Positions 1 through 64,000 of a stretch of DNA of 64,000 nucleotides are shown here, one piece after another. The translations under genes and the position numbers were made by a program. Positions within the stretch are counted from its first letter, which is position 1. Each line of letters begins with the position of its first letter. The notes under the pieces are model-generated. The model was not told the origin of the DNA, did no database searches, and worked only from the letters and a program-made list of their open reading frames with translations. Source of the DNA: Bdellovibrionales bacterium (GTDB lineage Bacteria > Bdellovibrionota > Bdellovibrionia > Bdellovibrionales > Bdellovibrionaceae); assembly GCA_031370005.1 (NCBI GenBank), contig JANMPT010000117.1, forward strand, positions 1-64,000, written 5' to 3'.

Positions 1-495
1 ACATCCCGTGGACATCGTAAAGAACAGCGACCGCTATCCGCAGGAAAGTGGATCCACCTGGTACTAAAATCAGAGCATGCAAAAGGGGCTTGGAGTTTTT
101 TGACTCCTACAAATTCAATTTACCTAGATCAAATCCTAAGAAAAAAAGCCGCGAAGTTTGGAGTTTTCATTGCTGAGATCGTCAATGTTGGAAACCACCT
201 TCATATCAAGTGCAGGTTTAAGTACCGCAAAGGCTTTCAGAATTTCTTGCGAGCCGTGACTTGCCTCATTGCCCGTAAAATCACTAAAGCCTATCGCGGG
301 AGCAAGCTCTCCACTCCCTTTTGGCAGGGCTTAGCCTTTACAAGGGTATTAAAAAGCTCTTTTGAAGAGATGCAGCTCAAAGGCTATTTTCAGGCCAATC
401 GCGAGCAAGCTGAGAAGGGTTATTCGGCTCGGCAAGACTATTTGGCTAGATTCAATCGCTGGGTTTATAGACTGCGGGTACAGGATTACTCCTGA
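1..495 (+). mobile_element. IS200/IS605-superfamily Y1 (HUH) transposase / REP-associated tyrosine transposase-like, 5'-partial
   Basis: Frame 1 is open from base 1 (TSRGHRKEQRPLSAGKWIHLVLKSEHAKGAWSFL...). It carries the HUH motif VGNHLHI, an FW..LAFTR motif and a candidate catalytic Tyr in GYFQAN. Confidence 0.75.
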
Positions 496-496
496 G

Positions 497-516
497 GCCT
501 AGCGGAAGAGCTAGGC
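497..516 (+). repeat. Hairpin GCCTAGC-ggaaga-GCTAGGC just downstream of the transposase
   Basis: Perfect 7-bp stem with a T-tract about 10 nt later; terminator or Y1-element end/REP hairpin. Confidence 0.5.
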
Positions 517-653
517 AGGTCTTCCTTTTTTTAAAAAAACGGAGAGGCGGTTAAAAGCCACCATGGCCGATCCCGCATGTGCACGTCTCAGAGTGAGAAT
601 TTTAATTCTGTGCCCTGATTTAACATTAAAATAGCTCTAACCATGTTAAAATT

Positions 654-2297
654 TTGAGCATGGGGTTATGGTTAAAAAATTTGCGGCTTGCTGCCAATTT
701 ATCGTTGATATTTTTAGTTGTTATCTCGTTGGGACAAGGGTGCACGGGCTCCAATACTTTATTTAAAACAGAAAACGGCAACCCAATAAACAATCTTACT
801 GCTTCAGAAGCTGGCAATGGCAGCACTTATGAAGGCAAACTTAGCTTTTTAAATATACAACCCGGATTTAAGTGTGAGGGCCAAATTGCTCCTAAATCTA
901 TGCTCTTTCGCAACGAAGAAAAAAAATGGTTTCTCACTGTTAACGAAAAACAAAAATGTGCTTCGGTATCGAGTCAGCCAGTTAATGATGTCAACTATAC
1001 AAATGGATATACAACGTTTTTCTATCACTCAGATGAGTACAATCTTGACTTGAAAGCGCCAAGCATTTCTCTTGGCCTGCCAAATTACCTGCAAAGCTTT
1101 AATGTTTCGGCTCTTGCGGATGTCAATAGCTCAGATGTCACGCCAGGCGATGGAATTTGCGCGAATTCTTTAGGCCAATGCTCACTAAAATCTGCGCTCG
1201 ACGAAGCCAATGCGACGCTTAATCGCCCGATTGTCATTGAGCTTTCGCCAGGAGTTTACAAATTGACCCAAACTCTTGAGACTAAGGCGAACTCTATTGT
1301 TGTCTTACATGGGTCTAGTGCGGCGACGACGACTCTCGACGGCCAGAACATGGCTTTAATTTTACTTACCTCCACTGGGAATGGATTTGGCACAACCGTG
1401 ATAAATGGGCTCAGTTTAGTAAATGGCAAAACTGCAAACGCATTCTCCGGAGCCGCCATTAGCAATTACGGATCACTGTCATTGAAAAATAGTATTTTTA
1501 CGAATAATCAATCCAGTAATGGCGCGGTTTACTCCGGGTTGTACGCTTTTCGAGGGGATCTCGTCGTAAGCAATTCACGCTTTGACAACAACAAGGGCGA
1601 AGGCCTCACAGTCTTTGGAGCACATAGCACTACAGTTTCGGGAAGTGAATTTACCAACAATATCGGCAATGCAGGTCTTTTCATACAAAATGGCGCCAAC
1701 AACGTGGTGGTCAAAAATTCTACATTCGCGTATAATGCTAGCGGTGGAATTTATATCTTTGAATGTCATGTGAAATGTGAATTTGAAAACAACACCATTG
1801 CTCATAATGGCGCTTTTGGCATGGGTGTTAACTACTCAACTACTTCACCAGTTACTGTTTTTGTTAAAAACTCAACTATTGTGCATAATGGGATGTCGGC
1901 AGCAAATGGTCAGAATATTTACTTCACATTATCTGGAGCAACTGCTCTTGCGACTCTTAACATCTCGAACTCAATTATTGATTCCGCCGGTAGTGGCAGA
2001 TCAAACTGCAGTTTTGGCGGCATTGCCTCTTCAAACACATTCATTTCAAACTCTATATTGGATGACTCCTCATGTTTTGCTGGACCGAGCAATATCTTTG
2101 CCAGCTCAAATTTATCGCCGCTGGCTAATAACGGCGGACCTACCCAAACCATGATGCCGTTGGTTGGTAGCCCAGCTATAGACGCTGGTGACAATCTCAC
2201 ATGTGCGCAAGGGCCTGACCAGCGAGGCTTCTCTCGCCCAGTAAATAAACTAGGCGGCGGAGCAATTTGCGATATCGGAGCTGTTGAGGTTCAATAG
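654..2297 (+). CDS. CSLREA-like / right-handed beta-helix / choice-of-anchor Q surface lipoprotein
   Basis: Lipobox LGQGC; DG.C...GQCSLKSALDEAN; Asn/Gly-rich beta-helix repeats; C-terminal LANNGGPTQT...SPAIDAG...DQRG...CDIGAVE. Confidence 0.8.
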   Translation: MSMGLWLKNLRLAANLSLIFLVVISLGQGCTGSNTLFKTENGNPINNLTASEAGNGSTYEGKLSFLNIQPGFKCEGQIAPKSMLFRNEEKKWFLTVNEKQKCASVSSQPVNDVNYTNGYTTFFYHSDEYNLDLKAPSISLGLPNYLQSFNVSALADVNSSDVTPGDGICANSLGQCSLKSALDEANATLNRPIVIELSPGVYKLTQTLETKANSIVVLHGSSAATTTLDGQNMALILLTSTGNGFGTTVINGLSLVNGKTANAFSGAAISNYGSLSLKNSIFTNNQSSNGAVYSGLYAFRGDLVVSNSRFDNNKGEGLTVFGAHSTTVSGSEFTNNIGNAGLFIQNGANNVVVKNSTFAYNASGGIYIFECHVKCEFENNTIAHNGAFGMGVNYSTTSPVTVFVKNSTIVHNGMSAANGQNIYFTLSGATALATLNISNSIIDSAGSGRSNCSFGGIASSNTFISNSILDDSSCFAGPSNIFASSNLSPLANNGGPTQTMMPLVGSPAIDAGDNLTCAQGPDQRGFSRPVNKLGGGAICDIGAVEVQ

Positions 2298-2301
2298 ATT
2301 T

Positions 2302-3777
2302 ATGATGTCTTCTGAATCCTGCCTGCAACTTCTTTCACAATGGGATCAAATGATTCGCACTGGTCATGCCACCCAAGTGCGGAAGAGTTTATCTCTCGTA
2401 AATATTAAACAAGTTCCACGAGTACACCTGATTGAATACGCGCAGATTGCCCGCCGATTGTGGCTTGGCAGTCTGATTATCCGCTGGCTACAGCCCGTCG
2501 TGCGAAGTTCAAAACCTCTTGAACAGCCCGCTACTGAAATGGAACTTGCCATCTACGCTCGGGGTTTAACTATGATGGGTGCCTTTCGCGAGGCTGGTGA
2601 AATATTCAAGAACCTCACCCATCCCAATAACCCACAAATATTCTTTTTCAAAGCCGCGTGGCATATCGATCAATGGCAATATAAGCAAGCCATGGCCCCA
2701 TTAAGAAAATGCATTCATAAGAGTCAAGATCAGTACCTGCGGGTGGTGGCCAAGGTGAACCTCTGTGCCTGCCTGGTCAGCGTTAATATGCATGAGAAAG
2801 CTAAAAAACAGATTGTTGATTTGTTAAAAAAATTACGAAAACGAAAATTGTATTTGCTTGAGGGAAATCTTTTAGAAATTTATGCTCAACTCTTATTGCA
2901 GAATAATGAGTTTGATAAAGCTGGTGAAATTTTAACAGAAGCCAAATCTTTACTCAAAGGAGCCGACAATAAAAGTCTATTCTTCGTTAAAAAATGGAAT
3001 TTTATTCGCAAAATAAAAAAAGGTGAGTTGCCGCCTCAAGCGCTTCGAGAGCTGCGTACCGAAGCGGCAGGCAATCAGGATTGGGAAAGCATAAGAGACT
3101 GTGATTTTCAAATGTCGATTATCTCTAATGATGAAAACTTAATTCGGCAGGTGTATTGGGGTTCCCGTTTTTCCGCATATAAGGAGCGTATCGAAAAAGC
3201 GGCAAAGATAAACTTAGGATCAGCGCCGAAGTTCATTTGGCCGAGCTTAACCAGCTTCGACGCTTTGACTAAATCGTCGTCGCCAAGCGTGCCAAGAATT
3301 GATCTCGTTGGCCTCGCGCCAACTCCCAAGCTAGCAAGACTTATGTTTATTTTGACACGGGAGTTTTATTCTCCCTTAAGACAGAATGAAATTATCGATT
3401 TTGTATACTCAACGGAGTACTTTCATCCCATATCCAGCCCGCAGAAATTTCATCGGCTTCTGGGGCGCGCACGCAAGTGGCTACAGACTTCTGGCTACGG
3501 AGTTGAGATAATTTCACACAGCAAAAACAGAATCTCGCTTCACCTCAATCAGCCCATGGAGCTCACTCTGTATCGGAAGTTGAGCATTGAGAGGTCAATT
3601 GAAATCCCCTTGACGCTTCAGCGCGTGTCGTATTTTACCGCCAGCCAGTGGGCTAAAGAAACCGGCACCTCTGAGCGCACAGCGCAGCGGCACCTGAAAA
3701 CACTATGTACTCGTGGGGTGCTAAGATCGCCCGCTAATGGAAAATACTTATTTTTGAAAAATCGTAAAAATCTATAA
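2302..3777 (+). CDS. TPR-like helical protein with C-terminal HTH, putative transcriptional regulator
   Basis: Helical repeats in the N-terminal part; C-terminal FTASQWAKETGTSERTAQRHLKTL...GVL is a winged HTH. ATG 2302 preferred over TTG 2284. Confidence 0.6.
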   Translation: MMSSESCLQLLSQWDQMIRTGHATQVRKSLSLVNIKQVPRVHLIEYAQIARRLWLGSLIIRWLQPVVRSSKPLEQPATEMELAIYARGLTMMGAFREAGEIFKNLTHPNNPQIFFFKAAWHIDQWQYKQAMAPLRKCIHKSQDQYLRVVAKVNLCACLVSVNMHEKAKKQIVDLLKKLRKRKLYLLEGNLLEIYAQLLLQNNEFDKAGEILTEAKSLLKGADNKSLFFVKKWNFIRKIKKGELPPQALRELRTEAAGNQDWESIRDCDFQMSIISNDENLIRQVYWGSRFSAYKERIEKAAKINLGSAPKFIWPSLTSFDALTKSSSPSVPRIDLVGLAPTPKLARLMFILTREFYSPLRQNEIIDFVYSTEYFHPISSPQKFHRLLGRARKWLQTSGYGVEIISHSKNRISLHLNQPMELTLYRKLSIERSIEIPLTLQRVSYFTASQWAKETGTSERTAQRHLKTLCTRGVLRSPANGKYLFLKNRKNL

Positions 3778-3872
3778 TTATACGCAATTACTAATTATTT
3801 CACAAAAAAACGACAAATAATGTCTATATATCATTAGCCGCCGTCTAGATATTCTATTATCAAGGGGGCAAG

Positions 3873-4949
3873 ATGATTTATAAAACACATGAAATCTCGC
3901 ATATCCAGCAAGAGCTTAAGTCGCAGCTACCAACAGTCATTCATCGAGACATGATCGAGCTAGCAATAAAAAGGACTCCATCAGGCAGCAACAGCAAACC
4001 ATTTATTTGGTCGTGGGATAACGACCTATTAAAGGTTAAGGCGCAAGATAGCATTGATCAGCACTACCTCAATCGCAATCGTCATGGTTCCGCATTAGCC
4101 ATGGGCTGTCTGATCGCCAGCGTCCGTCAAGCTGCACATCTGCAGAGCCAGATAATCACCACCCGCACTTATCTTGAGCAAGATGGCCTGGCCGTCGACA
4201 TTAGATTTAGTTTTAATTATGAGCTCTCATCCAAGCCGAATTTATTCCAAGAAATTTTGTTGAGAAACACCTATCGAGGAGTCTTTGCGTCGTGTGCCTT
4301 GCCCGATATAACAAAACAAGAGCTTATGAAAATATCAAATAGCTCAGCCCGGATTTCGGTCCTTGAGTCAAAAGAGGTCGGCACTAGCTTTCTTGCTTAT
4401 GTCGTAACTTGTGAAACCTATATGTGGAGGCAACTGCACGCAGCAAAAGCATTTTTATCGAGCGTGCGATTTTTTTCAAAAGAGAATACAGAGCAAATGA
4501 GTGGCATTCCATCATCACAACTGCCGATAAATTTTATGGAAAAACTAATGATGATTACCGCTAAAAATATTTCGCTAGTTGGACGTGTTTTGTTCCCGAG
4601 TTTGTTGTTTCAAATAATCGTGAAAGCTAAGGCCAAAGCTGCATTGAAAAATGCCCATTTTGTAATCGTATCTGTGAACCAAACAGATTGGCGCACATTG
4701 ATTGAGGCAGGGGACGCAATAATGAACGCGTGGCTGATAATAGAAAAAAATAACTATAAGGCGCAACCCTTGAGCTCGTCAACAATCCCAGTTTTGGATG
4801 CAAAAAACAACTGCCTGCCAGAGGATACAAATGAAAACTTTATTGAGTTATTTACAAAAACAGGACCGAGCATTTTAGCGAAAGAATTTTCTTTGCCTGG
4901 GCAAGAAGTTCCGGTGTGGATGTTGCGATTCGGAAAGGCCAGTTTATGA
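3873..4949 (+). CDS. Nitroreductase-fold (Acg/OxzB-type) FMN oxidoreductase
   Basis: RTPSGSNSKPF resembles APSxxNxQPW; RNTYRG; C-terminal AG.AIMNAWL...AQP...WMLRFG. Confidence 0.7.
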   Translation: MIYKTHEISHIQQELKSQLPTVIHRDMIELAIKRTPSGSNSKPFIWSWDNDLLKVKAQDSIDQHYLNRNRHGSALAMGCLIASVRQAAHLQSQIITTRTYLEQDGLAVDIRFSFNYELSSKPNLFQEILLRNTYRGVFASCALPDITKQELMKISNSSARISVLESKEVGTSFLAYVVTCETYMWRQLHAAKAFLSSVRFFSKENTEQMSGIPSSQLPINFMEKLMMITAKNISLVGRVLFPSLLFQIIVKAKAKAALKNAHFVIVSVNQTDWRTLIEAGDAIMNAWLIIEKNNYKAQPLSSSTIPVLDAKNNCLPEDTNENFIELFTKTGPSILAKEFSLPGQEVPVWMLRFGKASL

Positions 4950-6160
4950 AAAATATTTTACGTCTTCTGCCAATGCAGATACGAGATCATATTTATCGCA
5001 AGCAAGTTTCATCTCAGAATATAGAGGAGCGCGCTCAAGGAATCGAAGTAAAGCTTGCCACCACCCAATCCGAGCTGGAAAGCGCATACCGGCTACTACA
5101 TGACACGTATGTCGGGCAGGGGTTGATGGACTCCGTCCCATCTGGCTTAAGAATTAATATCTATTCAGCACTGCCGTACACCTCAGTGGTGGTTGCCAAA
5201 ATCGCTGGCCAAGTAGTGGGAACGGTTTCGCTGATTAAAGATTCACCCATCGGATTGCCATCAGATAAAGATTATCAAACTGAAAATAATCTTTATCGAC
5301 AAAAAAATCAGCGTTTAGTTGAGGTCTCGGCACTTGCTGTACATAATTCCTTTCGAAAAAATAAACGTGGTGGTTTAGTCAGCCTGTTATTAATGCGCTA
5401 CCTTTTTGAGTATACAGATAAGTACATGGGAGCCGATATGCTAGCGGCGGTGGTTCACCCGCGAGCTCAAGACTTTTATCGCGCCCTATTCAATTTTAAG
5501 CAAAACGGAGAAATTATTAAATACAAATTTGTTAAAGAGGCGTTAGCCATGCATCTAACCACTCGACTTAAAGAAGACGTTTACGAATGGACAAAGTCGC
5601 ATGCAAAAAACATTCACCATCTATTTATTGAAACACAGTTGCAACAAGTTATGATCTTACCAAAACGATGCAGTAGCCTGTCGCTTCACCCGGTCATGAC
5701 TGCAGAAATGTTAAAGTATTTCTTTTTAGAAAAAACAAATTTATTAAATACACTTAGCCGATACGAACTTGAGCTTATCAAAAGCGCCTATGAACTGCAT
5801 TTTTCTATAAACTTTATTGAGCTATTTCGTTTCGTCAAAGGTCAACGCTTTGGTTTTCGCTATCAGTCCAATCAGCGCTGCGCAATAAGCGTAGATGGCC
5901 GAAGTATTTTAGGAAAAATGTTTGATCTTTCAACAACCGGCGTATTTCTACAAGTTGATGAGATCATAAAGTCAGGGACTTTTGTTAACCTGCAACTTAT
6001 TATTAACGACAAACCTCATTCCATACCAGCTCAAGTAGTTCGGGTGAGATCATCATCCCAGGGAAATTATCCCGCCGGCATTGGCCTCAAGCTCTTGCAA
6101 AGTTCAGATAGTTTAACCTCGATGCTTAAAGACTCCCACCTAAACAGGGCGGTGGCATAA
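4946..6160 (+). CDS. N-acyl amino acid synthase (FeeM-type GNAT) fused to a C-terminal PilZ domain
   Basis: KLATTQSELESAYRLLHDTY, VGTVSL..DS..GLP, EVSALA, VHP....FY; PilZ motifs RFGFR and DLSTTG. ATGA overlap with the upstream stop. Confidence 0.8.
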   Translation: MKNILRLLPMQIRDHIYRKQVSSQNIEERAQGIEVKLATTQSELESAYRLLHDTYVGQGLMDSVPSGLRINIYSALPYTSVVVAKIAGQVVGTVSLIKDSPIGLPSDKDYQTENNLYRQKNQRLVEVSALAVHNSFRKNKRGGLVSLLLMRYLFEYTDKYMGADMLAAVVHPRAQDFYRALFNFKQNGEIIKYKFVKEALAMHLTTRLKEDVYEWTKSHAKNIHHLFIETQLQQVMILPKRCSSLSLHPVMTAEMLKYFFLEKTNLLNTLSRYELELIKSAYELHFSINFIELFRFVKGQRFGFRYQSNQRCAISVDGRSILGKMFDLSTTGVFLQVDEIIKSGTFVNLQLIINDKPHSIPAQVVRVRSSSQGNYPAGIGLKLLQSSDSLTSMLKDSHLNRAVA

Positions 6161-6215
6161 GCTAATTCATCTCTATTCAAATAAATTAACAAATTTAATC
6201 AATTCAGGGGGTAAA

Positions 6216-6875
6216 ATGACATCGACACCAAACCCAAGTGAAATAAAAGCAGTTTATCAAGCTCACGCGCCTCATCTTGAAATGATTTTTCAAAAGGCCA
6301 TGCAAGATATTTCGGTTCAGGCACAAAAAGATTTAAGCGAAAACATTGACTTAAGTAAGACAAAATTTCTTGTAGACGTTGGGGGTGGAAATGGCTCCAA
6401 TATTATTGCGCTGGCGAAAAAATTCCCGCATTTAAAGGCGGCTGTATTTGATTCGCCATCTGTGTGCAAAATTGCCGAAGCCAATATTGCAAAGCATGGA
6501 CTGTCTGAGCGCCTTTCGACAATCCCAGGCAATTGCTTGACTGATGAGTTCCCGGCCCAGGCGGATTGTTTGCTGTTTTGCCATTTTTTTACCATTTGGT
6601 CGAAAGAGCAAGATCAGTTGATATTAAAAAAAGCATTTCGAAGTCTCCCCTCTGGTGGGCGCGCGATGATCTTTAATATGATGCAAAACAATAATGAGGA
6701 TGGGCCACTGTCTGCAGCAATGGGATCGCCTTATTTTTTAACTATCGCAACGGGCACAGGGATGCTTTACACTTGGAACGAATACAAAGACATGTTTAAG
6801 GCCGCAGGATTCTCAAACATTGAAAGCGGGGAACTCCCTGTCGATCATGGTGTTATATGGGGGATTAAAGCTTGA
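6216..6875 (+). CDS. SAM-dependent O-methyltransferase (Methyltransf_2), lacking most of the N-terminal dimerisation domain
   Basis: VDVGGGNG motif I, FDSPSV, GNCLTDEFP, LFCHFF..WS, LPSGGR, AAGF; only 219 aa. Confidence 0.8.
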   Translation: MTSTPNPSEIKAVYQAHAPHLEMIFQKAMQDISVQAQKDLSENIDLSKTKFLVDVGGGNGSNIIALAKKFPHLKAAVFDSPSVCKIAEANIAKHGLSERLSTIPGNCLTDEFPAQADCLLFCHFFTIWSKEQDQLILKKAFRSLPSGGRAMIFNMMQNNNEDGPLSAAMGSPYFLTIATGTGMLYTWNEYKDMFKAAGFSNIESGELPVDHGVIWGIKA

Positions 6876-6879
6876 TGCT

Positions 6880-8349
6880 TCACTCAGCAGCAATCATGGT
6901 ATGCGTGATGTGCTGCTTGGGGCGTTCACTTTCATCCGTACGGATCATGGAAGGCGCAACATATTTACGATTTAGCACGGAGTTGCTTGGATTAAAGAGA
7001 GTGAGCACTACGTAGAAGTTCGCATTTCTTGGCAGCGGTAGCCAGTTTGAACGATTCGCCGGACTGGGTTTTTTACTCTGAACATAGATGTCCATAGACC
7101 CATCTTTATTGTATTTCAACTTGGCTGTTTTTTCATTGATAAGCGATACAGCACGAGGGAGTTGATCAAAACTCGAAGCCTTCATCTCGTGCGCTCGGAC
7201 TGACCACATTTTACGAGCTGGAGGGAAATCATTTTTGCTAAAGTGAAGAACATAAGGATAAAGGCTGGTCAGTTGACGGGCCTCACTGTCGACATCCAAG
7301 GACAATTGCAAGCTCTCTTCAGGAGGAGAAGAGAACAAAGACCGCTGCGAGGTTGATGCTCTTAAAAGATAATCCTCATTAAATGGAGAAAATTTTGGCT
7401 CATAGCTCCAGTTATTAATTTTTGCTCCAAATCCTAAGGCAAGACGACCTTGAATTTCTCTTTCGCCGTCAAACATTCCGCGCTCCAGCCTTTTTCTGTT
7501 TTCCGGATTGGAATTCAACTTAATAAACTCAGCTTTGTCATTGAGGCCGATGGCATTAAATCGCTTGGCCTCTATGGCTTCTGCCCTTGTTGGAGGTGGG
7601 TTTTTTATTACGATTCGACTTAGTTCCTGATAAAATTTCAGACCGCCGGCGGCAAGGTTTTTATTAATATTTAAGGGCACGTCTGGATATATTCTTTGAA
7701 CAGAATCTGCTTGAACGGCTGAGTTCCAGCTTGAAAGGGGAATTAGTTCATGTTGTGTCGCCAGTTTGGCGGATGTAGGGGTAAGTTGGGCAGATCCCAA
7801 GAAAGTCTGAGCAAGGATTAAGGCTTCTGGCGTTGGAGCGCGGATCTGAATTGTATTTGCTGGCAAATCCCCTTTCCATCCAGGGGCAGTGATTACAAAA
7901 ATGTTTGCTTTCTCGCCTTGAGTAACATTACTGATAGTGTAAAAGACATTCGAGTACGCATCTACAAACTGTACAGAATAAAAACGATCGTCCATTTGTG
8001 GATGGGCCATTACAAGCGGCTCTTTGCTAAGATCAATCCATGCCCAACTATATAGATTCTCTGGATTGACTGGGGTAAGTTGTTCCAAAAAACGAGCGGA
8101 AGTTTTTTTTGAATTGATAAAATGGTTCACAGAGTTTTTTGATTCTTTGGTTTTCTCAAGCATGGATTCTCGGGCGTGGGCCATGAGGACCGCCGGATAA
8201 CCCCATATATAGGCATCGCGGCTGATTTCTTCAATGCTGTCTTTTTTCTTGCCGCTAGCGGCATTCACAGATAAAGAGCCGAACAACAAAGAGCCAATAG
8301 TAAGAAGAATGAGTGATTTCACAAGGCCCTCCATGGACACAAGGTCCAC
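6880..8349 (-). CDS. DUF1254/DUF1214 periplasmic protein
   Basis: AYIWGYPAV, LYSWAWIDLSKEP, RFYSVQFVDAY, DGSMDIYVQ, NWLP; signal peptide. True start may be GTG at about 8322. Confidence 0.85.
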   Translation of the reverse strand: MDLVSMEGLVKSLILLTIGSLLFGSLSVNAASGKKKDSIEEISRDAYIWGYPAVLMAHARESMLEKTKESKNSVNHFINSKKTSARFLEQLTPVNPENLYSWAWIDLSKEPLVMAHPQMDDRFYSVQFVDAYSNVFYTISNVTQGEKANIFVITAPGWKGDLPANTIQIRAPTPEALILAQTFLGSAQLTPTSAKLATQHELIPLSSWNSAVQADSVQRIYPDVPLNINKNLAAGGLKFYQELSRIVIKNPPPTRAEAIEAKRFNAIGLNDKAEFIKLNSNPENRKRLERGMFDGEREIQGRLALGFGAKINNWSYEPKFSPFNEDYLLRASTSQRSLFSSPPEESLQLSLDVDSEARQLTSLYPYVLHFSKNDFPPARKMWSVRAHEMKASSFDQLPRAVSLINEKTAKLKYNKDGSMDIYVQSKKPSPANRSNWLPLPRNANFYVVLTLFNPSNSVLNRKYVAPSMIRTDESERPKQHITHTMIAAE

Positions 8350-8417
8350 TTCAGATTCTATTTAATTGCTGAGAAGAAAGGCTTCAGATCATAAGAAGTT
8401 TTCGTCAAGCAATCAGC

Positions 8418-10466
8418 CTATGTGCACAACTCAGGTGTATTTGTGGCTAAAATGAATGTATATTGGCGTGCGATTTCTTTTAGATAGGCAAAGCGTCCAG
8501 AGGCGCCGGCATGCCCTGATTCCATATCTGTTTCGAGTAATAAAACATGCGCATCTGTTTTTAACGTTCGTAATTTTGCACACCACTTTGCAGGTTCCCA
8601 GTAGGTCACTCTAGGATCATTTAATCCGGCTTTAATATAAATATTTGGATAACTTTGCGCGGCCACATTGTCATATGGAGAATAGCTCTTAATATATTCA
8701 TAGTACTCTTTGGAAATTTCTGGATTTCCCCACTCTTGATATTCCATTTGAGTGAGTGGAAGCTTTGAATCCAACATCGTATTTAGAACATCGACAAAAG
8801 GAACGATGGCCAAAACTGTATTAAATAGCTCTGGCCGCATATTTATAACGGCTCCCATGAGCATTCCCCCAGCACTGCCGCCCATAATAGAAAGAGTTTC
8901 AGGCTCTGCATAATGATGTTCGATCAGATGCTCAGCGCATGCTATGAAATCATGGAAAGTATTTTTTTTCTTTAGGAACTTGCCCTCCTCATACCATTGG
9001 CGTCCCATATCACTGCCACCGCGGATGTGAGCGATGGCATAAATATAACCTCGGTCGAGCAAACTAATACGTTGCAAACCAAAGGCCGGTGGCATTGCCA
9101 TGCCATATGAGCCATATGCGTAAAGCAAGGTTGGTTGAGAAGATTTTTTACGAAGATTTTTTTTATAAACCAAAGAAACGGGCACCTTAATGCCATCATG
9201 TGAGGTCGCCCAGACTCTTTCCGAGGTATATTCTTCCGGATTATAGCCAGAAGGAATTTTCTGAATTTTACGAACGATCTTTTCTTGGGTTTTCATATTG
9301 AGATCATAGGTTTGATTTGGTTGAACTAAAGAGTTGTAATTCAATCTCACCCAGTCGGTGGCGTACTCATAGTTTGAGCCTAAACTGACTTGATAGATCG
9401 GGTCTGGAAACTGAATTTGTTCCATCTTGAAAGTGTCATAGTTAAATTTATATATAGTCTGTAAAGCCAGCTCGGTTGCACATACCACCATAAAATCTTT
9501 AAATGCAGATACTGATTTTAAAGTTCTTTCTGGTGATGCTGCAATCAGGGTTTCCCAGTTTTCTATGGATGTTTTTCCGACAGGAGTGCGGCACAGCTTA
9601 AAGGTCTGTGCATTTTTATTAGTGAGAATATAAAAGTGATCTCCACGATGAGTGACATCATACTCAACACCCTCCTCCAAGGCTGAAAACAATTGAAGCT
9701 TCGCTTTTGGATCTTTGGCATCAAGATAATAGAACTCAGTGCTTGCATGACTATGGCGATTGAGAAAAATGTAAGCCTTGCTTTCGGAAATATCACAAGA
9801 AATAAAATACTGATTATTTTTCTCTTCAAAAAGTTTTTCATCTTGGCTGACCGGAGTACCCAATGTGTGGCGCCATAATTTATTTGGTCTTTGATTTTCA
9901 TCTTGGGTGACATAGTAGAAAGTTTTATTATCGCTTGCCCAAGCGCTGCTGTAATATGCTTTTTCAATAGTTTCTGGAAATAGCTTCTCGGTTTTCAAAT
10001 CTTTAAAGTAAAGAGTATAGATTTCTGCGCCGTGGGTGTCAGAGGCATAAGCCAAAATGTCATGTTCTGGGCTGACGTTGAAAATTCCTAAAGAAAAGCT
10101 TTTGTGTCCCTTCGCGAGTTCATTGCAGTCCAAAATTAGCTCTTCTGGGGCATCGTCAAAGTTTTTGCGGCGACAGTGAAGGGCCTGCTCTTTGTCGCCC
10201 TCCATACGCGTGTAATAATAGTAGTCATCTTTTTTTGCTGGTGGGCTTGAGTCGTCTTTGACAATTCGGCCCTTCATCTCATCAAACAGAGTTTGCTCAA
10301 TGCCTTTGTAACTAGAAAAGTAAGCCTCTGTATGAAGATTTTCTGCTTCTAAATAGGGTTTAGTCTCTGGATGTTGAACATCCTTCAGCCAAAAATAGGG
10401 ATCGACCCTGGGATCACCATGGTGATTAAATATTTGCGGATATTCTGAAGCTGCGGGTTTTTTCAT
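8418..10466 (-). CDS. ptrB: Oligopeptidase B (S9A)
   Basis: DPYFWL, HIRGG, GGSAGG nucleophile, DPRVTYWEPAKW, GHAGASGR. Confidence 0.95.
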   Translation of the reverse strand: MKKPAASEYPQIFNHHGDPRVDPYFWLKDVQHPETKPYLEAENLHTEAYFSSYKGIEQTLFDEMKGRIVKDDSSPPAKKDDYYYYTRMEGDKEQALHCRRKNFDDAPEELILDCNELAKGHKSFSLGIFNVSPEHDILAYASDTHGAEIYTLYFKDLKTEKLFPETIEKAYYSSAWASDNKTFYYVTQDENQRPNKLWRHTLGTPVSQDEKLFEEKNNQYFISCDISESKAYIFLNRHSHASTEFYYLDAKDPKAKLQLFSALEEGVEYDVTHRGDHFYILTNKNAQTFKLCRTPVGKTSIENWETLIAASPERTLKSVSAFKDFMVVCATELALQTIYKFNYDTFKMEQIQFPDPIYQVSLGSNYEYATDWVRLNYNSLVQPNQTYDLNMKTQEKIVRKIQKIPSGYNPEEYTSERVWATSHDGIKVPVSLVYKKNLRKKSSQPTLLYAYGSYGMAMPPAFGLQRISLLDRGYIYAIAHIRGGSDMGRQWYEEGKFLKKKNTFHDFIACAEHLIEHHYAEPETLSIMGGSAGGMLMGAVINMRPELFNTVLAIVPFVDVLNTMLDSKLPLTQMEYQEWGNPEISKEYYEYIKSYSPYDNVAAQSYPNIYIKAGLNDPRVTYWEPAKWCAKLRTLKTDAHVLLLETDMESGHAGASGRFAYLKEIARQYTFILATNTPELCT

Positions 10467-11239
10467 TGATTTCTCCTAAAAAAGCGAAGGCTCGAATTGC
10501 GAAAAGGGTGGGCTAAGAGACCTATGGCTATTAAAAACAAAGAAAGACTTAAAATTGTTGAGACTGAATAGCCAAAAACCTGGTCTCCACGGAAGTCATC
10601 ACGAAAACTCTCCATCATTAGGCGTCCCACGGAGTGCAGTGCTAGCCACAAAATAAAAACATCGCCAGGACGATTAAGGAATCTTGGCCGTTCAGGGAAC
10701 TTTACTTTCTCAAGACCAAGTAGAAGCATGATAGTGCCTATTTCCCAGAAAAGCGCATAGAGCTGAGTGGGATGGCGTCCATTCACGGACCAGGGGTATA
10801 CGCAGATCTTACCATAACAACAGCCCGCGAAAAAACATCCTATACGGCCAAAACCATAAGCGAAGGATAAAACAGGAGCGAAAGTATCAAAGTAGAGCGA
10901 TTTTTTAGGGGTACGGATGATGCGTAAATATGCAAAGCTTGCGATCACGGCCAAGACCATTCCACCATAGAAAACAAAACCGCCCTCCCAAAGATAAAAA
11001 ACCTTTAGTGGATTTTCACGATAATAGGATAAGTTTTCATAGAGAATATGCATAATACGGGCGCCGACGAGAGAAGAAAGCATTAGCAAAAGGCCTAAAT
11101 CTAAAATATTTTTTTTCGGTAATTGATAAATGTCTGCACGGTGAACTACCCATAGCAGGCTAATTGATAGCACCAGGCTTATGACTAGAAAGAAACTTGG
11201 AATTTCTAGACCACCGGCTAAGTGGATAATGGGATACAC
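10463..11239 (-). CDS. lgt: Prolipoprotein diacylglyceryl transferase
   Basis: GGFVFYGG, GRIGCFFAGCCYG, HPTQLY, ESFRDD; GTG start at 11239 with AAGGAG RBS. Confidence 0.9.
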   Translation of the reverse strand: MYPIIHLAGGLEIPSFFLVISLVLSISLLWVVHRADIYQLPKKNILDLGLLLMLSSLVGARIMHILYENLSYYRENPLKVFYLWEGGFVFYGGMVLAVIASFAYLRIIRTPKKSLYFDTFAPVLSFAYGFGRIGCFFAGCCYGKICVYPWSVNGRHPTQLYALFWEIGTIMLLLGLEKVKFPERPRFLNRPGDVFILWLALHSVGRLMMESFRDDFRGDQVFGYSVSTILSLSLFLIAIGLLAHPFRNSSLRFFRRNQ

Positions 11240-11330
11240 GCTTGCTCCTTGATGGACCTTAGACTTAATTTTCAAACAATTCTTAAATTATTCAAGCGCA
11301 AACTAGTCAATAAAGAAATCAAAATCCATA

Positions 11331-12770
11331 ATGATTTCTATGAGATTACATCCTGCAGAAGTGGCGCGAGAAATTAAGAATTTCACTTTCTTTAAATCCT
11401 TTAGTGAAGATTTGCTTTTGCAAGTATCTACTATGATGACAGGGATGTCGTTTAAAAAAGGTGAATTCATATTGCGTCAGGGTCAGATCAATCAATCACT
11501 TTTTTTTCTTCGAGCAGGGAAGGTTGAAATCATTTTATCCGGCGAGGTCGTCGCTGAGCTAAGTGACGTTGGTGAGGTTCTCGGCGAAATGAGCGTTATT
11601 AGTGAAAATCCAACGACGACCTCCGTGCGTGCCGTCGGGGATGTCGAGTGCTTTACGGTGCAAGCTTCGGATTTTGACCATGTTCATCCCAAGGAGAAAG
11701 ACCATTTTGAGGTCCTACTATATCGATTGTATTCGTCAATTTTGGTGGAGCGATTAAGGAAAACCAATGAGAAGGCTCGCCTATTCGAAATAGCAAATCG
11801 GGAGCTCCAGCGGGTACAGGTGGCCCTTCAGGAAGTGGGCGACAAAACTGTACTTCTTGTAGAGTCCGACAAAAAACAACAGGTTATTGCGCGAATGGCC
11901 GTAGGTGGTACAGGCGTTCGTTTGGATATTGCCAATAATAAAGAAGAAGCCGAAAAATTTATAGGCGAGAAAAAATACGATGCGATTCTATGTGAAGAGG
12001 CCTTCTTAGATATCTTGGTTCAGGCTCATAAGAATAAAATTAGCACGCATCTAGTGTTATTAACAAACCCCAATGTGACAGACAATATCCAAACCGTTAA
12101 AGGTCTTCCTTTTGTTGATAATATCATGTCTCGTGATCCTGAGGACCGCAGTTTTACTGTGAGAAGTCTTTTAACGACTCTGACAAAGGTACTTAATAAA
12201 AACATCTTTGGTATTGAAAAATATCTTTCTTGGGGTGCTGACATACAGGCTAAATTTGTAAAGAACAGTAAAGTAAGGGACCAGCTGAAGGATGAAATGG
12301 TTGCGCACTTTAAGCAAAGTGGAATTCGCGCTTCGATTTTAGATCGAGTGTATTTAGTGGCGGAAGAGATGTTGATGAATGCAATCTTTGATGCCCCTAC
12401 AGACGGGAAAGGCCAAGCTCTTTTCAATCACCTTCCTCGTCGTACTGAAATAAATCTAGAAAAGAATCAAGAATCAACTCTGCGCTATGCCTTTGATGGC
12501 ACTATGATCGCCCTGTCTGTTGAAGATCCTTTTGGAACGTTGACAAAAGAACTTATTATTCAGTATTTGGAAAGCTGCTATCAAGGCAAAGCGGGCTCGT
12601 TAAATGTTAATAAAGGCGGAGCCGGCCGGGGTTTACATCAGATTATTGAAAATTCAGACCTAACGATTTTCAATGTAAAAAAAGGTGTAAAAACAGAAGT
12701 CATTAGCCTTTTTAGTCTAGAGGCCGGACGAAAAGAACACAAGCCATCCTTCCATTACTTTTTCATCTAA
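11331..12770 (+). CDS. cNMP-binding + receiver-like + HATPase_c (anti-sigma/kinase-like) signalling protein
   Basis: N-terminal cNMP fold (GEVLGEMS); VLLVESD REC-like segment; EEMLMNAIFD and GGAGRGLHQI GHKL motifs. Confidence 0.75.
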   Translation: MISMRLHPAEVAREIKNFTFFKSFSEDLLLQVSTMMTGMSFKKGEFILRQGQINQSLFFLRAGKVEIILSGEVVAELSDVGEVLGEMSVISENPTTTSVRAVGDVECFTVQASDFDHVHPKEKDHFEVLLYRLYSSILVERLRKTNEKARLFEIANRELQRVQVALQEVGDKTVLLVESDKKQQVIARMAVGGTGVRLDIANNKEEAEKFIGEKKYDAILCEEAFLDILVQAHKNKISTHLVLLTNPNVTDNIQTVKGLPFVDNIMSRDPEDRSFTVRSLLTTLTKVLNKNIFGIEKYLSWGADIQAKFVKNSKVRDQLKDEMVAHFKQSGIRASILDRVYLVAEEMLMNAIFDAPTDGKGQALFNHLPRRTEINLEKNQESTLRYAFDGTMIALSVEDPFGTLTKELIIQYLESCYQGKAGSLNVNKGGAGRGLHQIIENSDLTIFNVKKGVKTEVISLFSLEAGRKEHKPSFHYFFI

Positions 12771-12869
12771 AATTGCCAGTTTCAAGTTACGGCATGGGAC
12801 ATAAGCGCGCGTGAAGCGAGGTGAATTGTCTCGAAAAACTCATCAAGATTTCTAAAACTCGTCAGGAGA

Positions 12870-12886
12870 CTGGCTTAGGCTTTGCA
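12870..12886 (+). promoter_or_regulatory. Candidate sigma54 -24/-12 promoter
   Basis: CTGGCTTAGGCTTTGCA with GG and GC exactly 12 nt apart, about 43 nt before the USP gene. Confidence 0.5.
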
Positions 12887-12928
12887 GTTCCTTTCTGCTA
12901 AAATGAAAATTAATCGAAAAGGAATGGA

Positions 12929-13591
12929 ATGCAAGTGGAACATATCACATCACCGGCACCTCATGATTCACAGTTGGTTTCAGCGTTGTGGGCTGTGGAT
13001 CCGTTTGAGCATAATTTACTCCCTGATGCTGAGGCGATAGTGGTGATTCGACACTTTTTGGGTGGGGAATTTTCACAACTTCATCCTGTATACGTTTGTT
13101 CAAAAGAGCACGCTGATATGCAAAATGTCGAAGTGCGTGTGCGAGAATATTTGGAACCGCTGAAACTAGGCCCGATAGCTGGGGTAGAGGTGGCACAAGG
13201 CAAGACTTCATGTTTGATTTTACTTCACGTTGTCAATTTTCAAATTATTTCTATGAGCGCAGCACAGGGGGGCGGTCTCGTTACTCCTTTGCCGAATTTT
13301 ATTATTGAAGATCAGAAAGCGTGGGCTGATCGTGAAATTGACCGCTGGCTTAGTGAGGCACATAAAAGTGATGTGAAAATTCATTTTCAGACCCTTGTTG
13401 AGGAGTCGTTAGCCTCTGCGGCGGCGGCAATTGAAAGGATCGCGGAGGGAGAGAAGGTGGGGTTGATCGGATTGGTTTCCCATGTCGGACCAGTGGCAAG
13501 ATTGGCCCTGGGTAGTGTTACACAAGATCTCATGTCGTCGCAAAAATTCAACCTTTGGGTGTGTGGCCCGAAGTTGAGTTCGAATGATTAG
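12929..13591 (+). CDS. Universal stress protein (tandem-USP type, possibly internally deleted)
   Basis: LWAVDPF, LILLHVV, SH.GPVARLALGSVTQDL. Confidence 0.7.
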   Translation: MQVEHITSPAPHDSQLVSALWAVDPFEHNLLPDAEAIVVIRHFLGGEFSQLHPVYVCSKEHADMQNVEVRVREYLEPLKLGPIAGVEVAQGKTSCLILLHVVNFQIISMSAAQGGGLVTPLPNFIIEDQKAWADREIDRWLSEAHKSDVKIHFQTLVEESLASAAAAIERIAEGEKVGLIGLVSHVGPVARLALGSVTQDLMSSQKFNLWVCGPKLSSND

Positions 13592-13594
13592 CCT

Positions 13595-14416
13595 ATGGAT
13601 AAAATCAGAGCGGTCGTTAAATGGATCAGTGCGCATAAAGTTATAAGCATTCTTGGTATATTATCGGTTCTTGCCGGCGCATTCTTTTACCATAGAATGT
13701 CTGTTCGAAACGAGGGGGTATATTCCGAACCGCTCGGGAGTGGAAGCATAGTTCAGTCTGTATATGGAATTGGAACTGTAACCGCAAGCCATAGTTTTCA
13801 ACTTAAAACTGGCGTCACAAGCCATATCAATGAGATTTTTGTAAAAGAAGGGGATGTTGTTAAAAAAGAACAGCGGCTTATTCATATTGATGAAACCCTT
13901 TATCGCGCCCCCTTTGCTGGAACTATCACATATCTTCCATTTAAAGCGGGGGAGAACGTATTTGCTCAGCTTCCCTCTTTGATCCTGGTTGATTTATTGG
14001 ATCGATATTTGGTTGTCTCGCTTGAGCAGCAGGGCGCTCTGCGCGTTCAGCGGGGGCAGAATGTTAAAATCAGCTTCGATACTATCCGTGAAAACAGTTA
14101 TGTTGGTGTGGTGGAGTCCATATATTCCTACAACAACAGTTTCCTTGCCCGCATTGATGTTTCGAAATTGCCCCCTCAAATTCTTCCGGGAATGACAGCG
14201 GATGTCGCTATCGAAATACAAAAGCATGATAATGTTCTGATCATTCCCGTCGCGGCGATCGAGAAAGACCATGTTTGGGTGAAACGCAAGAGCAGCAGTT
14301 TTTTACAAAAAGTTCCTATAAAGTTGGGGCTAATTGACAGTGCCATGGCCGAGGTTGTTTCAGGTGATCTTCAAGCCGGAGATCGGTTGCTGATCAGAAA
14401 GAACTTAGAGAAATGA
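13595..14416 (+). CDS. Efflux periplasmic adaptor (MacA/HlyD-like)
   Basis: N-terminal TM; IFVKEGDVVKK, APFAGTI, LPGMTADV, VVSGDLQAGD. Confidence 0.85.
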   Translation: MDKIRAVVKWISAHKVISILGILSVLAGAFFYHRMSVRNEGVYSEPLGSGSIVQSVYGIGTVTASHSFQLKTGVTSHINEIFVKEGDVVKKEQRLIHIDETLYRAPFAGTITYLPFKAGENVFAQLPSLILVDLLDRYLVVSLEQQGALRVQRGQNVKISFDTIRENSYVGVVESIYSYNNSFLARIDVSKLPPQILPGMTADVAIEIQKHDNVLIIPVAAIEKDHVWVKRKSSSFLQKVPIKLGLIDSAMAEVVSGDLQAGDRLLIRKNLEK

Positions 14417-15663
14417 TTTTTTTAGCGATTCGTTATCTTTTGGAACGAAAACGGCAAACCCTATTGACCCTTTTAGGGGTTTTCTTTGGGACCATGGCCT
14501 ATGTCTCCGTTTCCGGATTTTTTTTAGGATTTCAAAAATTTATGGTTGAACAGCTTGTTAATAATGCGGCCCAAATTCATATTCAAGCGCGCCAGGACTA
14601 TTTGGAAACCCATCAGCTAGACGAATCTTTTTTCCCTCATCTTTTTAAACATGTATTTTGGGTGACGCCGCCGTCGGGAGTTCTAGGATATATTGAAATT
14701 CAGAATCCTCAGAGCTGGTACGAACGATTGCGGGCGGATCCTCGGGTCGAGGCGTTTTCGCCCTTGATGATGGCTCCGGCGCTATTTACCCTTTCAAAAA
14801 TTTCGGTTTCAGCCAATCTCATTGGTTGCAATCCTGTGCAGCAGGCTAAGGTTACTAGTATCACAGACTATATGGTTGAAGGAAAATTTAGTGATATTGC
14901 AACAGGTGGAAATCGACTAATTTTAGGAGATGAGTTGATGAAGCGGCTTGGAGCCGGAATTAATCAGACAGTCTTGGTCTCTGTCGGCACCAACGTGGCT
15001 GTTCCTTTTAAAGTTATTGGTCGCTTTCTTACTGGTAATCGGGGGGCAGATCTTCAGGCCTATGGGGCTATTAATGACGTCCAACTCGTCAATCGAACAC
15101 CAAATGTTGTAAATGAAATCGGTGTGCGCCTAAAAGATTACACGCAGGCAGCGGCTATCGCCAGTAATTGGTCGAAAATTGCTCCGGAACGCACTGAAAG
15201 CTGGGACCAACTAAACGCCAATATTTTTTCAGTGTTCCGTATTCAAACCACCTTGCGCTTTGCCATGATCATGACCGTGCTTATTGTGGCAGGTTTTGGA
15301 ATGTACAACGTGCTTAGTATGACGGTGAATCAGAAACGCCAGGATATCGCAATTCTGCACTCGATGGGTTACGACACTTTTGACATTGTAATGCTGTTTT
15401 TTTCGCAGGGATTGATTATTGGAATTTGCGGTTCATTTTTTGGGTTGATTGCGGGCTACTTCTTCTGTCTTTATCTTCAAACCATTCCTTTTACGTCGCT
15501 AACACAATCAAACCCCGGCGGGCATTTACATATTTCATTATCACTTTCGATTTATATTCAAGCGGCTCTTTTAGGAAATTTTTCGGTTTCTATCGCCAGT
15601 GTTTTACCGGCACGGTCAGCCGGAAAACTAACACCCATCGAAATTATTCGCACAGGAGGCTAA
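14413..15663 (+). CDS. ABC transporter permease, FtsX/MacB/LolC-E family
   Basis: RQTLLTLLGV, KRQDIAIL.SMG, PARSAGKLTPIEIIR. Confidence 0.9.
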   Translation: MIFLAIRYLLERKRQTLLTLLGVFFGTMAYVSVSGFFLGFQKFMVEQLVNNAAQIHIQARQDYLETHQLDESFFPHLFKHVFWVTPPSGVLGYIEIQNPQSWYERLRADPRVEAFSPLMMAPALFTLSKISVSANLIGCNPVQQAKVTSITDYMVEGKFSDIATGGNRLILGDELMKRLGAGINQTVLVSVGTNVAVPFKVIGRFLTGNRGADLQAYGAINDVQLVNRTPNVVNEIGVRLKDYTQAAAIASNWSKIAPERTESWDQLNANIFSVFRIQTTLRFAMIMTVLIVAGFGMYNVLSMTVNQKRQDIAILHSMGYDTFDIVMLFFSQGLIIGICGSFFGLIAGYFFCLYLQTIPFTSLTQSNPGGHLHISLSLSIYIQAALLGNFSVSIASVLPARSAGKLTPIEIIRTGG

Positions 15664-15664
15664 G

Positions 15665-16330
15665 GTGGGAATTTTTGCAAGTCATATTGGAAAAGCGATT
15701 GGACATCCATCGACAAGGGTGTTGACTGAAATCAATTTGAAGATTGAAGATGGAGAGTTTGTTGCTTTGACTGGACGTTCGGGTTCTGGAAAAAGTACTC
15801 TACTGTATATTTTGAGCAGTCTTGATATGCCCACCGAAGGAAAAATTGAAATCTCAGATCGCGACATTCAATCTATGGAATCAGAGGAGCTGCATCAATT
15901 CCGCAATTTAAAAATGGGTTTCGTATTTCAGTTTCACTACCTTATTAGTGAGCTGACAAGCTTGCAGAATGTTCTCTTGCCCACACTCAAATCTAAGAGA
16001 GAGGAGGAAAAACGTCCTTATGCTAAATTCCTTCTGGAGCAATTTGGTCTTAAGGAAAAATTTCATCGTTATCCTCGGCAGCTTTCAGGCGGAGAACAGC
16101 AGCGCGTCGCAATTGCCAGGGCTCTGATTATGGATCCCCAGTATCTTTTTGCAGATGAGCCCACGGGTAGTTTGGACACTGTGAATAGTGAAGTTGTGAT
16201 GGGTATTATTCGAGATGTGAATAAAAAAAATAAAACAACAGTGTTAATGGTCACTCATGATCCGGACTTTGCCAATCAGGCAGAAAGGCAGATTCGCTTG
16301 AAGGACGGAAAGCTGGAATCAGGGTTTTAG
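15665..16330 (+). CDS. ABC ATP-binding protein (LolD/MacB-like)
   Basis: [34 protein letters not shown]. Confidence 0.95.
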
Positions 16331-16333
16331 CGA

Positions 16334-16789
16334 TCAGAGTTTCTCAGCATCACTGCGGATTTCGGTGTGACGAATCTTTCCTCCGTAATTTGCCGTAACT
16401 AACATTAATCCCATGTTAACCAGGGCCACAAGGATTGTAATCATCCAGAAATTTCGAGTTACTTGAGAATTTTTTTTGAATTTAAAAAGTCCATAAATTC
16501 CGATCAAAGCCAAAAACTCCGTTGTGAAAAGACTATAAAGCGCCAAGTCCTCATGGTTTTCGACAAGAGACTCGCTAAACCCCGGGAGATGCTCAATGAC
16601 TTTTTCGGCAGGCTCTCCTGTAAAGTAAACTGGCAGAGAAAGCACTCCAACCAAAATCATAAACCGAAAACAGAGAAGAGTGATTGATTTATCATTTTTT
16701 CTGACGGCCAGTAAAACAAGGCCCATTGACGCAATCCCGCCAAGGACGGGAATGTGATTTAACAACAAATGTACATGAGCCCAATTCAT
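16334..16789 (-). CDS. DUF2231-like membrane protein
   Basis: HLLLNHIP, TGEPAE, HEDLA, GGKIRHTE; four TM helices with conserved His. Confidence 0.65.
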   Translation of the reverse strand: MNWAHVHLLLNHIPVLGGIASMGLVLLAVRKNDKSITLLCFRFMILVGVLSLPVYFTGEPAEKVIEHLPGFSESLVENHEDLALYSLFTTEFLALIGIYGLFKFKKNSQVTRNFWMITILVALVNMGLMLVTANYGGKIRHTEIRSDAEKL

Positions 16790-16797
16790 AAGTTATT

Positions 16798-17094
16798 CTA
16801 GTTCTCCTCGTGTTTCATTTTATCATGATCTTTGTGTTCCATCATCGAACAACCTTCTTTGCCCATGGTTTCATGACAGGAATGCATCATTTCCTTTTTA
16901 CAATCACTGAGTGGTGATGTTGATCGCAAACAGGTCGCCATCTTCTCGTGATTTGCCGCCATTTTTTCTCGTTGTTCAGCGCTGGGCTCTGTCATAGTTT
17001 TTTTAGCAGAGGTTCCTGGCTTTGCTTGTGCAACTGTAAACGCCACGCCGCTAAAAATCATTGTTACGACAGATGCTAAGATTAATTTTTTCAT
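16798..17094 (-). CDS. Small secreted Met/His/Cys-rich protein, putative metal binding
   Basis: ATG 17094 with GGAG; signal peptide; REKMAANHEKMATCL...CKKEMMHSC...MMEHKDHDKMKH. Confidence 0.7.
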   Translation of the reverse strand: MKKLILASVVTMIFSGVAFTVAQAKPGTSAKKTMTEPSAEQREKMAANHEKMATCLRSTSPLSDCKKEMMHSCHETMGKEGCSMMEHKDHDKMKHEEN

Positions 17095-17248
17095 AAGATC
17101 TCCATGTTTTGTTTTGAATTCATAATTAAACTTTTCAACAGGACCCAGAATTGCAATGCTAGGATACATTGTAAACAAATATATAAATTAAATTTTAAAA
17201 AACAGTGTTTGCGACATATATTTGGTCGAAAGACACAGTTTATGGGGG

Positions 17249-17638
17249 TTAAAGGGTCTCTAGGATCTTCAATAGACGTCGATCAGCATCTTGGGTCATT
17301 GTTACTAGCTCAGGATCTCCGAGTGCAGCCATCATTGCTGTTGGCTTGGCAACTTCGATAGAGACATGACCTTGGCCAATATCTCGAACCACTACATTAC
17401 ATGGAAGAAGACTGGTTACGTCTTTGTTGTGCTGGAAAGCTTCGTAGGCCAAGGAGGGATTGCAGGCACCAAGTATGACTACAGGGAGAATATCTTTGCC
17501 CAACTTCTCTTTAATTTTTGAGTGAAAATCAATACGCGTCAGAATACCAAAGCCTTCAGCCTTTAAGGCCTCTGTTGTGCGTGTGATAGCTTCATCTAAA
17601 GGTGACTTGATCTCTCGTTTGAAATTAATCTTTTCCAT
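17249..17638 (-). CDS. DUF302 protein
   Basis: GFGILTRID, ILGACNP, LLPCNVVVR. Confidence 0.9.
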   Translation of the reverse strand: MEKINFKREIKSPLDEAITRTTEALKAEGFGILTRIDFHSKIKEKLGKDILPVVILGACNPSLAYEAFQHNKDVTSLLPCNVVVRDIGQGHVSIEVAKPTAMMAALGDPELVTMTQDADRRLLKILETL

Positions 17639-17656
17639 GGAAACCCCCGGGCGTTG

Positions 17657-18148
17657 TTAAGTTCTTTTTTGTTTTGCTTCTAGTACCATCATCAGAAGAA
17701 GCAAGCATACGCCACCGACAATAGCACTGTCTGCGATATTAAATGCAGGCCAGCTATATTTGTTTTTTAAGTGGAAGTCTAAAAAATCGATGACATAGCG
17801 AAATCGCAGCCGGTCAACATAGTTGCCGATGGCTCCACCAAAAATCGAAGAAAGGGCTACAATTTGCATGGTATCTTCGTCTTTTACTCCGCGCAGGATG
17901 ACGAGGATGATTACCAAAGCAACGGGTGGCATTGCTAAAAAGAACACTTCGCGAAAAGCTGGATGGGATTCTGCCAAAAAACCAAAAGCCGCACCAAAGT
18001 TTCTAACGTAGGTTAGATTGAAGAAGTTAGGAATCATTACAGTGGATTCGCCAAGATGAAATTGAGTGTGAATATACATTTTCGTCAATTGGTCTGCAGC
18101 CACCAAGAGCCCTGTAATAACAGCTAAATATAAATACTTTTTCTTCAT
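17657..18148 (-). CDS. lspA: Lipoprotein signal peptidase II
   Basis: DQLTK, NFGAAFG, GAIGNYVDR, VIDF, FNIADSAI; ATGA-coupled to ileS. Confidence 0.95.
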   Translation of the reverse strand: MKKKYLYLAVITGLLVAADQLTKMYIHTQFHLGESTVMIPNFFNLTYVRNFGAAFGFLAESHPAFREVFFLAMPPVALVIILVILRGVKDEDTMQIVALSSIFGGAIGNYVDRLRFRYVIDFLDFHLKNKYSWPAFNIADSAIVGGVCLLLLMMVLEAKQKRT

Positions 18149-20925
18149 GACAGAGCCTCGACACATTTAGGGCAAACACCCAAAGTTTTAGGTTCTTGAC
18201 TGATTTCAGTCGAGTAAACCCAACAACGCACACATTTCTCACCTGGAGCTTTTTCGGCAAGCACTTCGTAAGAACCCATAATTACATCCACCTTAGAAAC
18301 AATCAAGAGCTCACACAAATCCTTAAAGTTCTTCAAGTCATTTAACAAGTTGGCCTCAGCTTTAAGTGTGACGGCAGCTTCTAGGCTTGAACCAATAACT
18401 TTTTGCGCGCGAAGATTTTCTAAGACCTTCTGTACATCGCTGCGTACCTTCAAAAGGCCTAGGAATTTTTGACTCAAAGTGGGATTGTTCCACTCCGTGG
18501 GGCTTTGCGGGAAATCTAGCAAGAAAACGCTTTCAAGCTTAGGGCCTTTCATATAGCCATAAACTTCTTCAGCTAAGAAGGATAAAATTGGTGCCATCAT
18601 ACGTATAAGATAATCCGTAATGGCATAGATCACAGTTTGGGCCGCACGACGAGGGATGCCGTCAGCCTTCCAAGTATATAATCTGTCTTTTAAAACGTCT
18701 AAGTAGGTTGCAGACAAATCCACCGTAAAGAAATTATTTAGCAAGTGATAGACTTTGTAGAACTCATAGGTGTCATAAGCCTGGGTCACCTTTACAGTCA
18801 GCTCATAGAGCTCATGCAGAGCCCACTTATCAATTTCGGTGAGCTTTTCGTAAACCACTTGGTCTTTGGCCGGATCAAAATCATTCGTCGCTCCTAAAAG
18901 GAAGCGCATGGTGTTACGTATACGACGATAGGTCTCTGTCACCCGATCAAGCTCTTCTTTACCGCAACTAACGTCCTTGCCGTAATCCTCGTAGGCGGTC
19001 CAAAGACGGATGATCTCAGCCCCTGATTTTGCAGTAACATCGTTCGGATCAACGACATTTCCTAGGGACTTACTTTGCTTACGGCCTTGAGAGTCCACCA
19101 CAAAACCGTGAGTGAGCAATGCTTTAAACGGAGCCTCTTCATTCGTCGCCATGGATGTAAGCATAGAGGTATTGAACCAACCGCGATGCTGATCGCTGCC
19201 CTCAAGATAGATATCAGCAGGAAAGCCCATGCCTTGACGGCGCTTTTGAACAGCGGCATGACAGATTCCAGAGTCAAACCAAACATCCAAGATATCGCGT
19301 CCGTGACGAAAGCCTTCTGTGCCAAATTTAGGCTCTTTTTTTGCAGACTCTGATTTTTTCCAAGTATTGCCAACGATTTCGTCAGCAGAAGCGCTGTAAT
19401 AGGCCTCGATGCCGCCTTGCTTTTCAATGATATCAGCAATTTTCATCATGACATCAAAGTCTGCAAGGGGCTCGCCGGTGGCATTGCAGGTGAGAATAGG
19501 GATTGGAACTCCCCATATACGTTGGCGGCTTAAGCACCAATCTGGGCGGTTTTCCATCATAGCTTGGAAGCGAGCTCGTCCCCATTCGGGGATGAATTGG
19601 ATTTTTTCGATTTCTTTTAAAGTTTTCTGACGGATTTGGGAGTGCTCAAGATCAATTCCCATAAACCACTGTGGAGTCGTGCGATAAATCAAAGGTGTTT
19701 TTGTTCTCCAGCAGTGAGGATAACTATGCTCTATCTCTTTCAACATGACGAGGTGGCTGGACTCCCTCAGGCGCTCGACAATGAGAGGATTTGCTTTGAA
19801 AATATTGATTCCAAGATATTCGGGAACTTCTTCGGTGAATTTTCCTGACTCATCCACGGGACTGAGTAAACCTAAGTTATACTTAAGGCCCACCTTGTAG
19901 TCGTCTACCCCATGGCCTGGGGCCGTATGCACAGCGCCAGTTCCGGCATCGGCTGTGACGTGATCGCCATTAAGGATCAAAGAGTCGCGATTAATAAATG
20001 GATGATGGGCTTTTCCAAACTCGAGATCTTTTCCCTTAAAAACTTTACCCTCAATTAGAGTCTGACCCGTGTCCTTTTCGAAAAACTCCTTCAAGGCCTT
20101 AGCGATGATGAAGTTCTCAGAGCCAGCACTATAGACAGAGTATTCAAAATCAGGGTGTAAAGAGATTCCTAAGTTCGCGGGTAAGGTCCAAGGAGTCGTT
20201 GTCCAGATGACAAGGCTGGTTGGATTGCTTGGATTACCAAGTTTTTCTAAAGTAGTTTTGTCTGTGATATTGAACTTCACATAAATTGAAGGGCTTCTGT
20301 GATTATGGTACTCCACCTCAGCTTCCGCTAGAGCAGTTTTCAAAGTCCAATTCCAATAAACCGGTTTTTCACCGCGATAGATATTGCCTTTGGCGTAGAT
20401 TCGCGCGAACTCGCGCACCTCTTCGGCCTCATAGTCAGCAGACATTGTTAAGTATGGATTTTCCCAATCCGCTAAGATCCCAAGTCGACGGAATTGTATA
20501 CGCTGGTGATCCACCCAGGTTTGGGCTTCGGCGCGACACAGGGCCAAAATCTCTTGATCCGATTTCACAAGTTTTTTTGCGGCAAGGTCTTTCAAGACTT
20601 TATGTTCAATAGGTAAGCCATGACAATCCCAACCAGGTATGAATGCGGTTGGTGAGCCCTTCATATTTTTATACTTGATGACGATGTCCTTTAAATTTTT
20701 ATTTAAAGCATGACCTAAATGGATGGAGCCATTTGCGTAGGGCGGACCATCAGGGAAAATAAAAGGCTTTTTCCCTGAGTTTTTCGCAAGCATCTTGTGA
20801 TAGATTTTTCTCTCGTCCCATTGTTTAAGAATCTCAGGTTCTTTAACGGGAAGATTGCCCTTCATAGGGAACTCAGTGAGTGGCAATCGCACTGTTGATT
20901 TGTAATCAGGAAGTGTGCTAGACAC
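18145..20925 (-). CDS. ileS: Isoleucine--tRNA ligase (type 1)
   Basis: GPPYANG, HLGH, WDCHGLP, EGSDQHRGWF, KQSKS, C-terminal CVRC...CPKC zinc finger. Confidence 0.98.
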   Translation of the reverse strand: MSSTLPDYKSTVRLPLTEFPMKGNLPVKEPEILKQWDERKIYHKMLAKNSGKKPFIFPDGPPYANGSIHLGHALNKNLKDIVIKYKNMKGSPTAFIPGWDCHGLPIEHKVLKDLAAKKLVKSDQEILALCRAEAQTWVDHQRIQFRRLGILADWENPYLTMSADYEAEEVREFARIYAKGNIYRGEKPVYWNWTLKTALAEAEVEYHNHRSPSIYVKFNITDKTTLEKLGNPSNPTSLVIWTTTPWTLPANLGISLHPDFEYSVYSAGSENFIIAKALKEFFEKDTGQTLIEGKVFKGKDLEFGKAHHPFINRDSLILNGDHVTADAGTGAVHTAPGHGVDDYKVGLKYNLGLLSPVDESGKFTEEVPEYLGINIFKANPLIVERLRESSHLVMLKEIEHSYPHCWRTKTPLIYRTTPQWFMGIDLEHSQIRQKTLKEIEKIQFIPEWGRARFQAMMENRPDWCLSRQRIWGVPIPILTCNATGEPLADFDVMMKIADIIEKQGGIEAYYSASADEIVGNTWKKSESAKKEPKFGTEGFRHGRDILDVWFDSGICHAAVQKRRQGMGFPADIYLEGSDQHRGWFNTSMLTSMATNEEAPFKALLTHGFVVDSQGRKQSKSLGNVVDPNDVTAKSGAEIIRLWTAYEDYGKDVSCGKEELDRVTETYRRIRNTMRFLLGATNDFDPAKDQVVYEKLTEIDKWALHELYELTVKVTQAYDTYEFYKVYHLLNNFFTVDLSATYLDVLKDRLYTWKADGIPRRAAQTVIYAITDYLIRMMAPILSFLAEEVYGYMKGPKLESVFLLDFPQSPTEWNNPTLSQKFLGLLKVRSDVQKVLENLRAQKVIGSSLEAAVTLKAEANLLNDLKNFKDLCELLIVSKVDVIMGSYEVLAEKAPGEKCVRCWVYSTEISQEPKTLGVCPKCVEALS

Positions 20926-21025
20926 CAGGTCCTCCTCGAAAAATTCAAGTTTCTAGTATATTCAGAAAACGCCAAATATTTAAGCCATTTAGTCGGAAAT
21001 ATTTTTAGAAGCAGACGGTCAAAGC

Positions 21026-21487
21026 TTAAGAGTAAAGGTTTTTTGCCTTTTTATAGCCCAAGGAGATCAAGAGACGTAGAGCTTCGATGTCAGCGCTTAG
21101 GTTGAGCTGCTCCCGAATCTCAGAAACCATGGCTTTGCTTTTGTCATCAAGCGGACTTAGTAAATCCATAGAAATATGGTTGTTTTGGATACTTACTTGC
21201 TTTGCCGGAGCTGTCGTCTGAGGAGCAGAAGCCTGAAATACTGGTGCCGTACTTTCGAGTTGCCCCATCATACCAGCTAAACTTTTAAGCTCTTTTTTAA
21301 AATTCTGGATGCTCGGTGTATCCAGAGCCTCATCGCCATTGCGCTGAGCCTTCAGAAATAATGTGCACAGAATGTCAGGAGTCGTCGCGAGCTCTCTAAT
21401 AGACTCATTCTGATGTACAAGCCACATATAGGCCTTCGTCAATGTGTCTTTTGTATATGCCTGAGGTGGTAGTGGATTCATGTTCAT
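21026..21487 (-). CDS. Hypothetical protein
   Basis: Long ORF, probable start ATG 21487 (MNMNPLPPQAYTK...); no recognised family. Confidence 0.6.
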   Translation of the reverse strand: MNMNPLPPQAYTKDTLTKAYMWLVHQNESIRELATTPDILCTLFLKAQRNGDEALDTPSIQNFKKELKSLAGMMGQLESTAPVFQASAPQTTAPAKQVSIQNNHISMDLLSPLDDKSKAMVSEIREQLNLSADIEALRLLISLGYKKAKNLYS

Positions 21488-21620
21488 GAGGGACAGAAAG
21501 ATATTGTTCTTGAGCCGGGCAGTCAATTCTCGAGTCCCCACTAGCCGGGATTTTTAAGAAATATATTTCTATACACATTGCGAAAATGGCAGGGATTTCA
21601 CTTGATAAAGATGATCTAAT

Positions 21621-21649
21621 AAAAAAGCCGAATTTATTCAATTCGGCTT
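21621..21649 (-). terminator. Rho-independent terminator after the porin gene
   Basis: AAGCCGAATT-tattc-AATTCGGCTT stem with an A-tract (U-tract on the minus strand). Confidence 0.75.
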
Positions 21650-21687
21650 CAATAAAAACCTTGATTTTGGAAATTCCAGTTATGGTT

Positions 21688-22794
21688 TTATTTTAGGAAA
21701 TCGCCCAGCATCCGCGCGCCCAGAACGACTTCGGTCTTAATTTGATCATCGCCAGTTGCAGGTTTTGTTGTGATGCTATTGTACGCAAGATGGTAACGAA
21801 AGTTTTCAGCTGTTGGTTTGTACTCAAGTATAGCGCCATATCCAACGAATTTATTATTTTGAGACGTCGTTAGTCCAATTTCTCTGTTTTCTTCGGAAGT
21901 ATAGGCCTCAAGACGTGGAGTCCATTGGTCCATTTTATAGCCAAGCTTTAAAATTGCAGCATAGACTTGGTCTTTGTTTCCGCTTGTGCCGTCTTTATAC
22001 TCAGTCGTATTGTATTCAAGACTGCCAATCCAATCGGACTCATGCTTGATGCCAGCTGACGCGAAAGTATGTTTATTACCAGAAGCCGCCGTGGCACCTT
22101 GAGGAGAGGCCTCATGATAACTCAAAAGGCCCGTAAGGGTTTTATCGAGGAAAGTGCCCTTCCAAGTTAAGCCCATCAATCCACGGTTTTGATTGAAGTT
22201 GCCGCCGGAGTCATTGGAGTCAGAAATATTATTCATAGCCAAGAAATAGATATGCTGGTCAAACATACTTAAGTCGCCCTTGGCACCTGTCATATAAAGA
22301 ATATTTGACGCTCCAGATTGATTGATGCCGATATTGCTGCCGCTCAAAGATTTTACAGCTACGTGCTGGTAAATAGGAGAAACCATATAAAGATCAGCGC
22401 CCGAGGTTGCGCCCTCGAAGCCGCCAATTTCTGTATTTACTTTTCCCAAGGAGAGAGCAAACATATCGCTCATTTTATCTGTAACGTAGGCATATTCTAC
22501 AGAGCTGTTGACGGAGTCACGTTTGGAATTTGATGGAACTCCAGAAGTTGTGCTGACGCTGTCTACCGCAGGTTTATAAAAGCCCCAACGAAGTTGGTAG
22601 TTAATGCGGTCATTAAGATTTCCCTTAAAGTCCAGTCGCCCTGTTTTGATATAGAAACGAGTATAATCAGACAAATTTGCTGCGTCATTATAGTGCACGC
22701 TTTGCCAGTCACCGCGGAAATCATAGTTAAGCGTATTGGCATGGGCGCTCGCGGAAGCGATGAGCACAACTAAAAGAGTCAAAAGAGTTTTCAT
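21688..22794 (-). CDS. Outer-membrane porin-like beta-barrel
   Basis: Signal peptide ASAHA; RLDFKG, VEYAY, amphipathic strands; C-terminal aromatic residue. Confidence 0.75.
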   Translation of the reverse strand: MKTLLTLLVVLIASASAHANTLNYDFRGDWQSVHYNDAANLSDYTRFYIKTGRLDFKGNLNDRINYQLRWGFYKPAVDSVSTTSGVPSNSKRDSVNSSVEYAYVTDKMSDMFALSLGKVNTEIGGFEGATSGADLYMVSPIYQHVAVKSLSGSNIGINQSGASNILYMTGAKGDLSMFDQHIYFLAMNNISDSNDSGGNFNQNRGLMGLTWKGTFLDKTLTGLLSYHEASPQGATAASGNKHTFASAGIKHESDWIGSLEYNTTEYKDGTSGNKDQVYAAILKLGYKMDQWTPRLEAYTSEENREIGLTTSQNNKFVGYGAILEYKPTAENFRYHLAYNSITTKPATGDDQIKTEVVLGARMLGDFLK

Positions 22795-22824
22795 AGATAA
22801 GCCATCCTTGTTGTTATATTAAAA

Positions 22825-22863
22825 ACTTAAAACCCGATCATGTTTATTGATCGGGTTTTAAGT
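22825..22863 (-). terminator. 16-bp perfect inverted repeat closing the rSAM-peptide-HK-RR operon
   Basis: ACTTAAAACCCGATCA-tgtttat-TGATCGGGTTTTAAGT, 29 nt after the response regulator stop. Confidence 0.7.
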
Positions 22864-22891
22864 CAAGTATTTTTTATATATGAAAGTGAGC

Positions 22892-24415
22892 TTAGATTGA
22901 ATAGTCTTTGGCAACGATCCCATATTTTTCAATTTTGCGAAGCAAAGTTTTCTTCGGGATGTTTGCATGCAAAGCCGTTTGGTTTATGCGGCCTTTGAAG
23001 ACCTTCAATGCTTTAATTATGAACTCTTTTTCAAAAGTTTCTTTCTGTGCGTTAAAGTCAAGATTGCTATCTAAAGTAGCAGGGGCAGGAGCTTCACCCA
23101 TATTGCCCTCAAGATTTAAGTCCTCGCCATCAAGCATATCCAAGTCGTCCTTATCACCAAGATCTACTTCTGTGGTAGCTGCAGCTCTTGCCTCAAGAGA
23201 ATGTAATTGTGAAAGAATATCGATCAAATTAGCACCTGCGGCTGCCAAAACAACCTCAGGAAGAGACGCGAGAGTAATGACATTGTTGGTTTCAAGTACG
23301 AAAGCATGTTCAATGACATTTTCAAGCTCGCGAATATTGCCTGGCCATTGATATTTCTTAAGTGCTGACAAGGCATCAGCGGCCACCCCAGAAATACGCT
23401 TGCTATGACTGGCATTAAATTTTTTGATGAAAATATTAATGAGATTTTCAATGTCTTCTTTGCGGTCCGCAAGAGCGGGTAAGAATATGGGAACGACATT
23501 CAAACGATAGAATAGATCTTCCCGGAAGCTGCCAGCTTTGATCATTTCTTCCAAGGGGCGATTGGTCGCCGCTACGATTCTTACATTGGTTGAGATTTCG
23601 CGATTCGAGCCTACAGGAGTGAACATTTTTTCCTGAAGAACGCGCAAGATTTTAACTTGCATCATTACCGGCATATCGCCGATTTCATCTAAGAACAGAG
23701 TCCCACCTTCGGTGAATTGGAATTTGCCAATTTTGCGTTGATCAGCCCCGGTAAAAGAGCCTTTTTCATGTCCGAAAAGTTCGGATTCAAAAAGATTTTC
23801 CGGAATCGCAGAACAGTTGATAGCTACGAACTTCTCATCTTTACGGGCCGAGTTGTAGTGTATTGCTTTAGCCACAAGCTCTTTGCCGGAGCCCGAAGCC
23901 CCGCGAATCAATACTGGAGTGTCTACTTTGGCAAGGCGGTGAATAATATTGAATACCTTTTGCATTTGTTGGGTATTGCCAATGATCTTGCGACCGGCCT
24001 CGACTAAAACCGGAGCAGAAGCCGCGATATTATAGATCATCGTATGAGCCGAAACGGCCTTGTCAACCAACGCGAGGAGCTCGTCGCCAGAAACTGGCTT
24101 TGATAAATAATTGTAGGCACCATCTTTCACAGCTTGAACAGCGTGATCCAAAGTTGCATGGGCTGTGATCATCAATACGATAATACCTGGATCATGTTCT
24201 TTAATAAGTCGGAGTGCTTCAAGGCCATTAATACGTGGCATATCAACATCGAGAATAACGACATCAAATTTTTTCTCGTCACTGGACTTCACCTTTTCGA
24301 TTGCATTCAGGCCATCGAAAGCCTCTTCGACTTCAAAACGTGCCGATGAGACGAGCGCCGTCTTAACTGAGAGTCTCAACCCCTGATCGTCATCGACCAC
24401 TAAAACCCTAAGCAT
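22892..24415 (-). CDS. NtrC-family sigma54-dependent response regulator (REC-AAA+-Fis HTH)
   Basis: VVDDD, LDVDMP, GASGSGKE, ESELFGHEKGSFTGA, LFLDEIG, WPGNIRELEN, C-terminal HTH. Confidence 0.95.
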   Translation of the reverse strand: MLRVLVVDDDQGLRLSVKTALVSSARFEVEEAFDGLNAIEKVKSSDEKKFDVVILDVDMPRINGLEALRLIKEHDPGIIVLMITAHATLDHAVQAVKDGAYNYLSKPVSGDELLALVDKAVSAHTMIYNIAASAPVLVEAGRKIIGNTQQMQKVFNIIHRLAKVDTPVLIRGASGSGKELVAKAIHYNSARKDEKFVAINCSAIPENLFESELFGHEKGSFTGADQRKIGKFQFTEGGTLFLDEIGDMPVMMQVKILRVLQEKMFTPVGSNREISTNVRIVAATNRPLEEMIKAGSFREDLFYRLNVVPIFLPALADRKEDIENLINIFIKKFNASHSKRISGVAADALSALKKYQWPGNIRELENVIEHAFVLETNNVITLASLPEVVLAAAGANLIDILSQLHSLEARAAATTEVDLGDKDDLDMLDGEDLNLEGNMGEAPAPATLDSNLDFNAQKETFEKEFIIKALKVFKGRINQTALHANIPKKTLLRKIEKYGIVAKDYSI

Positions 24416-26285
24416 GTGACCTCCCCTGTTCCAGAGGCAGTTCTACAGTAAAAGTGCTGCCTTTTCCATAGGTACTTTCTACAAAAATTCTGCCTTGATG
24501 TAATTCTGTAAAGTATTTAGCAAGATAGAGCCCGAGCCCAGATCCTTTTATAGGAGAGCTTTTCGCATTCTTACTCCGAAAAAATTTCATAAAAATATTA
24601 TTCACTTCATCTTGAGGAATTCCAGGGCCGCAGTCCTCAACGCGTACGATGACTTTGCCGTCTTTTTCTTTGCTATGGACTCGTACTTGAGACTCTTCAG
24701 GGCTGTATTTGATTGCGTTCTCAATCAGGTTCGAAAAGACCTGCTTCATCAGCTCTGGGTCGACTTGAATCGGAAACAGAGGCTCGGATTCAAACTCAAT
24801 TGGGATGCGTTTTACTTTAGCTAAGAACTCGTGCTTACGAATCACATCTTTTAAGAGCGAGTTCACATCGCGACTTTGCATATGAAGTTCAACGCCTTGG
24901 CTTTCGATTTTTCCATAATTTAAAATTGTATTTATAAACTTTAAAAGGTCATCGCCCGAGTGGCGAATAGTATCTAGAGCCTCTCGTTGTTGCGAGCTCA
25001 AGGCTTGAGGGTCTTTTAAAATAACATCCGTCATGCCTTGAATACGCGCAATTGGTGTTTTCAAATCATGGGACATCATTGAAATAAAATTGCCTTTAAG
25101 CTCTTCGACCTGAGAGAGGAGCTTATTTTTTTGGTAGTATTCCCAACTGCGCCGATTCTCAATGATAAGTCGATAGGGAATAAAGAAGTAATAACACAAG
25201 AAGATAGCTAAGAGGGGGTGAGCCATCTTGATCCAATATTCAAATGGCCAAAAGCCAAGGGCGCTCATTGCGATTAAAGTCACGCCAGTCATCGCAAGAA
25301 TAGTCAGACTGCGGATCGGTTTCATGGTGAAAAGAACGTGAACTGTTAAAATCGACGTTAAAATAGTCACTAGGATATTCAGCCACGGAGGGGCTTGGAT
25401 CGGAGCATTATTCTGAATCAAAGTATCAATCATGTTGGCATTTAATTCAACCAGGGTCATCGCCTTGGCATTCGATGAAAAGGGCGTCTTTGCGTAGTCG
25501 CGGATAGCTCCGCCATGGTCATTCCCGAGAAGAATTATTTTATTTTTAAATTGGCCAGGTAAAAACCGACCATCCATTACATCTTCAAAAGAGGTCCGCG
25601 GATAGGAGTTCGTTTTTCGATAACTGATATAGACTTGTTCCGAGTCAAAGAACCCAAAAAGTCCGTGAATATTTTTTTTTATTTTAATATCAGGGTTCAC
25701 AAGTCCCGCAATATAGGGTTGGGCCATCTGGCGATCCTGATAAGTGATCATCATACGGCGAGTTACTTTATCCTGTGCGAGTACGTCGCCATCGTTTGTA
25801 CGTGGCCCCGGAAAGATTTCAATGGAGCTTAAGGGCTCAGCGAGTTTGAGCTTGCCCTCTTCGCCCTTCATCTCGAGATCTTGGCTGATCATGTAGAGAT
25901 TATTAATTTTTTTTGCTTCCTCCGCGAAAGCCTTTTTTTCCTCAAGAGTCCCTTGAAGCTCGTCAAGGTTTTGCGTGTAAAGCAAGGCAAGAGGTTCTTC
26001 CCTTTCAATCTGCTTAAGAAGCTCCAATTGGTCTTTAGCTGTTGGAAGACCTTTTAGGCTCTCAACAGTTTTCGAGGTGGTCACGATTGTTTCAATATGT
26101 CCAGATGGGGACGGCTTGGGCAACAATCGAATTCGCATATCATAGAGCCCGGACTCCCAGGAATCTAGCTTGAGTTGGCTGATAAATACGCCCATCGCAC
26201 AGGCTAAAACAAGGCGCAGGGCAGAGTATAAAACCCCACCTTTAAAAAAGCCTGTTGTATGAGTGTGCGACGGAATCGGTGTCAT
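24408..26285 (-). CDS. CHASE2-domain sensor histidine kinase
   Basis: TM, then E..LYD.R, D.VTRR, FKNKIILLG, TPF, ANMIDTL, then 3 TM, SHDLKTP, NLIENAIKYS, GSGLGL. Start reassigned to ATG 26285. Confidence 0.9.
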   Translation of the reverse strand: MTPIPSHTHTTGFFKGGVLYSALRLVLACAMGVFISQLKLDSWESGLYDMRIRLLPKPSPSGHIETIVTTSKTVESLKGLPTAKDQLELLKQIEREEPLALLYTQNLDELQGTLEEKKAFAEEAKKINNLYMISQDLEMKGEEGKLKLAEPLSSIEIFPGPRTNDGDVLAQDKVTRRMMITYQDRQMAQPYIAGLVNPDIKIKKNIHGLFGFFDSEQVYISYRKTNSYPRTSFEDVMDGRFLPGQFKNKIILLGNDHGGAIRDYAKTPFSSNAKAMTLVELNANMIDTLIQNNAPIQAPPWLNILVTILTSILTVHVLFTMKPIRSLTILAMTGVTLIAMSALGFWPFEYWIKMAHPLLAIFLCYYFFIPYRLIIENRRSWEYYQKNKLLSQVEELKGNFISMMSHDLKTPIARIQGMTDVILKDPQALSSQQREALDTIRHSGDDLLKFINTILNYGKIESQGVELHMQSRDVNSLLKDVIRKHEFLAKVKRIPIEFESEPLFPIQVDPELMKQVFSNLIENAIKYSPEESQVRVHSKEKDGKVIVRVEDCGPGIPQDEVNNIFMKFFRSKNAKSSPIKGSGLGLYLAKYFTELHQGRIFVESTYGKGSTFTVELPLEQGRSHA

Positions 26286-26286
26286 G

Positions 26287-26421
26287 CTAGTTGTCAGTTG
26301 CCAAGATATCGCCACCGACAGGAGGACATGGGTTGCCACCGTTGCCGTGACCAAAACTCGCAGTTTGTGTTGTTAGCGGTTTTAGTTTTTTAATGTGTTT
26401 TTTCTTGAGTTTTTCCATCAT
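26287..26421 (-). CDS. Putative RiPP precursor peptide, 44 aa: MMEKLKKKHIKKLKPLTTQTASFGHGNGGNPCPPVGGDILATDN
   Basis: Translated by hand. GGAGAG RBS at 26425-26430; overlaps the rSAM 3' end; TAG stop lies 1 nt before the kinase ATG; basic leader plus a Gly/Asn/Pro core with one Cys. Confidence 0.75.
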   Translation of the reverse strand: MMEKLKKKHIKKLKPLTTQTASFGHGNGGNPCPPVGGDILATDN

Positions 26422-27733
26422 CTTCTCTCCCGCGACACTGCTCATAATAGACCAGCGTTAAAGCCACCATAAATCTTGTTCGCTCACAAAATTGCGAGTT
26501 TTTAATATTTTTATTACCTGAACCATGCTTGTGAACAAACATACAACCGCCACCGCACAAAAATCTAGCCCAGCAGTTTTCACACTTATTTGCCTCAAGA
26601 ATTGGCTTTTGATAAGCCTCTAAAGTTTTTTCGTTGAGTTCAGTGCCTTGACCGACTTGCTCTTTTTTGTCGTTTACATCCCAAGGGCACGTATAGATCT
26701 GATTGCGGGCATCGATCATTAAAAAAGATTTTCCCGCACCACAGTAGTTTTCTGTCCGTCGCTGTTGATCCAAAGATTGAAAGTGCTGTTCAAAAATTCG
26801 AATTTTCCTTAAAGCGCTCTCGCCACCTTTAGTGAAAGCAGAAGCCGCTAGCTTCGTCATTTGGCTCATGTACTCGACAGTTGCGCGGGGATTGTTCTCA
26901 GAGACCGAAAAAGAAAAATCATAACTATCGACATCGAATTTGGAGTAAAACTCGTAAGCCTTTTCAAGCTCCATGTTATTGCTGTCAAATACGCCATGGA
27001 TCAAGATATGGCTAAACTCCATTTTGCGAGCGAGGAGCCTTTCAAGACCAGCAACGATCATTGCTGTGGGGGAAGTGCCATTTTTAGTTGGGCGCATAAT
27101 ATCGTTGATCTCAGGAGGACCATCAAGACTGATGGTTACGGAGGCTTTCATGCTTGCTAAGATATCGAGGTTTTTATCTGTCAGTAATGTGCCATTGGTG
27201 ATGATGGTGTAATTCACAGTGCGCTCAGGGGCGACTTCAGCAACATATTTTGCTATCAAGGCAAGGCCTTCGGCATAAAGCAAGGGCTCTCCGCCTAAGA
27301 AGCTGATGTTAAAGCTGACGTTTGGTGGCAAACGATCGAGAAAAAATTTAAGTTGAGGCAAAGTTTTCTCAATGGAGATCTTGGCAATCGTATCGCCAAA
27401 AGTTCCATCTCCGCCGGCAGCGCAGTAATTGCAATGCAGGTTGCAGATCTGAGTGACGTTCAAAGTGAGAAAGCGAATCACGGAATTGATTTTGCTAATT
27501 TTTACATCGGGGTTATTTTCAACATCCCAGGATTTAAGCTCTGTAAGTGCTTCATTTATTTTTTGCGATTGAATGACTTCTGGGGCAGCAGAGTTGAGTA
27601 AAGTCGTAGGAGACATGTTTAGCCAAGTAGACTCAGAAATTTGCGCCACTTCCATATTGCGCGCGTGGAAAGCCAAAAGCGCTCCCGCTTCCGATTTTAG
27701 CGCTAAAATGTCATTATAGCGTCGCAATTCCAT
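26390..27733 (-). CDS. Radical SAM/SPASM peptide maturase (CteB/QhpD/anSME-like)
   Basis: CNLHCNYC, FLGGEPLL, ITNGTLL, ISLDG; 7-Cys SPASM C-x17-C...Cx2Cx5Cx3C-x18-C; about 85-aa N-terminal extension that may be an RRE. Confidence 0.9.
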   Translation of the reverse strand: MELRRYNDILALKSEAGALLAFHARNMEVAQISESTWLNMSPTTLLNSAAPEVIQSQKINEALTELKSWDVENNPDVKISKINSVIRFLTLNVTQICNLHCNYCAAGGDGTFGDTIAKISIEKTLPQLKFFLDRLPPNVSFNISFLGGEPLLYAEGLALIAKYVAEVAPERTVNYTIITNGTLLTDKNLDILASMKASVTISLDGPPEINDIMRPTKNGTSPTAMIVAGLERLLARKMEFSHILIHGVFDSNNMELEKAYEFYSKFDVDSYDFSFSVSENNPRATVEYMSQMTKLAASAFTKGGESALRKIRIFEQHFQSLDQQRRTENYCGAGKSFLMIDARNQIYTCPWDVNDKKEQVGQGTELNEKTLEAYQKPILEANKCENCWARFLCGGGCMFVHKHGSGNKNIKNSQFCERTRFMVALTLVYYEQCRGREDDGKTQEKTH

Positions 27734-27784
27734 TGAGCTTTCCCCAGTGTCTTTTTGACACTAATAATTCCATGGGCTTAAATG

Positions 27785-27801
27785 TGCAATTAGGGGGCCA
27801 G
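27785..27801 (-). promoter_or_regulatory. Sigma54 -24/-12 promoter of the rSAM operon
   Basis: Minus strand CTGGCCCCCTAATTGCA: GG (27799-98) and GC (27787-86) are 12 nt apart with a full TTGCA, about 52 nt before the ATG. Confidence 0.7.
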
Positions 27802-27913
27802 TTTTAATTTTGTCACCACAAATAAAAACTTAATAAAAACATATAGTTACATATTCATCTGAAGAAGTAAACCAGGCCTCGGTAGAGCCACAATGTAACT
27901 ATTTCGTTATTGT

Positions 27914-29632
27914 CTAGAGTTTCAAGCACTCATGGTGGAAGTCTTTTAGAGCGGCCTCGTCATGGCTGAAGCTCACTAGAATCATCTGCGGGAAGCTTGC
28001 GATAAGGTCAAGATAGAGTTCTTTTTCAGTTTCTTTTCCAAGTGCAGAAGTGGCTTCATCCAAGAAAACTAGTTCGGGTTTTTGCAAGAAAATGCGGGCA
28101 ATGGCGACTCGTTGTTGTTCGCCCGAAGACAGGCGCATAGACCAGTTTTCTTCTTGATCAAGGGCTTGAGCCAAGTGGTTAAGTCGGGTCAGAGTCAAAA
28201 CTTTTTGATACTCGAGATCACTAAAGAGGCTGCCATCCATCGGATAAGCCAAGGTCGCACGTAGACTGCCGATGGGTAGATAAGCTTTTTGGGTGAGGGC
28301 AAGGCGATGGCTTTCTTTGGGAATTCGCACATGGCCTGAAATATAAGGCCAAATGCCATTCATACTCCGAAGCAGAGAAGTTTTTCCTTTGCCGGAGGCG
28401 GCCGTGATCAGAATCCGTTTTCCTGGCGTGAGTTGCAAGCTCAGTGCCGTAAGCAGGCTTTGATGTTCGGGCGTCATCACACTTAAGTTTTCTATTTCAT
28501 ATGAACCCGTAGTTATCTGAACACTTTGTGTGACAGTTTTGTGGCGAAGTTTACTGTTTTCCTCAAGCGAAAGAAGGAAGCCTCCAAGACGAACGATGAC
28601 GGAGTGAAGGCGCGCGATCTTAGCATACATATCGACAAAAACGGAGACGGATCCTTGAACTTGGCCAAAGGCACTACTGATCTGAAAGAGCTGCCCCAAT
28701 GTGATTTCACGAGTAAAAACCTTCGGTGAGGCCACAATGAATGGAAAAATATATGCTAGCTGACCATAGATATTGGTTGTCACGATAAGCTTCTTCTGAC
28801 GAGAGATCAATTTCTTGAAATTTCCCACGACCTGAAAGAACTTGGTCGAGAGTTTTTGTTTCTCGACGCGTTCACCGTTAAGGAGAGCAATGCTTTCGCT
28901 GTTCTCACGAAGTCGCACCAGGAGATAACGGAAGTCAGCTTCGAGCTTTTGTTGCATAAAATTGATTTTTGAGAGGGGGCTGCCAATTTTATGAACGACC
29001 CAGGTGCCAATGACGGCATACAACAGACAGATCCACACCAAGTAGCGATGAATCTCAATGTCATAACCCATCATATTTGTGAACTTGATTGAGCTTGAAA
29101 GTCCCCACAGAATACCAATGAAAGAAACAAAGGTGATGAACTCTCGCAAGATTTTTTCTGAAATTTCTAGGCTCAAGTCCGTCAGCTCGTGAATATCATC
29201 TGAGAGCCGTTGATCGGGATTGTCATTATTATTGGTGGTGATATGCCAGTAGTAGAAGTTTTTTTCTGAAAGCCAGTGGGTGAGATTTTTTTCGGTGACC
29301 CATTTCCTCCAATTGATTCCCAGGCTTTGTAGAACATAGTACTTGTAAGCCATAATGACCGAATAAGAGAGCGCAATAATGAAAAACCGGCGGAGCTGGT
29401 GGAAGAACTCTTCTTTATTGAGATTTTGAAGGGCGTCGTAAAATGCTTGATTCCAACGATTGAGTAAAACTAGGCTGTAAACCATTCCGAGAATTAATAA
29501 CAAGGTTAGCAACAGCAGACCCCGCGCCCTCCAACGATTTTCGGAGCGGGTCCAATATGGAAGCACAAGCTCTTTTAGAACTATTCGGATCGAATGCCAT
29601 TTCTTGGTGCTTTTCAGCTTTTGCGAGCCCAT
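27914..29632 (-). CDS. Fused ABC transporter, YddA/BacA (ABC_membrane_2, Rv1819c-like) family
   Basis: FYDALQ, DNPDQR, EADFRYLLVRLRENSESIAL, SGKGKTS, LSSGEQQR, LDEATSAL. Confidence 0.9.
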   Translation of the reverse strand: MGSQKLKSTKKWHSIRIVLKELVLPYWTRSENRWRARGLLLLTLLLILGMVYSLVLLNRWNQAFYDALQNLNKEEFFHQLRRFFIIALSYSVIMAYKYYVLQSLGINWRKWVTEKNLTHWLSEKNFYYWHITTNNNDNPDQRLSDDIHELTDLSLEISEKILREFITFVSFIGILWGLSSSIKFTNMMGYDIEIHRYLVWICLLYAVIGTWVVHKIGSPLSKINFMQQKLEADFRYLLVRLRENSESIALLNGERVEKQKLSTKFFQVVGNFKKLISRQKKLIVTTNIYGQLAYIFPFIVASPKVFTREITLGQLFQISSAFGQVQGSVSVFVDMYAKIARLHSVIVRLGGFLLSLEENSKLRHKTVTQSVQITTGSYEIENLSVMTPEHQSLLTALSLQLTPGKRILITAASGKGKTSLLRSMNGIWPYISGHVRIPKESHRLALTQKAYLPIGSLRATLAYPMDGSLFSDLEYQKVLTLTRLNHLAQALDQEENWSMRLSSGEQQRVAIARIFLQKPELVFLDEATSALGKETEKELYLDLIASFPQMILVSFSHDEAALKDFHHECLKL

Positions 29633-29795
29633 CAGAACTTTCTAGCAGACTTATGTAAAGTAAGACAGGTATGGCTCAACCTAGGTCTAATTTTTTTTGA
29701 TTCAATGATGATAAGTTGGGTACGTGAGTACAGTCAGGATATTTCCAACATATTTTGTTTGCACCCATCATATTAGCCCGTCATTCTAGATAAAT

Positions 29796-30776
29796 ATGTC
29801 TTTAACCATGAAGTACTGGGGAGTAAGAGGCTCGCTTCCATCCTCGCCATCGCCATCCGATTGGACCAACCATATTGAAGGACTGCTTCGCGGGTTTTTC
29901 AATGCTGGATTGCGTGATGCTACTCAGGTTTCCAAGTATATTGACTCCTTAGGCGCTGCACATCTTGGCGGTTATGGCGCGGCAACAACATGTGTAGAAG
30001 TTAAGAGTGCAAAAAATCGTATTATCATCGATGGTGGCAGTGGTATTCGCTCCTTGAGTGAACAGATCATGAGTGGAAAAGCAGGGACGAGCAAAGGACC
30101 TTTTCATATTTTCATGACTCACTTTCACTGGGATCATGTGATCGGCTTGCCATTTTTTACTCCTCACTTTGTCCCAGGCGTTCAAATTCATTACTACGCA
30201 GTCCAACCAGAGCTTGAGAAATTGATTCGTGGGGTTTTTGCAAAACCATATTTTCCAGTACCTTTTGAGTCCCTTGCCTCAAAAGTTCATTTCCATATTT
30301 TGGAGCCAAGAAAAACGATCGAACTCGATGATATGAAGATTACACCCTATCAGCTTGATCATCCAGACCCTTGCTGGGGCTTCCGTGTGGATTGTGGTGG
30401 TAAAGCCTATGCACACTGCGTGGATACAGAAGGAACTCGGGTTTCCCGTGAAGAGTTGGGGAATGATCTACCACTCTATCAAGGGATTGATTTGATGTAC
30501 TATGATGCTCAATACACCTTTCCAGAGCTCGCAGAAAAAGCGAACTGGGGTCATAGTGCTGCGCAAGTGGGGCTCGACGTCGCCTTTCGCGAAGGTATCA
30601 AGCATGTTCTTTTTGCCCATCACGATCCTGGAGCGACGATTCAACAGCTCCAAGAGCTAAAACGTCAAACCCTTGAGTATTATGACTGGCGCTTAAGCGT
30701 GGCTAAAGAAAATGCCGAGTCACTTAGCTCTGTTCAATGGGACTTTGCCTACGAAGGCCTCACTGTAAAACTTTAG
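29796..30776 (+). CDS. MBL-fold metallo-hydrolase (phosphodiesterase/RNase Z-like)
   Basis: YWGVRGS, THFHWDHVIG, DAQYT, WGHS, HHDP. Confidence 0.85.
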   Translation: MSLTMKYWGVRGSLPSSPSPSDWTNHIEGLLRGFFNAGLRDATQVSKYIDSLGAAHLGGYGAATTCVEVKSAKNRIIIDGGSGIRSLSEQIMSGKAGTSKGPFHIFMTHFHWDHVIGLPFFTPHFVPGVQIHYYAVQPELEKLIRGVFAKPYFPVPFESLASKVHFHILEPRKTIELDDMKITPYQLDHPDPCWGFRVDCGGKAYAHCVDTEGTRVSREELGNDLPLYQGIDLMYYDAQYTFPELAEKANWGHSAAQVGLDVAFREGIKHVLFAHHDPGATIQQLQELKRQTLEYYDWRLSVAKENAESLSSVQWDFAYEGLTVKL

Positions 30777-30900
30777 AAACAGCTTCATTTTTGGCATTTA
30801 TTTACGGCATGTTGCGTAGAATCAACCAACTTGGTTGGCGAAGTTTTGGGTCAGGCTCAAAAATGCTGTAAATCTAGACACTTTTTGATAGGATCAACCG

Positions 30901-31260
30901 ATGTCTAGTTTATTGAAGTTAAATCGAAAGAGAACCCCACCCTATGATGGGATTAAAATGGCCTCTGAGCTCGTTCAGAAGCTTGAGTCTGAAATAGCTT
31001 TGTATCAGGTTTACCTTTTTGGATCAGCGGCAACTAACGAGCACACGCTGGATTCGGATTTAGATCTTCTTGTTATTGTTGATGACACTTCTGATATTAA
31101 AAAAGTGTATAAAATTGTACAGCGCCCATTTTTTTCTTCAGTAGCGGTTGATTGGATAGTCAAATCAAAAGCTGAGTTTTCGAAAATGAAAGATATCGGT
31201 GGGGTTTGTTTTGTTGCGTTTCACCAAGGTAAGGAAATTAATTTAAATGGCTCAAAATAA
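30901..31260 (+). CDS. Minimal nucleotidyltransferase (MNT) antitoxin
   Basis: YLFGSAA...DSDLDLLVI. Confidence 0.85.
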   Translation: MSSLLKLNRKRTPPYDGIKMASELVQKLESEIALYQVYLFGSAATNEHTLDSDLDLLVIVDDTSDIKKVYKIVQRPFFSSVAVDWIVKSKAEFSKMKDIGGVCFVAFHQGKEINLNGSK

Positions 31261-31645
31261 GAGCGTTTTATTTAAAAAAGAATACGCGAAAGAACTTTTA
31301 AAGATTGCTGTCGGCGATTTGAAAACGGCCAAGGCCCTTATTGAATCCCCAGATCCTGGAAGGCCAGAAAATATCCTCTATATGATTCAACAATCAGTAG
31401 AGAAGGCCGTGAAAGTGGTCCTTATTTCAAAACAAATTCCATTTCCTCTTGTGCATGATTTGGGAATTCTGATTGCTTTGTTGTCGACGGCAGACTACCC
31501 CCCAGGGGGATTTGATTTAACCGCATTAAATCCATACTCAACAATTCGTCGTTATGAGACTGGGGAAATTCCTTTAGATAACGAAGAAATTCAAGGGGCT
31601 TACTTGGCCGCCGAATTAGTTATTGCATGGTCTTCGAAGTACTAG
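31247..31645 (+). CDS. HEPN domain protein (MNT-HEPN toxin)
   Basis: QQSVEKAVK, VHDL, LNPYSTIRRY; overlaps the MNT gene. Confidence 0.85.
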   Translation: MAQNKSVLFKKEYAKELLKIAVGDLKTAKALIESPDPGRPENILYMIQQSVEKAVKVVLISKQIPFPLVHDLGILIALLSTADYPPGGFDLTALNPYSTIRRYETGEIPLDNEEIQGAYLAAELVIAWSSKY

Positions 31646-31659
31646 ATTAATGAATTGAT

Positions 31660-33993
31660 TTAGAACCCGAAGGCTCCGGGCTCTGTACCCTTTTTGAAAA
31701 TTAACTCAACGCTCATTGGTTGTTTCAGATCTGCGGGCTGAACGGCATTCATTTCACGTAGTTTGTTTTCGCCGAAGGTGACTTTTACAGTGTCCGCTGG
31801 CCAAGGGAAGTCTTCGATAGGATCCTCTGCGGTGGCGCGCTTCATGAAGGCCGTCCAAATTGGGGCGGCACCACTGGCGCCTGTGAGTTTGTTGGCGGTG
31901 CTTGTGTCATATCCAACCCATACGATAGTTGTACGATAAGGTGTAAAACCTGAGAACCACACATCGCGACTATCGGAAGTAGTCCCCGTTTTTCCAGCAG
32001 CAGGGCGAGTAAAACCGCTTGCGCTGACGTATTTGCCTGTGCCGAAAAGAAGGGTCTGCTTCATCATGCCGACGAGGCTAGCCACTGCTATGGGGTCCTG
32101 CACTTGCTCAGCATGTGGAGTGAAAAGAAAGATCTGTTCACCCTTTGCATTTTCAACTTTGTGAACAAAGCTGAGATCCGTTTTTTGACCCATTTTCGAG
32201 AGGCTTAAGTAAGCCTGCAAAACCTCTTTGGGGTAAAGCTCAAAGGCTCCCAGGACCATGGAAGGCACGGGTTTTAAGGGCGAGGTCACGCCCAAAGACC
32301 GAGTGATATTGATAATTTTTTCGAGTCCGACCTCGAGTCCAAGGGCTGCCGTTGGAATATTCAAAGAGTTTTCCAAGGCAAAGAACATGGGCACGACACC
32401 AAAGGACTCGTTGCCGTAATTACTTGGAGACCAGGTTTGTCCCTCATATCTAATTGTAAATTTCTCGTCTTTCAGAGGTGAGATAGGAGTGAAGTCTTTG
32501 CCATTTTTATCTTTGGACTCCAGTGCTGCCAAGTAGACAAAAGGCTTCATTGTTGAGCCCACTTGGCGGTGGCCATCGATGGCGCGATTGAACTGAGTCT
32601 GGCGATAGTTACGGCCGCCCACAGCGACTTGAATAAGCCCAGTGGCCGCGTCTGCAGAAAGAATGACTCCTTCAAGAGTTTGGCCTTTTTCTTTTTGCGA
32701 TTTGATGATTTTATTTTCTTTTTCGAGTTTCTCTAGATGGTTTTTTAAGGCCTCTTGGGCAAATTGCTGGGATTCAAGATCCATTGCAGTATAGATTTTT
32801 GCGCCAACAATTTCAATATTCTGCGCCTGTAATTGTTTGCGAACTGCATCTAGATAATAAGGCGCTGTTTCTGTTGCAAGACGTGGCTGAGCTGCAGGTA
32901 AGGGCTCTTTTTTTGCGGACTCAGCATCGGCGGCAGTGATAAAGTTGTGCTCAATCATTTTGTCTAAGACTAAGTTGCGGCGGCCAAAAGCTTTTACCGG
33001 CTGCCTAAATGGGCTGTAGACGCCGGGACCGTTTACAATAGCAGCAAGTAAAGAGCATTCGCTTAAATTGAGTGCGGAGATTTGTTTGTTGAAGTAATAC
33101 TTTGCGGCGGCCCCAAAGCCACGAACCTGGAAGGGGCCATTTTGCCCCATGTAGATGATGTTGAGATAGGTTTCTAGAATCTGGTCTTTACTGAATTTAG
33201 ACTCCAGCATATAGGCCATGATAAATTCTTGAAACTTGCGCTTGAGGGTCTTCTCGCTAGTTAGAAAATAGTTTTTAACTAGCTGCTGGGTAATTGTGCT
33301 GCCACCTTGGGCGGCGCGACCGGAGGTGAGATTCTTAATTAGAGCCCTGAGAATGCTTCGATAGTTGACCCCTTGGTGCTCTAAAAATCTTGGATCTTCG
33401 ATGGCCATTACAGCATTGGAACAAAAAGGAGGAACCATCCCTAGGGATTCTTCCTCTTGCATAATAGGCTCTATTCCGACGTATTGGGCCACCAAAGGGG
33501 CTTCCAGGTGAACTTCATTAACAACCTCAAGGGGAAATGCCTTATAAATTTGCTGAATTTGGTTTTCTGTGTTGAAGAGCATGATCCGGATGTCATTTTG
33601 CGCTTGGCCGGGGTCTACGTCCTTTTTCACAAAAGCAATGCAGATAGTAAAAATCACGTCATCTGGGATTCGAAACAGGGCATGGCACTCAGAGCTGTTA
33701 GTTTTTAAGTAATCACCTGGGAGAAGCCGTTGCTGAAAATCTCTAGAGCGATAATTTTGGCTCTGGAGCACTGCCACGGACTTATCCACATTTTGGAGTG
33801 AGGGAGTATGGAAACGATATGGGGCGGCATAGTATTCTGTCGGCAGGAGTATTCGCTTTGCCTCAAGCTTTTGATCCATTTCTTCTGACAAGCTGAAAAA
33901 GGCGTAGGAGATAGCAGCTCCCAGAGTGATGATTGCGAGCGTCACAACGATTGTAAATAAATGGAAAATGTTCTTTAATCCTGATCGAGGCAT
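31660..33993 (-). CDS. mrcB: Class A penicillin-binding protein 1B
   Basis: EDPRFLEH, GGSTITQQLVKN, STMK, SLN, KTGT; UB2H-like N-terminal insert. Confidence 0.85.
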   Translation of the reverse strand: MPRSGLKNIFHLFTIVVTLAIITLGAAISYAFFSLSEEMDQKLEAKRILLPTEYYAAPYRFHTPSLQNVDKSVAVLQSQNYRSRDFQQRLLPGDYLKTNSSECHALFRIPDDVIFTICIAFVKKDVDPGQAQNDIRIMLFNTENQIQQIYKAFPLEVVNEVHLEAPLVAQYVGIEPIMQEEESLGMVPPFCSNAVMAIEDPRFLEHQGVNYRSILRALIKNLTSGRAAQGGSTITQQLVKNYFLTSEKTLKRKFQEFIMAYMLESKFSKDQILETYLNIIYMGQNGPFQVRGFGAAAKYYFNKQISALNLSECSLLAAIVNGPGVYSPFRQPVKAFGRRNLVLDKMIEHNFITAADAESAKKEPLPAAQPRLATETAPYYLDAVRKQLQAQNIEIVGAKIYTAMDLESQQFAQEALKNHLEKLEKENKIIKSQKEKGQTLEGVILSADAATGLIQVAVGGRNYRQTQFNRAIDGHRQVGSTMKPFVYLAALESKDKNGKDFTPISPLKDEKFTIRYEGQTWSPSNYGNESFGVVPMFFALENSLNIPTAALGLEVGLEKIINITRSLGVTSPLKPVPSMVLGAFELYPKEVLQAYLSLSKMGQKTDLSFVHKVENAKGEQIFLFTPHAEQVQDPIAVASLVGMMKQTLLFGTGKYVSASGFTRPAAGKTGTTSDSRDVWFSGFTPYRTTIVWVGYDTSTANKLTGASGAAPIWTAFMKRATAEDPIEDFPWPADTVKVTFGENKLREMNAVQPADLKQPMSVELIFKKGTEPGAFGF

Positions 33994-34001
33994 GCACCAT
34001 T

Positions 34002-34280
34002 ATGAAATTATCCTCCCAACAAATTCAAGTCTTAGCTGAAAAAATTCTGAATCAGTGGAAGAAGCAAAATGTTATCGTCTTCAAAGAAGATGAAAAGCTT
34101 GTGCTTAATCGAGTGATTGAGCTTATTAAAGGTGATTACGATCGCGAAATGGCTCTCGATAGGGATGTCAATGCGATGTTGGATCAATTGGAGAAGAGTA
34201 ATCCTGGCGAGTTTCAGCGTTTTAAGATGTTTCCAATTTTAAAACAAAAGCTCGCGAAAGAAAGAAAAGTGATTCTATGA
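34002..34280 (+). CDS. DUF507 family protein
   Basis: MKLS...MF..LKQKLAKERKVIL signature. Confidence 0.8.
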   Translation: MKLSSQQIQVLAEKILNQWKKQNVIVFKEDEKLVLNRVIELIKGDYDREMALDRDVNAMLDQLEKSNPGEFQRFKMFPILKQKLAKERKVIL

Positions 34281-34552
34281 TTATTTCAGGTGATCGTCAA
34301 AATCATCTGGCGCATATCGTGACTGATGGTGTTTGGGCTGATGATATTGCGGACTTCACGGATGATGATCAAGCCCTGCGCGCAGCGAAAATCGCTATTG
34401 CTGAGTTTGTGAAAGAAGATGAGGATCTCAATCAGAGAGCGCGTGATAAAGTGGCATCCTTAAAGCGCAACGTGATGGAAGGAACCCCTGAGTGGGATGT
34501 CATGTACAAAAAATATTACGAAGAGGAAAGAGCTAAACGTGGCAAAAAGTAA
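34277..34552 (+). CDS. DUF507 family protein
   Basis: SLKRNVMEGTPEWDVMYKKYYEEE signature. Confidence 0.8.
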   Translation: MIISGDRQNHLAHIVTDGVWADDIADFTDDDQALRAAKIAIAEFVKEDEDLNQRARDKVASLKRNVMEGTPEWDVMYKKYYEEERAKRGKK

Positions 34553-34964
34553 GAAAAAAACCGGCAAGAAAAAAGTTAAAACAATAAAAAAGCTTAAAAA
34601 AGCACCCGTAAAAGCTACTGTGACTAAGACTAAGCTTGTGGCTAAGGCAGTGAAAAAGATTGATCTCAAAAATTTTGTTACTCCTTTAGATGACCGCGTA
34701 ATGGTTCAGTTAATTGCTGCAGAAAAAATGACGGCAGGCGGTCTTTATATCCCAGACACAGCGGTAAATTCTTCTGGGAACCTAGAGGGTTCCGTGGTGG
34801 CAGTGGGGCGCGGCCGTCGAAATAAAAAAGGCGATGTTCGGCCGATGGACTTGAAGGTCGGCGACAAAATTCTTTTTTCAGAGTACTCTGGCTCAAAAAT
34901 TAAGATTCAAGATCATGACCTTGTCATCCTTCGTGAGGGTGATGTGCTTGGTGTGATTGCATAA
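34539..34964 (+). CDS. groES: Co-chaperonin GroES with Lys-rich N-terminal extension
   Basis: PLDDRV, TAGGLYIPD, VVAVG.G, KVGDKILF, ILREGDVLG; GTG 34539 with GAGG RBS. Confidence 0.9.
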   Translation: MAKSKKKTGKKKVKTIKKLKKAPVKATVTKTKLVAKAVKKIDLKNFVTPLDDRVMVQLIAAEKMTAGGLYIPDTAVNSSGNLEGSVVAVGRGRRNKKGDVRPMDLKVGDKILFSEYSGSKIKIQDHDLVILREGDVLGVIA

Positions 34965-34979
34965 AACGATAAGGGAATA

Positions 34980-36413
34980 ATGACGTTGAAAAATAAAATA
35001 CTACTTTCTTTAGCAGCACTTTTAATTTCAGTTGTAACCTCCAATGCAAACGCAATCAGCGTTGATTGGAAAGGGACTTACCGATTTGAATGGACTCAAG
35101 TGGATCGTCCGTCTTTGGGGACTCCCTATGGAATGAAATCTTACGGGTTGAACTATTTGTCTTTGAGCCCAAAGATTATTGCCACAGATGGAGTAACTGT
35201 CGTTTCAAGGTTTGATGTCTTAGCAAATCAAGACACTGCCTATCAAAATGCGCAGTTCGGCCAACTTTGGGGTCAAGCGTGGCCTAGTCCTGGCGCTCCG
35301 ACCTCTCAAAGCAGTGTGATGGCACAAAATCAACGTTCGACCCAACTTTTGGTTTCTCAGCTCTATTTGAATTTGAATCAGGAATATGGCGCACTTGTAT
35401 TAGGTCGCGCTCCTCTTGAGTTTGGTTTGGGGATGACTCATAACGCGGGTAACGGCGCTTTTGATCACTGGGCAGACACCGAGGACATGGTCGGATATAA
35501 ATTCATTGTTGATAATTTTTTCTTCATGCCGATAATTGGCCGTGTTTATGATCAAGATGCATCTCAGGGCAATACGGTTCAAGATATGATCCTACATTTG
35601 CAATACGAGAGCAAAGAAACCGGTTCTTTGATTGGTGTTATGCAACAGTCGCGGAAAGCCAGCTTTGGTGCGAATGATGTACCCTTTGGAGTCACAAAAA
35701 CAGGGGAGTACAGTGTTCAAACAGTGAGTTTCATTTTAGGTCGTGAATGGGAAAAGTTCGGCTTCAAGCTTGAGGCGGGATTCAATAGCGGGAACGTCGG
35801 CGCGCGGACTGCTCTTGGCGAAGATATCAAAGCCAATGGTTATGGAATCGCGGCAGAATTATATTTCCCACGTAAGGAATCAAAAATTGATTGGAATCTG
35901 CGTTTTGGTATGGCGACAGGTGATGATCCGAACTCTGGTGATACATATGAGGGCTTTCAGTTTGATCGCAATTATGACATTGCAATGCTGATGTTCAATC
36001 ACCGCTTAGGGCAAAGAGACTTTCTTGGCACAAGGTACATCAGGGACACCGTAAGCCATGATGTATCTAACTCTTTAGATGATGAGGCAATCAGCAACGC
36101 CATTTATATCTCGCCTCGGGCTTCCTATGCTTGGAATGACCGTTTGGATTTGAATAACACATTGACCTACGCGCAGTTGATGACCAATCCCATTGCAGGT
36201 AACACGGGTTTTAGTAAAGACCTTGCTTTGGAGTGGGATATCGAATTGGTTTATAAGCCAACCGATAGAATTCAATGGGTAAATCAATTGGGTTTACTAT
36301 TCCCCGGAGCGGCCTTTAAAAATGGTACGGGTGCTGGCCCAGGCGATGCAACTGGAAACTTAGAAAACGCAAGCACCTATGGCTTTGCAACTAAAGCCGC
36401 CATCAGCTTTTAA
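34980..36413 (+). CDS. Outer-membrane beta-barrel protein
   Basis: Signal peptide; GRAP..FGLGM..N.G..FDH; C-terminal AAISF. Confidence 0.7.
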   Translation: MTLKNKILLSLAALLISVVTSNANAISVDWKGTYRFEWTQVDRPSLGTPYGMKSYGLNYLSLSPKIIATDGVTVVSRFDVLANQDTAYQNAQFGQLWGQAWPSPGAPTSQSSVMAQNQRSTQLLVSQLYLNLNQEYGALVLGRAPLEFGLGMTHNAGNGAFDHWADTEDMVGYKFIVDNFFFMPIIGRVYDQDASQGNTVQDMILHLQYESKETGSLIGVMQQSRKASFGANDVPFGVTKTGEYSVQTVSFILGREWEKFGFKLEAGFNSGNVGARTALGEDIKANGYGIAAELYFPRKESKIDWNLRFGMATGDDPNSGDTYEGFQFDRNYDIAMLMFNHRLGQRDFLGTRYIRDTVSHDVSNSLDDEAISNAIYISPRASYAWNDRLDLNNTLTYAQLMTNPIAGNTGFSKDLALEWDIELVYKPTDRIQWVNQLGLLFPGAAFKNGTGAGPGDATGNLENASTYGFATKAAISF

Positions 36414-36478
36414 TCACCGATGCTGCAACTTGTACGACATCTATGATCGCAACTTGGCTTAATTGCTGTTGGCGAGGA

Positions 36479-36508
36479 GCCCGGGGGTGAAAGCCTCCGG
36501 GTTTTTTT
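36479..36508 (+). terminator. Rho-independent terminator
   Basis: GCCCGGGGG-tgaaag-CCTCCGGGT followed by a T-tract. Confidence 0.8.
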
Positions 36509-36512
36509 CAAT

Positions 36513-36548
36513 AAAAAAGAGAGCGGCGAGTTCATCTTGAACCCGCCG
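36513..36548 (-). terminator. Terminator for the convergent minus-strand gene
   Basis: CGGCGAGTTCA-tct-TGAACCCGCCG stem preceded by an A-rich tract. Confidence 0.55.
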
Positions 36549-36584
36549 AGGATGACGTAAACATGTGCATGTGTATGAGTCGTA

Positions 36585-37994
36585 TTAGCGTCCCGGGCGA
36601 AGAATACTCGGGTTTGGCGCAGATACTGTCGGCGCTTGTGTTGCGTGGAACACTTGGATCGTTGCTGTTCCTGGATTTTCAATTGCATTCAAAGTGGCAA
36701 TCCGTGGAGTACTTTGGTTTGCCGTATTCGCGGCCGTCAAGCCATTGCTCATGACTGTGATTCCACGGCCTGCAGTACGCTGTTGAATCAAAGGACTGTT
36801 GCGCGGAGTAAGTGTGAATGTCTGACCATTCCCATCAACAATCACGCTGCCATCTGAGAGGGCCACTGACGGAATGACATATGTTAGTGGGCTTGTAGCC
36901 ATACCTTGGATTGCCGCATTGACCACGTTTGCATAATTATCTTGATACAAGTTGTCGAATTGGTCTTGATTGATCAAATTGCTCCACTGCGCGCTTGAAA
37001 GACCATCATAGAGACTGCCGCCAATTTGATTCGCAACTTGCGTAGCGGCCTCTCTTCGTGCATAACCTTCGCCTTGCAATCTTAAGGCTTGGCCCGGATT
37101 GGATTGTTTAATTTGATCTGCTTGTTTTAATTTTCTTTGCGCATCTTCTTGATTGGCTAGAACGGCCTTTGCTGCAATAGCTGTCAATTGTTGACGTAGG
37201 TAATTGTATTTCTTGTCAATGCTTGAAATCATATCTTCTACTAGGTTTTGAGTTTTTTCACGGCGATTGTCTTTTTCGGTATCAATGTCAGCAAATGGGT
37301 CGTTGCGCATTCTTCTAGCGGGTAACAGATCGCTGATATCTTTGAGTCCTGAGATAAGGCCAGGTTGGATTTCTTCTTTAAAAAGAGCCATAATCTCTTC
37401 TTTTTTGTACTCTTTCTTTTTCTTTCTATTTGCTGAGCTGCTTTTAAGTAAGCGAGTCAGGCCATTTGAAAAACACTCGGTTCGTGAGTCATTTTCTTTA
37501 TTTTCACATTTCAGTTTAAGCGCAGCAATATCTTTGTCCTCAGATTGATCATCAGCCTCGGTTGTTATTTTTTGTTTTTTACGCGAAGCGAGTTTTTGAT
37601 CTAAGTCTTCTCCATCGGAAGAAACTTCTGATTTTTTGCTCATAGCTTTGCGAAGAGCCGCCTCTAAAGAGGTCGCACTGCTGTCGAAGTTTTTTGGTAA
37701 TAAGTATTTCTTGCCGCAAGTATAGCAGGCACCACCTTCTAACATTTCAGGCACGATAGCGGCAGTTTGCTCGCTGTTTTCTTGAATGTACTTTACTTTA
37801 AGTTCTTCACCCTTATCAGAAATAAAGGGTTCAAGTTTCATATTTGGATCTTGGCTTTTTTCTGCTGCCTTTGAGGCAAGGTTTGTTGATCCATAATTTG
37901 TACCCGTCAATCCCATTACAAGATTGAAGCTAAGTACTGATGCTAAACTGGCCGTAAGCACCCATTTCCTTTGTATATCTGTTAGTTTTTTCAT
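36585..37994 (-). CDS. Secreted/membrane-anchored hypothetical protein
   Basis: N-terminal hydrophobic segment, NLAS motif, CYTC, helical body; GGAGG RBS. Confidence 0.7.
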   Translation of the reverse strand: MKKLTDIQRKWVLTASLASVLSFNLVMGLTGTNYGSTNLASKAAEKSQDPNMKLEPFISDKGEELKVKYIQENSEQTAAIVPEMLEGGACYTCGKKYLLPKNFDSSATSLEAALRKAMSKKSEVSSDGEDLDQKLASRKKQKITTEADDQSEDKDIAALKLKCENKENDSRTECFSNGLTRLLKSSSANRKKKKEYKKEEIMALFKEEIQPGLISGLKDISDLLPARRMRNDPFADIDTEKDNRREKTQNLVEDMISSIDKKYNYLRQQLTAIAAKAVLANQEDAQRKLKQADQIKQSNPGQALRLQGEGYARREAATQVANQIGGSLYDGLSSAQWSNLINQDQFDNLYQDNYANVVNAAIQGMATSPLTYVIPSVALSDGSVIVDGNGQTFTLTPRNSPLIQQRTAGRGITVMSNGLTAANTANQSTPRIATLNAIENPGTATIQVFHATQAPTVSAPNPSILRPGR

Positions 37995-38047
37995 GTCATC
38001 CTCCTAGATTTGAGCCTGCCTGGCTCTTGTTTCTATAAGTTTAGTAA

Positions 38048-38101
38048 AGCGAGACCCAAGCCAATGTGCCAAAAACCCACATCCTGGTTAAGTATTTGAT
38101 T
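38048..38101 (-). promoter_or_regulatory. Candidate sigma54 promoter with adjacent IHF site
   Basis: Minus strand TTGGCTTGGGTCTCGCT (GG-N10-GC); TAAGTATTTGATT at 38089-38101 is an exact IHF consensus. Confidence 0.45.
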
Positions 38102-38252
38102 TTGTTGGGATCACTTGATCGTTTTGAATTGAAACAAGCAATGACAGTTGTCAAACTTCTAGTGTATCACTCTGAGAACCAGAAAAACTCCATGTAGTTT
38201 GGAGGTCTTAGGAATGTTATAAGACCCTATGTAAGAAGGACTGAATGCGCCC

Positions 38253-39449
38253 ATGAAATTGCAGTTTAAGCGAGCCCACAGATCAGATTTTATTTCGGCC
38301 TCCGATTGGAATCGCTGGACATGGCAACTTCAGAAGAGCCTTAAGTCGCGATTAGACTTTGAAAATTTCTTTGAATTAAGCGCTGAAGAGCGCCAGGCCT
38401 TCCAGCAGGGGCCCGAAGTTTTTAATATTCGCAGCACTCCTTATTATGCCAGTCTTGCCGGGACTCATCCCGCAGATCCGATACGGAAAATCTTGATGCC
38501 GAATGCTTTGGAGCTCGCGACTCCGACACAGGCGATGCTCGATCCTTTAGGCGAGGGCAAGAATAACCCTGCGCCTAGAATCATTCATCGCTATCCTGAT
38601 CGCGTGCTTTTTTTGATCACCGATATTTGCAGTGTTTATTGTCGCTATTGCACTCGTAAGCATTTCACCGGGCAAGAGCAGGCTTTCATTAAGCCAGATG
38701 AATACACAGAGGCGCTCAGTTATATTAAGTCACACCCAGGCATTCGCGAGGTGATTCTTTCTGGTGGCGATCCGCTTACGGTGGGTGACGCTCAGTTGGA
38801 TCGCACACTTTTTGATCTTCGTCAGATTGAGCATGTGGAAATCATTCGTGTAGGCAGTCGCATGCCGGTGGTTTGTCCAATGCGAGTCAGCGAAGATCTG
38901 GTGAAAATTTTGCGTAAACATAAGCCGGTCTTTTTGATGTCCCACTTTAATCATCCGCGGGAAATCACAGAAGAGGCTGCAATCGCCTTGGAGCTTTTTG
39001 TTGATAGGGGTATTCCGGTGATGAATCAGATGGTGTTGCTCAATGGAGTGAACAATCATCCGGCGATTGTGCAAGCCCTATCGCGACGCTTATTGTATTT
39101 GCGAGTGAAGCCTTACTATATGTTTCAATGCGATCCCTCTCGTGGGACCGATCATCTGCGAACAAGCATAGAGGACTCTCTTGAGATTCAAAAAGAATTA
39201 TGGGGGAACTTGTCGGGTCTAGCGATGCCGACACTTTCCTTGGATATCCCGGAAGGCGGCGGCAAGACTTACTATGTACCAAATTATGAAATACAGGTCT
39301 CCGCAGAAAAACGTAGCTATCGTGGCTGGGATGGCGTGGAGGCTGAATATATGAATCCACCAAGCAAACGTATTGAAAAGCCCTTAGATGCTGAAGTTTA
39401 TTTGGAAGAGTGGGAGTCTTTGAAGAGCGCTAAGAGCGGCTCCAGGTGA
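38253..39449 (+). CDS. KamA-family radical SAM protein (lysine 2,3-aminomutase-like)
   Basis: HRYPDRVL, CSVYCRYCTRK, LSGGDPL, HFNHPRE, GGGK. Confidence 0.9.
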   Translation: MKLQFKRAHRSDFISASDWNRWTWQLQKSLKSRLDFENFFELSAEERQAFQQGPEVFNIRSTPYYASLAGTHPADPIRKILMPNALELATPTQAMLDPLGEGKNNPAPRIIHRYPDRVLFLITDICSVYCRYCTRKHFTGQEQAFIKPDEYTEALSYIKSHPGIREVILSGGDPLTVGDAQLDRTLFDLRQIEHVEIIRVGSRMPVVCPMRVSEDLVKILRKHKPVFLMSHFNHPREITEEAAIALELFVDRGIPVMNQMVLLNGVNNHPAIVQALSRRLLYLRVKPYYMFQCDPSRGTDHLRTSIEDSLEIQKELWGNLSGLAMPTLSLDIPEGGGKTYYVPNYEIQVSAEKRSYRGWDGVEAEYMNPPSKRIEKPLDAEVYLEEWESLKSAKSGSR

Positions 39450-39831
39450 TTTATTTAAACACCATATTTGATCCTGTTCAAAAGTAGATACTGTAGATAC
39501 TCGTTCTTATCCAACCGTTCCGACCACTACTTTGATTATTTGATGAGTTTTTCTGGAGTCGAGCAAGGGGTTTTTGCGGGTGGCTAGGTCTTTTTGGAGA
39601 TTCCTGTTCAATGGGATCCCTAAGTGGACCCGGTCTCCTAGGGCTGTGCTCAATCAGAATGCGAATCCCAAATGTCTGACGAAGACCTGATTTCTTTCGG
39701 TAATGGGTCCACCTAATTATTGGAGATCAGACCTTGAGGGCTTTATAGAGGGGCATGGCCTTTAGCAGGCCACGGGTCCTTCCAACACGACTCCTTGGGG
39801 GTCCCCACAAAGTCTGTTATCAGCGAACTCG

Positions 39832-42078
39832 CTACTTAGCTCCCCGTGTATTATTTTGCAATGGTAGCGATCCTCTGTTCGATTTTAATCCATATAAGTA
39901 GGATTTTCTGTAAAAATCATAAACTGCACACGCCTTGTCTGGGTAACTCTTTTTAGAAAGCATATTATAGTCCATCTTTATTCCTGACCTGTCATAAATG
40001 CTTGAGTATATCTTTCCTGAACAGTATTTACTAACATCAATGTCACCAATTTTTGGAGAATCTGGCACAGCAAGTGATTGCATACAAAGAAGAGCAAGTG
40101 ACTCGTTTGCATCGGGATCATCCTTGGCATCCTTGCTTAGCTTTTCCATTCTTCCTTCAAGGTTTTCTGAAAAAATAGAACCAAGCGCCGTCAGATTTGC
40201 TTTTGACAACTCCTTAGAGGATCTTGATTGCGTCTTGGCGGCCTCAAGCCCGATGTAGTATTTTATTAACTCACCAAGACTGTCATTTGATGATAATTGC
40301 ATTAGAGCCGCTAAATTATCGTCAATTTGTCCTAGACTTATTTTTTGATCAATATCTTGGTTTATGATTTCACTTAAAGATTTGGGTATTGCAAATGTAT
40401 CACCTTGAGGAATAAGCTCCTTTGATAGATCAGTTATTTTCTTAGCTGGATCTGCTGGTTGTTTAGGGCCATTGGGCACTTTTGGATCGACGGGCTCTTC
40501 GATTTTTTCAATTATAGCTAAAGAGCTTAATATTTGAGTTTTTGTTTTTTCAATAAGATCTTTTTGATTTTTCCTTTTTGCAATGCTGTTTGGATCTTTT
40601 AAGAGGTTTTCAAGATAAGCAACAGATGAATTCAAAAACTCTCGCGCTGAACGACGATTGGTTGCACGTGTGTCTACCTTTGACAGAACCAAGTTTGGAT
40701 TACTTTCATTCACCTGAGATAGTCCAATATTTACGTTTTGAGTTGCTTCAGCGACCAGTCCATCTACTATAGGACCAACTTCTGTATTTATATCAGGGGG
40801 ATTGGGATATTGAGTGGTAACATATGTTGTACAGGGAACAGTACCAACATCTTTCCGTACTCGATCCGCTCCCTTTGAATATAAGTAGATGTAAGGTCCA
40901 CAGCTAGTATCAGAAGTAAATGAACTTATAAATGGACCTCCTTGCGTACATGTTCCTGTTGTGTCGCAAGTATTTTTTGGTTGCATTTTTGCTGCCATAT
41001 CGTTGAGTGCTTTTCGCGTTGCATCGCCTTTGTTTGGACTTTGGGCAACGGTTCTTTTTGCTGTATTTAAAATGCCGTCCAAATCAATCTTGGCAGAACG
41101 TAAGTCATTTTGAAGTGAAAGTGCAGTTTTTTTATCTGAAGCTCTTCCCGTGGTTCCAGCAGGGGCTCCAGAGTCAACTTGCGTTATCCAATCCATATAA
41201 GATTGCACATCCTGACCTATTATTCCTATTCCATCTAGCCAACTAGGGTTGTTGCCGTTAGCTTCGGATTTGTTTTTATTAAAATTAATCACTGTTTCAA
41301 CATCACGAGCCTGGCAGTATGTGTAGCCAAGTCCTTCAAACGAACAGCCAATAGCTTCTCCAATCCGATTATTGTTAATTCCTTTAATTTTATTTCCCAA
41401 GCTTCTTTCTCGAAAGAATGAGACAAAATTATCAATCATATTTCCGGTAGCCAACATAAGTGATCCAACCAATCCGGAGGCTAATGATGAACCCAAACCT
41501 AAAACCTGAGCGCCGATTTGAGCAGATAGATTTGGATTTTTCGTAAGGCATTGATCACTTTGCTTTAATCTCGAAAAAAGAACATTAGAATATTTTTGAA
41601 AATTATCGATCGCCTCGAGCCGCTGCCTAGTTTTTTCTTGATTTGAGAGCTTTTTGGATTTTACAATGTTCACCTTGGTTGTAACTAACTCTGTTTTTAA
41701 AGTAGTAATATATGATGTATCTGGACTTGCAGATTTAGATTCTGCTTGTATTGCTAGCTCAAGATCATTAGCTTGCATTGACATATACTCGAGATCATTT
41801 TCAGCAACTCGCGCCTTTAATAACTGTGGGATATTTAATGACTCTATATCCGAAAGAGCTCCTGTTATGCCTTTGCAGGCATTGTCATCACGAATATTTT
41901 CAATAATGTATTTCAATCCGGCACCATCATTTAGCGCAGTATTATTTATCGGCCCTTTGCCTTTGCACCTACTCCCGAATGCAAAAAATAAATCATTTGT
42001 TGGGTCATAACCTTCTGCAAGTGAAAATTGCGAAAAGAGTGAAACGAGTGTCATGCACAGAATAACCCGCATTTTCAT
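39832..42078 (-). CDS. Large secreted hypothetical protein
   Basis: Signal peptide (FSLA|E), coiled-coil helices, multiple Cys; AT-rich. Confidence 0.7.
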   Translation of the reverse strand: MKMRVILCMTLVSLFSQFSLAEGYDPTNDLFFAFGSRCKGKGPINNTALNDGAGLKYIIENIRDDNACKGITGALSDIESLNIPQLLKARVAENDLEYMSMQANDLELAIQAESKSASPDTSYITTLKTELVTTKVNIVKSKKLSNQEKTRQRLEAIDNFQKYSNVLFSRLKQSDQCLTKNPNLSAQIGAQVLGLGSSLASGLVGSLMLATGNMIDNFVSFFRERSLGNKIKGINNNRIGEAIGCSFEGLGYTYCQARDVETVINFNKNKSEANGNNPSWLDGIGIIGQDVQSYMDWITQVDSGAPAGTTGRASDKKTALSLQNDLRSAKIDLDGILNTAKRTVAQSPNKGDATRKALNDMAAKMQPKNTCDTTGTCTQGGPFISSFTSDTSCGPYIYLYSKGADRVRKDVGTVPCTTYVTTQYPNPPDINTEVGPIVDGLVAEATQNVNIGLSQVNESNPNLVLSKVDTRATNRRSAREFLNSSVAYLENLLKDPNSIAKRKNQKDLIEKTKTQILSSLAIIEKIEEPVDPKVPNGPKQPADPAKKITDLSKELIPQGDTFAIPKSLSEIINQDIDQKISLGQIDDNLAALMQLSSNDSLGELIKYYIGLEAAKTQSRSSKELSKANLTALGSIFSENLEGRMEKLSKDAKDDPDANESLALLCMQSLAVPDSPKIGDIDVSKYCSGKIYSSIYDRSGIKMDYNMLSKKSYPDKACAVYDFYRKSYLYGLKSNRGSLPLQNNTRGAK

Positions 42079-42602
42079 TTTGCACTTCCGAGCGAGGCCG
42101 GTATTCTAGAGTTTTGAATGATTTTGATTTTATTTAAAATATTTCTAGTTTCTGAAAAAGATTTTAAAGAAGTGATTCGAATTAAAACAAGATCATTTTT
42201 GGTATTCCAAAAGATGGATTCGGAAATAAATTTTCCATCTTGAGCAACATCTCTTGTGCAACGGAAACTCCTGGCGGATTTTTGTATACAACCCATGTCG
42301 TTTTCTTTTTTATCATATGGTCTAGTTTGCTTACGGCTATTTTTCCAGTATCTTTCGACACTGAATTTATTTGCATATGTTTGAGGTTTATTGTGCACAA
42401 TAAGAATCTGTGGTTCATTGTGGACAGTGCTCTCTTTGATGCGAATTAGTTTTGACTGAAAAGATGGTATTTCAACTTTTGTAGAAATACGAAATGGAAT
42501 AGCAATTTTAAATGTTCTGGATATTTCAATTTCGTTGGTTTCTTTTGCACAAACTGAAATAGAAATAATAAATGCAATAAAAAAACAAACAATGAGTTTC
42601 AT
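42075..42602 (-). CDS. Secreted hypothetical protein
   Basis: Signal peptide; ATGA-coupled to the 748-aa gene. Confidence 0.6.
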   Translation of the reverse strand: MKLIVCFFIAFIISISVCAKETNEIEISRTFKIAIPFRISTKVEIPSFQSKLIRIKESTVHNEPQILIVHNKPQTYANKFSVERYWKNSRKQTRPYDKKENDMGCIQKSARSFRCTRDVAQDGKFISESIFWNTKNDLVLIRITSLKSFSETRNILNKIKIIQNSRIPASLGSAK

Positions 42603-42864
42603 GGCTTCTTCTTCGGCTTAACTAACTGAAAAAATTAGGTAAGTTCTGTTTTTTTGGACTATTGTCTTGTTTTAAATTCAAAACTAAAATCTAAGCAAGC
42701 TTTTGGATGCCCAGTCCATCATCTCAGAGACAAAGCGCCCGCAAGAAACGTAATGGAACTCATTCCCGCCCCTGCGGAGTGTTTGCAAGTAGACAGGGGG
42801 AACTTCAGACATCTTCGAGGTTCTCGAGGTGATCTCAAAGTTCTTTCGGACGGCTTGTAGAGTT

Positions 42865-43428
42865 TTACTTTACATGAACGTGCGACTTATTTTCATCGCT
42901 CGGGTAAGACACTCGTGTGCCCTTCACTTTTGCAAAAGATGTCATTTTATGGGGCCGAGGCAAACCCATGCCAATCAAGTCGGAAACGCTTAGTCCGTGG
43001 GCAAGCAGAGCGTCGGCTATCAGCGAACGGTGGCACCGCCAGGGAAGCGCCTCAGCGCACATAATGACCAGCCGCCGACGTTTGGATAGCGCGATCAACT
43101 GACGCAAATATTTTTCGAACTCGGCTGTCTGCATATAGTCGGCGTAACCGCGAAACGAAGAGTTGCGCCAAGCCTGATTTGGCGAATCCTTTCGCTTGTG
43201 TCTTAAACCTCCTAACCCAGGAGCATGTAAATAACGAATTCCGTGACGAGCGAGAGTCTTGGCCAAACGCACTCCACCATATTGAGGATTGTGACGGGAT
43301 TTTGGAATTGTTCGTACATCGACGACTTGTTTTAATTTCTTGGAGTCGAGCATCGCAATGAACTCGCTTATGGGACGAGTCGAGTGACCGATTGTGAAAA
43401 TGCGGGGCTTTTGCGCCGATGATGCCAT
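42865..43428 (-). CDS. DUF488 family protein
   Basis: IFTIGHSTR, VDVRTIP, LGGLR, MCAEALPWRCHRSLIAD. Confidence 0.9.
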   Translation of the reverse strand: MASSAQKPRIFTIGHSTRPISEFIAMLDSKKLKQVVDVRTIPKSRHNPQYGGVRLAKTLARHGIRYLHAPGLGGLRHKRKDSPNQAWRNSSFRGYADYMQTAEFEKYLRQLIALSKRRRLVIMCAEALPWRCHRSLIADALLAHGLSVSDLIGMGLPRPHKMTSFAKVKGTRVSYPSDENKSHVHVK

Positions 43429-43558
43429 AGATCTGCATTTACCAAAGTTCTGATGGAATGTGAACCTCCAACTTCATTCATACCAACACGGCCGTTTCTG
43501 TTAAAAATCATAATCTTTATGATTTTACTTTTATTTTTCCCAATCTCAGTTTTTGACT

Positions 43559-44728
43559 TCAGTGCTCTTTTCCATCGATTCGTGCCTGAAATAGAAAGGG
43601 CACAAGTCTAATCCCAAGTATCAAATAGGCTCCTGACCAGAATAGCCCAGCCGTCATTACCCACGTCGAATATTCTGCCGGTAAAATTAATGGAAGCAAT
43701 AGCCGAATAAACGCCGCGCTAAAAATAAAGGAAATGGCAATTTTATCCGAAACAAAAAACTGCGGCGGACGACCTGTATGTCCTTGGGAAATTCGAACCA
43801 GCATACTGGGAATAACAATCCCCAAGCACAGCAGCGTAAATATATGAAGCGCAATTGTACCAACACTCCAAATTTCAGCGATCTGTAAAACAGAAAAAAC
43901 AAAATGTATAACAAGTCCAAGATAACCAGCATACATCATAGCGTTCCCAAATTTTTTAAAACCTATATCCGGTCGCCACAGAATCCACCTCAAAAGCAGC
44001 AAAGAGCCTGCAAACATCAGAATGCCAGCGGCAATCAGCGGAGGAAAAAAGTTTTGAAAAACAGAAAGTAGAACTGACGCCTTGATTGAGAAATCTAAAA
44101 TTTTATTCCTATACAGTACCTGCCCCTCCGTATTTTTCATAAATTGTGGTATAGTGCGCTCAAACATGACAACAAAAGCGAGCCGAAAAAGGCCGACTGT
44201 CATGGATATCCCGTACGGATAGTAAGACTCTGAAATTAAGAGATTCTTGGCCACAAGAATAAGGCTCAACAGAACAACAAAAAAATAGTTATCACTGAAA
44301 CTGTCATTGCGCCGATGCTTGAGCAAAGTGCTAATAATATATAATCCACTGGCTGCAAAAAAGAGGCTCATCCCCAAGTGTTTAAGAATCAGACCGCAGC
44401 CTGATGCATAATAAATAAATACTCGTTCAAAAACCCAAAGACCTACGAGAAACATAAGGTTCCCCCCATTAATCCCTCGGACCTTGACCCAGTTCTTACT
44501 TGCAGTTAACAAAAAACCAATAAGCACGGATCCGGCAAATCCAAAGAACATTTCGTGCGCGTGCCACTGAATGGGATTGATCCCGATGGGTAAGGCCAGT
44601 CTTCCTGAAAAAACCAAACCCCAGATTGCTGGCATGAGAAAGCCCATAAAAATAGCAAGCGTGAAGAAAGGTCGAAAACCAGCAGACCACAAGGGATGAC
44701 GTGGAGATAAAAATCGTAACTGTATCAT
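43559..44728 (-). CDS. nnrS: NnrS family protein
   Basis: GFRPFF, WHAHEMFFGF, GFLLTA..NW, RISQGHTGR. Confidence 0.88.
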   Translation of the reverse strand: MIQLRFLSPRHPLWSAGFRPFFTLAIFMGFLMPAIWGLVFSGRLALPIGINPIQWHAHEMFFGFAGSVLIGFLLTASKNWVKVRGINGGNLMFLVGLWVFERVFIYYASGCGLILKHLGMSLFFAASGLYIISTLLKHRRNDSFSDNYFFVVLLSLILVAKNLLISESYYPYGISMTVGLFRLAFVVMFERTIPQFMKNTEGQVLYRNKILDFSIKASVLLSVFQNFFPPLIAAGILMFAGSLLLLRWILWRPDIGFKKFGNAMMYAGYLGLVIHFVFSVLQIAEIWSVGTIALHIFTLLCLGIVIPSMLVRISQGHTGRPPQFFVSDKIAISFIFSAAFIRLLLPLILPAEYSTWVMTAGLFWSGAYLILGIRLVPFLFQARIDGKEH

Positions 44729-44847
44729 AGTCTCCTATTCTGAATTCATATTGCGACATGTAACTGTTTACATATATGCCACCTGATCTGTAATCAGAAC
44801 AATTATCATATTATTTATTTCGTTATGTCATCCATGCGTCGACGTGA

Positions 44848-45209
44848 TCATTGCCAAAATAAAACGAAGCAAACAAATATTCCATAGGCGCCAATGAGCA
44901 CAAGTCCTTCCCTCCTCCTCAATTGGCCGCGAACAAATAAAAAAGCAACAGCTGCGACGGTCATCACGAGAAACCACCACGCCGTCACTCTTGTGAATGA
45001 CGCAATTTCCCCCTCGCCAAAAATTAAAATAGAAAGGGCCATTCCAACAAGCACATTGGGAATCCCGGTTGCGTCGCTGAAACCAGTATGCCCAAAATCC
45101 GTGGCGAAACCTGCCAATGTTTCCCGAGAATATTCGCAGAATCAACCATCAAAATACTGGATAGTAGTAAAATAATAATAAGTTTTTTCGCACCCAAATC
45201 ATCGGCCAA
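44848..45209 (-). pseudogene. Fragmented Ca2+/Na+ antiporter (YrbG-like) remnant
   Basis: Two frames carry LMVDSANILGKHWQVSPRILG and NVLVGMAL...LRRREGLVLIGAY, typical of the C-terminal half of Na/Ca exchangers. Confidence 0.55.
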
Positions 45210-45256
45210 TTAGTTTATAAACTAAAGCGCTTTTTAAATAGCGTGTCAGGTTGGGA

Positions 45257-45532
45257 TTATGCTGTCTTACCCTTAAGGATAGTTTCCAAACGAGCAAGTC
45301 TCGCCTCGAGGCTTCCAGGGCCTTCGACGTGCTTCCTAAGGATATCATTAATCAGCGCCTGGTATTTGCCACCGGGAACCTGCGCCGCCTCCTCTCGAAG
45401 CTTTAAAAGCAGGTCGCCATCAACCCATGTTGTGATTTTCACCTTGTGATTTTTAGGGTCCTCAATGCCTTTTGGCAATTCGGCCTTTCCGAATTTTATC
45501 TTTTTATTTTCTTTGATTACTTTGGATTTCAT
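45257..45532 (-). CDS. BrnA-family antitoxin (RHH)
   Basis: KVKITTWVDGDLL...GKYQALINDILRKHV. Confidence 0.85.
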   Translation of the reverse strand: MKSKVIKENKKIKFGKAELPKGIEDPKNHKVKITTWVDGDLLLKLREEAAQVPGGKYQALINDILRKHVEGPGSLEARLARLETILKGKTA

Positions 45533-45761
45533 CCCATTCCTCCAGCCATTATTCGCTGTACATATTTGTTATCTCTAAAATCTGCTTTAAGGCTTTATAA
45601 GAAAAGCCCTCTGACGCTATCATTTCTACTTTGTCTAAACGGACCTTAGCTTTTGCCTCGTAGGACTTTGGGTTCCCGAGGTATACGGTCACGTGAGGAA
45701 AACCATGGTCGTTTGTGTGAATTGTAAATATTAAATTTTTGAAAATGAAAACTGTACCCAT
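45504..45761 (-). pseudogene. DUF4160-family toxin-like gene with in-frame stop at 45549-45551
   Basis: NDHGFPHVTV motif; the frame continues after TAA as WLEEWDEIQSNQRK*. Confidence 0.6.
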
Positions 45762-45991
45762 GATTAGATAATGCCATACATTGCTGGCAAAGTCAATATT
45801 CGTTAGATTGCATGTCTACTTCGAGAAGAAATAGCCTAATATCGAATGGTTGCCTATAAACAGGTCTAGATCTTCATAAACTTGTTCAATTTACGTCGAG
45901 TCGATGCTGTTAAAACTGGTCGACGGGTATAGTCCCTCTGGCCATGGAGTGTAGGTTCAAGGCTTCGGAATCTGCCTTACGCTAGGGGTTG

Positions 45992-46020
45992 TTGACCTAT
46001 TGGGCCAGTTGCTCTATCTA
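45992..46020 (+). promoter_or_regulatory. Sigma70-type promoter
   Basis: TTGACC-N17-TATCTA upstream of the CoA-binding gene. Confidence 0.45.
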
Positions 46021-46093
46021 CTAGGTGCACGGGTCGTCCGGCGCCCCTAACTACCCGCGCGAGTAGTTTTTCCATCAATTGGTTGGGAGATTT

Positions 46094-46504
46094 ATGAATG
46101 TCGCTGATAATGAAATTAAAGATCTGCTGACCAAATATAAGCAAATGACTGTCTATGGACTAAGTCCCGAGATCGACAAAGCCAGTCATTATGTTCCTTT
46201 GTATATGCGAAATCACGGTTGGGAATTGGTTGGTACTTACCCTAAACCCCATTGTACTGATGAATTTCAAATCTATCCGCAACTGAGTCAAGTCCCAGCA
46301 GAATATCGTAAATTTATTGATGTGTTTCGAAGTCCTGAAAAAATTCCCCAGGTCGTTGATGAGGTCATTGCCCTTGGTGGAGTTGAGGTCCTTTGGCTTC
46401 AATTAGGAATTTCCCATCCCGAGGCAGAAAAAAGGGCTGAACAAGCTGGAATTAAAGTGGTTTCAAATCGGTGTTTAATTATCGAACATAAGAAATGGTT
46501 TTAA
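46094..46504 (+). CDS. CoA-binding protein (YccU-like)
   Basis: VYGLSP, IDVFRSP, LWLQLGI, VVSNRC; ATG 46094 with GGGAGA. Confidence 0.88.
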   Translation: MNVADNEIKDLLTKYKQMTVYGLSPEIDKASHYVPLYMRNHGWELVGTYPKPHCTDEFQIYPQLSQVPAEYRKFIDVFRSPEKIPQVVDEVIALGGVEVLWLQLGISHPEAEKRAEQAGIKVVSNRCLIIEHKKWF

Positions 46505-46604
46505 ATGTGGATCCGGCAAATAGGTTTCCAATGACTGGATCGGGAAGCTTTTCATTTCCGTTGTATCGCTTCGATTGCTTGTGTAAGTAGAAAGGGTTCC
46601 CATT

Positions 46605-46964
46605 ATGGCAACAGATTCAAAATGTCCAAAGTGCAGCTCTGAAAACATCTATCAGGATGGCAATATGTGGATCTGCCCAGAATGCTCAAACGAATGGAGT
46701 GCATTAGCCTCTGCGCCACCAGAAGAAACCGCTATCGTTGAGGACAATCTAGTCCGCGATGCCAATCGGAATATCTTAAATGAAGGCGATACGGTTGTTG
46801 TTGTAAAAGATCTCAAGGTAAAGGGCTCCTCATCGGTAGTAAAAGTTGGCACAAAAGTTAAAAACATCCATCTAGTGGATGCTTCCGATGGACACAATAT
46901 TTCCTGTCGTATTGAGGGCTTTGGGGCAATGAGCTTAAAATCCGAATTTGTTAAAAAAGCCTAA
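46605..46964 (+). CDS. yjdM: YjdM/PhnA zinc-ribbon protein
   Basis: CPKC...CPEC..EW, DAN...L.EGD.V...[16 protein letters not shown]. Confidence 0.9.
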
Positions 46965-47184
46965 GCTGTTTCTCTTCCACTTACTGTCGCTACATACGTG
47001 ATGTCTCCGACCCACACCTGGCTATGCCCAGCAAGATGCCGCAAAGTTGAGCTTCAGTTTGAAATTCACACCAAGGTGGCTATCTGGTATCAGTTTGCGA
47101 ATGTCTGGCTCTTTGATTCAGTGAATCCCCAGAAATTTTAAAATGCAAGCTAGCCACACCATTGCAGTATTTTAAAACCTTAAA

Positions 47185-47619
47185 TCAGCCAGCAGCGCCA
47201 CCTACTGTGCGTATGTCGATAATACATTCTCCAGATTTATTGCAGACTACTGAGTTTACATCTACTTCGACAGAGGAATAACCGGGGAATAGTTTGGCTT
47301 TTAAGTTGTTCACCAAATCACTTAATTGCTTGCCAGGAGCACCAGTAATCTGAGTTCTAAATGTTCCCCCGTCAGACGCTGGCCCCTTTGCCAGACAACC
47401 AGCTGGAGACAAATCAAAAGCTGCTTGGCAACGCAGACCCGTTATAGTTATAGTACCATTAATGACAGGAATTTTTCCTGATCCTGACTGAAGAATCATA
47501 ATGAGTTTTGCACTGTCATCACCCAGCAGAGTAACTGTTTTCTGTGCGGCGTTCCCCGTTACAGAAACCATAATAGCAATACAAAATGCGCAGAGTGAAA
47601 ATATCTTAGAATTTTTCAC
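47185..47619 (-). CDS. Small secreted Cys-containing hypothetical protein
   Basis: AGGAG RBS, signal peptide, four Cys in the mature part. Confidence 0.65.
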   Translation of the reverse strand: MKNSKIFSLCAFCIAIMVSVTGNAAQKTVTLLGDDSAKLIMILQSGSGKIPVINGTITITGLRCQAAFDLSPAGCLAKGPASDGGTFRTQITGAPGKQLSDLVNNLKAKLFPGYSSVEVDVNSVVCNKSGECIIDIRTVGGAAG

Positions 47620-47634
47620 GAAATCTCCTTTTTG

Positions 47635-48060
47635 TTAATTAAATTTACAAGTGAAGGTCTTACTATCAATGAAAAGCTGAGTGCCATAAATGCCCGATCT
47701 TCTATATTGGATAGCCTCGATTTGTTGTAAATTTGGCGAGATGATCATCTTGACCGAATCTTTAGTGAAATTTGTTCTAGCTATATTGATATAAGTCATA
47801 GTTCTCCCATCGTAGGAAATCGTGGCTTCATCCGACGACGAGAAGGATGATTGAAAGGTCTGATTAAGCCCCTTAGACAAAGGAAGAAGTTCGCTTGGGA
47901 TAAGAATTCGTGCCCATTGTCGAGATGGAAGGTGGTCTACGCGAATTTCCACGGCACCTTTATTGTTTTTGCTGTAAGAAGTCTGACAATCAGATTGGGC
48001 ATAAACCAACGAAGAACAAAATAAGGCACAGGACAATAGAAAAAAACTGTAATTTTTCAT
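47635..48060 (-). CDS. Small secreted hypothetical protein
   Basis: ATG 48060 with GAGG; signal peptide ending VYA; terminal Cys pair. Confidence 0.6.
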   Translation of the reverse strand: MKNYSFFLLSCALFCSSLVYAQSDCQTSYSKNNKGAVEIRVDHLPSRQWARILIPSELLPLSKGLNQTFQSSFSSSDEATISYDGRTMTYINIARTNFTKDSVKMIISPNLQQIEAIQYRRSGIYGTQLFIDSKTFTCKFN

Positions 48061-48345
48061 AAAAAACCTCGAAAGATCAGTTGATACCCTTGCAAAGTTG
48101 GTTGGACTTCCCTTTATCCCAGCACTTAATGCAACAACTAATGCAACAACTATTCCAAGCGCGATTTCTTGTTTATTTTGATCTGGATGTGGCGATTGCC
48201 TCAAGATTAACACCGAGTTGACGTGTGGCTTGTAGAGCCATTTGAGTAAGATGTCACAATTTGTGGTGTTGCAATGGCTGTTAGTGAAATTGACATTAAG
48301 CTTAAAATTGTCATGACTTCTTCAAGTCTCCCAGCCAAGAACTTC

Positions 48346-48640
48346 TTAGAAAGATGTTTTTTTGCCGTCAAACTCAACGTCCATATCCATCAACCCTTTT
48401 TCGATATCTATGATCGCAATGAAAATAATTATTCTTCGACAAGTGATTCCGGCACGAACTAGGGATGAGCGCACTCCATTTTCTGAGCGGCCATATTCCT
48501 TGGCGATTTCCGCGAGAGAATACCCTTTTTGGTATTTTTCAATGAAATTGGGAGTTAAATCAAATTTTCCTTTTGCGAAAAAGAAAGCAAAATCAGCAGG
48601 GTAGAGTCGTTCGGACAATGGAAAACATGGTTTGGGCCTA
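48346..48640 (-). pseudogene. HTH-containing fragment, possible mobile-element/recombinase relic
   Basis: EKYQKGYSLAEIAKEYGRSENGVRSSLVRAGI is an HTH; the flanks look degenerate and the 5' boundary is approximate. Confidence 0.4.
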
Positions 48641-48703
48641 CAACTTAGGTCACACTGCATCTGCCTGAAAACACTAGACTTTTGGCCAGTATCATTTGCA
48701 ATA

Positions 48704-48744
48704 GTACATTCCAATATGTACGCCACAGGCATACAATTGTATGC
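48704..48744. promoter_or_regulatory. Two palindromes, probable operator of the HTH-MNT/HEPN operon
   Basis: GTACAT-N6-ATGTAC (48704-48721) and perfect GCATACAATTGTATGC (48729-48744), just before ATG 48758. Confidence 0.6.
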
Positions 48745-48757
48745 TATTAACATACAC

Positions 48758-49336
48758 ATGAATTTACTCACTCAGATCCTATCAAGCCAAGTTCGCGCTG
48801 AAATTTTTCGTCTGCTTTTTAACGGCGACAAAGTTTCAATTCATCTTCGTGATCTTCAAAGACAATCAGGTTTGTCTATTGGAACGATTCAAAAAGAAAT
48901 TGCTCATCTTAAAGAATTGGATCTCGTGACGCCCGAACGCGATGGCAATCGTCTTTACTACACCGCAAATACCGATCATCCGCTTTATAAAGAAATCTGC
49001 GGCCTCGTCGAAAAAACTTCCGGCATTGCAGAGCGATTAAAGGAAACATTGAGATCGGTAAAAGAAATCGAATGTGCGTTTATCTTTGGATCTTATGCGA
49101 AGGGTGAAGAAAAATCCCATAGTGATGTCGATCTGATTATTATCGGGAATGTAGGACTCCGCGCCCTTTCAACAATTTTTAAAAATCTAACAAATCAAAT
49201 CCAACGCGAAATAAATCCGCACGTCTACTCGAGGAAATCGTGGAAAGAAAAAGTGAAGAAGAAAGACCACTTTATCAAAAGCGTACTCGGAGAAAAAAAA
49301 GTCTTTCTAGTCGGAGATGAAAATGTCATTAGCTGA
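48758..49336 (+). CDS. wHTH + MNT nucleotidyltransferase antitoxin
   Basis: SSQVRAEIF...HLRDLQRQ HTH; FIFGSYAKG...SDVDLIII; REINP. Confidence 0.85.
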   Translation: MNLLTQILSSQVRAEIFRLLFNGDKVSIHLRDLQRQSGLSIGTIQKEIAHLKELDLVTPERDGNRLYYTANTDHPLYKEICGLVEKTSGIAERLKETLRSVKEIECAFIFGSYAKGEEKSHSDVDLIIIGNVGLRALSTIFKNLTNQIQREINPHVYSRKSWKEKVKKKDHFIKSVLGEKKVFLVGDENVIS

Positions 49337-49766
49337 TTGGGCTAAAAATGGCTGGCTACGTCCGCATAAGCCAACGAAAGAGGAAGTTGCCAATCTTTTA
49401 GAAATTGTTGAGCGCGATTTGAAAGACACTTCCGCAAAAGGGCTTTCTGACGATTGGAAGTTTGGCATCGCATACAACGCAGCACTTAAGCTTTGTACCA
49501 TTTTACTCCATAGCTCTGGCTACCGTCCCGAGAAAAATTTAGCTCACTATCGAACCCTGCAATCATTGCCTCTTATTTTAGGCGACAAGCATAAATCGAA
49601 CGCAGATTATCTCGACACTTGCCGCAAAAAGCGCAATGAAACTGAATATGATTTTGCCGGTAATGTGAGTGAGGACGAAGCACAAGAGCTCTTAGCCTTC
49701 TGCCAGGAATTGAAAAATGAAGTTGAAATCTGGCTTAAGAAAAATCACAAGGGCCTGGCGAAATGA
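49317..49766 (+). CDS. HEPN-like protein (partner toxin)
   Basis: AYNAA, GYRP, H, RKKRNETEY; overlaps the MNT gene. Confidence 0.75.
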   Translation: MKMSLADWAKNGWLRPHKPTKEEVANLLEIVERDLKDTSAKGLSDDWKFGIAYNAALKLCTILLHSSGYRPEKNLAHYRTLQSLPLILGDKHKSNADYLDTCRKKRNETEYDFAGNVSEDEAQELLAFCQELKNEVEIWLKKNHKGLAK

Positions 49767-49886
49767 CACGTTACTGAGCGACTTGCTTTGCGGCTTTTAG
49801 CTTGCAATATTAAAGCGATATTTTAGGTCGCAGAATGCAAAAAGAGTTCATCAACAACGAACAGGTTGAAAAATTCTAAAGTAGTT

Positions 49887-50504
49887 TCACACAACGTACA
49901 TAACTAAACACAAATACTGAAAAAGTGTGCCGCCAATAACGCCGATATGCCATATGCCATGGCCATGTTTGATGCGTGTATCGTTGAGATAGAAATAGAA
50001 GCCAATGGCATAGGAAACGTATCCCGCCATGATCAAAGCGAAGCCCTGAGGGGGAAGCGTATCAATTAAATTTTTAAGCACCGGCAAAATTGATAGCGTC
50101 ATGATGCAGTAGATGATTAAGGAATAGCGACGAGTTTTTTTGCCGAGACTGAACTCATGTAAAATACCAATGATTGCAAGACACCAGATAACGGTTAGCG
50201 TGGCCCAACCGATAGTCCCACGCAGTAGAATGATCAGAAAAGGCGTTTGGTTTCCTGCAATTTTAAGATAGATGCCAATATAGTCCAAGCGCCGGAGCAA
50301 ATTTTTAATTGTTCCCTGCGAGCCATGATACAAAGTGGATGCAGAATAAAGACCGACTGTGGTTACAGCATATATGGCGACGGCTATGACTTCGACGAGG
50401 TTGTTTTTGGAAACCGCAAGTGAAAGAGCAATAACAGCTCCCAGGAGAGCAAAGCCAGTGGCGATAAGGTGACTGATGGTATTGAAACGTTCTCCATACT
50501 GCAT
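49887..50504 (-). CDS. Hemolysin III / PAQR (TrhA) family membrane protein
   Basis: ERFNTISH, STLYH, RLDYIGIY..IAG, HGIWH. Confidence 0.9.
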   Translation of the reverse strand: MQYGERFNTISHLIATGFALLGAVIALSLAVSKNNLVEVIAVAIYAVTTVGLYSASTLYHGSQGTIKNLLRRLDYIGIYLKIAGNQTPFLIILLRGTIGWATLTVIWCLAIIGILHEFSLGKKTRRYSLIIYCIMTLSILPVLKNLIDTLPPQGFALIMAGYVSYAIGFYFYLNDTRIKHGHGIWHIGVIGGTLFQYLCLVMYVV

Positions 50505-50534
50505 TTATCCAATTTATCACTGATTCAGGGCAAT

Positions 50535-50562
50535 AAAAAAGGGACCCATGAGGTCCCTTTTT
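50535..50562. terminator. Bidirectional terminator
   Basis: AAAAAAGGGACC-catga-GGTCCCTTTTT. Confidence 0.8.
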
Positions 50563-50600
50563 AAATTTGGATTTTGATCTAGGTCTGTAAGAGCAGCAAG

Positions 50601-51188
50601 CTAGAACATAATAGAGAAGTTCAAGAACTCAATATCAAAACCGATGTCCAGATCACCTTGCTTCGTTAAGGAAGCCGTTGGAATGTAGTTGACGTTGCCC
50701 CAGATAGGGAAACGTTTGCCGCCGCCAATTGTGAACCCAAATTTGCTTTCGTGACCAGTTTTATAGTTTTTCCAAACTGGATAGATCCCGAAACCACCCT
50801 GCACGAAGAAAGCTTGTTTGAAGTTTGTATCGAAGTTGTAAACTCCCAAAGCCACCAAAGTCAGAAGGGTTTCGTTGCTGCCGCCGCCGCTGGTGGAGTT
50901 AATGCGGGCCATGCCGCCAGCTTGGATATTAGAGTCGAGGGTTCGTAGGTAGGTCCCTGAGATATCAATATTGGTTTGGCTGTCGCAATTGCCACAATCT
51001 TTGCCAGTTAAAAGTTTGCCATAGGTGAAATTTGTGATGATCTCATTTTCGTTACTGAAGTTCACCGAAGAGCCATAGGCCGAAGTGTTTGAGTAAGCCC
51101 CACTGCGAGTGCCGTGCTGGGCAAAAACAGTCGATGCCGTAAAGACGATGATAGTTGCTGCAAGTATATTTTGGATGAATTTTTTCAC
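50601..51188 (-). CDS. Small outer-membrane beta-barrel protein
   Basis: Signal peptide, alternating strands, terminal Phe. Confidence 0.7.
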   Translation of the reverse strand: MKKFIQNILAATIIVFTASTVFAQHGTRSGAYSNTSAYGSSVNFSNENEIITNFTYGKLLTGKDCGNCDSQTNIDISGTYLRTLDSNIQAGGMARINSTSGGGSNETLLTLVALGVYNFDTNFKQAFFVQGGFGIYPVWKNYKTGHESKFGFTIGGGKRFPIWGNVNYIPTASLTKQGDLDIGFDIEFLNFSIMF

Positions 51189-51254
51189 GTTGGACTCCTT
51201 AAGTTGTGAACTAAAATAACAAAAGCTTTGTCACAGCCAGGCGCACAGTCAAGA

Positions 51255-53492
51255 TTAAATTTTTTCCAATCGGGCATATTTAACGATAAATTTTTTGACC
51301 GTGCTATCTGCAAACATCACGCTAACCTTAAGGTCCTCGCCCGATCCCTCAGTTGCAAACACCGAGCCCACTCCGAAGGTGGGATGACGCACGCGCATCC
51401 CTTTGTGGAAAGACATTCCGCCGGTAACATCGTCAGAATGATAATCCGGGAAACTCTGAGCGCTATGATCATTTCTGTCTTCATCCTGATCGCTCGAGGA
51501 GCCATAACGAGACAAAAAGCGAGGGCTTTCAATTGCTGATTTAAACTCAACTAAATTCTGAGGGATTTCTTTGAGAAAACGTGACGGAGGATTAAATTGT
51601 TCTTGTCCCCAGACGCGGCGGACGCGGGTATAGGTTAGCCATAATTTTTCGCGAGCACGGGTCATGCCGACGTAGGCTAAACGACGCTCTTCCTCCACAT
51701 CCTCATTGCCGGAGTCGTCAACTCCGCGATTGCTCGGGAAAAGGTTTTCCTCAAGGCCAACAATGAAGACAAACGGGAACTCTAAACCTTTTGATACATG
51801 CAGAGTCATCAAAGTGACAGAGTTTTGTTCTTGATTGAGTGAGTCTACATCAGAGACCAAGGCCATCTCCTCAAGAAAGGATTGCAGGTGGCCCTCTTCG
51901 CCCCGCTCTTTGGCAAACTGAGTAATGGCATTGTCTAATTCATCTAAGTTTTCAATCCGCGCCTTGGCTTCTGGCGAATCATCGGTTTTCAGTGCGGTTA
52001 CGTACTCAGTGCGATCCAAAAGAATATGGTAAAACTCTGGCAAATTAAACTGCCTTGCAGAGGTTTGCAGTTCTTCAAGGATGGTTAAAAATCTGCGAAT
52101 CTTTCCAGTGGTGCCAGCGTTAAACAGCCTGGTATCCATGCTTTTTTGAGCTGCGACATAAAGACTGATCTTATGCTCAATGGAATACTCTTCAAGCTTA
52201 TCCACGGTGGTCTTGCCAATGCCCCGAGCGGGAACATTGATGATCCTTTTAAAGGCCACGTCATCGGAGGGATTCATGGAAAGCTTCATATATGAAATCA
52301 TATCTTTGATTTCCATGCGTTCATAGAAACGCACGCCGCCGATCAGTCGGTAAGGAATGCCGTGAGTCCGCATTTGCTCCTCAAGGACGCGAGACTGCGC
52401 GTTGGTACGATAAAAAACGGCGTAGCTGTTGTAAGTGCCGTCACCTGACGCCATCATCGAGTGAACGGTCTTCGCGACAAAACGAGCCTCATCGTATTCA
52501 TTTTTCTCTTCGTGAACTTGAATCAAATCCCCTTCCGCATTGGAGGTGAATAATGTCTTATCTTTACGCTGGGTATTGTTTTTAATGACGTGTGTGGCAG
52601 CCGTAACAATGTTTGAAGATGAACGATAGTTTTCTTCAAGCTTGACGACTTTGGCCTCTGGGAAGTCTTTCTCAAAATCGAGGATATTCGAGATATCTGC
52701 GCCTCGCCAACTATAGATCGATTGATCCTCGTCGCCAACAACACAAAGATTACGATGTTTCTTTGCGAGGAGTTGTACTAGCAGATACTGGATATGATTG
52801 GTATCTTGGTATTCATCCACCATGATGTAACGGAACTTATCTTGGTAGGCCTCCAAGATATCAGGATACATACGGAAGATCTCATAGGTTTTTAGAAGTA
52901 AGTCGTCGAAGTCGAGACTGTTCGCTTTTTTCATTTCAGTTTCATAGAGTGAATAGACCTCGAGAGTTTTTGCATCCATGAGAGGGCGGTTGTTTTTGCG
53001 GAGCTCCTCAGGGCTAAGGGCTAAAATCTTGGCATCGCTGATGCGGCCCTGAAAGTTTTTAGGCGGATACATTTTGTCATTGATGTTCAGAGCTTTCATG
53101 ACTTTTTTGATTTGGCTCAACTGATCAGAGGAGTCATAGATTCCAAAAAAGGCTTTGTAATCCAAAAGGGTGATGTGGGTTCTTAGAACACGAACGCAAA
53201 AGCTATGGAATGTGCTAATCCAAAGCTGGCCTCGAACCGACACTCCAATATCCAAAAGGGTTTTATAAATGCGGGCTTCCATCTCTTTGGCCGCCTTATT
53301 CGTGAAGGTGACACAGAGGATTTCATCTGGAGCAGCGGCTCCGCGGGCAATGATATTTGCCATTCTATGGGTTAAAACTCTGGTTTTGCCTGAGCCAGCA
53401 CCGGCCAGAATCAATATAGGCCCGTTCAAGAGCTCAACGGCCTCAGATTGAGGGGGATTCAGGTTCTTGGTAATTTTTGCAAAAACATCCAT
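51255..53492 (-). CDS. uvrD: UvrD/PcrA ATP-dependent DNA helicase
   Basis: AGAGSGKT, DEYQD, GDEDQSIY, ENYRS, TLHVSKGLEF, EERRLAYVGMTRA; C-terminal Tudor-like domain. Confidence 0.95.
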   Translation of the reverse strand: MDVFAKITKNLNPPQSEAVELLNGPILILAGAGSGKTRVLTHRMANIIARGAAAPDEILCVTFTNKAAKEMEARIYKTLLDIGVSVRGQLWISTFHSFCVRVLRTHITLLDYKAFFGIYDSSDQLSQIKKVMKALNINDKMYPPKNFQGRISDAKILALSPEELRKNNRPLMDAKTLEVYSLYETEMKKANSLDFDDLLLKTYEIFRMYPDILEAYQDKFRYIMVDEYQDTNHIQYLLVQLLAKKHRNLCVVGDEDQSIYSWRGADISNILDFEKDFPEAKVVKLEENYRSSSNIVTAATHVIKNNTQRKDKTLFTSNAEGDLIQVHEEKNEYDEARFVAKTVHSMMASGDGTYNSYAVFYRTNAQSRVLEEQMRTHGIPYRLIGGVRFYERMEIKDMISYMKLSMNPSDDVAFKRIINVPARGIGKTTVDKLEEYSIEHKISLYVAAQKSMDTRLFNAGTTGKIRRFLTILEELQTSARQFNLPEFYHILLDRTEYVTALKTDDSPEAKARIENLDELDNAITQFAKERGEEGHLQSFLEEMALVSDVDSLNQEQNSVTLMTLHVSKGLEFPFVFIVGLEENLFPSNRGVDDSGNEDVEEERRLAYVGMTRAREKLWLTYTRVRRVWGQEQFNPPSRFLKEIPQNLVEFKSAIESPRFLSRYGSSSDQDEDRNDHSAQSFPDYHSDDVTGGMSFHKGMRVRHPTFGVGSVFATEGSGEDLKVSVMFADSTVKKFIVKYARLEKI

Positions 53493-53615
53493 AGTTCTGA
53501 GAAATCCGCCCTTTTGCTGTATAAATAACGCATATAGTCAATAGATCAATTTGCGAGATTATTTTTGTATCTGAAACTTTGTACCTGAAACTTTATAGTC
53601 GCCGGAGATCACTTT

Positions 53616-54968
53616 GTGAAGCATTTTGGAATGAGTATCCTTCAATCTCTTCTTGGAGTTTCCGTAATAGCCCTTGTTTTAGGCTGTAGCCGAGAGCCAG
53701 ACACTCAACAGGTCTCCGGAGATGTTAAAACGCGCATTCCCTTTGCGGCAGAGGGAGGATCTTACAGTCTTCAAGAGGTGGTTTTATCAGGAATTAGCTC
53801 GCTTTATGAGTTCTCTGGCCGCTATGCGAACTTCTATATTTATCCCTCAGTTTCAGAAACCAAAATCTATGGTCATCAGCCAAAAACTCGTTTTCTTAAA
53901 TCTGGTGACCTGTATATTCCTGAAGATGAGTTGTCCCAACAAGTCGCTGTGATTTATGCCCATTTTCAAAGATTAGCCGCCTTGGATATTGAGTTGGGCG
54001 CAGGGGATGTGAATAGGTGGCCTCGGGACGTGGGGATTGCAGTTCGTTATAACACAGGCAAAAAGTATCAAACAAATAATGCATTTTATGATGGCACAAC
54101 CGATTCTATGTTGGTGGTGCCTTATACTCAGGATCATCTTCCCATTGCGGTAAATGCGGGTATTTTAGCCCATGAACATTTTCACTCTTTGTATTACAAA
54201 ATAGTCGAGAAGAATGTTTTTAAAAAGCCAATGCCTCTGCATGGTCAAGATATTCGTGCGGAAGTTTTGGGACAGAAAATCGTTGAAGAAAATCACCAAA
54301 TTACTAAACCACTTCCGGAAAATAACGACAGCTTTATTGAGGACTACCACGCGCTTTTCTCTCGCGGAATTAACGAAGGTTTGGCTGATTTTTGGGCATG
54401 GATTTATACGGGTGATCCCGATTTTTTACAAGCCTCCTTACCCACTGAAAAAGTTGGACGCAGCCTTAATATGAGCGAAGCCGAGGTGCAGGCGTATAAG
54501 TTCCCCAATTCAGAAGTATGGAAAATGCGATTGATCAATCGCTTTAATGAAAACCCCGAAGACAAGTGTCGCTATGACCGCGTTGCTTATTGTTTAGGGA
54601 CTGATTACGCACGGACATTGAAACGCTTTACCAATAGAGTGCAGTCCTCTCGCGGGTTGAGCTCCCAAGACGCTCGAAAAGTCGTGGGTGCTGCCATCGT
54701 GAAGGCCCTGCCGCTACTGAGAGAGGGCCTCTTAGCCCTTAAAAGGACTGAGTATTTTGAGCCGACAAGGTTCTTTAATATGCTTGAAAAATCAGTTGAT
54801 GGCATTACTAAGGAAGAAAAAGAGTTTCTCGAAGTATTGGTAACTAACGCGACAAAAAAAGAGGCCACACAAAGCGTGGGATCTCTTCGTTCTTCCGCAG
54901 AAGTGATCCCACCATCTGCGAAGATTATTCCTGCACCATTGTTCCCTGGTCAGGAAGTGGGCAAGTGA
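53616..54968 (+). CDS. Lipoprotein gluzincin metallopeptidase-like (M4/M36-like)
   Basis: Lipobox VLGC; NNAFYDG, AHEHFH (HExxH), INEGLADF. Confidence 0.7.
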   Translation: MKHFGMSILQSLLGVSVIALVLGCSREPDTQQVSGDVKTRIPFAAEGGSYSLQEVVLSGISSLYEFSGRYANFYIYPSVSETKIYGHQPKTRFLKSGDLYIPEDELSQQVAVIYAHFQRLAALDIELGAGDVNRWPRDVGIAVRYNTGKKYQTNNAFYDGTTDSMLVVPYTQDHLPIAVNAGILAHEHFHSLYYKIVEKNVFKKPMPLHGQDIRAEVLGQKIVEENHQITKPLPENNDSFIEDYHALFSRGINEGLADFWAWIYTGDPDFLQASLPTEKVGRSLNMSEAEVQAYKFPNSEVWKMRLINRFNENPEDKCRYDRVAYCLGTDYARTLKRFTNRVQSSRGLSSQDARKVVGAAIVKALPLLREGLLALKRTEYFEPTRFFNMLEKSVDGITKEEKEFLEVLVTNATKKEATQSVGSLRSSAEVIPPSAKIIPAPLFPGQEVGK

Positions 54969-55522
54969 AATTTCTATTTGGCATTATGACAGTTTTATTT
55001 TTCGGCTTTGTCTCAAAGGCGGCCGAACAGAAAACTTCACCATGGCATGTAAATCTTTTGCCCTTGAACGGAGAATACCGCTATGAACGCGATTCATCTC
55101 AACAGACGGTGGATCGCAGCCCGATAAGTCTAGCTGCTGGCGCGCGAAAAGGGACATCGACAATTTTATTTGAGTATTCTGCTTTCACAGAAAAAACAGG
55201 TAATTCAACTCTTTCAATTGATCGCAGCCACCAAGAGTATAGTTTTTGGTTGAAGGAAAATTTTATGAGCTTTGAGTCAGTAGATTTCTTTATTGGCGGC
55301 GGTCTTGGCGCTTACGAGGAAAAAGTTACGACGACATTGGCGGGCAGCGGCAGCGCGACGGATACAAGTGGGCTACAAATTATGGGCGGTACTTGTGCCG
55401 GAGTTCGGACGCTGGTGTTTCGTTATGTTCTTCTTAGTTTCGAGGGTCGCTTGATCGCGGGAAAGAGCTTTGACCCAAACCCACAGGTGAGTCTCCTAGC
55501 GCGTTTAGGAGTAGAGTTTTAA
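54965..55522 (+). CDS. Small outer-membrane beta-barrel protein
   Basis: Signal peptide, GGGLGAY, terminal RLGVEF; GTGA overlap. Confidence 0.7.
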   Translation: MKFLFGIMTVLFFGFVSKAAEQKTSPWHVNLLPLNGEYRYERDSSQQTVDRSPISLAAGARKGTSTILFEYSAFTEKTGNSTLSIDRSHQEYSFWLKENFMSFESVDFFIGGGLGAYEEKVTTTLAGSGSATDTSGLQIMGGTCAGVRTLVFRYVLLSFEGRLIAGKSFDPNPQVSLLARLGVEF

Positions 55523-55552
55523 AAAAAAACCCCGGCTTATTGCCGAGGCTTT
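55521..55552. terminator. Terminator between convergent genes
   Basis: A-tract followed by CCCGGC-ttatt-GCCGAGG and TTT. Confidence 0.5.
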
Positions 55553-55577
55553 CGGATACGCTTTTTAATCCAATAAA

Positions 55578-56285
55578 TTACTGAATGATTTTTTGAACGA
55601 GAGCAGAGCTTAACTTCGCTTTTGTCATAAGCTCTGTTCTATAGTCTTGAGCTTCTTTTGGGGTTGCAAAAAGGCCGACGCTGACGCGAAACCAGGTTTG
55701 ACCTTTAACTTTTGCCGGAATGTAAAAGGCACTGAAGCCCTTTGATTTTAAATTACCTGCGATTTTTTGTGCCTCATCCTCTTTTGCGTAAGCCCCAACT
55801 TGAACTGTGAATTTGCCAGCAGAGTACTGGTCAACATCTTTGGGGATACTTGACGGAGCACGATTGTCTTTTTCAATTTTATTTTCTTCAACTGCTACGG
55901 CCGTGATTGCTTTTCCATGAGTGATATTTTTTGCAGCAGACAGGGGCTCTTCTTGCTTAGTCTCCTCGTGACCACCTGTAGCAACGCCCGTTGCCGTGGA
56001 GTCGTCGGTGACGAACTCTTCTGCAAGTTTCGCGATCTCTTCATCACTCATTGTTTCGCCGACTTTGGCAGCAGTGTGTTCTTTTGCAGCTTCAGGTGCA
56101 ACTTCAGGGGAGCTGTGATCAAGCTTGTTTGGCTCTAGGGCCGCAAGCTTGTGTTGATTGTCACTGTATTTCTTGCCGACAAAAGTGCCAATTGAAAATG
56201 ACAAAAGAGAAATAAAAAACACCAGAACCATTTTTACGATCACATCAGTTTTAGCGCCCATGTATGAATTCCCTCGGGGTGACAT
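55578..56285 (-). CDS. SPOR-domain protein (FtsN/DedD-like)
   Basis: N-terminal TM, linker, FTVQVGAY...WFRVSVGLF. Confidence 0.88.
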   Translation of the reverse strand: MSPRGNSYMGAKTDVIVKMVLVFFISLLSFSIGTFVGKKYSDNQHKLAALEPNKLDHSSPEVAPEAAKEHTAAKVGETMSDEEIAKLAEEFVTDDSTATGVATGGHEETKQEEPLSAAKNITHGKAITAVAVEENKIEKDNRAPSSIPKDVDQYSAGKFTVQVGAYAKEDEAQKIAGNLKSKGFSAFYIPAKVKGQTWFRVSVGLFATPKEAQDYRTELMTKAKLSSALVQKIIQ

Positions 56286-56382
56286 AGAAGTTGATTAAGA
56301 GTCATTCCATAGACTCTTCTTTTATGTTAGCGTCAGGCGAAAAGTCGGTCAATAAAGGACCAGTCTAGGAAAGGCGAAAACA

Positions 56383-57234
56383 GTGCACAGCTCGCAAGAA
56401 AACCACGACAGTTCAATTGATTTAGGCCAGGCGCTTCAGGTCGGACTTAAGGCCTGCCGCCTTGGAAGAGAGGTCCTACTCAAATATATTGGCAATCTAC
56501 AGCATATTTCGGAAAAATTTGAGGCAGGCTTAGTGAGTGAGGCCGACAAGGAATCTGAGAAAGTTATTTCTGATTATCTTGGGAAAAATTTTCCTAGTAT
56601 TGATTTTTTGGGCGAAGAGTCGAGCTATGAGGGGACTAAAGTCCCCTGGACCTCAGCGGGACCCGAGGGGCGTTGGATCTTGGACCCTTTGGATGGAACG
56701 ACCAACTATGTTCATCAATTCCCTATTTTTTGCATTAGCCTTGGCCTTGAAATTAATGGCGAGATTCAGGCCGCGGTAATTGATTGCCCGAAGATGGGGG
56801 AAACCTATACGGCCATTCGAGGACAAGGTGCCTTTATGAATGGAAAGCCATTGAGAGTCGGCCAAGCCCAATATTTGAAAGATGCATTGTTAGCGACCGG
56901 ATTTGTTGCTGAAAAGAAAAACATCATCGAGGAGCAATTAAAAATATTTTCCGACGTTGTCTATAAATGCCGTGGAATTCGCAGGCCTGGCGCAGCTGCT
57001 TATGATTTGGCATTGGTTGCACGGGGGGTTTTTGATGGATTTTGGGAAAGAAATCTACAGCCCTGGGATAGCGCTGCGGGTCTGCTCCTTATCGAGGAAG
57101 CCGGCGGAAAAGTAGTTACATACAGAGGAAACAAGTACAATCCCTATAAAAATTCGATCATCGCGGGCAATGCAATTGTTGTCCAGGAACTCATGAAAAT
57201 CCTAGCTCCACACTTGAGTGAGAGTACGGATTAA
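56383..57234 (+). CDS. suhB: Inositol monophosphatase family
   Basis: GEE, WILDPLDGTTNY, RRPGAAAYDL, PWDSAAG. Confidence 0.9.
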   Translation: MHSSQENHDSSIDLGQALQVGLKACRLGREVLLKYIGNLQHISEKFEAGLVSEADKESEKVISDYLGKNFPSIDFLGEESSYEGTKVPWTSAGPEGRWILDPLDGTTNYVHQFPIFCISLGLEINGEIQAAVIDCPKMGETYTAIRGQGAFMNGKPLRVGQAQYLKDALLATGFVAEKKNIIEEQLKIFSDVVYKCRGIRRPGAAAYDLALVARGVFDGFWERNLQPWDSAAGLLLIEEAGGKVVTYRGNKYNPYKNSIIAGNAIVVQELMKILAPHLSESTD

Positions 57235-57268
57235 ATCATTGATTCAGTGGCCGTGACGAAAGTCTATG

Positions 57269-57296
57269 CGGCAAAAAATGCCGTCAAAAGGATGAC
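57269..57296 (+). promoter_or_regulatory. Candidate enhancer (FleQ-box-like) sites
   Basis: CGGCAAAAAATGCCG and GTCAAAAGGATGAC, about 120-145 nt upstream of the sigma54 site. Confidence 0.45.
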
Positions 57297-57412
57297 TCTG
57301 CCTATCGGTATTTTGGTTGCGCCGAGGTCTAGAGAACCCAATAAAGAAGGTCCATTTCTTTTATAACTCGTTTGGGCTGCCAAATTCGTGACGAGACTTG
57401 ACTGACGTCGTG

Positions 57413-57429
57413 TTGGCACTCCTGTTGCT
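57413..57429 (+). promoter_or_regulatory. Sigma54 promoter of the fliL operon
   Basis: TTGGCACTCCTGTTGCT, near-perfect TGGCAC-N5-TTGCW. Confidence 0.85.
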
Positions 57430-57470
57430 GCATAACTTCATGAGATTGGTGTGTCTTTTCATCAAGGAGG

Positions 57471-58016
57471 GTGGAAGTGGCAGAGGAAAAAGCGGTGGCG
57501 GCAGCAGCAGCAGCGCCCCCTTCCGGTGGCGGAAAAAATAATATTATTCTGATTGCTCTTGCAGTCATCAATATGTTGGTGGTGGCCGGCGTAGGCTTCA
57601 TGCTTTATCAAGGCAAGAAAAAAGAAGCGGCGGAGCCAAAGATTGAGCAAGTGATCAAGGGAGAAAAAGAAGCTCAGGATCACGAAAAAGAAAACTCTGA
57701 CGAAAAGAAATTCGTAGGGCAGATAATCCCGCTTGAGAAGTTCATCATCAATCTTGCAGGATCTAAAGGCCGTAAACTTGCGAGTGTAAGCATCGAGCTT
57801 GAAGTGAAGGGGCCTGCCGTTCAAGAGGAGATCGACAAACGCAAAGCTCAAATTCGCGACATTATTATTATCATTCTTTCTAGCAAGACCTATGAAGATG
57901 TTTCTTCAAGAGAAGGCAAAGACAATCTGCGAAATGAAGTGAAGGACACCATCAACTCTTTCCTTGTTAAAGGAAAGATTTCGAATGTGTTCTTTACTGA
58001 ATTTATTTATAACTAG
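57471..58016 (+). CDS. fliL: Flagellar basal body protein FliL
   Basis: TM, FIINLA, IRDIIIIILSSK, FFTEF. Confidence 0.92.
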   Translation: MEVAEEKAVAAAAAAPPSGGGKNNIILIALAVINMLVVAGVGFMLYQGKKKEAAEPKIEQVIKGEKEAQDHEKENSDEKKFVGQIIPLEKFIINLAGSKGRKLASVSIELEVKGPAVQEEIDKRKAQIRDIIIIILSSKTYEDVSSREGKDNLRNEVKDTINSFLVKGKISNVFFTEFIYN

Positions 58017-58025
58017 AGGTCGAGC

Positions 58026-59027
58026 ATGAATCAGGTCCTGTCGCAAAGTGAAGTTGATGCGCTCTTAGCCGCTGTCTCCGACGGTGAGGTGACGACCGCC
58101 GAAAATTCGAAGTCCGATAGTCCTGGCTCCGTAAAAGCTGAAGGTAAGAACATCGTTAACTACGATTTGACAAGTCAGGATCGTATTATTCGTGGTCGCT
58201 TGCCACAGCTGGAAGTCATTTATGAAAAATTCATGCGCGCCTTTCGTGTTTCTTTATCATCTACTTTGCGCAAGATTGCCTCTATTACATTAACCAGTAC
58301 TGAGTTTTTGAAGTTTGGCGAATTCATAAACACGCTGCCAATGCCGACTTGCATGAGTGTTTTGCGCTTTGGTACTTTACGTGGATCTGCTTTGGTAGTC
58401 ATTGAAAGCAAGCTGGCCTACGCTTTGGTAGACAGTTTTTTCGGTGGAGCGGATCGTCCTTATACTAAGATTGATGGTAAAGAATTCACTCAAATTGAGC
58501 TATCAATTGTTAAGAAAGTTGTTGAGCTTGCGATTCATGACTTGGAAAACGCCTGGGCCTCTGTAGAAAAAATTGATTGCAGTTTTGTTCGTACAGAGGT
58601 CAATCCCCAGTTCGTGGGTATTGTCCCGCCGACAGACGTCGTAATTGCTTCGACTTTTGACGTTGAGCTTGAAAACGCCACCGGAACTATTTCTGTGGTT
58701 GTTCCGTACGCAACAATTGAGCCGATTAAGCAGAAACTGCAATCTGGATTTCAGGTGGAGTCCGATCAAACGGATAAAAAACTTTGGACAGCTATCATTA
58801 GAGAACAGCTTTTAGAAACAAATGTCGAAGTAAAGGTCAATCTTGGTCAAACAGAGATTCTTCTTCAAGATCTTATGACGATGAAATTGGGCGACGTCAT
58901 TCCCCTGGATCAGGATGCCACGGGTGAAATTGATATTCAGATTGAAAATATTAAAAAATTTAAAGGTTACTACGGAATACATCATGGGACGGTGGCTGTA
59001 CAAGTGACTCGTCAGATTAAGAAATAG
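58026..59027 (+). CDS. fliM: Flagellar motor switch FliM
   Basis: LSQSEVDALL, FT.IE, EVNPQF. Confidence 0.96.
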   Translation: MNQVLSQSEVDALLAAVSDGEVTTAENSKSDSPGSVKAEGKNIVNYDLTSQDRIIRGRLPQLEVIYEKFMRAFRVSLSSTLRKIASITLTSTEFLKFGEFINTLPMPTCMSVLRFGTLRGSALVVIESKLAYALVDSFFGGADRPYTKIDGKEFTQIELSIVKKVVELAIHDLENAWASVEKIDCSFVRTEVNPQFVGIVPPTDVVIASTFDVELENATGTISVVVPYATIEPIKQKLQSGFQVESDQTDKKLWTAIIREQLLETNVEVKVNLGQTEILLQDLMTMKLGDVIPLDQDATGEIDIQIENIKKFKGYYGIHHGTVAVQVTRQIKK

Positions 59028-59037
59028 GGGGAGAATC

Positions 59038-59442
59038 ATGGATGATAATTTAGAGAATCTAGCCGATCAACTTGCAGAAGAAGCGGCCGCGATGAACCAC
59101 GCAGTCGCAGATAAAAGCGGCGGTGGATCCGGCGGCGGTTCAGGTGCTGGCAATGAAGGTGGATCCGGCAGTGGTCCAAAAGAAAAAAATTTGCAATTGA
59201 TCTTAGACATCCCACTGCGTGTAACAGTTGAGCTGGGTCGTACAAAAATGCCTGTGAGTGAATTGTTAAACCTGACCCAAGGAAGCGTTATCGAACTCAG
59301 TAAATTAGCCGGTGAGCCAATGGAAGTTTACGTAAATGAAAAGTTGATCGCTCGCGGTGAGGCAGTGGTAGTCAATGAAAAATTTGGTGTGCGCTTAACA
59401 GATATTATCAGCCCGACTGAACGTATTGAACAGCTGAAGTAG
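59038..59442 (+). CDS. fliN: Flagellar motor switch FliN
   Basis: ILDIPLRVTVELGR, ARGEAVVVNEKFGVR. Confidence 0.96.
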   Translation: MDDNLENLADQLAEEAAAMNHAVADKSGGGSGGGSGAGNEGGSGSGPKEKNLQLILDIPLRVTVELGRTKMPVSELLNLTQGSVIELSKLAGEPMEVYVNEKLIARGEAVVVNEKFGVRLTDIISPTERIEQLK

Positions 59443-59450
59443 AGGTAAAA

Positions 59451-60053
59451 ATGCGACGGATTGTTACAACTGCATTATTGATTGTTGCCTTGTTTTCAAT
59501 GACAGAAATAGCCATTGCAGCTGAATCTGCTGCTCCTGTTGTTGATAACATAGCTAATAAAAAAGAATCAGAGATACCTTTGAGCCTGGACACCCCCAAG
59601 AAAGCCTCAGAGGACAGTCATCCGATTTTTAAAATCATTTTAATTTTCTCAATGATGGGCCTTGTAGGCACGGGCGCTTATGTTTATCTGCGCAAGTATT
59701 CAAAAAATAATTTTGCGGCCGGTAAAAACAACCAAATTAAAGTTCTTACTCAGCATTATTTGGGTCCTAAAAAATCCCTGGCGATCATTCGTGTGGCTGG
59801 GGAGAGCATTCTAATTGGCATAACAGAAAACAACATTAGTATGATCAAGTCCTTAGCCCTATTGGATGATGAAGTCCCTGAGGAAGTTCACAGCAGCAAC
59901 TTTGCAGATCTCTTCGGTGGGATTTCTGATGCAAAAGTAGCGTCAAAAAGATCAGTGGAAGCCCCCGAAGAAAACGAAGAGGATGAGTTCTCGATTCGTG
60001 GCGTGAAGGAAGTGGTTTCAAAAAAATTGAAAGGCATGAGGTCTTTTCAATGA
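59451..60053 (+). CDS. fliO: Flagellar protein FliO
   Basis: TM, LGPKKSLAIIRV...LIGIT; operon position. Confidence 0.85.
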   Translation: MRRIVTTALLIVALFSMTEIAIAAESAAPVVDNIANKKESEIPLSLDTPKKASEDSHPIFKIILIFSMMGLVGTGAYVYLRKYSKNNFAAGKNNQIKVLTQHYLGPKKSLAIIRVAGESILIGITENNISMIKSLALLDDEVPEEVHSSNFADLFGGISDAKVASKRSVEAPEENEEDEFSIRGVKEVVSKKLKGMRSFQ

Positions 60054-60790
60054 AGAAATTATTATTGATGGCGGGCGTAGTACTCTTTGGTTCATGGGCT
60101 TTTGCTCAGCAAGTGACCTTGCCGTCGGTTAATCTTGGTTTTAAGACGACGGACAACCCAAATGAAGTTGTTAACGCAATCAAACTGGTTTTGATTATGA
60201 CTGTGCTGACCTTGGCGCCTGCCATCTTAATCATGATGACGGGATTTACACGAATAATTATTGTGTTAAGTTTTCTTAGACAAGCAATGGGCATTCAGCA
60301 AATGCCGCCCAATCAGTTATTAGTCGGGTTGTCTTTATTTTTGACTTTTTTTGTTATGGGTCCGGCATTTAAGGAGGCCAACGAAACTGGGGTCCAGCCT
60401 TACCTTGCCGGGAAAATATCTCAAGATATAGCATTGGAGAACTCGCTCGCGCCTTTGAGAAAATTCATGTTCCATCAAACACGAGATACAGATTTGAGTC
60501 TATTTCTAAAACTTGCAAAAATTGAGACTCCAAAAACGCGAGCAGATGTGCCGACCATTGTTTTGGTTCCAGCTTTTGTAGTTTCTGAGCTGAAAACTGC
60601 TTTCCAGATTGGTTTTATTATTTTTCTACCATTCCTAGTGATCGACATCGTTGCGTCTAGTGTTTTGATGGCGATGGGTATGATGATGCTGCCGCCTGTG
60701 GTGATCTCATTGCCATTTAAAATTATGCTCTTTGTTTTGGTTGATGGGTGGGGTCTTTTAATTGGTTCGATGGTTAAAAGTTTTGGATAG
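60050..60790 (+). CDS. fliP: Flagellar export protein FliP
   Basis: FTRIIIVL, PPNQ, SELKTAFQIG, LFVLVDGW. Confidence 0.97.
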   Translation: MKKLLLMAGVVLFGSWAFAQQVTLPSVNLGFKTTDNPNEVVNAIKLVLIMTVLTLAPAILIMMTGFTRIIIVLSFLRQAMGIQQMPPNQLLVGLSLFLTFFVMGPAFKEANETGVQPYLAGKISQDIALENSLAPLRKFMFHQTRDTDLSLFLKLAKIETPKTRADVPTIVLVPAFVVSELKTAFQIGFIIFLPFLVIDIVASSVLMAMGMMMLPPVVISLPFKIMLFVLVDGWGLLIGSMVKSFG

Positions 60791-60799
60791 GGGTAAGCC

Positions 60800-61072
60800 G
60801 TGACCGAAGAAATTATTATAAAACTAGGACAAGATGCACTTCGAACCACTGCAATGTTGGCAGCTCCCATGTTGCTAAGCACTTTGGTGATTGGCTTGGC
60901 AGTGAGCATTTTTCAAGCACTGACACAGATCAATGAGTCAACATTGACTTTTATTCCAAAGATGGTCGTGGTTGCCTTGGTGTTTGTGTTGGCAGGACCT
61001 TGGATGATGGATGTTATGAGTAGCTACACGATTACTTTGTTTGAAAATATTGCAACTATCGTGCGCGAATAA
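60800..61072 (+). CDS. fliQ: Flagellar export protein FliQ
   Basis: FQALTQINESTLTFIPK. Confidence 0.96.
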   Translation: MTEEIIIKLGQDALRTTAMLAAPMLLSTLVIGLAVSIFQALTQINESTLTFIPKMVVVALVFVLAGPWMMDVMSSYTITLFENIATIVRE

Positions 61073-61082
61073 GGAGAGCTCG

Positions 61083-61862
61083 TTGTTCTATACAATGTCT
61101 GAAGCACAAGTCATCATGTTCGGGCTCATTTTCTTGAGAATGATTGCTTTTGTCGTCTCTTCAGTTGTCTTTGGTTCAGGCAATATCAGCACCCCTGTAA
61201 AGATTCTCTTAGCGGTGATTTTGTCAATGGTGGTGCTGCCAAGTATTCACTTAGCACCTGAAGAATCCGCACATTTGGCAGATGATGTGGTTTTGCTTTC
61301 GGCCCGTGAAGTATTAATTGGCGTGAGTCTAGGTTTTTTAACTCGTTTGTTCTTCTTTACTGTCGGTATGACAGGGGAGTTGGTTTCAGTTTCCATTGGT
61401 TTGGGACAGGCGCAGATCTTCAATCCAATGATGGGGACGAATAGCAACTCGGTTGAGCAATTTTATAATACAATTGCGACTTTAATTTTTTTTGCATTGA
61501 ACGGCCATCACCTTTTAATTAGTGGAATAGCTCAAAGTTACGAGCTTATTCCTTTAGCGCAGATGAAACTGAACCTTGGCCCTTACGCAGAGATCGCAAT
61601 GTTTGCCCAGGACATGATGATGATGGCCATTAAAATGTGCGCGCCGATCATTGGCGCGGTGATGATCACCAATATTGCCATGGGTGTTCTAGGCCGTGCA
61701 GTTCCCCAGATAAATGTGCTTGTGACAAGTATGCCCGTCACGTTGATGTTAGGTTTTGTCTTAATGTTTTTATGTATCCCACTTCTTGTAATGGAAATGA
61801 ATGGGATTTTGGATCTTACGCACACAAAGATGATGTTGGTAATGAAGGCCTTAGCGTTCTAG
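61083..61862 (+). CDS. fliR: Flagellar export protein FliR
   Basis: NGHHLL, GRAVPQINV; TTG 61083 after AAGGAG. Confidence 0.94.
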   Translation: MFYTMSEAQVIMFGLIFLRMIAFVVSSVVFGSGNISTPVKILLAVILSMVVLPSIHLAPEESAHLADDVVLLSAREVLIGVSLGFLTRLFFFTVGMTGELVSVSIGLGQAQIFNPMMGTNSNSVEQFYNTIATLIFFALNGHHLLISGIAQSYELIPLAQMKLNLGPYAEIAMFAQDMMMMAIKMCAPIIGAVMITNIAMGVLGRAVPQINVLVTSMPVTLMLGFVLMFLCIPLLVMEMNGILDLTHTKMMLVMKALAF

Positions 61863-61876
61863 GAAGGAACAATTAG

Positions 61877-62941
61877 GTGGCAGTGAACCAAGAAGAAAAA
61901 ACAGAACAGGCGACGGACTCCCGAAGAGAGGATTTTCGCCGTCGTGGACAGGTGGCGCAAACGAAAGAGTTGGGGTCCTGTCTGCTGTTGCTTGCATCTG
62001 CGGGCGGTGTCTTTGCGCTGAGCCGTTTTTTCTTTCAAAACCTGAGCGATGTTTTCAATTATTCTTTTGGTCCTCAACTAGTGACCACTATCCGTTCGGG
62101 TAATATTTTGGAGGCATTGAGTTTTAGTGGTCAAAAAATGTTTATTTTAATTGCGCCCGTTATGGCGGTGGCTGTTGTTATTAGCTTGGCGTCATCAGTA
62201 CTTCAGGTGGGCTTCTTACAAGTTGAAGATGCAATGAGCCCGGACATTAATAAACTTAATCCTCTTGAAGGGTTTAAGCGCGTCTTTAGTTTGCGTGCTT
62301 TGGTTGAGGGTCTAAAATCGTTCTTAAAATTACTCTTTATTAGCATTGTTTTGTATTTTCTTTTAAAATCAGAAATTTCAAAAATTCCTTATTTGGTGAG
62401 TTATTCGCTGATAGGAATTTTTCAATATATTGGTGGCATTGTTGTTCGCTTGTTCGGCGGCATTGGGGTAATGATGCTGATCCTTTCTGGCGCAGACTAT
62501 TTTTTTCAGCGTTGGAATCTTGAAAAAGAAATGATGATGACAAAACAAGAAGTCAAAGAAGAATCGAAATCCCGCGAGGGAGATCCGATGATTAAATCTC
62601 GTATTCGTCGATTGCAAAGGGAGCGCGCAAGCAAGAGAATGATGGCAGCTATTCCTAAAGCGGATGTTGTTATCACCAATCCGACCCATATTGCTGTGGT
62701 TTTGAAATACGATGCAAACCTTCCGGCACCACAAATCGTTGCGAAGGGCGCAGATTTGATAGCTGAAAAGATTAAAGAGATCGCGCGCCAGCACAATATA
62801 CCTGTGATCGAGAATAAGCCTTTGGCCAGAACTATTTATAAAACATTAAAAATTGGTCAAGTGGTTCCGCGAGAGCTTTTTGTCGCAGTAGCAGAAGTTC
62901 TTTCCTATGTTTATAAGTTACGTAAGAAGGTGAGAAGATAA
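61877..62941 (+). CDS. flhB: Flagellar export protein FlhB
   Basis: EKTE, EGDP, NPTH autocleavage motif. Confidence 0.97.
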
Positions 62942-64000
62942 TGGAACAGCTGTTTCAGTTTATCAAGAAGTTTGAAAAATTCACGAAGAACACTGATCTG
63001 TTCATTGCTTTTGGTCTATTAGGCATATTGGGAGTTATGATCATCCCACTTCCACCAGTGATACTTGACGTTGCGTTGAGTTTCTCTTTGTCTTTAAGTC
63101 TTTTGATTTTGGTCGTTTCGATTTATGTCAAACGCGCACTTGATTTTACATCTTTTCCGTCACTGCTTTTAATGACGACCCTGTTTCGTCTATCAATGAA
63201 CGTGGCGACGACGCGTTTGATTTTGACCCATGGACATGAGGGCACTCATGCCGCTGGCGACGTGATTGAAGCCTTCGGTAATTTCGTTGTCGGTAATAAC
63301 TATGTAATCGGTATTATCGTTTTTATGATCCTGATCGTTATTAACTTTATTGTTATCACTAAGGGTTCTGGCCGCGTAGCAGAGGTTGCTGCACGTTTCA
63401 CCTTGGATGCTATGCCTGGTAAGCAAATGGCCATTGATGCGGACTTGAACGCAGGTCTTATTAGTGAGGCGGATGCTCGCAAGCGTCGTAAGGAGATCGA
63501 ACAAGAAGCTGACTTTTATGGAGCGATGGATGGTGCCAGTAAATTCGTCCGTGGAGACGCGATTGCCGGAATCATTATTACTGTAATTAATATTGTTGGC
63601 GGCCTTATGATCGGTGTAATTCAAAAGGGCCTTGATGTCAGCGTAGCCGCTAAGTACTACACAATGTTGACGATCGGTGATGGTCTTTTAGCACAGATCC
63701 CTGCTTTGATAATTTCTACTGCAGCAGGTATTATTGTGACTCGGAGTTCAAGCACAGATCAGGATATGGGAACGGAGGTTTCCAATCAACTTCTTGCAAA
63801 TCCACGCTCTGTAGCGATTGCCGCGTCTGTAATTGGTGTACTTGCATTAGTTCCGGGTCTTCCAACGGTTCCTTTTTTGACAATGGCAGGGATTTTGGGA
63901 GGACTATCTTGGGTGGTTCGTCGTTATCAAGTTGAAAAAGAAGATAATGAAAAGAAAAAAAGCGAAACTGCAGCGGCGGCACCAAAAAAAGAAAACATCG
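62941..64000 (+). CDS. flhA: Flagellar export protein FlhA, 3'-partial
   Basis: ATG 62941; [44 protein letters not shown]; runs off the window. Confidence 0.96.

Follow-up and report, generated by a model that had tools for sequence, protein, structure and literature searches.

A radical SAM (rSAM)/SPASM enzyme, a small ORF, a CHASE2 sensor histidine kinase and an NtrC-type sigma54 activator follow one another on the minus strand of the DNA stretch analysed here (64,000 nucleotides, hereafter the window), which raised the question of whether they form a circuit in which a modified peptide is made, sensed through CHASE2 and used to re-activate its own promoter, as the preliminary description had proposed. 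The four-gene operon was confirmed, and the coordinates and junctions first given for it were all borne out on re-checking. The rSAM gene (447 aa, 26390..27733) overlaps the peptide ORF (44 aa, 26287..26421) by 32 nt, a single base (26286) lies between the peptide stop and the kinase ATG at 26285, and the kinase gene (625 aa, 24408..26285) overlaps the activator gene (507 aa, 22892..24415) by 8 nt (24408-24415). An alternative upstream ATG at 26445 would give a 52-aa peptide. The automatic ORF list opens the kinase frame at a TTG at 26354, but alignments with orthologues begin at residue 5 of the ATG form.

Synteny was then surveyed in a sample of 106 distinct Bdellovibrionales loci. The results showed that the kinase gene follows the rSAM gene in all 91 loci with room for it, that a peptide-family ORF occupies the rSAM-kinase spacer in 99 of the 106 loci, and that the activator gene adjoins the kinase gene in 74 of 77, so the linkage seen in the window is conserved in gene content and order. 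Enzyme identity among the loci falls to 33% with the linkage to the kinase unbroken. The unit is restricted to Bdellovibrionales and nearly universal in the family (34/36 and 34/35 genomes in two overlapping samples), and the organism, at first taken for a probable predator, is a member of the Bdellovibrio predators. A literature search found no described system with such an architecture, in agreement with the initial impression.

Upstream of the rSAM gene, a sigma54-type -24/-12 element of the form TGGCCC-N5-TTGCA was identified (27785..27800, minus strand). Read as TGGCCCCCTAATTGCA at 27800-27785(-), it shows the spacing typical of sigma54 promoters (GG-N10-GC) and lies 52 nt upstream of the rSAM start codon. 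The pattern occurs within 200 nt upstream of rSAM in 70 of 102 distinct loci, compared with 0.0062 per 200 nt elsewhere; with the first base relaxed, it occurs in 87 of 102, compared with 0.0251 per 200 nt. Within the window, neither this pattern (10 matches vs 6.76 +/- 2.41 in shuffles) nor terminator-like sites (7 vs 5.3 +/- 2.3) are enriched, and therefore the weight of the promoter case comes from conservation. Being of the TGGCAC-N5-TTGC type, with the right spacing and conserved upstream of rSAM, the element is classed among the predicted sigma54-dependent promoters. The four genes form a conserved unit behind a conserved promoter of this type, which supports the initial proposal on this point. 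The genome carries rpoN (462 bits, above its cut-off), on which, together with the adjacent activator, the promoter may depend.

Further upstream lies a candidate activator site, whose distal half (ATAGTTACAT on the operon strand, the minus strand; 27893..27902) lies inside a genus-invariant block, the genus footprint A2. The proximal half-site (27843..27852, plus strand), 50 nt away, repeats the distal word exactly in inverted orientation and was left out of the motif definition. The distal word occurs 7 times without mismatch in the 3.2-Mb genome, where about 12 occurrences are expected; the two words form the sole inverted pair in that genome at <=1 mismatch, and the pair sits 45-105 nt upstream of the -24 element. 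Related words occur between -134 and -185 in the loci of the genus and in some others, and the candidate element is clearly conserved in closer genera only. Between the promoter and the ribosome-binding site, a 5′ UTR hairpin with a 6-bp stem and a 5-nt loop (27746..27762, minus strand) has 97.6% of cells paired and 2 of 6 pairs changed on both sides in 7 genus sequences, a small and closely related set. At the operon end, the strong intrinsic-terminator-like hairpin reported earlier is present (22824..22864, minus strand; loop 7, T-rich tail), with 17 pairs, 6 of them G-C, instead of the 16 bp first given.

The product of the first gene was classed as a radical SAM/SPASM peptide maturase by Pfam, NCBIfam, profile comparison with solved relatives and fold comparison. 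Its N-terminal domain of ~88 aa is peptide-binding-like, Pfam Radical_SAM matched at 6e-18, and the Pfam SPASM model gave no match at E<=0.01. The CxxxCxxC motif (C97/C101/C104) is invariant in 27 orthologues; seven further Cys (C331, C349, C384, C387, C393, C397 and C416) are likewise invariant, and all seven of these auxiliary residues align with Cys of CteB. In profile comparison CteB (5wgg) was matched at E 3.2e-47, and anSME was the second-best solved relative (E 2.4e-21; Foldseek rank 4). The AF2 model (pLDDT 89.5) had CteB as its top Foldseek match, at TM 0.78 over the whole length, the N-terminal domains superposing on each other; the fold matches were CteB, anSME, ChlB and TigE. None of the NCBIfam models covers the enzyme: PapB (NF047865) was best at 156.9 bits (cut-off 340), followed by SCIFF (TIGR03974, 128.6 of 425), QhpD (119.2) and anSME (TIGR03942, 88.9 of 349.45).

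The maturase is closest to CteB and PapB. With the CteB/SCIFF and PapB systems it shares CxxxCxxC plus a seven-Cys SPASM part, a small precursor gene adjoining the enzyme gene, and Cys as the residue class that is, or here would be, modified. It differs from them in scoring far below the PapB and SCIFF cut-offs, in a precursor that has one Cys, not six, no repeated C-X3-D/E and its own Lys-rich leader, in its linkage with a sigma54 activator and a CHASE2 kinase, and in its restriction to Bdellovibrionales. On score and the single Cys of the precursor, it was assigned neither to the PapB-family ranthipeptide maturases nor to the SCIFF system; on score and a free-peptide substrate, it was not assigned to the anaerobic sulfatase maturases.

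The small ORF encodes a conserved precursor-like peptide beside this CteB/PapB-like enzyme, which supports the initial proposal, and with its leader and core it is the predicted precursor. The window peptide has a Lys-rich leader (K-H-I-K-K-L-K-P) and the core ...G-N-P-C-P-P-V-G-G-D...; in the family, the leader reads K-H-I-K-K-V-K-P and the C-terminal single-Cys core G-C-x-P-x-x. The peptide HMM matched the window ORF at E 1.1e-12, as the sole copy among 125,145 genome ORFs, and among 52,505 ORFs no family member lay outside the rSAM-kinase spacer. Neither Pfam nor NCBIfam has a family for the peptide, and of 87 peptides compared with the SCIFF peptide model TIGR03973 a single one gave a match (E 0.1). 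Cys is present in 100 of 101 peptides and is the sole Cys over the leader-to-C-terminus stretch in 92 of 95; Pro stands at Cys+2 in 96 of 100, and at +4 there is Gly in 48 of 100 peptides, Arg in 15 and Lys in 10. In 43 of 100 the chain stops 3-4 residues past the Cys, Asp/Glu lies downstream of it in 40 of 100, and 17 of 100 have a longer tail without Asp/Glu, so a carboxylate rule is not general. Precursor duplications were found in some loci (L031, L104 and L056). Reading of the precursor sequences revealed no signal peptide.

From these features we infer the chemistry of the maturase step. The N-terminal domain would grip the Lys-rich leader, and the enzyme would modify the single Cys of the short core; the likeliest product would be a small thioether ring joining Cys to a carbon next to a carboxylate (-2 Da), with the C-terminal residue or a downstream Asp/Glu as acceptor. 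Conversion of the Cys to formylglycine (an aldehyde peptide, -18 Da, no ring) or epimerisation (0 Da) is the less probable course, although a sizeable minority chance should be allowed for it. The invariant core features are the Cys and the Pro at +2 alone, the acceptor residue is not conserved, and anSME, which shares the SPASM fold, is the second-best solved relative; moreover, the core C-x-P-x-(R/K/G) resembles the sulfatase signature C/S-x-P-x-R, and the Arg and Lys at +4 mean that cores like C-I-P-V-R fit it. Against formylglycine, the thioether formers PapB, SCIFF and QhpD all outscore anSME, and so does CteB in profile comparison. The N-terminal domain that superposes on that of CteB is an addition with respect to anSME, whose matches start at profile residue 89, and the substrate would be a free-standing peptide of ~30-50 aa instead of a sulfatase, with Gly at +4 in nearly half of the peptides and Arg in far fewer. 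This alternative concerns the enzymatic step only and fits any regulatory reading.

The kinase contains CHASE2 (PF05226; 75.2 bits, cut-off 26.3; residues 29-313) followed by HisKA (62.1) and HATPase_c (100.3), both of which pass the Pfam cut-offs, and is a CHASE2 sensor histidine kinase. Hydrophobic stretches suggest that the CHASE2 domain is periplasmic; to our knowledge, the ligands of CHASE2 domains are largely unknown. The activator has a receiver, an AAA+ domain and a Fis-type HTH (Response_reg, Sigma54_activat at 3.3e-72, AAA_lid_14 and HTH_8; Response_reg, Sigma54_activat and HTH_8 pass the Pfam cut-offs), and its translation carries a G-S-F-T-G-A loop, which we take to be a variant of GAFTGA. 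With these domains and rpoN in the genome, it is an NtrC-type bacterial enhancer-binding response regulator, scoring below the NCBIfam cut-offs for ntrC (420 of 558.6) and ZraR (375 of 760).

The kinase-activator pair was also found without rSAM and peptide, at loci L138-L147 in 10 genomes of 7 families, all 10 genomes being 97-100% complete. These pairs keep their chromosomal place as positional orthologues, hyp171 follows in 9 of 11, and a sigma54-like site lies upstream of the kinase in 6 of 10 loci. In the kinase+activator tree, the rSAM-less loci are interleaved with rSAM-bearing ones (L138 is sister to L037, support 1.0), and their distribution needs at least 3 gain/loss events. On the basis of positional orthology and this interleaving, the two-component pair is read as the older, independent part of the unit.

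The orthologues in B. bacteriovorus HD100 are Bd3357-Bd3360, mapped by UniProt Q6MI22/21/20/19; there, the enzyme is annotated 'heme biosynthesis' and the peptide 'hypothetical protein'. On bdelloplast entry the four genes were co-induced, by 1.6x, 2.2x, 2.2x and 3.0x (t-test <=4e-5), and all four are listed under 'up in Bd, not in HI'; the next gene, Bd3361, was unchanged at 1.06x (PMC2797640 supplement). The array fold changes are modest. Bd3359 and Bd3360 were already among the sensor-regulator genes switched on at prey entry (PMC2797640), and their co-transcription with the peptide-maturase pair seems to have gone unnoticed before. In the HD100 proteome, three of the four unit proteins were detected: the activator is highest at 3 h (log2FC 1.96), the kinase is up by 0.86, and the rSAM enzyme is seen with 18 unique peptides; Bd3358 has 0 occurrences (PMC12546842 supplement). 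In an RNA-seq table, most genes are higher in the growth phase, and the peptide gene has 1 and 3 reads only.

We consider that the locus is a RiPP module within an older, self-activated sigma54 two-component operon that is switched on inside prey, a reading to which we give an even chance. The CHASE2 kinase would sense a periplasmic cue, not necessarily the peptide, and phosphorylate the activator, which would bind the paired upstream element and open the sigma54 promoter. Because the promoter opened would be that of its own operon, the pair would raise its own level as well as those of the maturase and precursor, and the modified peptide would be produced in the bdelloplast as the system's output. 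Activation by the adjacent activator is plausible, given the adjacency and the conserved upstream element; both the identity of the driving activator and the role of the peptide are what we infer. NtrC/ZraR systems with positive autoregulation are alike in their receiver-AAA+-Fis HTH activator, GG-N10-GC promoter and upstream paired site, and in placing the two-component genes behind a promoter of their own. The present unit differs from them in the sub-threshold ntrC and ZraR scores, in CHASE2 as input domain and in a RiPP pair inserted between promoter and kinase. Several observations run counter to the RiPP-module reading or to parts of it: the activator was assigned by adjacency among the about 10 full sigma54 activators that the genome encodes, the upstream element is clearly conserved in the closer genera only, the longer tails without Asp/Glu do not fit the proposed acceptor, the array changes are modest, and the RNA-seq table is of the kind described above. 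Furthermore, enzyme and peptide stay with the kinase, down to 33% enzyme identity, more tightly than is usual for mere co-regulation. Such unbroken linkage resembles that of signal-receptor operons.

In the nisin (NisK/NisR), subtilin (SpaK/SpaR) and agr systems, a modified ribosomal peptide is encoded with a kinase and regulator that control the same cluster. The present unit is alike in encoding a modified-type peptide with a histidine kinase and a response regulator, and differs in its radical SAM maturase, CHASE2 sensor and sigma54 enhancer-binding regulator, in belonging to a Gram-negative predator, in having no dedicated exporter or protease, and in that peptide sensing is hypothetical. 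A full autoinduction loop, in which the modified peptide exits, is bound in the periplasm by CHASE2 and so switches its own sigma54 promoter on again, seems unlikely to us, if well worth weighing. It would account for a signal gene, maturase, receptor and activator kept in one operon across the surveyed loci, and for the precursor duplications in some of them. Moreover, induction at prey entry and not host-independently agrees with a signal that builds up solely under confinement, and R51, Q183 and N292 of CHASE2, conserved in the enzyme-bearing loci, are relaxed in the rSAM-less orthologues (kept in 5/11, 3/11 and 5/11), although kinship confounds this comparison. The kinase-activator pair, however, persists without peptide and enzyme through the repeated gains or losses described above, and 29 of the 42 conserved positions in CHASE2 have the consensus residue in 9 or more of the 11 rSAM-less orthologues, 13 of them in 10 or more. 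In addition to the precursor having no signal peptide, the conserved unit contains no exporter or leader peptidase: an ABC gene lies upstream in 5 of 6 own-genus loci and 0 of 31 others, and C39 peptidase transporters, present in 16 of 61 genomes, fail to track rSAM (40 of 61). The proposal that CHASE2 senses the peptide was thus left unsupported, and we regard it as rather improbable that the modified peptide is the cognate CHASE2 ligand, a confinement signal that would trip the sigma54 loop (Bd3357-Bd3360 in HD100) and inform the predator of its location within prey.

There is a slim chance that the modified peptide is retained intracellularly, where it would target the kinase or activator in the manner of small connector proteins of two-component systems or serve as a peptide-derived cofactor. 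This would suit a unit without export machinery and a peptide that has no signal sequence and is co-translated with its supposed targets; on the other side, the peptide lacks both a transmembrane segment and any known connector motif, pathways to peptide-derived cofactors include additional enzymes, of which none is conserved here, and the data point to no cytoplasmic target. A chance reading frame in the spacer, with some other substrate for the enzyme, is a very improbable account of the small ORF: for all its shortness, its overlap with the rSAM end in the window, its want of a Pfam or NCBIfam family and the absence of Bd3358 from the HD100 proteome, the family HMM finds it almost throughout and in the spacer only, its frame, leader motif and C-x-P core are kept down to the lowest enzyme identity, tandem copies exist, and Bd3358 was induced along with its neighbours.

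The unit is nearly universal in its family and present in a genetically tractable model organism. It therefore offers radical SAM enzymology a new RiPP family with a single Cys and a minimal core of five residues, provides a CHASE2 sensor with a concrete candidate for its ligand or output, and gives access to the question of how a predator living in the prey periplasm senses or marks its phase of growth. If the peptide were the CHASE2 ligand, CHASE2 would gain a defined ligand, and a Gram-negative bacterium would have a radical-SAM peptide autoinducer. If the loop were true, it would amount to confinement sensing, with the signal building up only in the closed prey periplasm of the bdelloplast; the unit may be a self-signalling device used inside prey.

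The four genes of the unit lie in close succession on the minus strand of the window. The radical SAM/SPASM enzyme (447 aa; 26390–27733; Pfam Radical_SAM) is followed by a small peptide ORF with no Pfam match (26287–26421 from the ATG chosen in the preliminary description, with an alternative upstream ATG at 26445), by a CHASE2 kinase of 625 aa read from the ATG at 26285 (24408–26285; Pfam CHASE2 at 75.2 bits against a cut-off of 26.3, HisKA and HATPase_c), and by a response regulator of 507 aa (22892–24415; Response_reg, Sigma54_activat at 3.3e-72, AAA_lid_14 and HTH_8). Rechecking of the coordinates returned the tight coupling claimed in the preliminary description, with a 32-nt overlap, a 1-nt gap and an 8-nt overlap at the successive junctions, and a terminator hairpin of 17 pairs with a T run stands at 22864–22824 on the same strand. 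The outermost gene of this minus-strand order encodes a fused SbmA/BacA-type membrane domain and ABC ATPase (27914–29632); it is separated from the enzyme gene by a spacer of 180 nt and adjoins the promoter on the upstream side. Within the first locus set, 5 of the 6 loci from the window's genus have it ahead of the unit and 0 of the other 31 do, and B. bacteriovorus carries at its place an unrelated 681-aa ORF with no Pfam family (L068:3685–5730, in a fetched relative's locus). A porin O/P-like gene (21688–22794, minus strand; Pfam 8.2e-06) lies between the regulator and the function-unassigned gene hyp171 only in the window's genus; its presence accompanies the strong terminator (22824–22864), and in other genera hyp171 comes directly after the regulator. 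An MBL-fold hydrolase gene (29796–30776, plus strand), on the strand opposite to the enzyme, precedes the unit in many of the family's loci, likewise stands in L138, a locus without the enzyme, and probably represents neighbourhood synteny outside the unit. No RNA sequencing run containing the stretch was listed; the stretch is contained, wholly or partly, in two runs, both of metagenome DNA from one study.

Orthologues of the enzyme were found in 40 of 61 related genomes (34 of 36 in the window's own family). In a sample of the phylum, the enzyme was present in 43 of 301 genomes, with 34 of 35 in the own family and 5/18, 1/1 and 1/1 in three more families of the same order. A single family outside the order had it, in 1 of 14 genomes, and all remaining families gave 0. 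A scan of species-representative genomes gave 530 enzyme relatives, and 79 of the best 80 were labelled Bdellovibrio, Pseudobdellovibrionaceae, Bdellovibrionales or Bdellovibrionota, B. bacteriovorus strains among them. Also within the best 80 of the 530, the contig of L090 bears the label of a Streptomyces griseus MAG and holds a Bdellovibrio-like enzyme–peptide–kinase locus with 47% identity to the window's enzyme; the Streptomyces label is probably a binning or labelling error. A total of 117 loci were fetched, of which 106 were distinct after duplicate removal. All 91 loci that offer 2.6 kb of room or more have the kinase after the enzyme, on its strand and no more than 900 nt away. The regulator comes after the kinase in 74 of the 77 loci with space for it; L053, L090 and L123 depart from this order. 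In L053 and L123 the unit is rearranged, the regulator gene lying ahead of the enzyme and on the other strand.

A short ORF of the same design occupies every enzyme–kinase spacer. An HMM built from 30 spacer ORFs picked by script was searched against 52,505 stop-to-stop ORFs from the loci and the window, and it gave matches in 99 of the 106 distinct loci, 88 of them at E ≤ 0.01; all 101 matched ORFs sit in the enzyme–kinase spacer and none elsewhere. The four-gene linkage read from this single stretch recurs across relatives, including the conserved small ORF without which the circuit of the preliminary description would have failed. Among the seven loci without a match, L100 and L122 have no room for the ORF and L054 and L057 hold a divergent copy by eye; the others are L115, L117 and L134. 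The peptide gene occurs once in the window's genome (E 1.1e-12; among 125,145 ORFs the runner-up has E 2), and two tandem precursor genes with differing cores were observed in three relatives' loci (L031:7291–7566, L104:7232–7560 and L056:7341–7609). The peptides open with a Lys-rich leader at the N-terminus (K-H-I-K-K-(V/I/L)-K-P in the typical case), followed by a variable linker and by a short C-terminal core with one Cys in 100 of 101 peptides, the exception being cut by a contig end; from the leader onward, exactly one Cys is present in 92 of 95. Relative to this Cys, Pro stands at +2 in 96 of 100 peptides, Gly at −3 in 63 and Gly at −1 in 50, and position +4 is Gly in 48, Arg in 15, Lys in 10 and Asn in 7. 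The peptide ends 3–4 residues past the Cys in 43/100, and the longer tails contain Asp/Glu in 40/100 and lack both in 17/100. NCBIfam models searched against 87 of the peptides gave no meaningful match. The peptide is annotated as a 38-aa 'hypothetical protein' in strains HD100, 109J and Tiberius, and it is probably not annotated in B. bacteriovorus Bd16, since GenBank gives that strain only one accession number between the enzyme and the regulator. The small ORF represents a genuine family of peptides.

The enzyme keeps C97, C101 and C104 together with seven further Cys (C331, C349, C384, C387, C393, C397 and C416) in 27 orthologues. Every NCBIfam match lies far under its cut-off (score/cut-off: PapB 156.9/340, nif11-type 147.8/518.7, SCIFF 128.6/425, CcpM 126.1/500, QhpD 119.2/453, geopeptide 96.8/400 and anSME 88.9/349), and the enzyme therefore belongs to a family without a curated model. 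The nearest solved protein by profile is CteB (5wgg, E 3.2e-47), aligned from residue 31 with all auxiliary Cys matched, followed by anSME (2.4e-21), 8vpo (TigE according to its Foldseek title) and ChlB. Foldseek with the AlphaFold2 model of the enzyme (pLDDT 89.5, pTM 0.89) also placed CteB first, at a TM of 0.78 over the whole length including the N-terminal domain, and then anSME, ChlB and TigE. By analogy with CteB, we infer that the first ~88 residues of the enzyme (conserved F-H..N-L-E-V-A-E-L-S..W) would hold the leader. The nearest relatives of the enzyme make Cys thioethers, and a carboxylate stands close after the Cys in 83/100 peptides, either as the C-terminus at +3/+4 or as Asp/Glu. 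For these two reasons a small thioether ring (−2 Da) is favoured as the putative product over the alternative, formylglycine (−18 Da), for which speaks the anSME signature C-x-P-x-R, fitted by cores such as C-I-P-V-R.

In the spacer upstream of the enzyme, TGGCCCCCTAATTGCA (27800–27785, minus strand) has the GG-N10-GC spacing of sigma54 promoters. The sigma54 pattern occurs 10 times within the window compared with 6.76 ± 2.41 in shuffles, and taken on its own, without conservation, the site is not remarkable. Elsewhere in the window, TGGCACTCCTGTTGCT (57414–57429, plus strand) is a near-perfect sigma54 consensus. A strict pattern, TGG-N8-TTGC(A/T), was searched for within 200 nt upstream of the enzyme start on the enzyme's strand. 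It was found in 70 of 102 distinct loci with sufficient upstream sequence (87/102 with the first base relaxed), compared with 0.0062 (strict) and 0.0251 (relaxed) per 200 nt elsewhere in the same loci, which bears out the −24/−12 site that had been proposed ahead of the enzyme; its median position is −58.5 from the enzyme start. The genome encodes rpoN (462 bits, above cut-off). In the window's genus, an invariant block lies ~95 nt upstream of the −24 element, and its 10-base core (27893–27902) has an exact inverted copy 50 nt off (27843–27852), the only such inverted pair in the 3.2-Mb genome at up to one mismatch per half. Loci of the genus, and some further ones, carry related words between −134 and −185, which are absent from more distant loci. 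The distal half-site begins 12 nt past the stop of the ABC gene. The paired element stands in the expected place of an enhancer-binding protein, and the adjacent regulator may bind it; full sigma54 activators number about 10 in this genome. A conserved hairpin of 6 bp (27746–27762, minus strand), placed in the presumed 5′ UTR after the promoter and before the ribosome-binding site, shows two pairs changed on both sides as well as G-U-compatible changes among seven genus sequences.

The unit corresponds to Bd3357–Bd3360 of B. bacteriovorus HD100, because the relative's locus L065 encodes a 38-aa peptide identical to HD100 protein Q6MI21, UniProt mapping places Q6MI22 at Bd3357 (labelled 'Heme biosynthesis'; eggNOG 'Radical SAM superfamily'), Q6MI20 at the histidine kinase Bd3359 and Q6MI19 at the sigma54-specific regulator Bd3360 (PMC12546842), and the hypothetical gene Bd3358 (117 nt) separates Bd3357 from Bd3359 (PMC3627812). 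Bd3359 and Bd3360 are named among the sensor–regulator genes up-regulated in predation (Lambert et al., 2010; PMC2797640). In the tables of that study, the fold changes on bdelloplast entry are 1.59/1.58 for Bd3357, 2.23/2.03 for Bd3358, 2.18/2.11 for Bd3359 and 3.02/2.98 for Bd3360 (t-tests ≤ 4e-5), the sheet titled 'up in Bd, not in HI' lists all four genes, and the neighbour at the place of hyp171, Bd3361 ('iron utilization protein'), is unchanged (1.06/1.04) and not co-induced on prey entry. The attack/growth-phase RPKM values of Karunker et al. (2013; PMC3627812) are 0.71/41.0, 2.6/26.0, 1.29/33.9 and 4.4/88.4 for Bd3357 to Bd3360, based on low reads (3/52, 1/3, 8/63 and 22/132), and a growth-phase excess is common to most genes of that table. 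In the 2025 proteome (PMC12546842), Bd3357, Bd3359 and Bd3360 have 18, 29 and 27 unique peptides, and Bd3358 is missing from the list; the regulator protein reaches its maximum at 3 h (log2FC 1.96, FDR 6e-16), the kinase protein is up by 0.86, and the enzyme protein is nearly flat (0.27, not significant). The Bd3359 orthologue is said to carry a 'RAS-like GTPase motif' (PMC3526173), which does not fit a CHASE2 kinase and may be a numbering or annotation slip. No functional study of the five HD100 locus tags was found in the literature.

The CHASE2 half of the kinase was matched in 55 of 61 relatives, genomes without the enzyme included. In 11 fetched enzyme-less loci (L138–L148), the kinase was followed by the regulator in 11/11, hyp171 was present in 9/11 and the enzyme in 0/11, and the best peptide-HMM E of 0.69 is noise. 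L148, cut by a contig end in a 72%-complete genome, was left out; the remaining 10 loci come from genomes 97–100% complete in which the enzyme is absent at E ≤ 1e-20. A penicillin-binding-protein-like ORF lies upstream in several of these loci, as it does further upstream in B. bacteriovorus, so that they are regarded as positional orthologues; 6 of the 10 have a sigma54-like site ahead of the kinase. On a midpoint-rooted tree of the concatenated kinase and regulator from 93 loci (10 without the enzyme), enzyme-less and enzyme-bearing loci are interleaved: L138, without the enzyme, is sister to L037 with support 1.0 deep within the main enzyme-bearing clade, and the enzyme-bearing L050 is nested among enzyme-less loci with supports of 0.66–0.985. 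The tree requires at least three gains or losses of the enzyme/peptide part, so the pair retains a role where the peptide is missing. Of the two parts of the unit, the two-component pair is the older. Enzyme-bearing loci conserve 42 CHASE2 positions to at least 85%; the consensus residue is retained at 29 of them in at least 9/11 and at 13 in at least 10/11 enzyme-less orthologues, and R51 (5/11), Q183 (3/11) and N292 (5/11) are relaxed, with distance as a confounder; the comparison is non-discriminating because the enzyme-less set is more distant (median identity 0.318 vs 0.38). Complex prediction of the periplasmic part of CHASE2 (residues 36–322, 87-row alignment) with the 44-aa peptide lent no support (score 0.00, mark 0.32), a result that speaks neither for nor against binding.

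The gene hyp171 (21026–21541, minus strand) follows the regulator in most loci, enzyme-less ones included, and such a conserved ORF of 150–220 aa was found within 2.2 kb downstream in 57 of 71 loci. It is confined to Bdellovibrionota and combines a strongly conserved N-terminal helical domain (M-N-P-L-P-P-Q-A-Y-T-K...) with a C-terminal helical hairpin. Searches gave no Pfam or NCBIfam match, nothing below E 0.3 against PDB profiles, and in the Atlas nothing beyond Bdellovibrionota hypotheticals and a weak lead to MatP (0.85); with the AF2 model (pLDDT 70, pTM 0.35), Foldseek returned nothing at E ≤ 0.001.

Peptide–kinase–regulator circuits are known from lantibiotics and agr. The locus is read here, with even chances, as a RiPP module controlled by a two-component system that is older and activates itself. 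Ranked second, the autoinduction loop proposed in the preliminary description, in which the peptide is sensed through CHASE2, would act in the sealed bdelloplast as confinement sensing, which agrees with the 'predatory but not host-independent' induction. The loop requires peptide export and CHASE2 binding, neither of which is supported. The precursor has no signal peptide, and the conserved unit contains no transporter and no peptidase. C39-peptidase transporters were rejected as the conserved exporter, occurring in 16 of 61 relatives and unrelated to the 40 of 61 with the enzyme; the peptide may still leave by another route. Sensing through CHASE2 finds no support either, as the kinase–activator pair persists without peptide and enzyme in 10 genomes, and this independence argues against the peptide as sole input of the kinase. 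With two of its links unsupported and the pair independent, the loop is placed below the RiPP module under the older system as the less probable reading.

A literature search found no described system joining CHASE2, radical SAM, peptide and histidine kinase, in agreement with the preliminary description, to which the architecture was likewise not known. Searches on Bdellovibrio with radical SAM or CHASE2, and on radical SAM precursor peptides with histidine kinase and sigma-54 autoinduction, returned nothing relevant by title or abstract, and those on Bdellovibrio RiPP precursor peptides returned unrelated work only, judged partly by title and abstract. One supplement file of the rSAM-RiPP compendium (PMC10288494) contains neither 'Bdellovibrio' nor 'CHASE2', and its other lists may include the enzyme. 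The parts of the unit are of known kinds; what is new is the way they are combined, along with the family of the peptide and the subfamily of the enzyme. Together, the enzyme, peptide, CHASE2 kinase and activator form a conserved sigma54-type operon that is induced inside prey.
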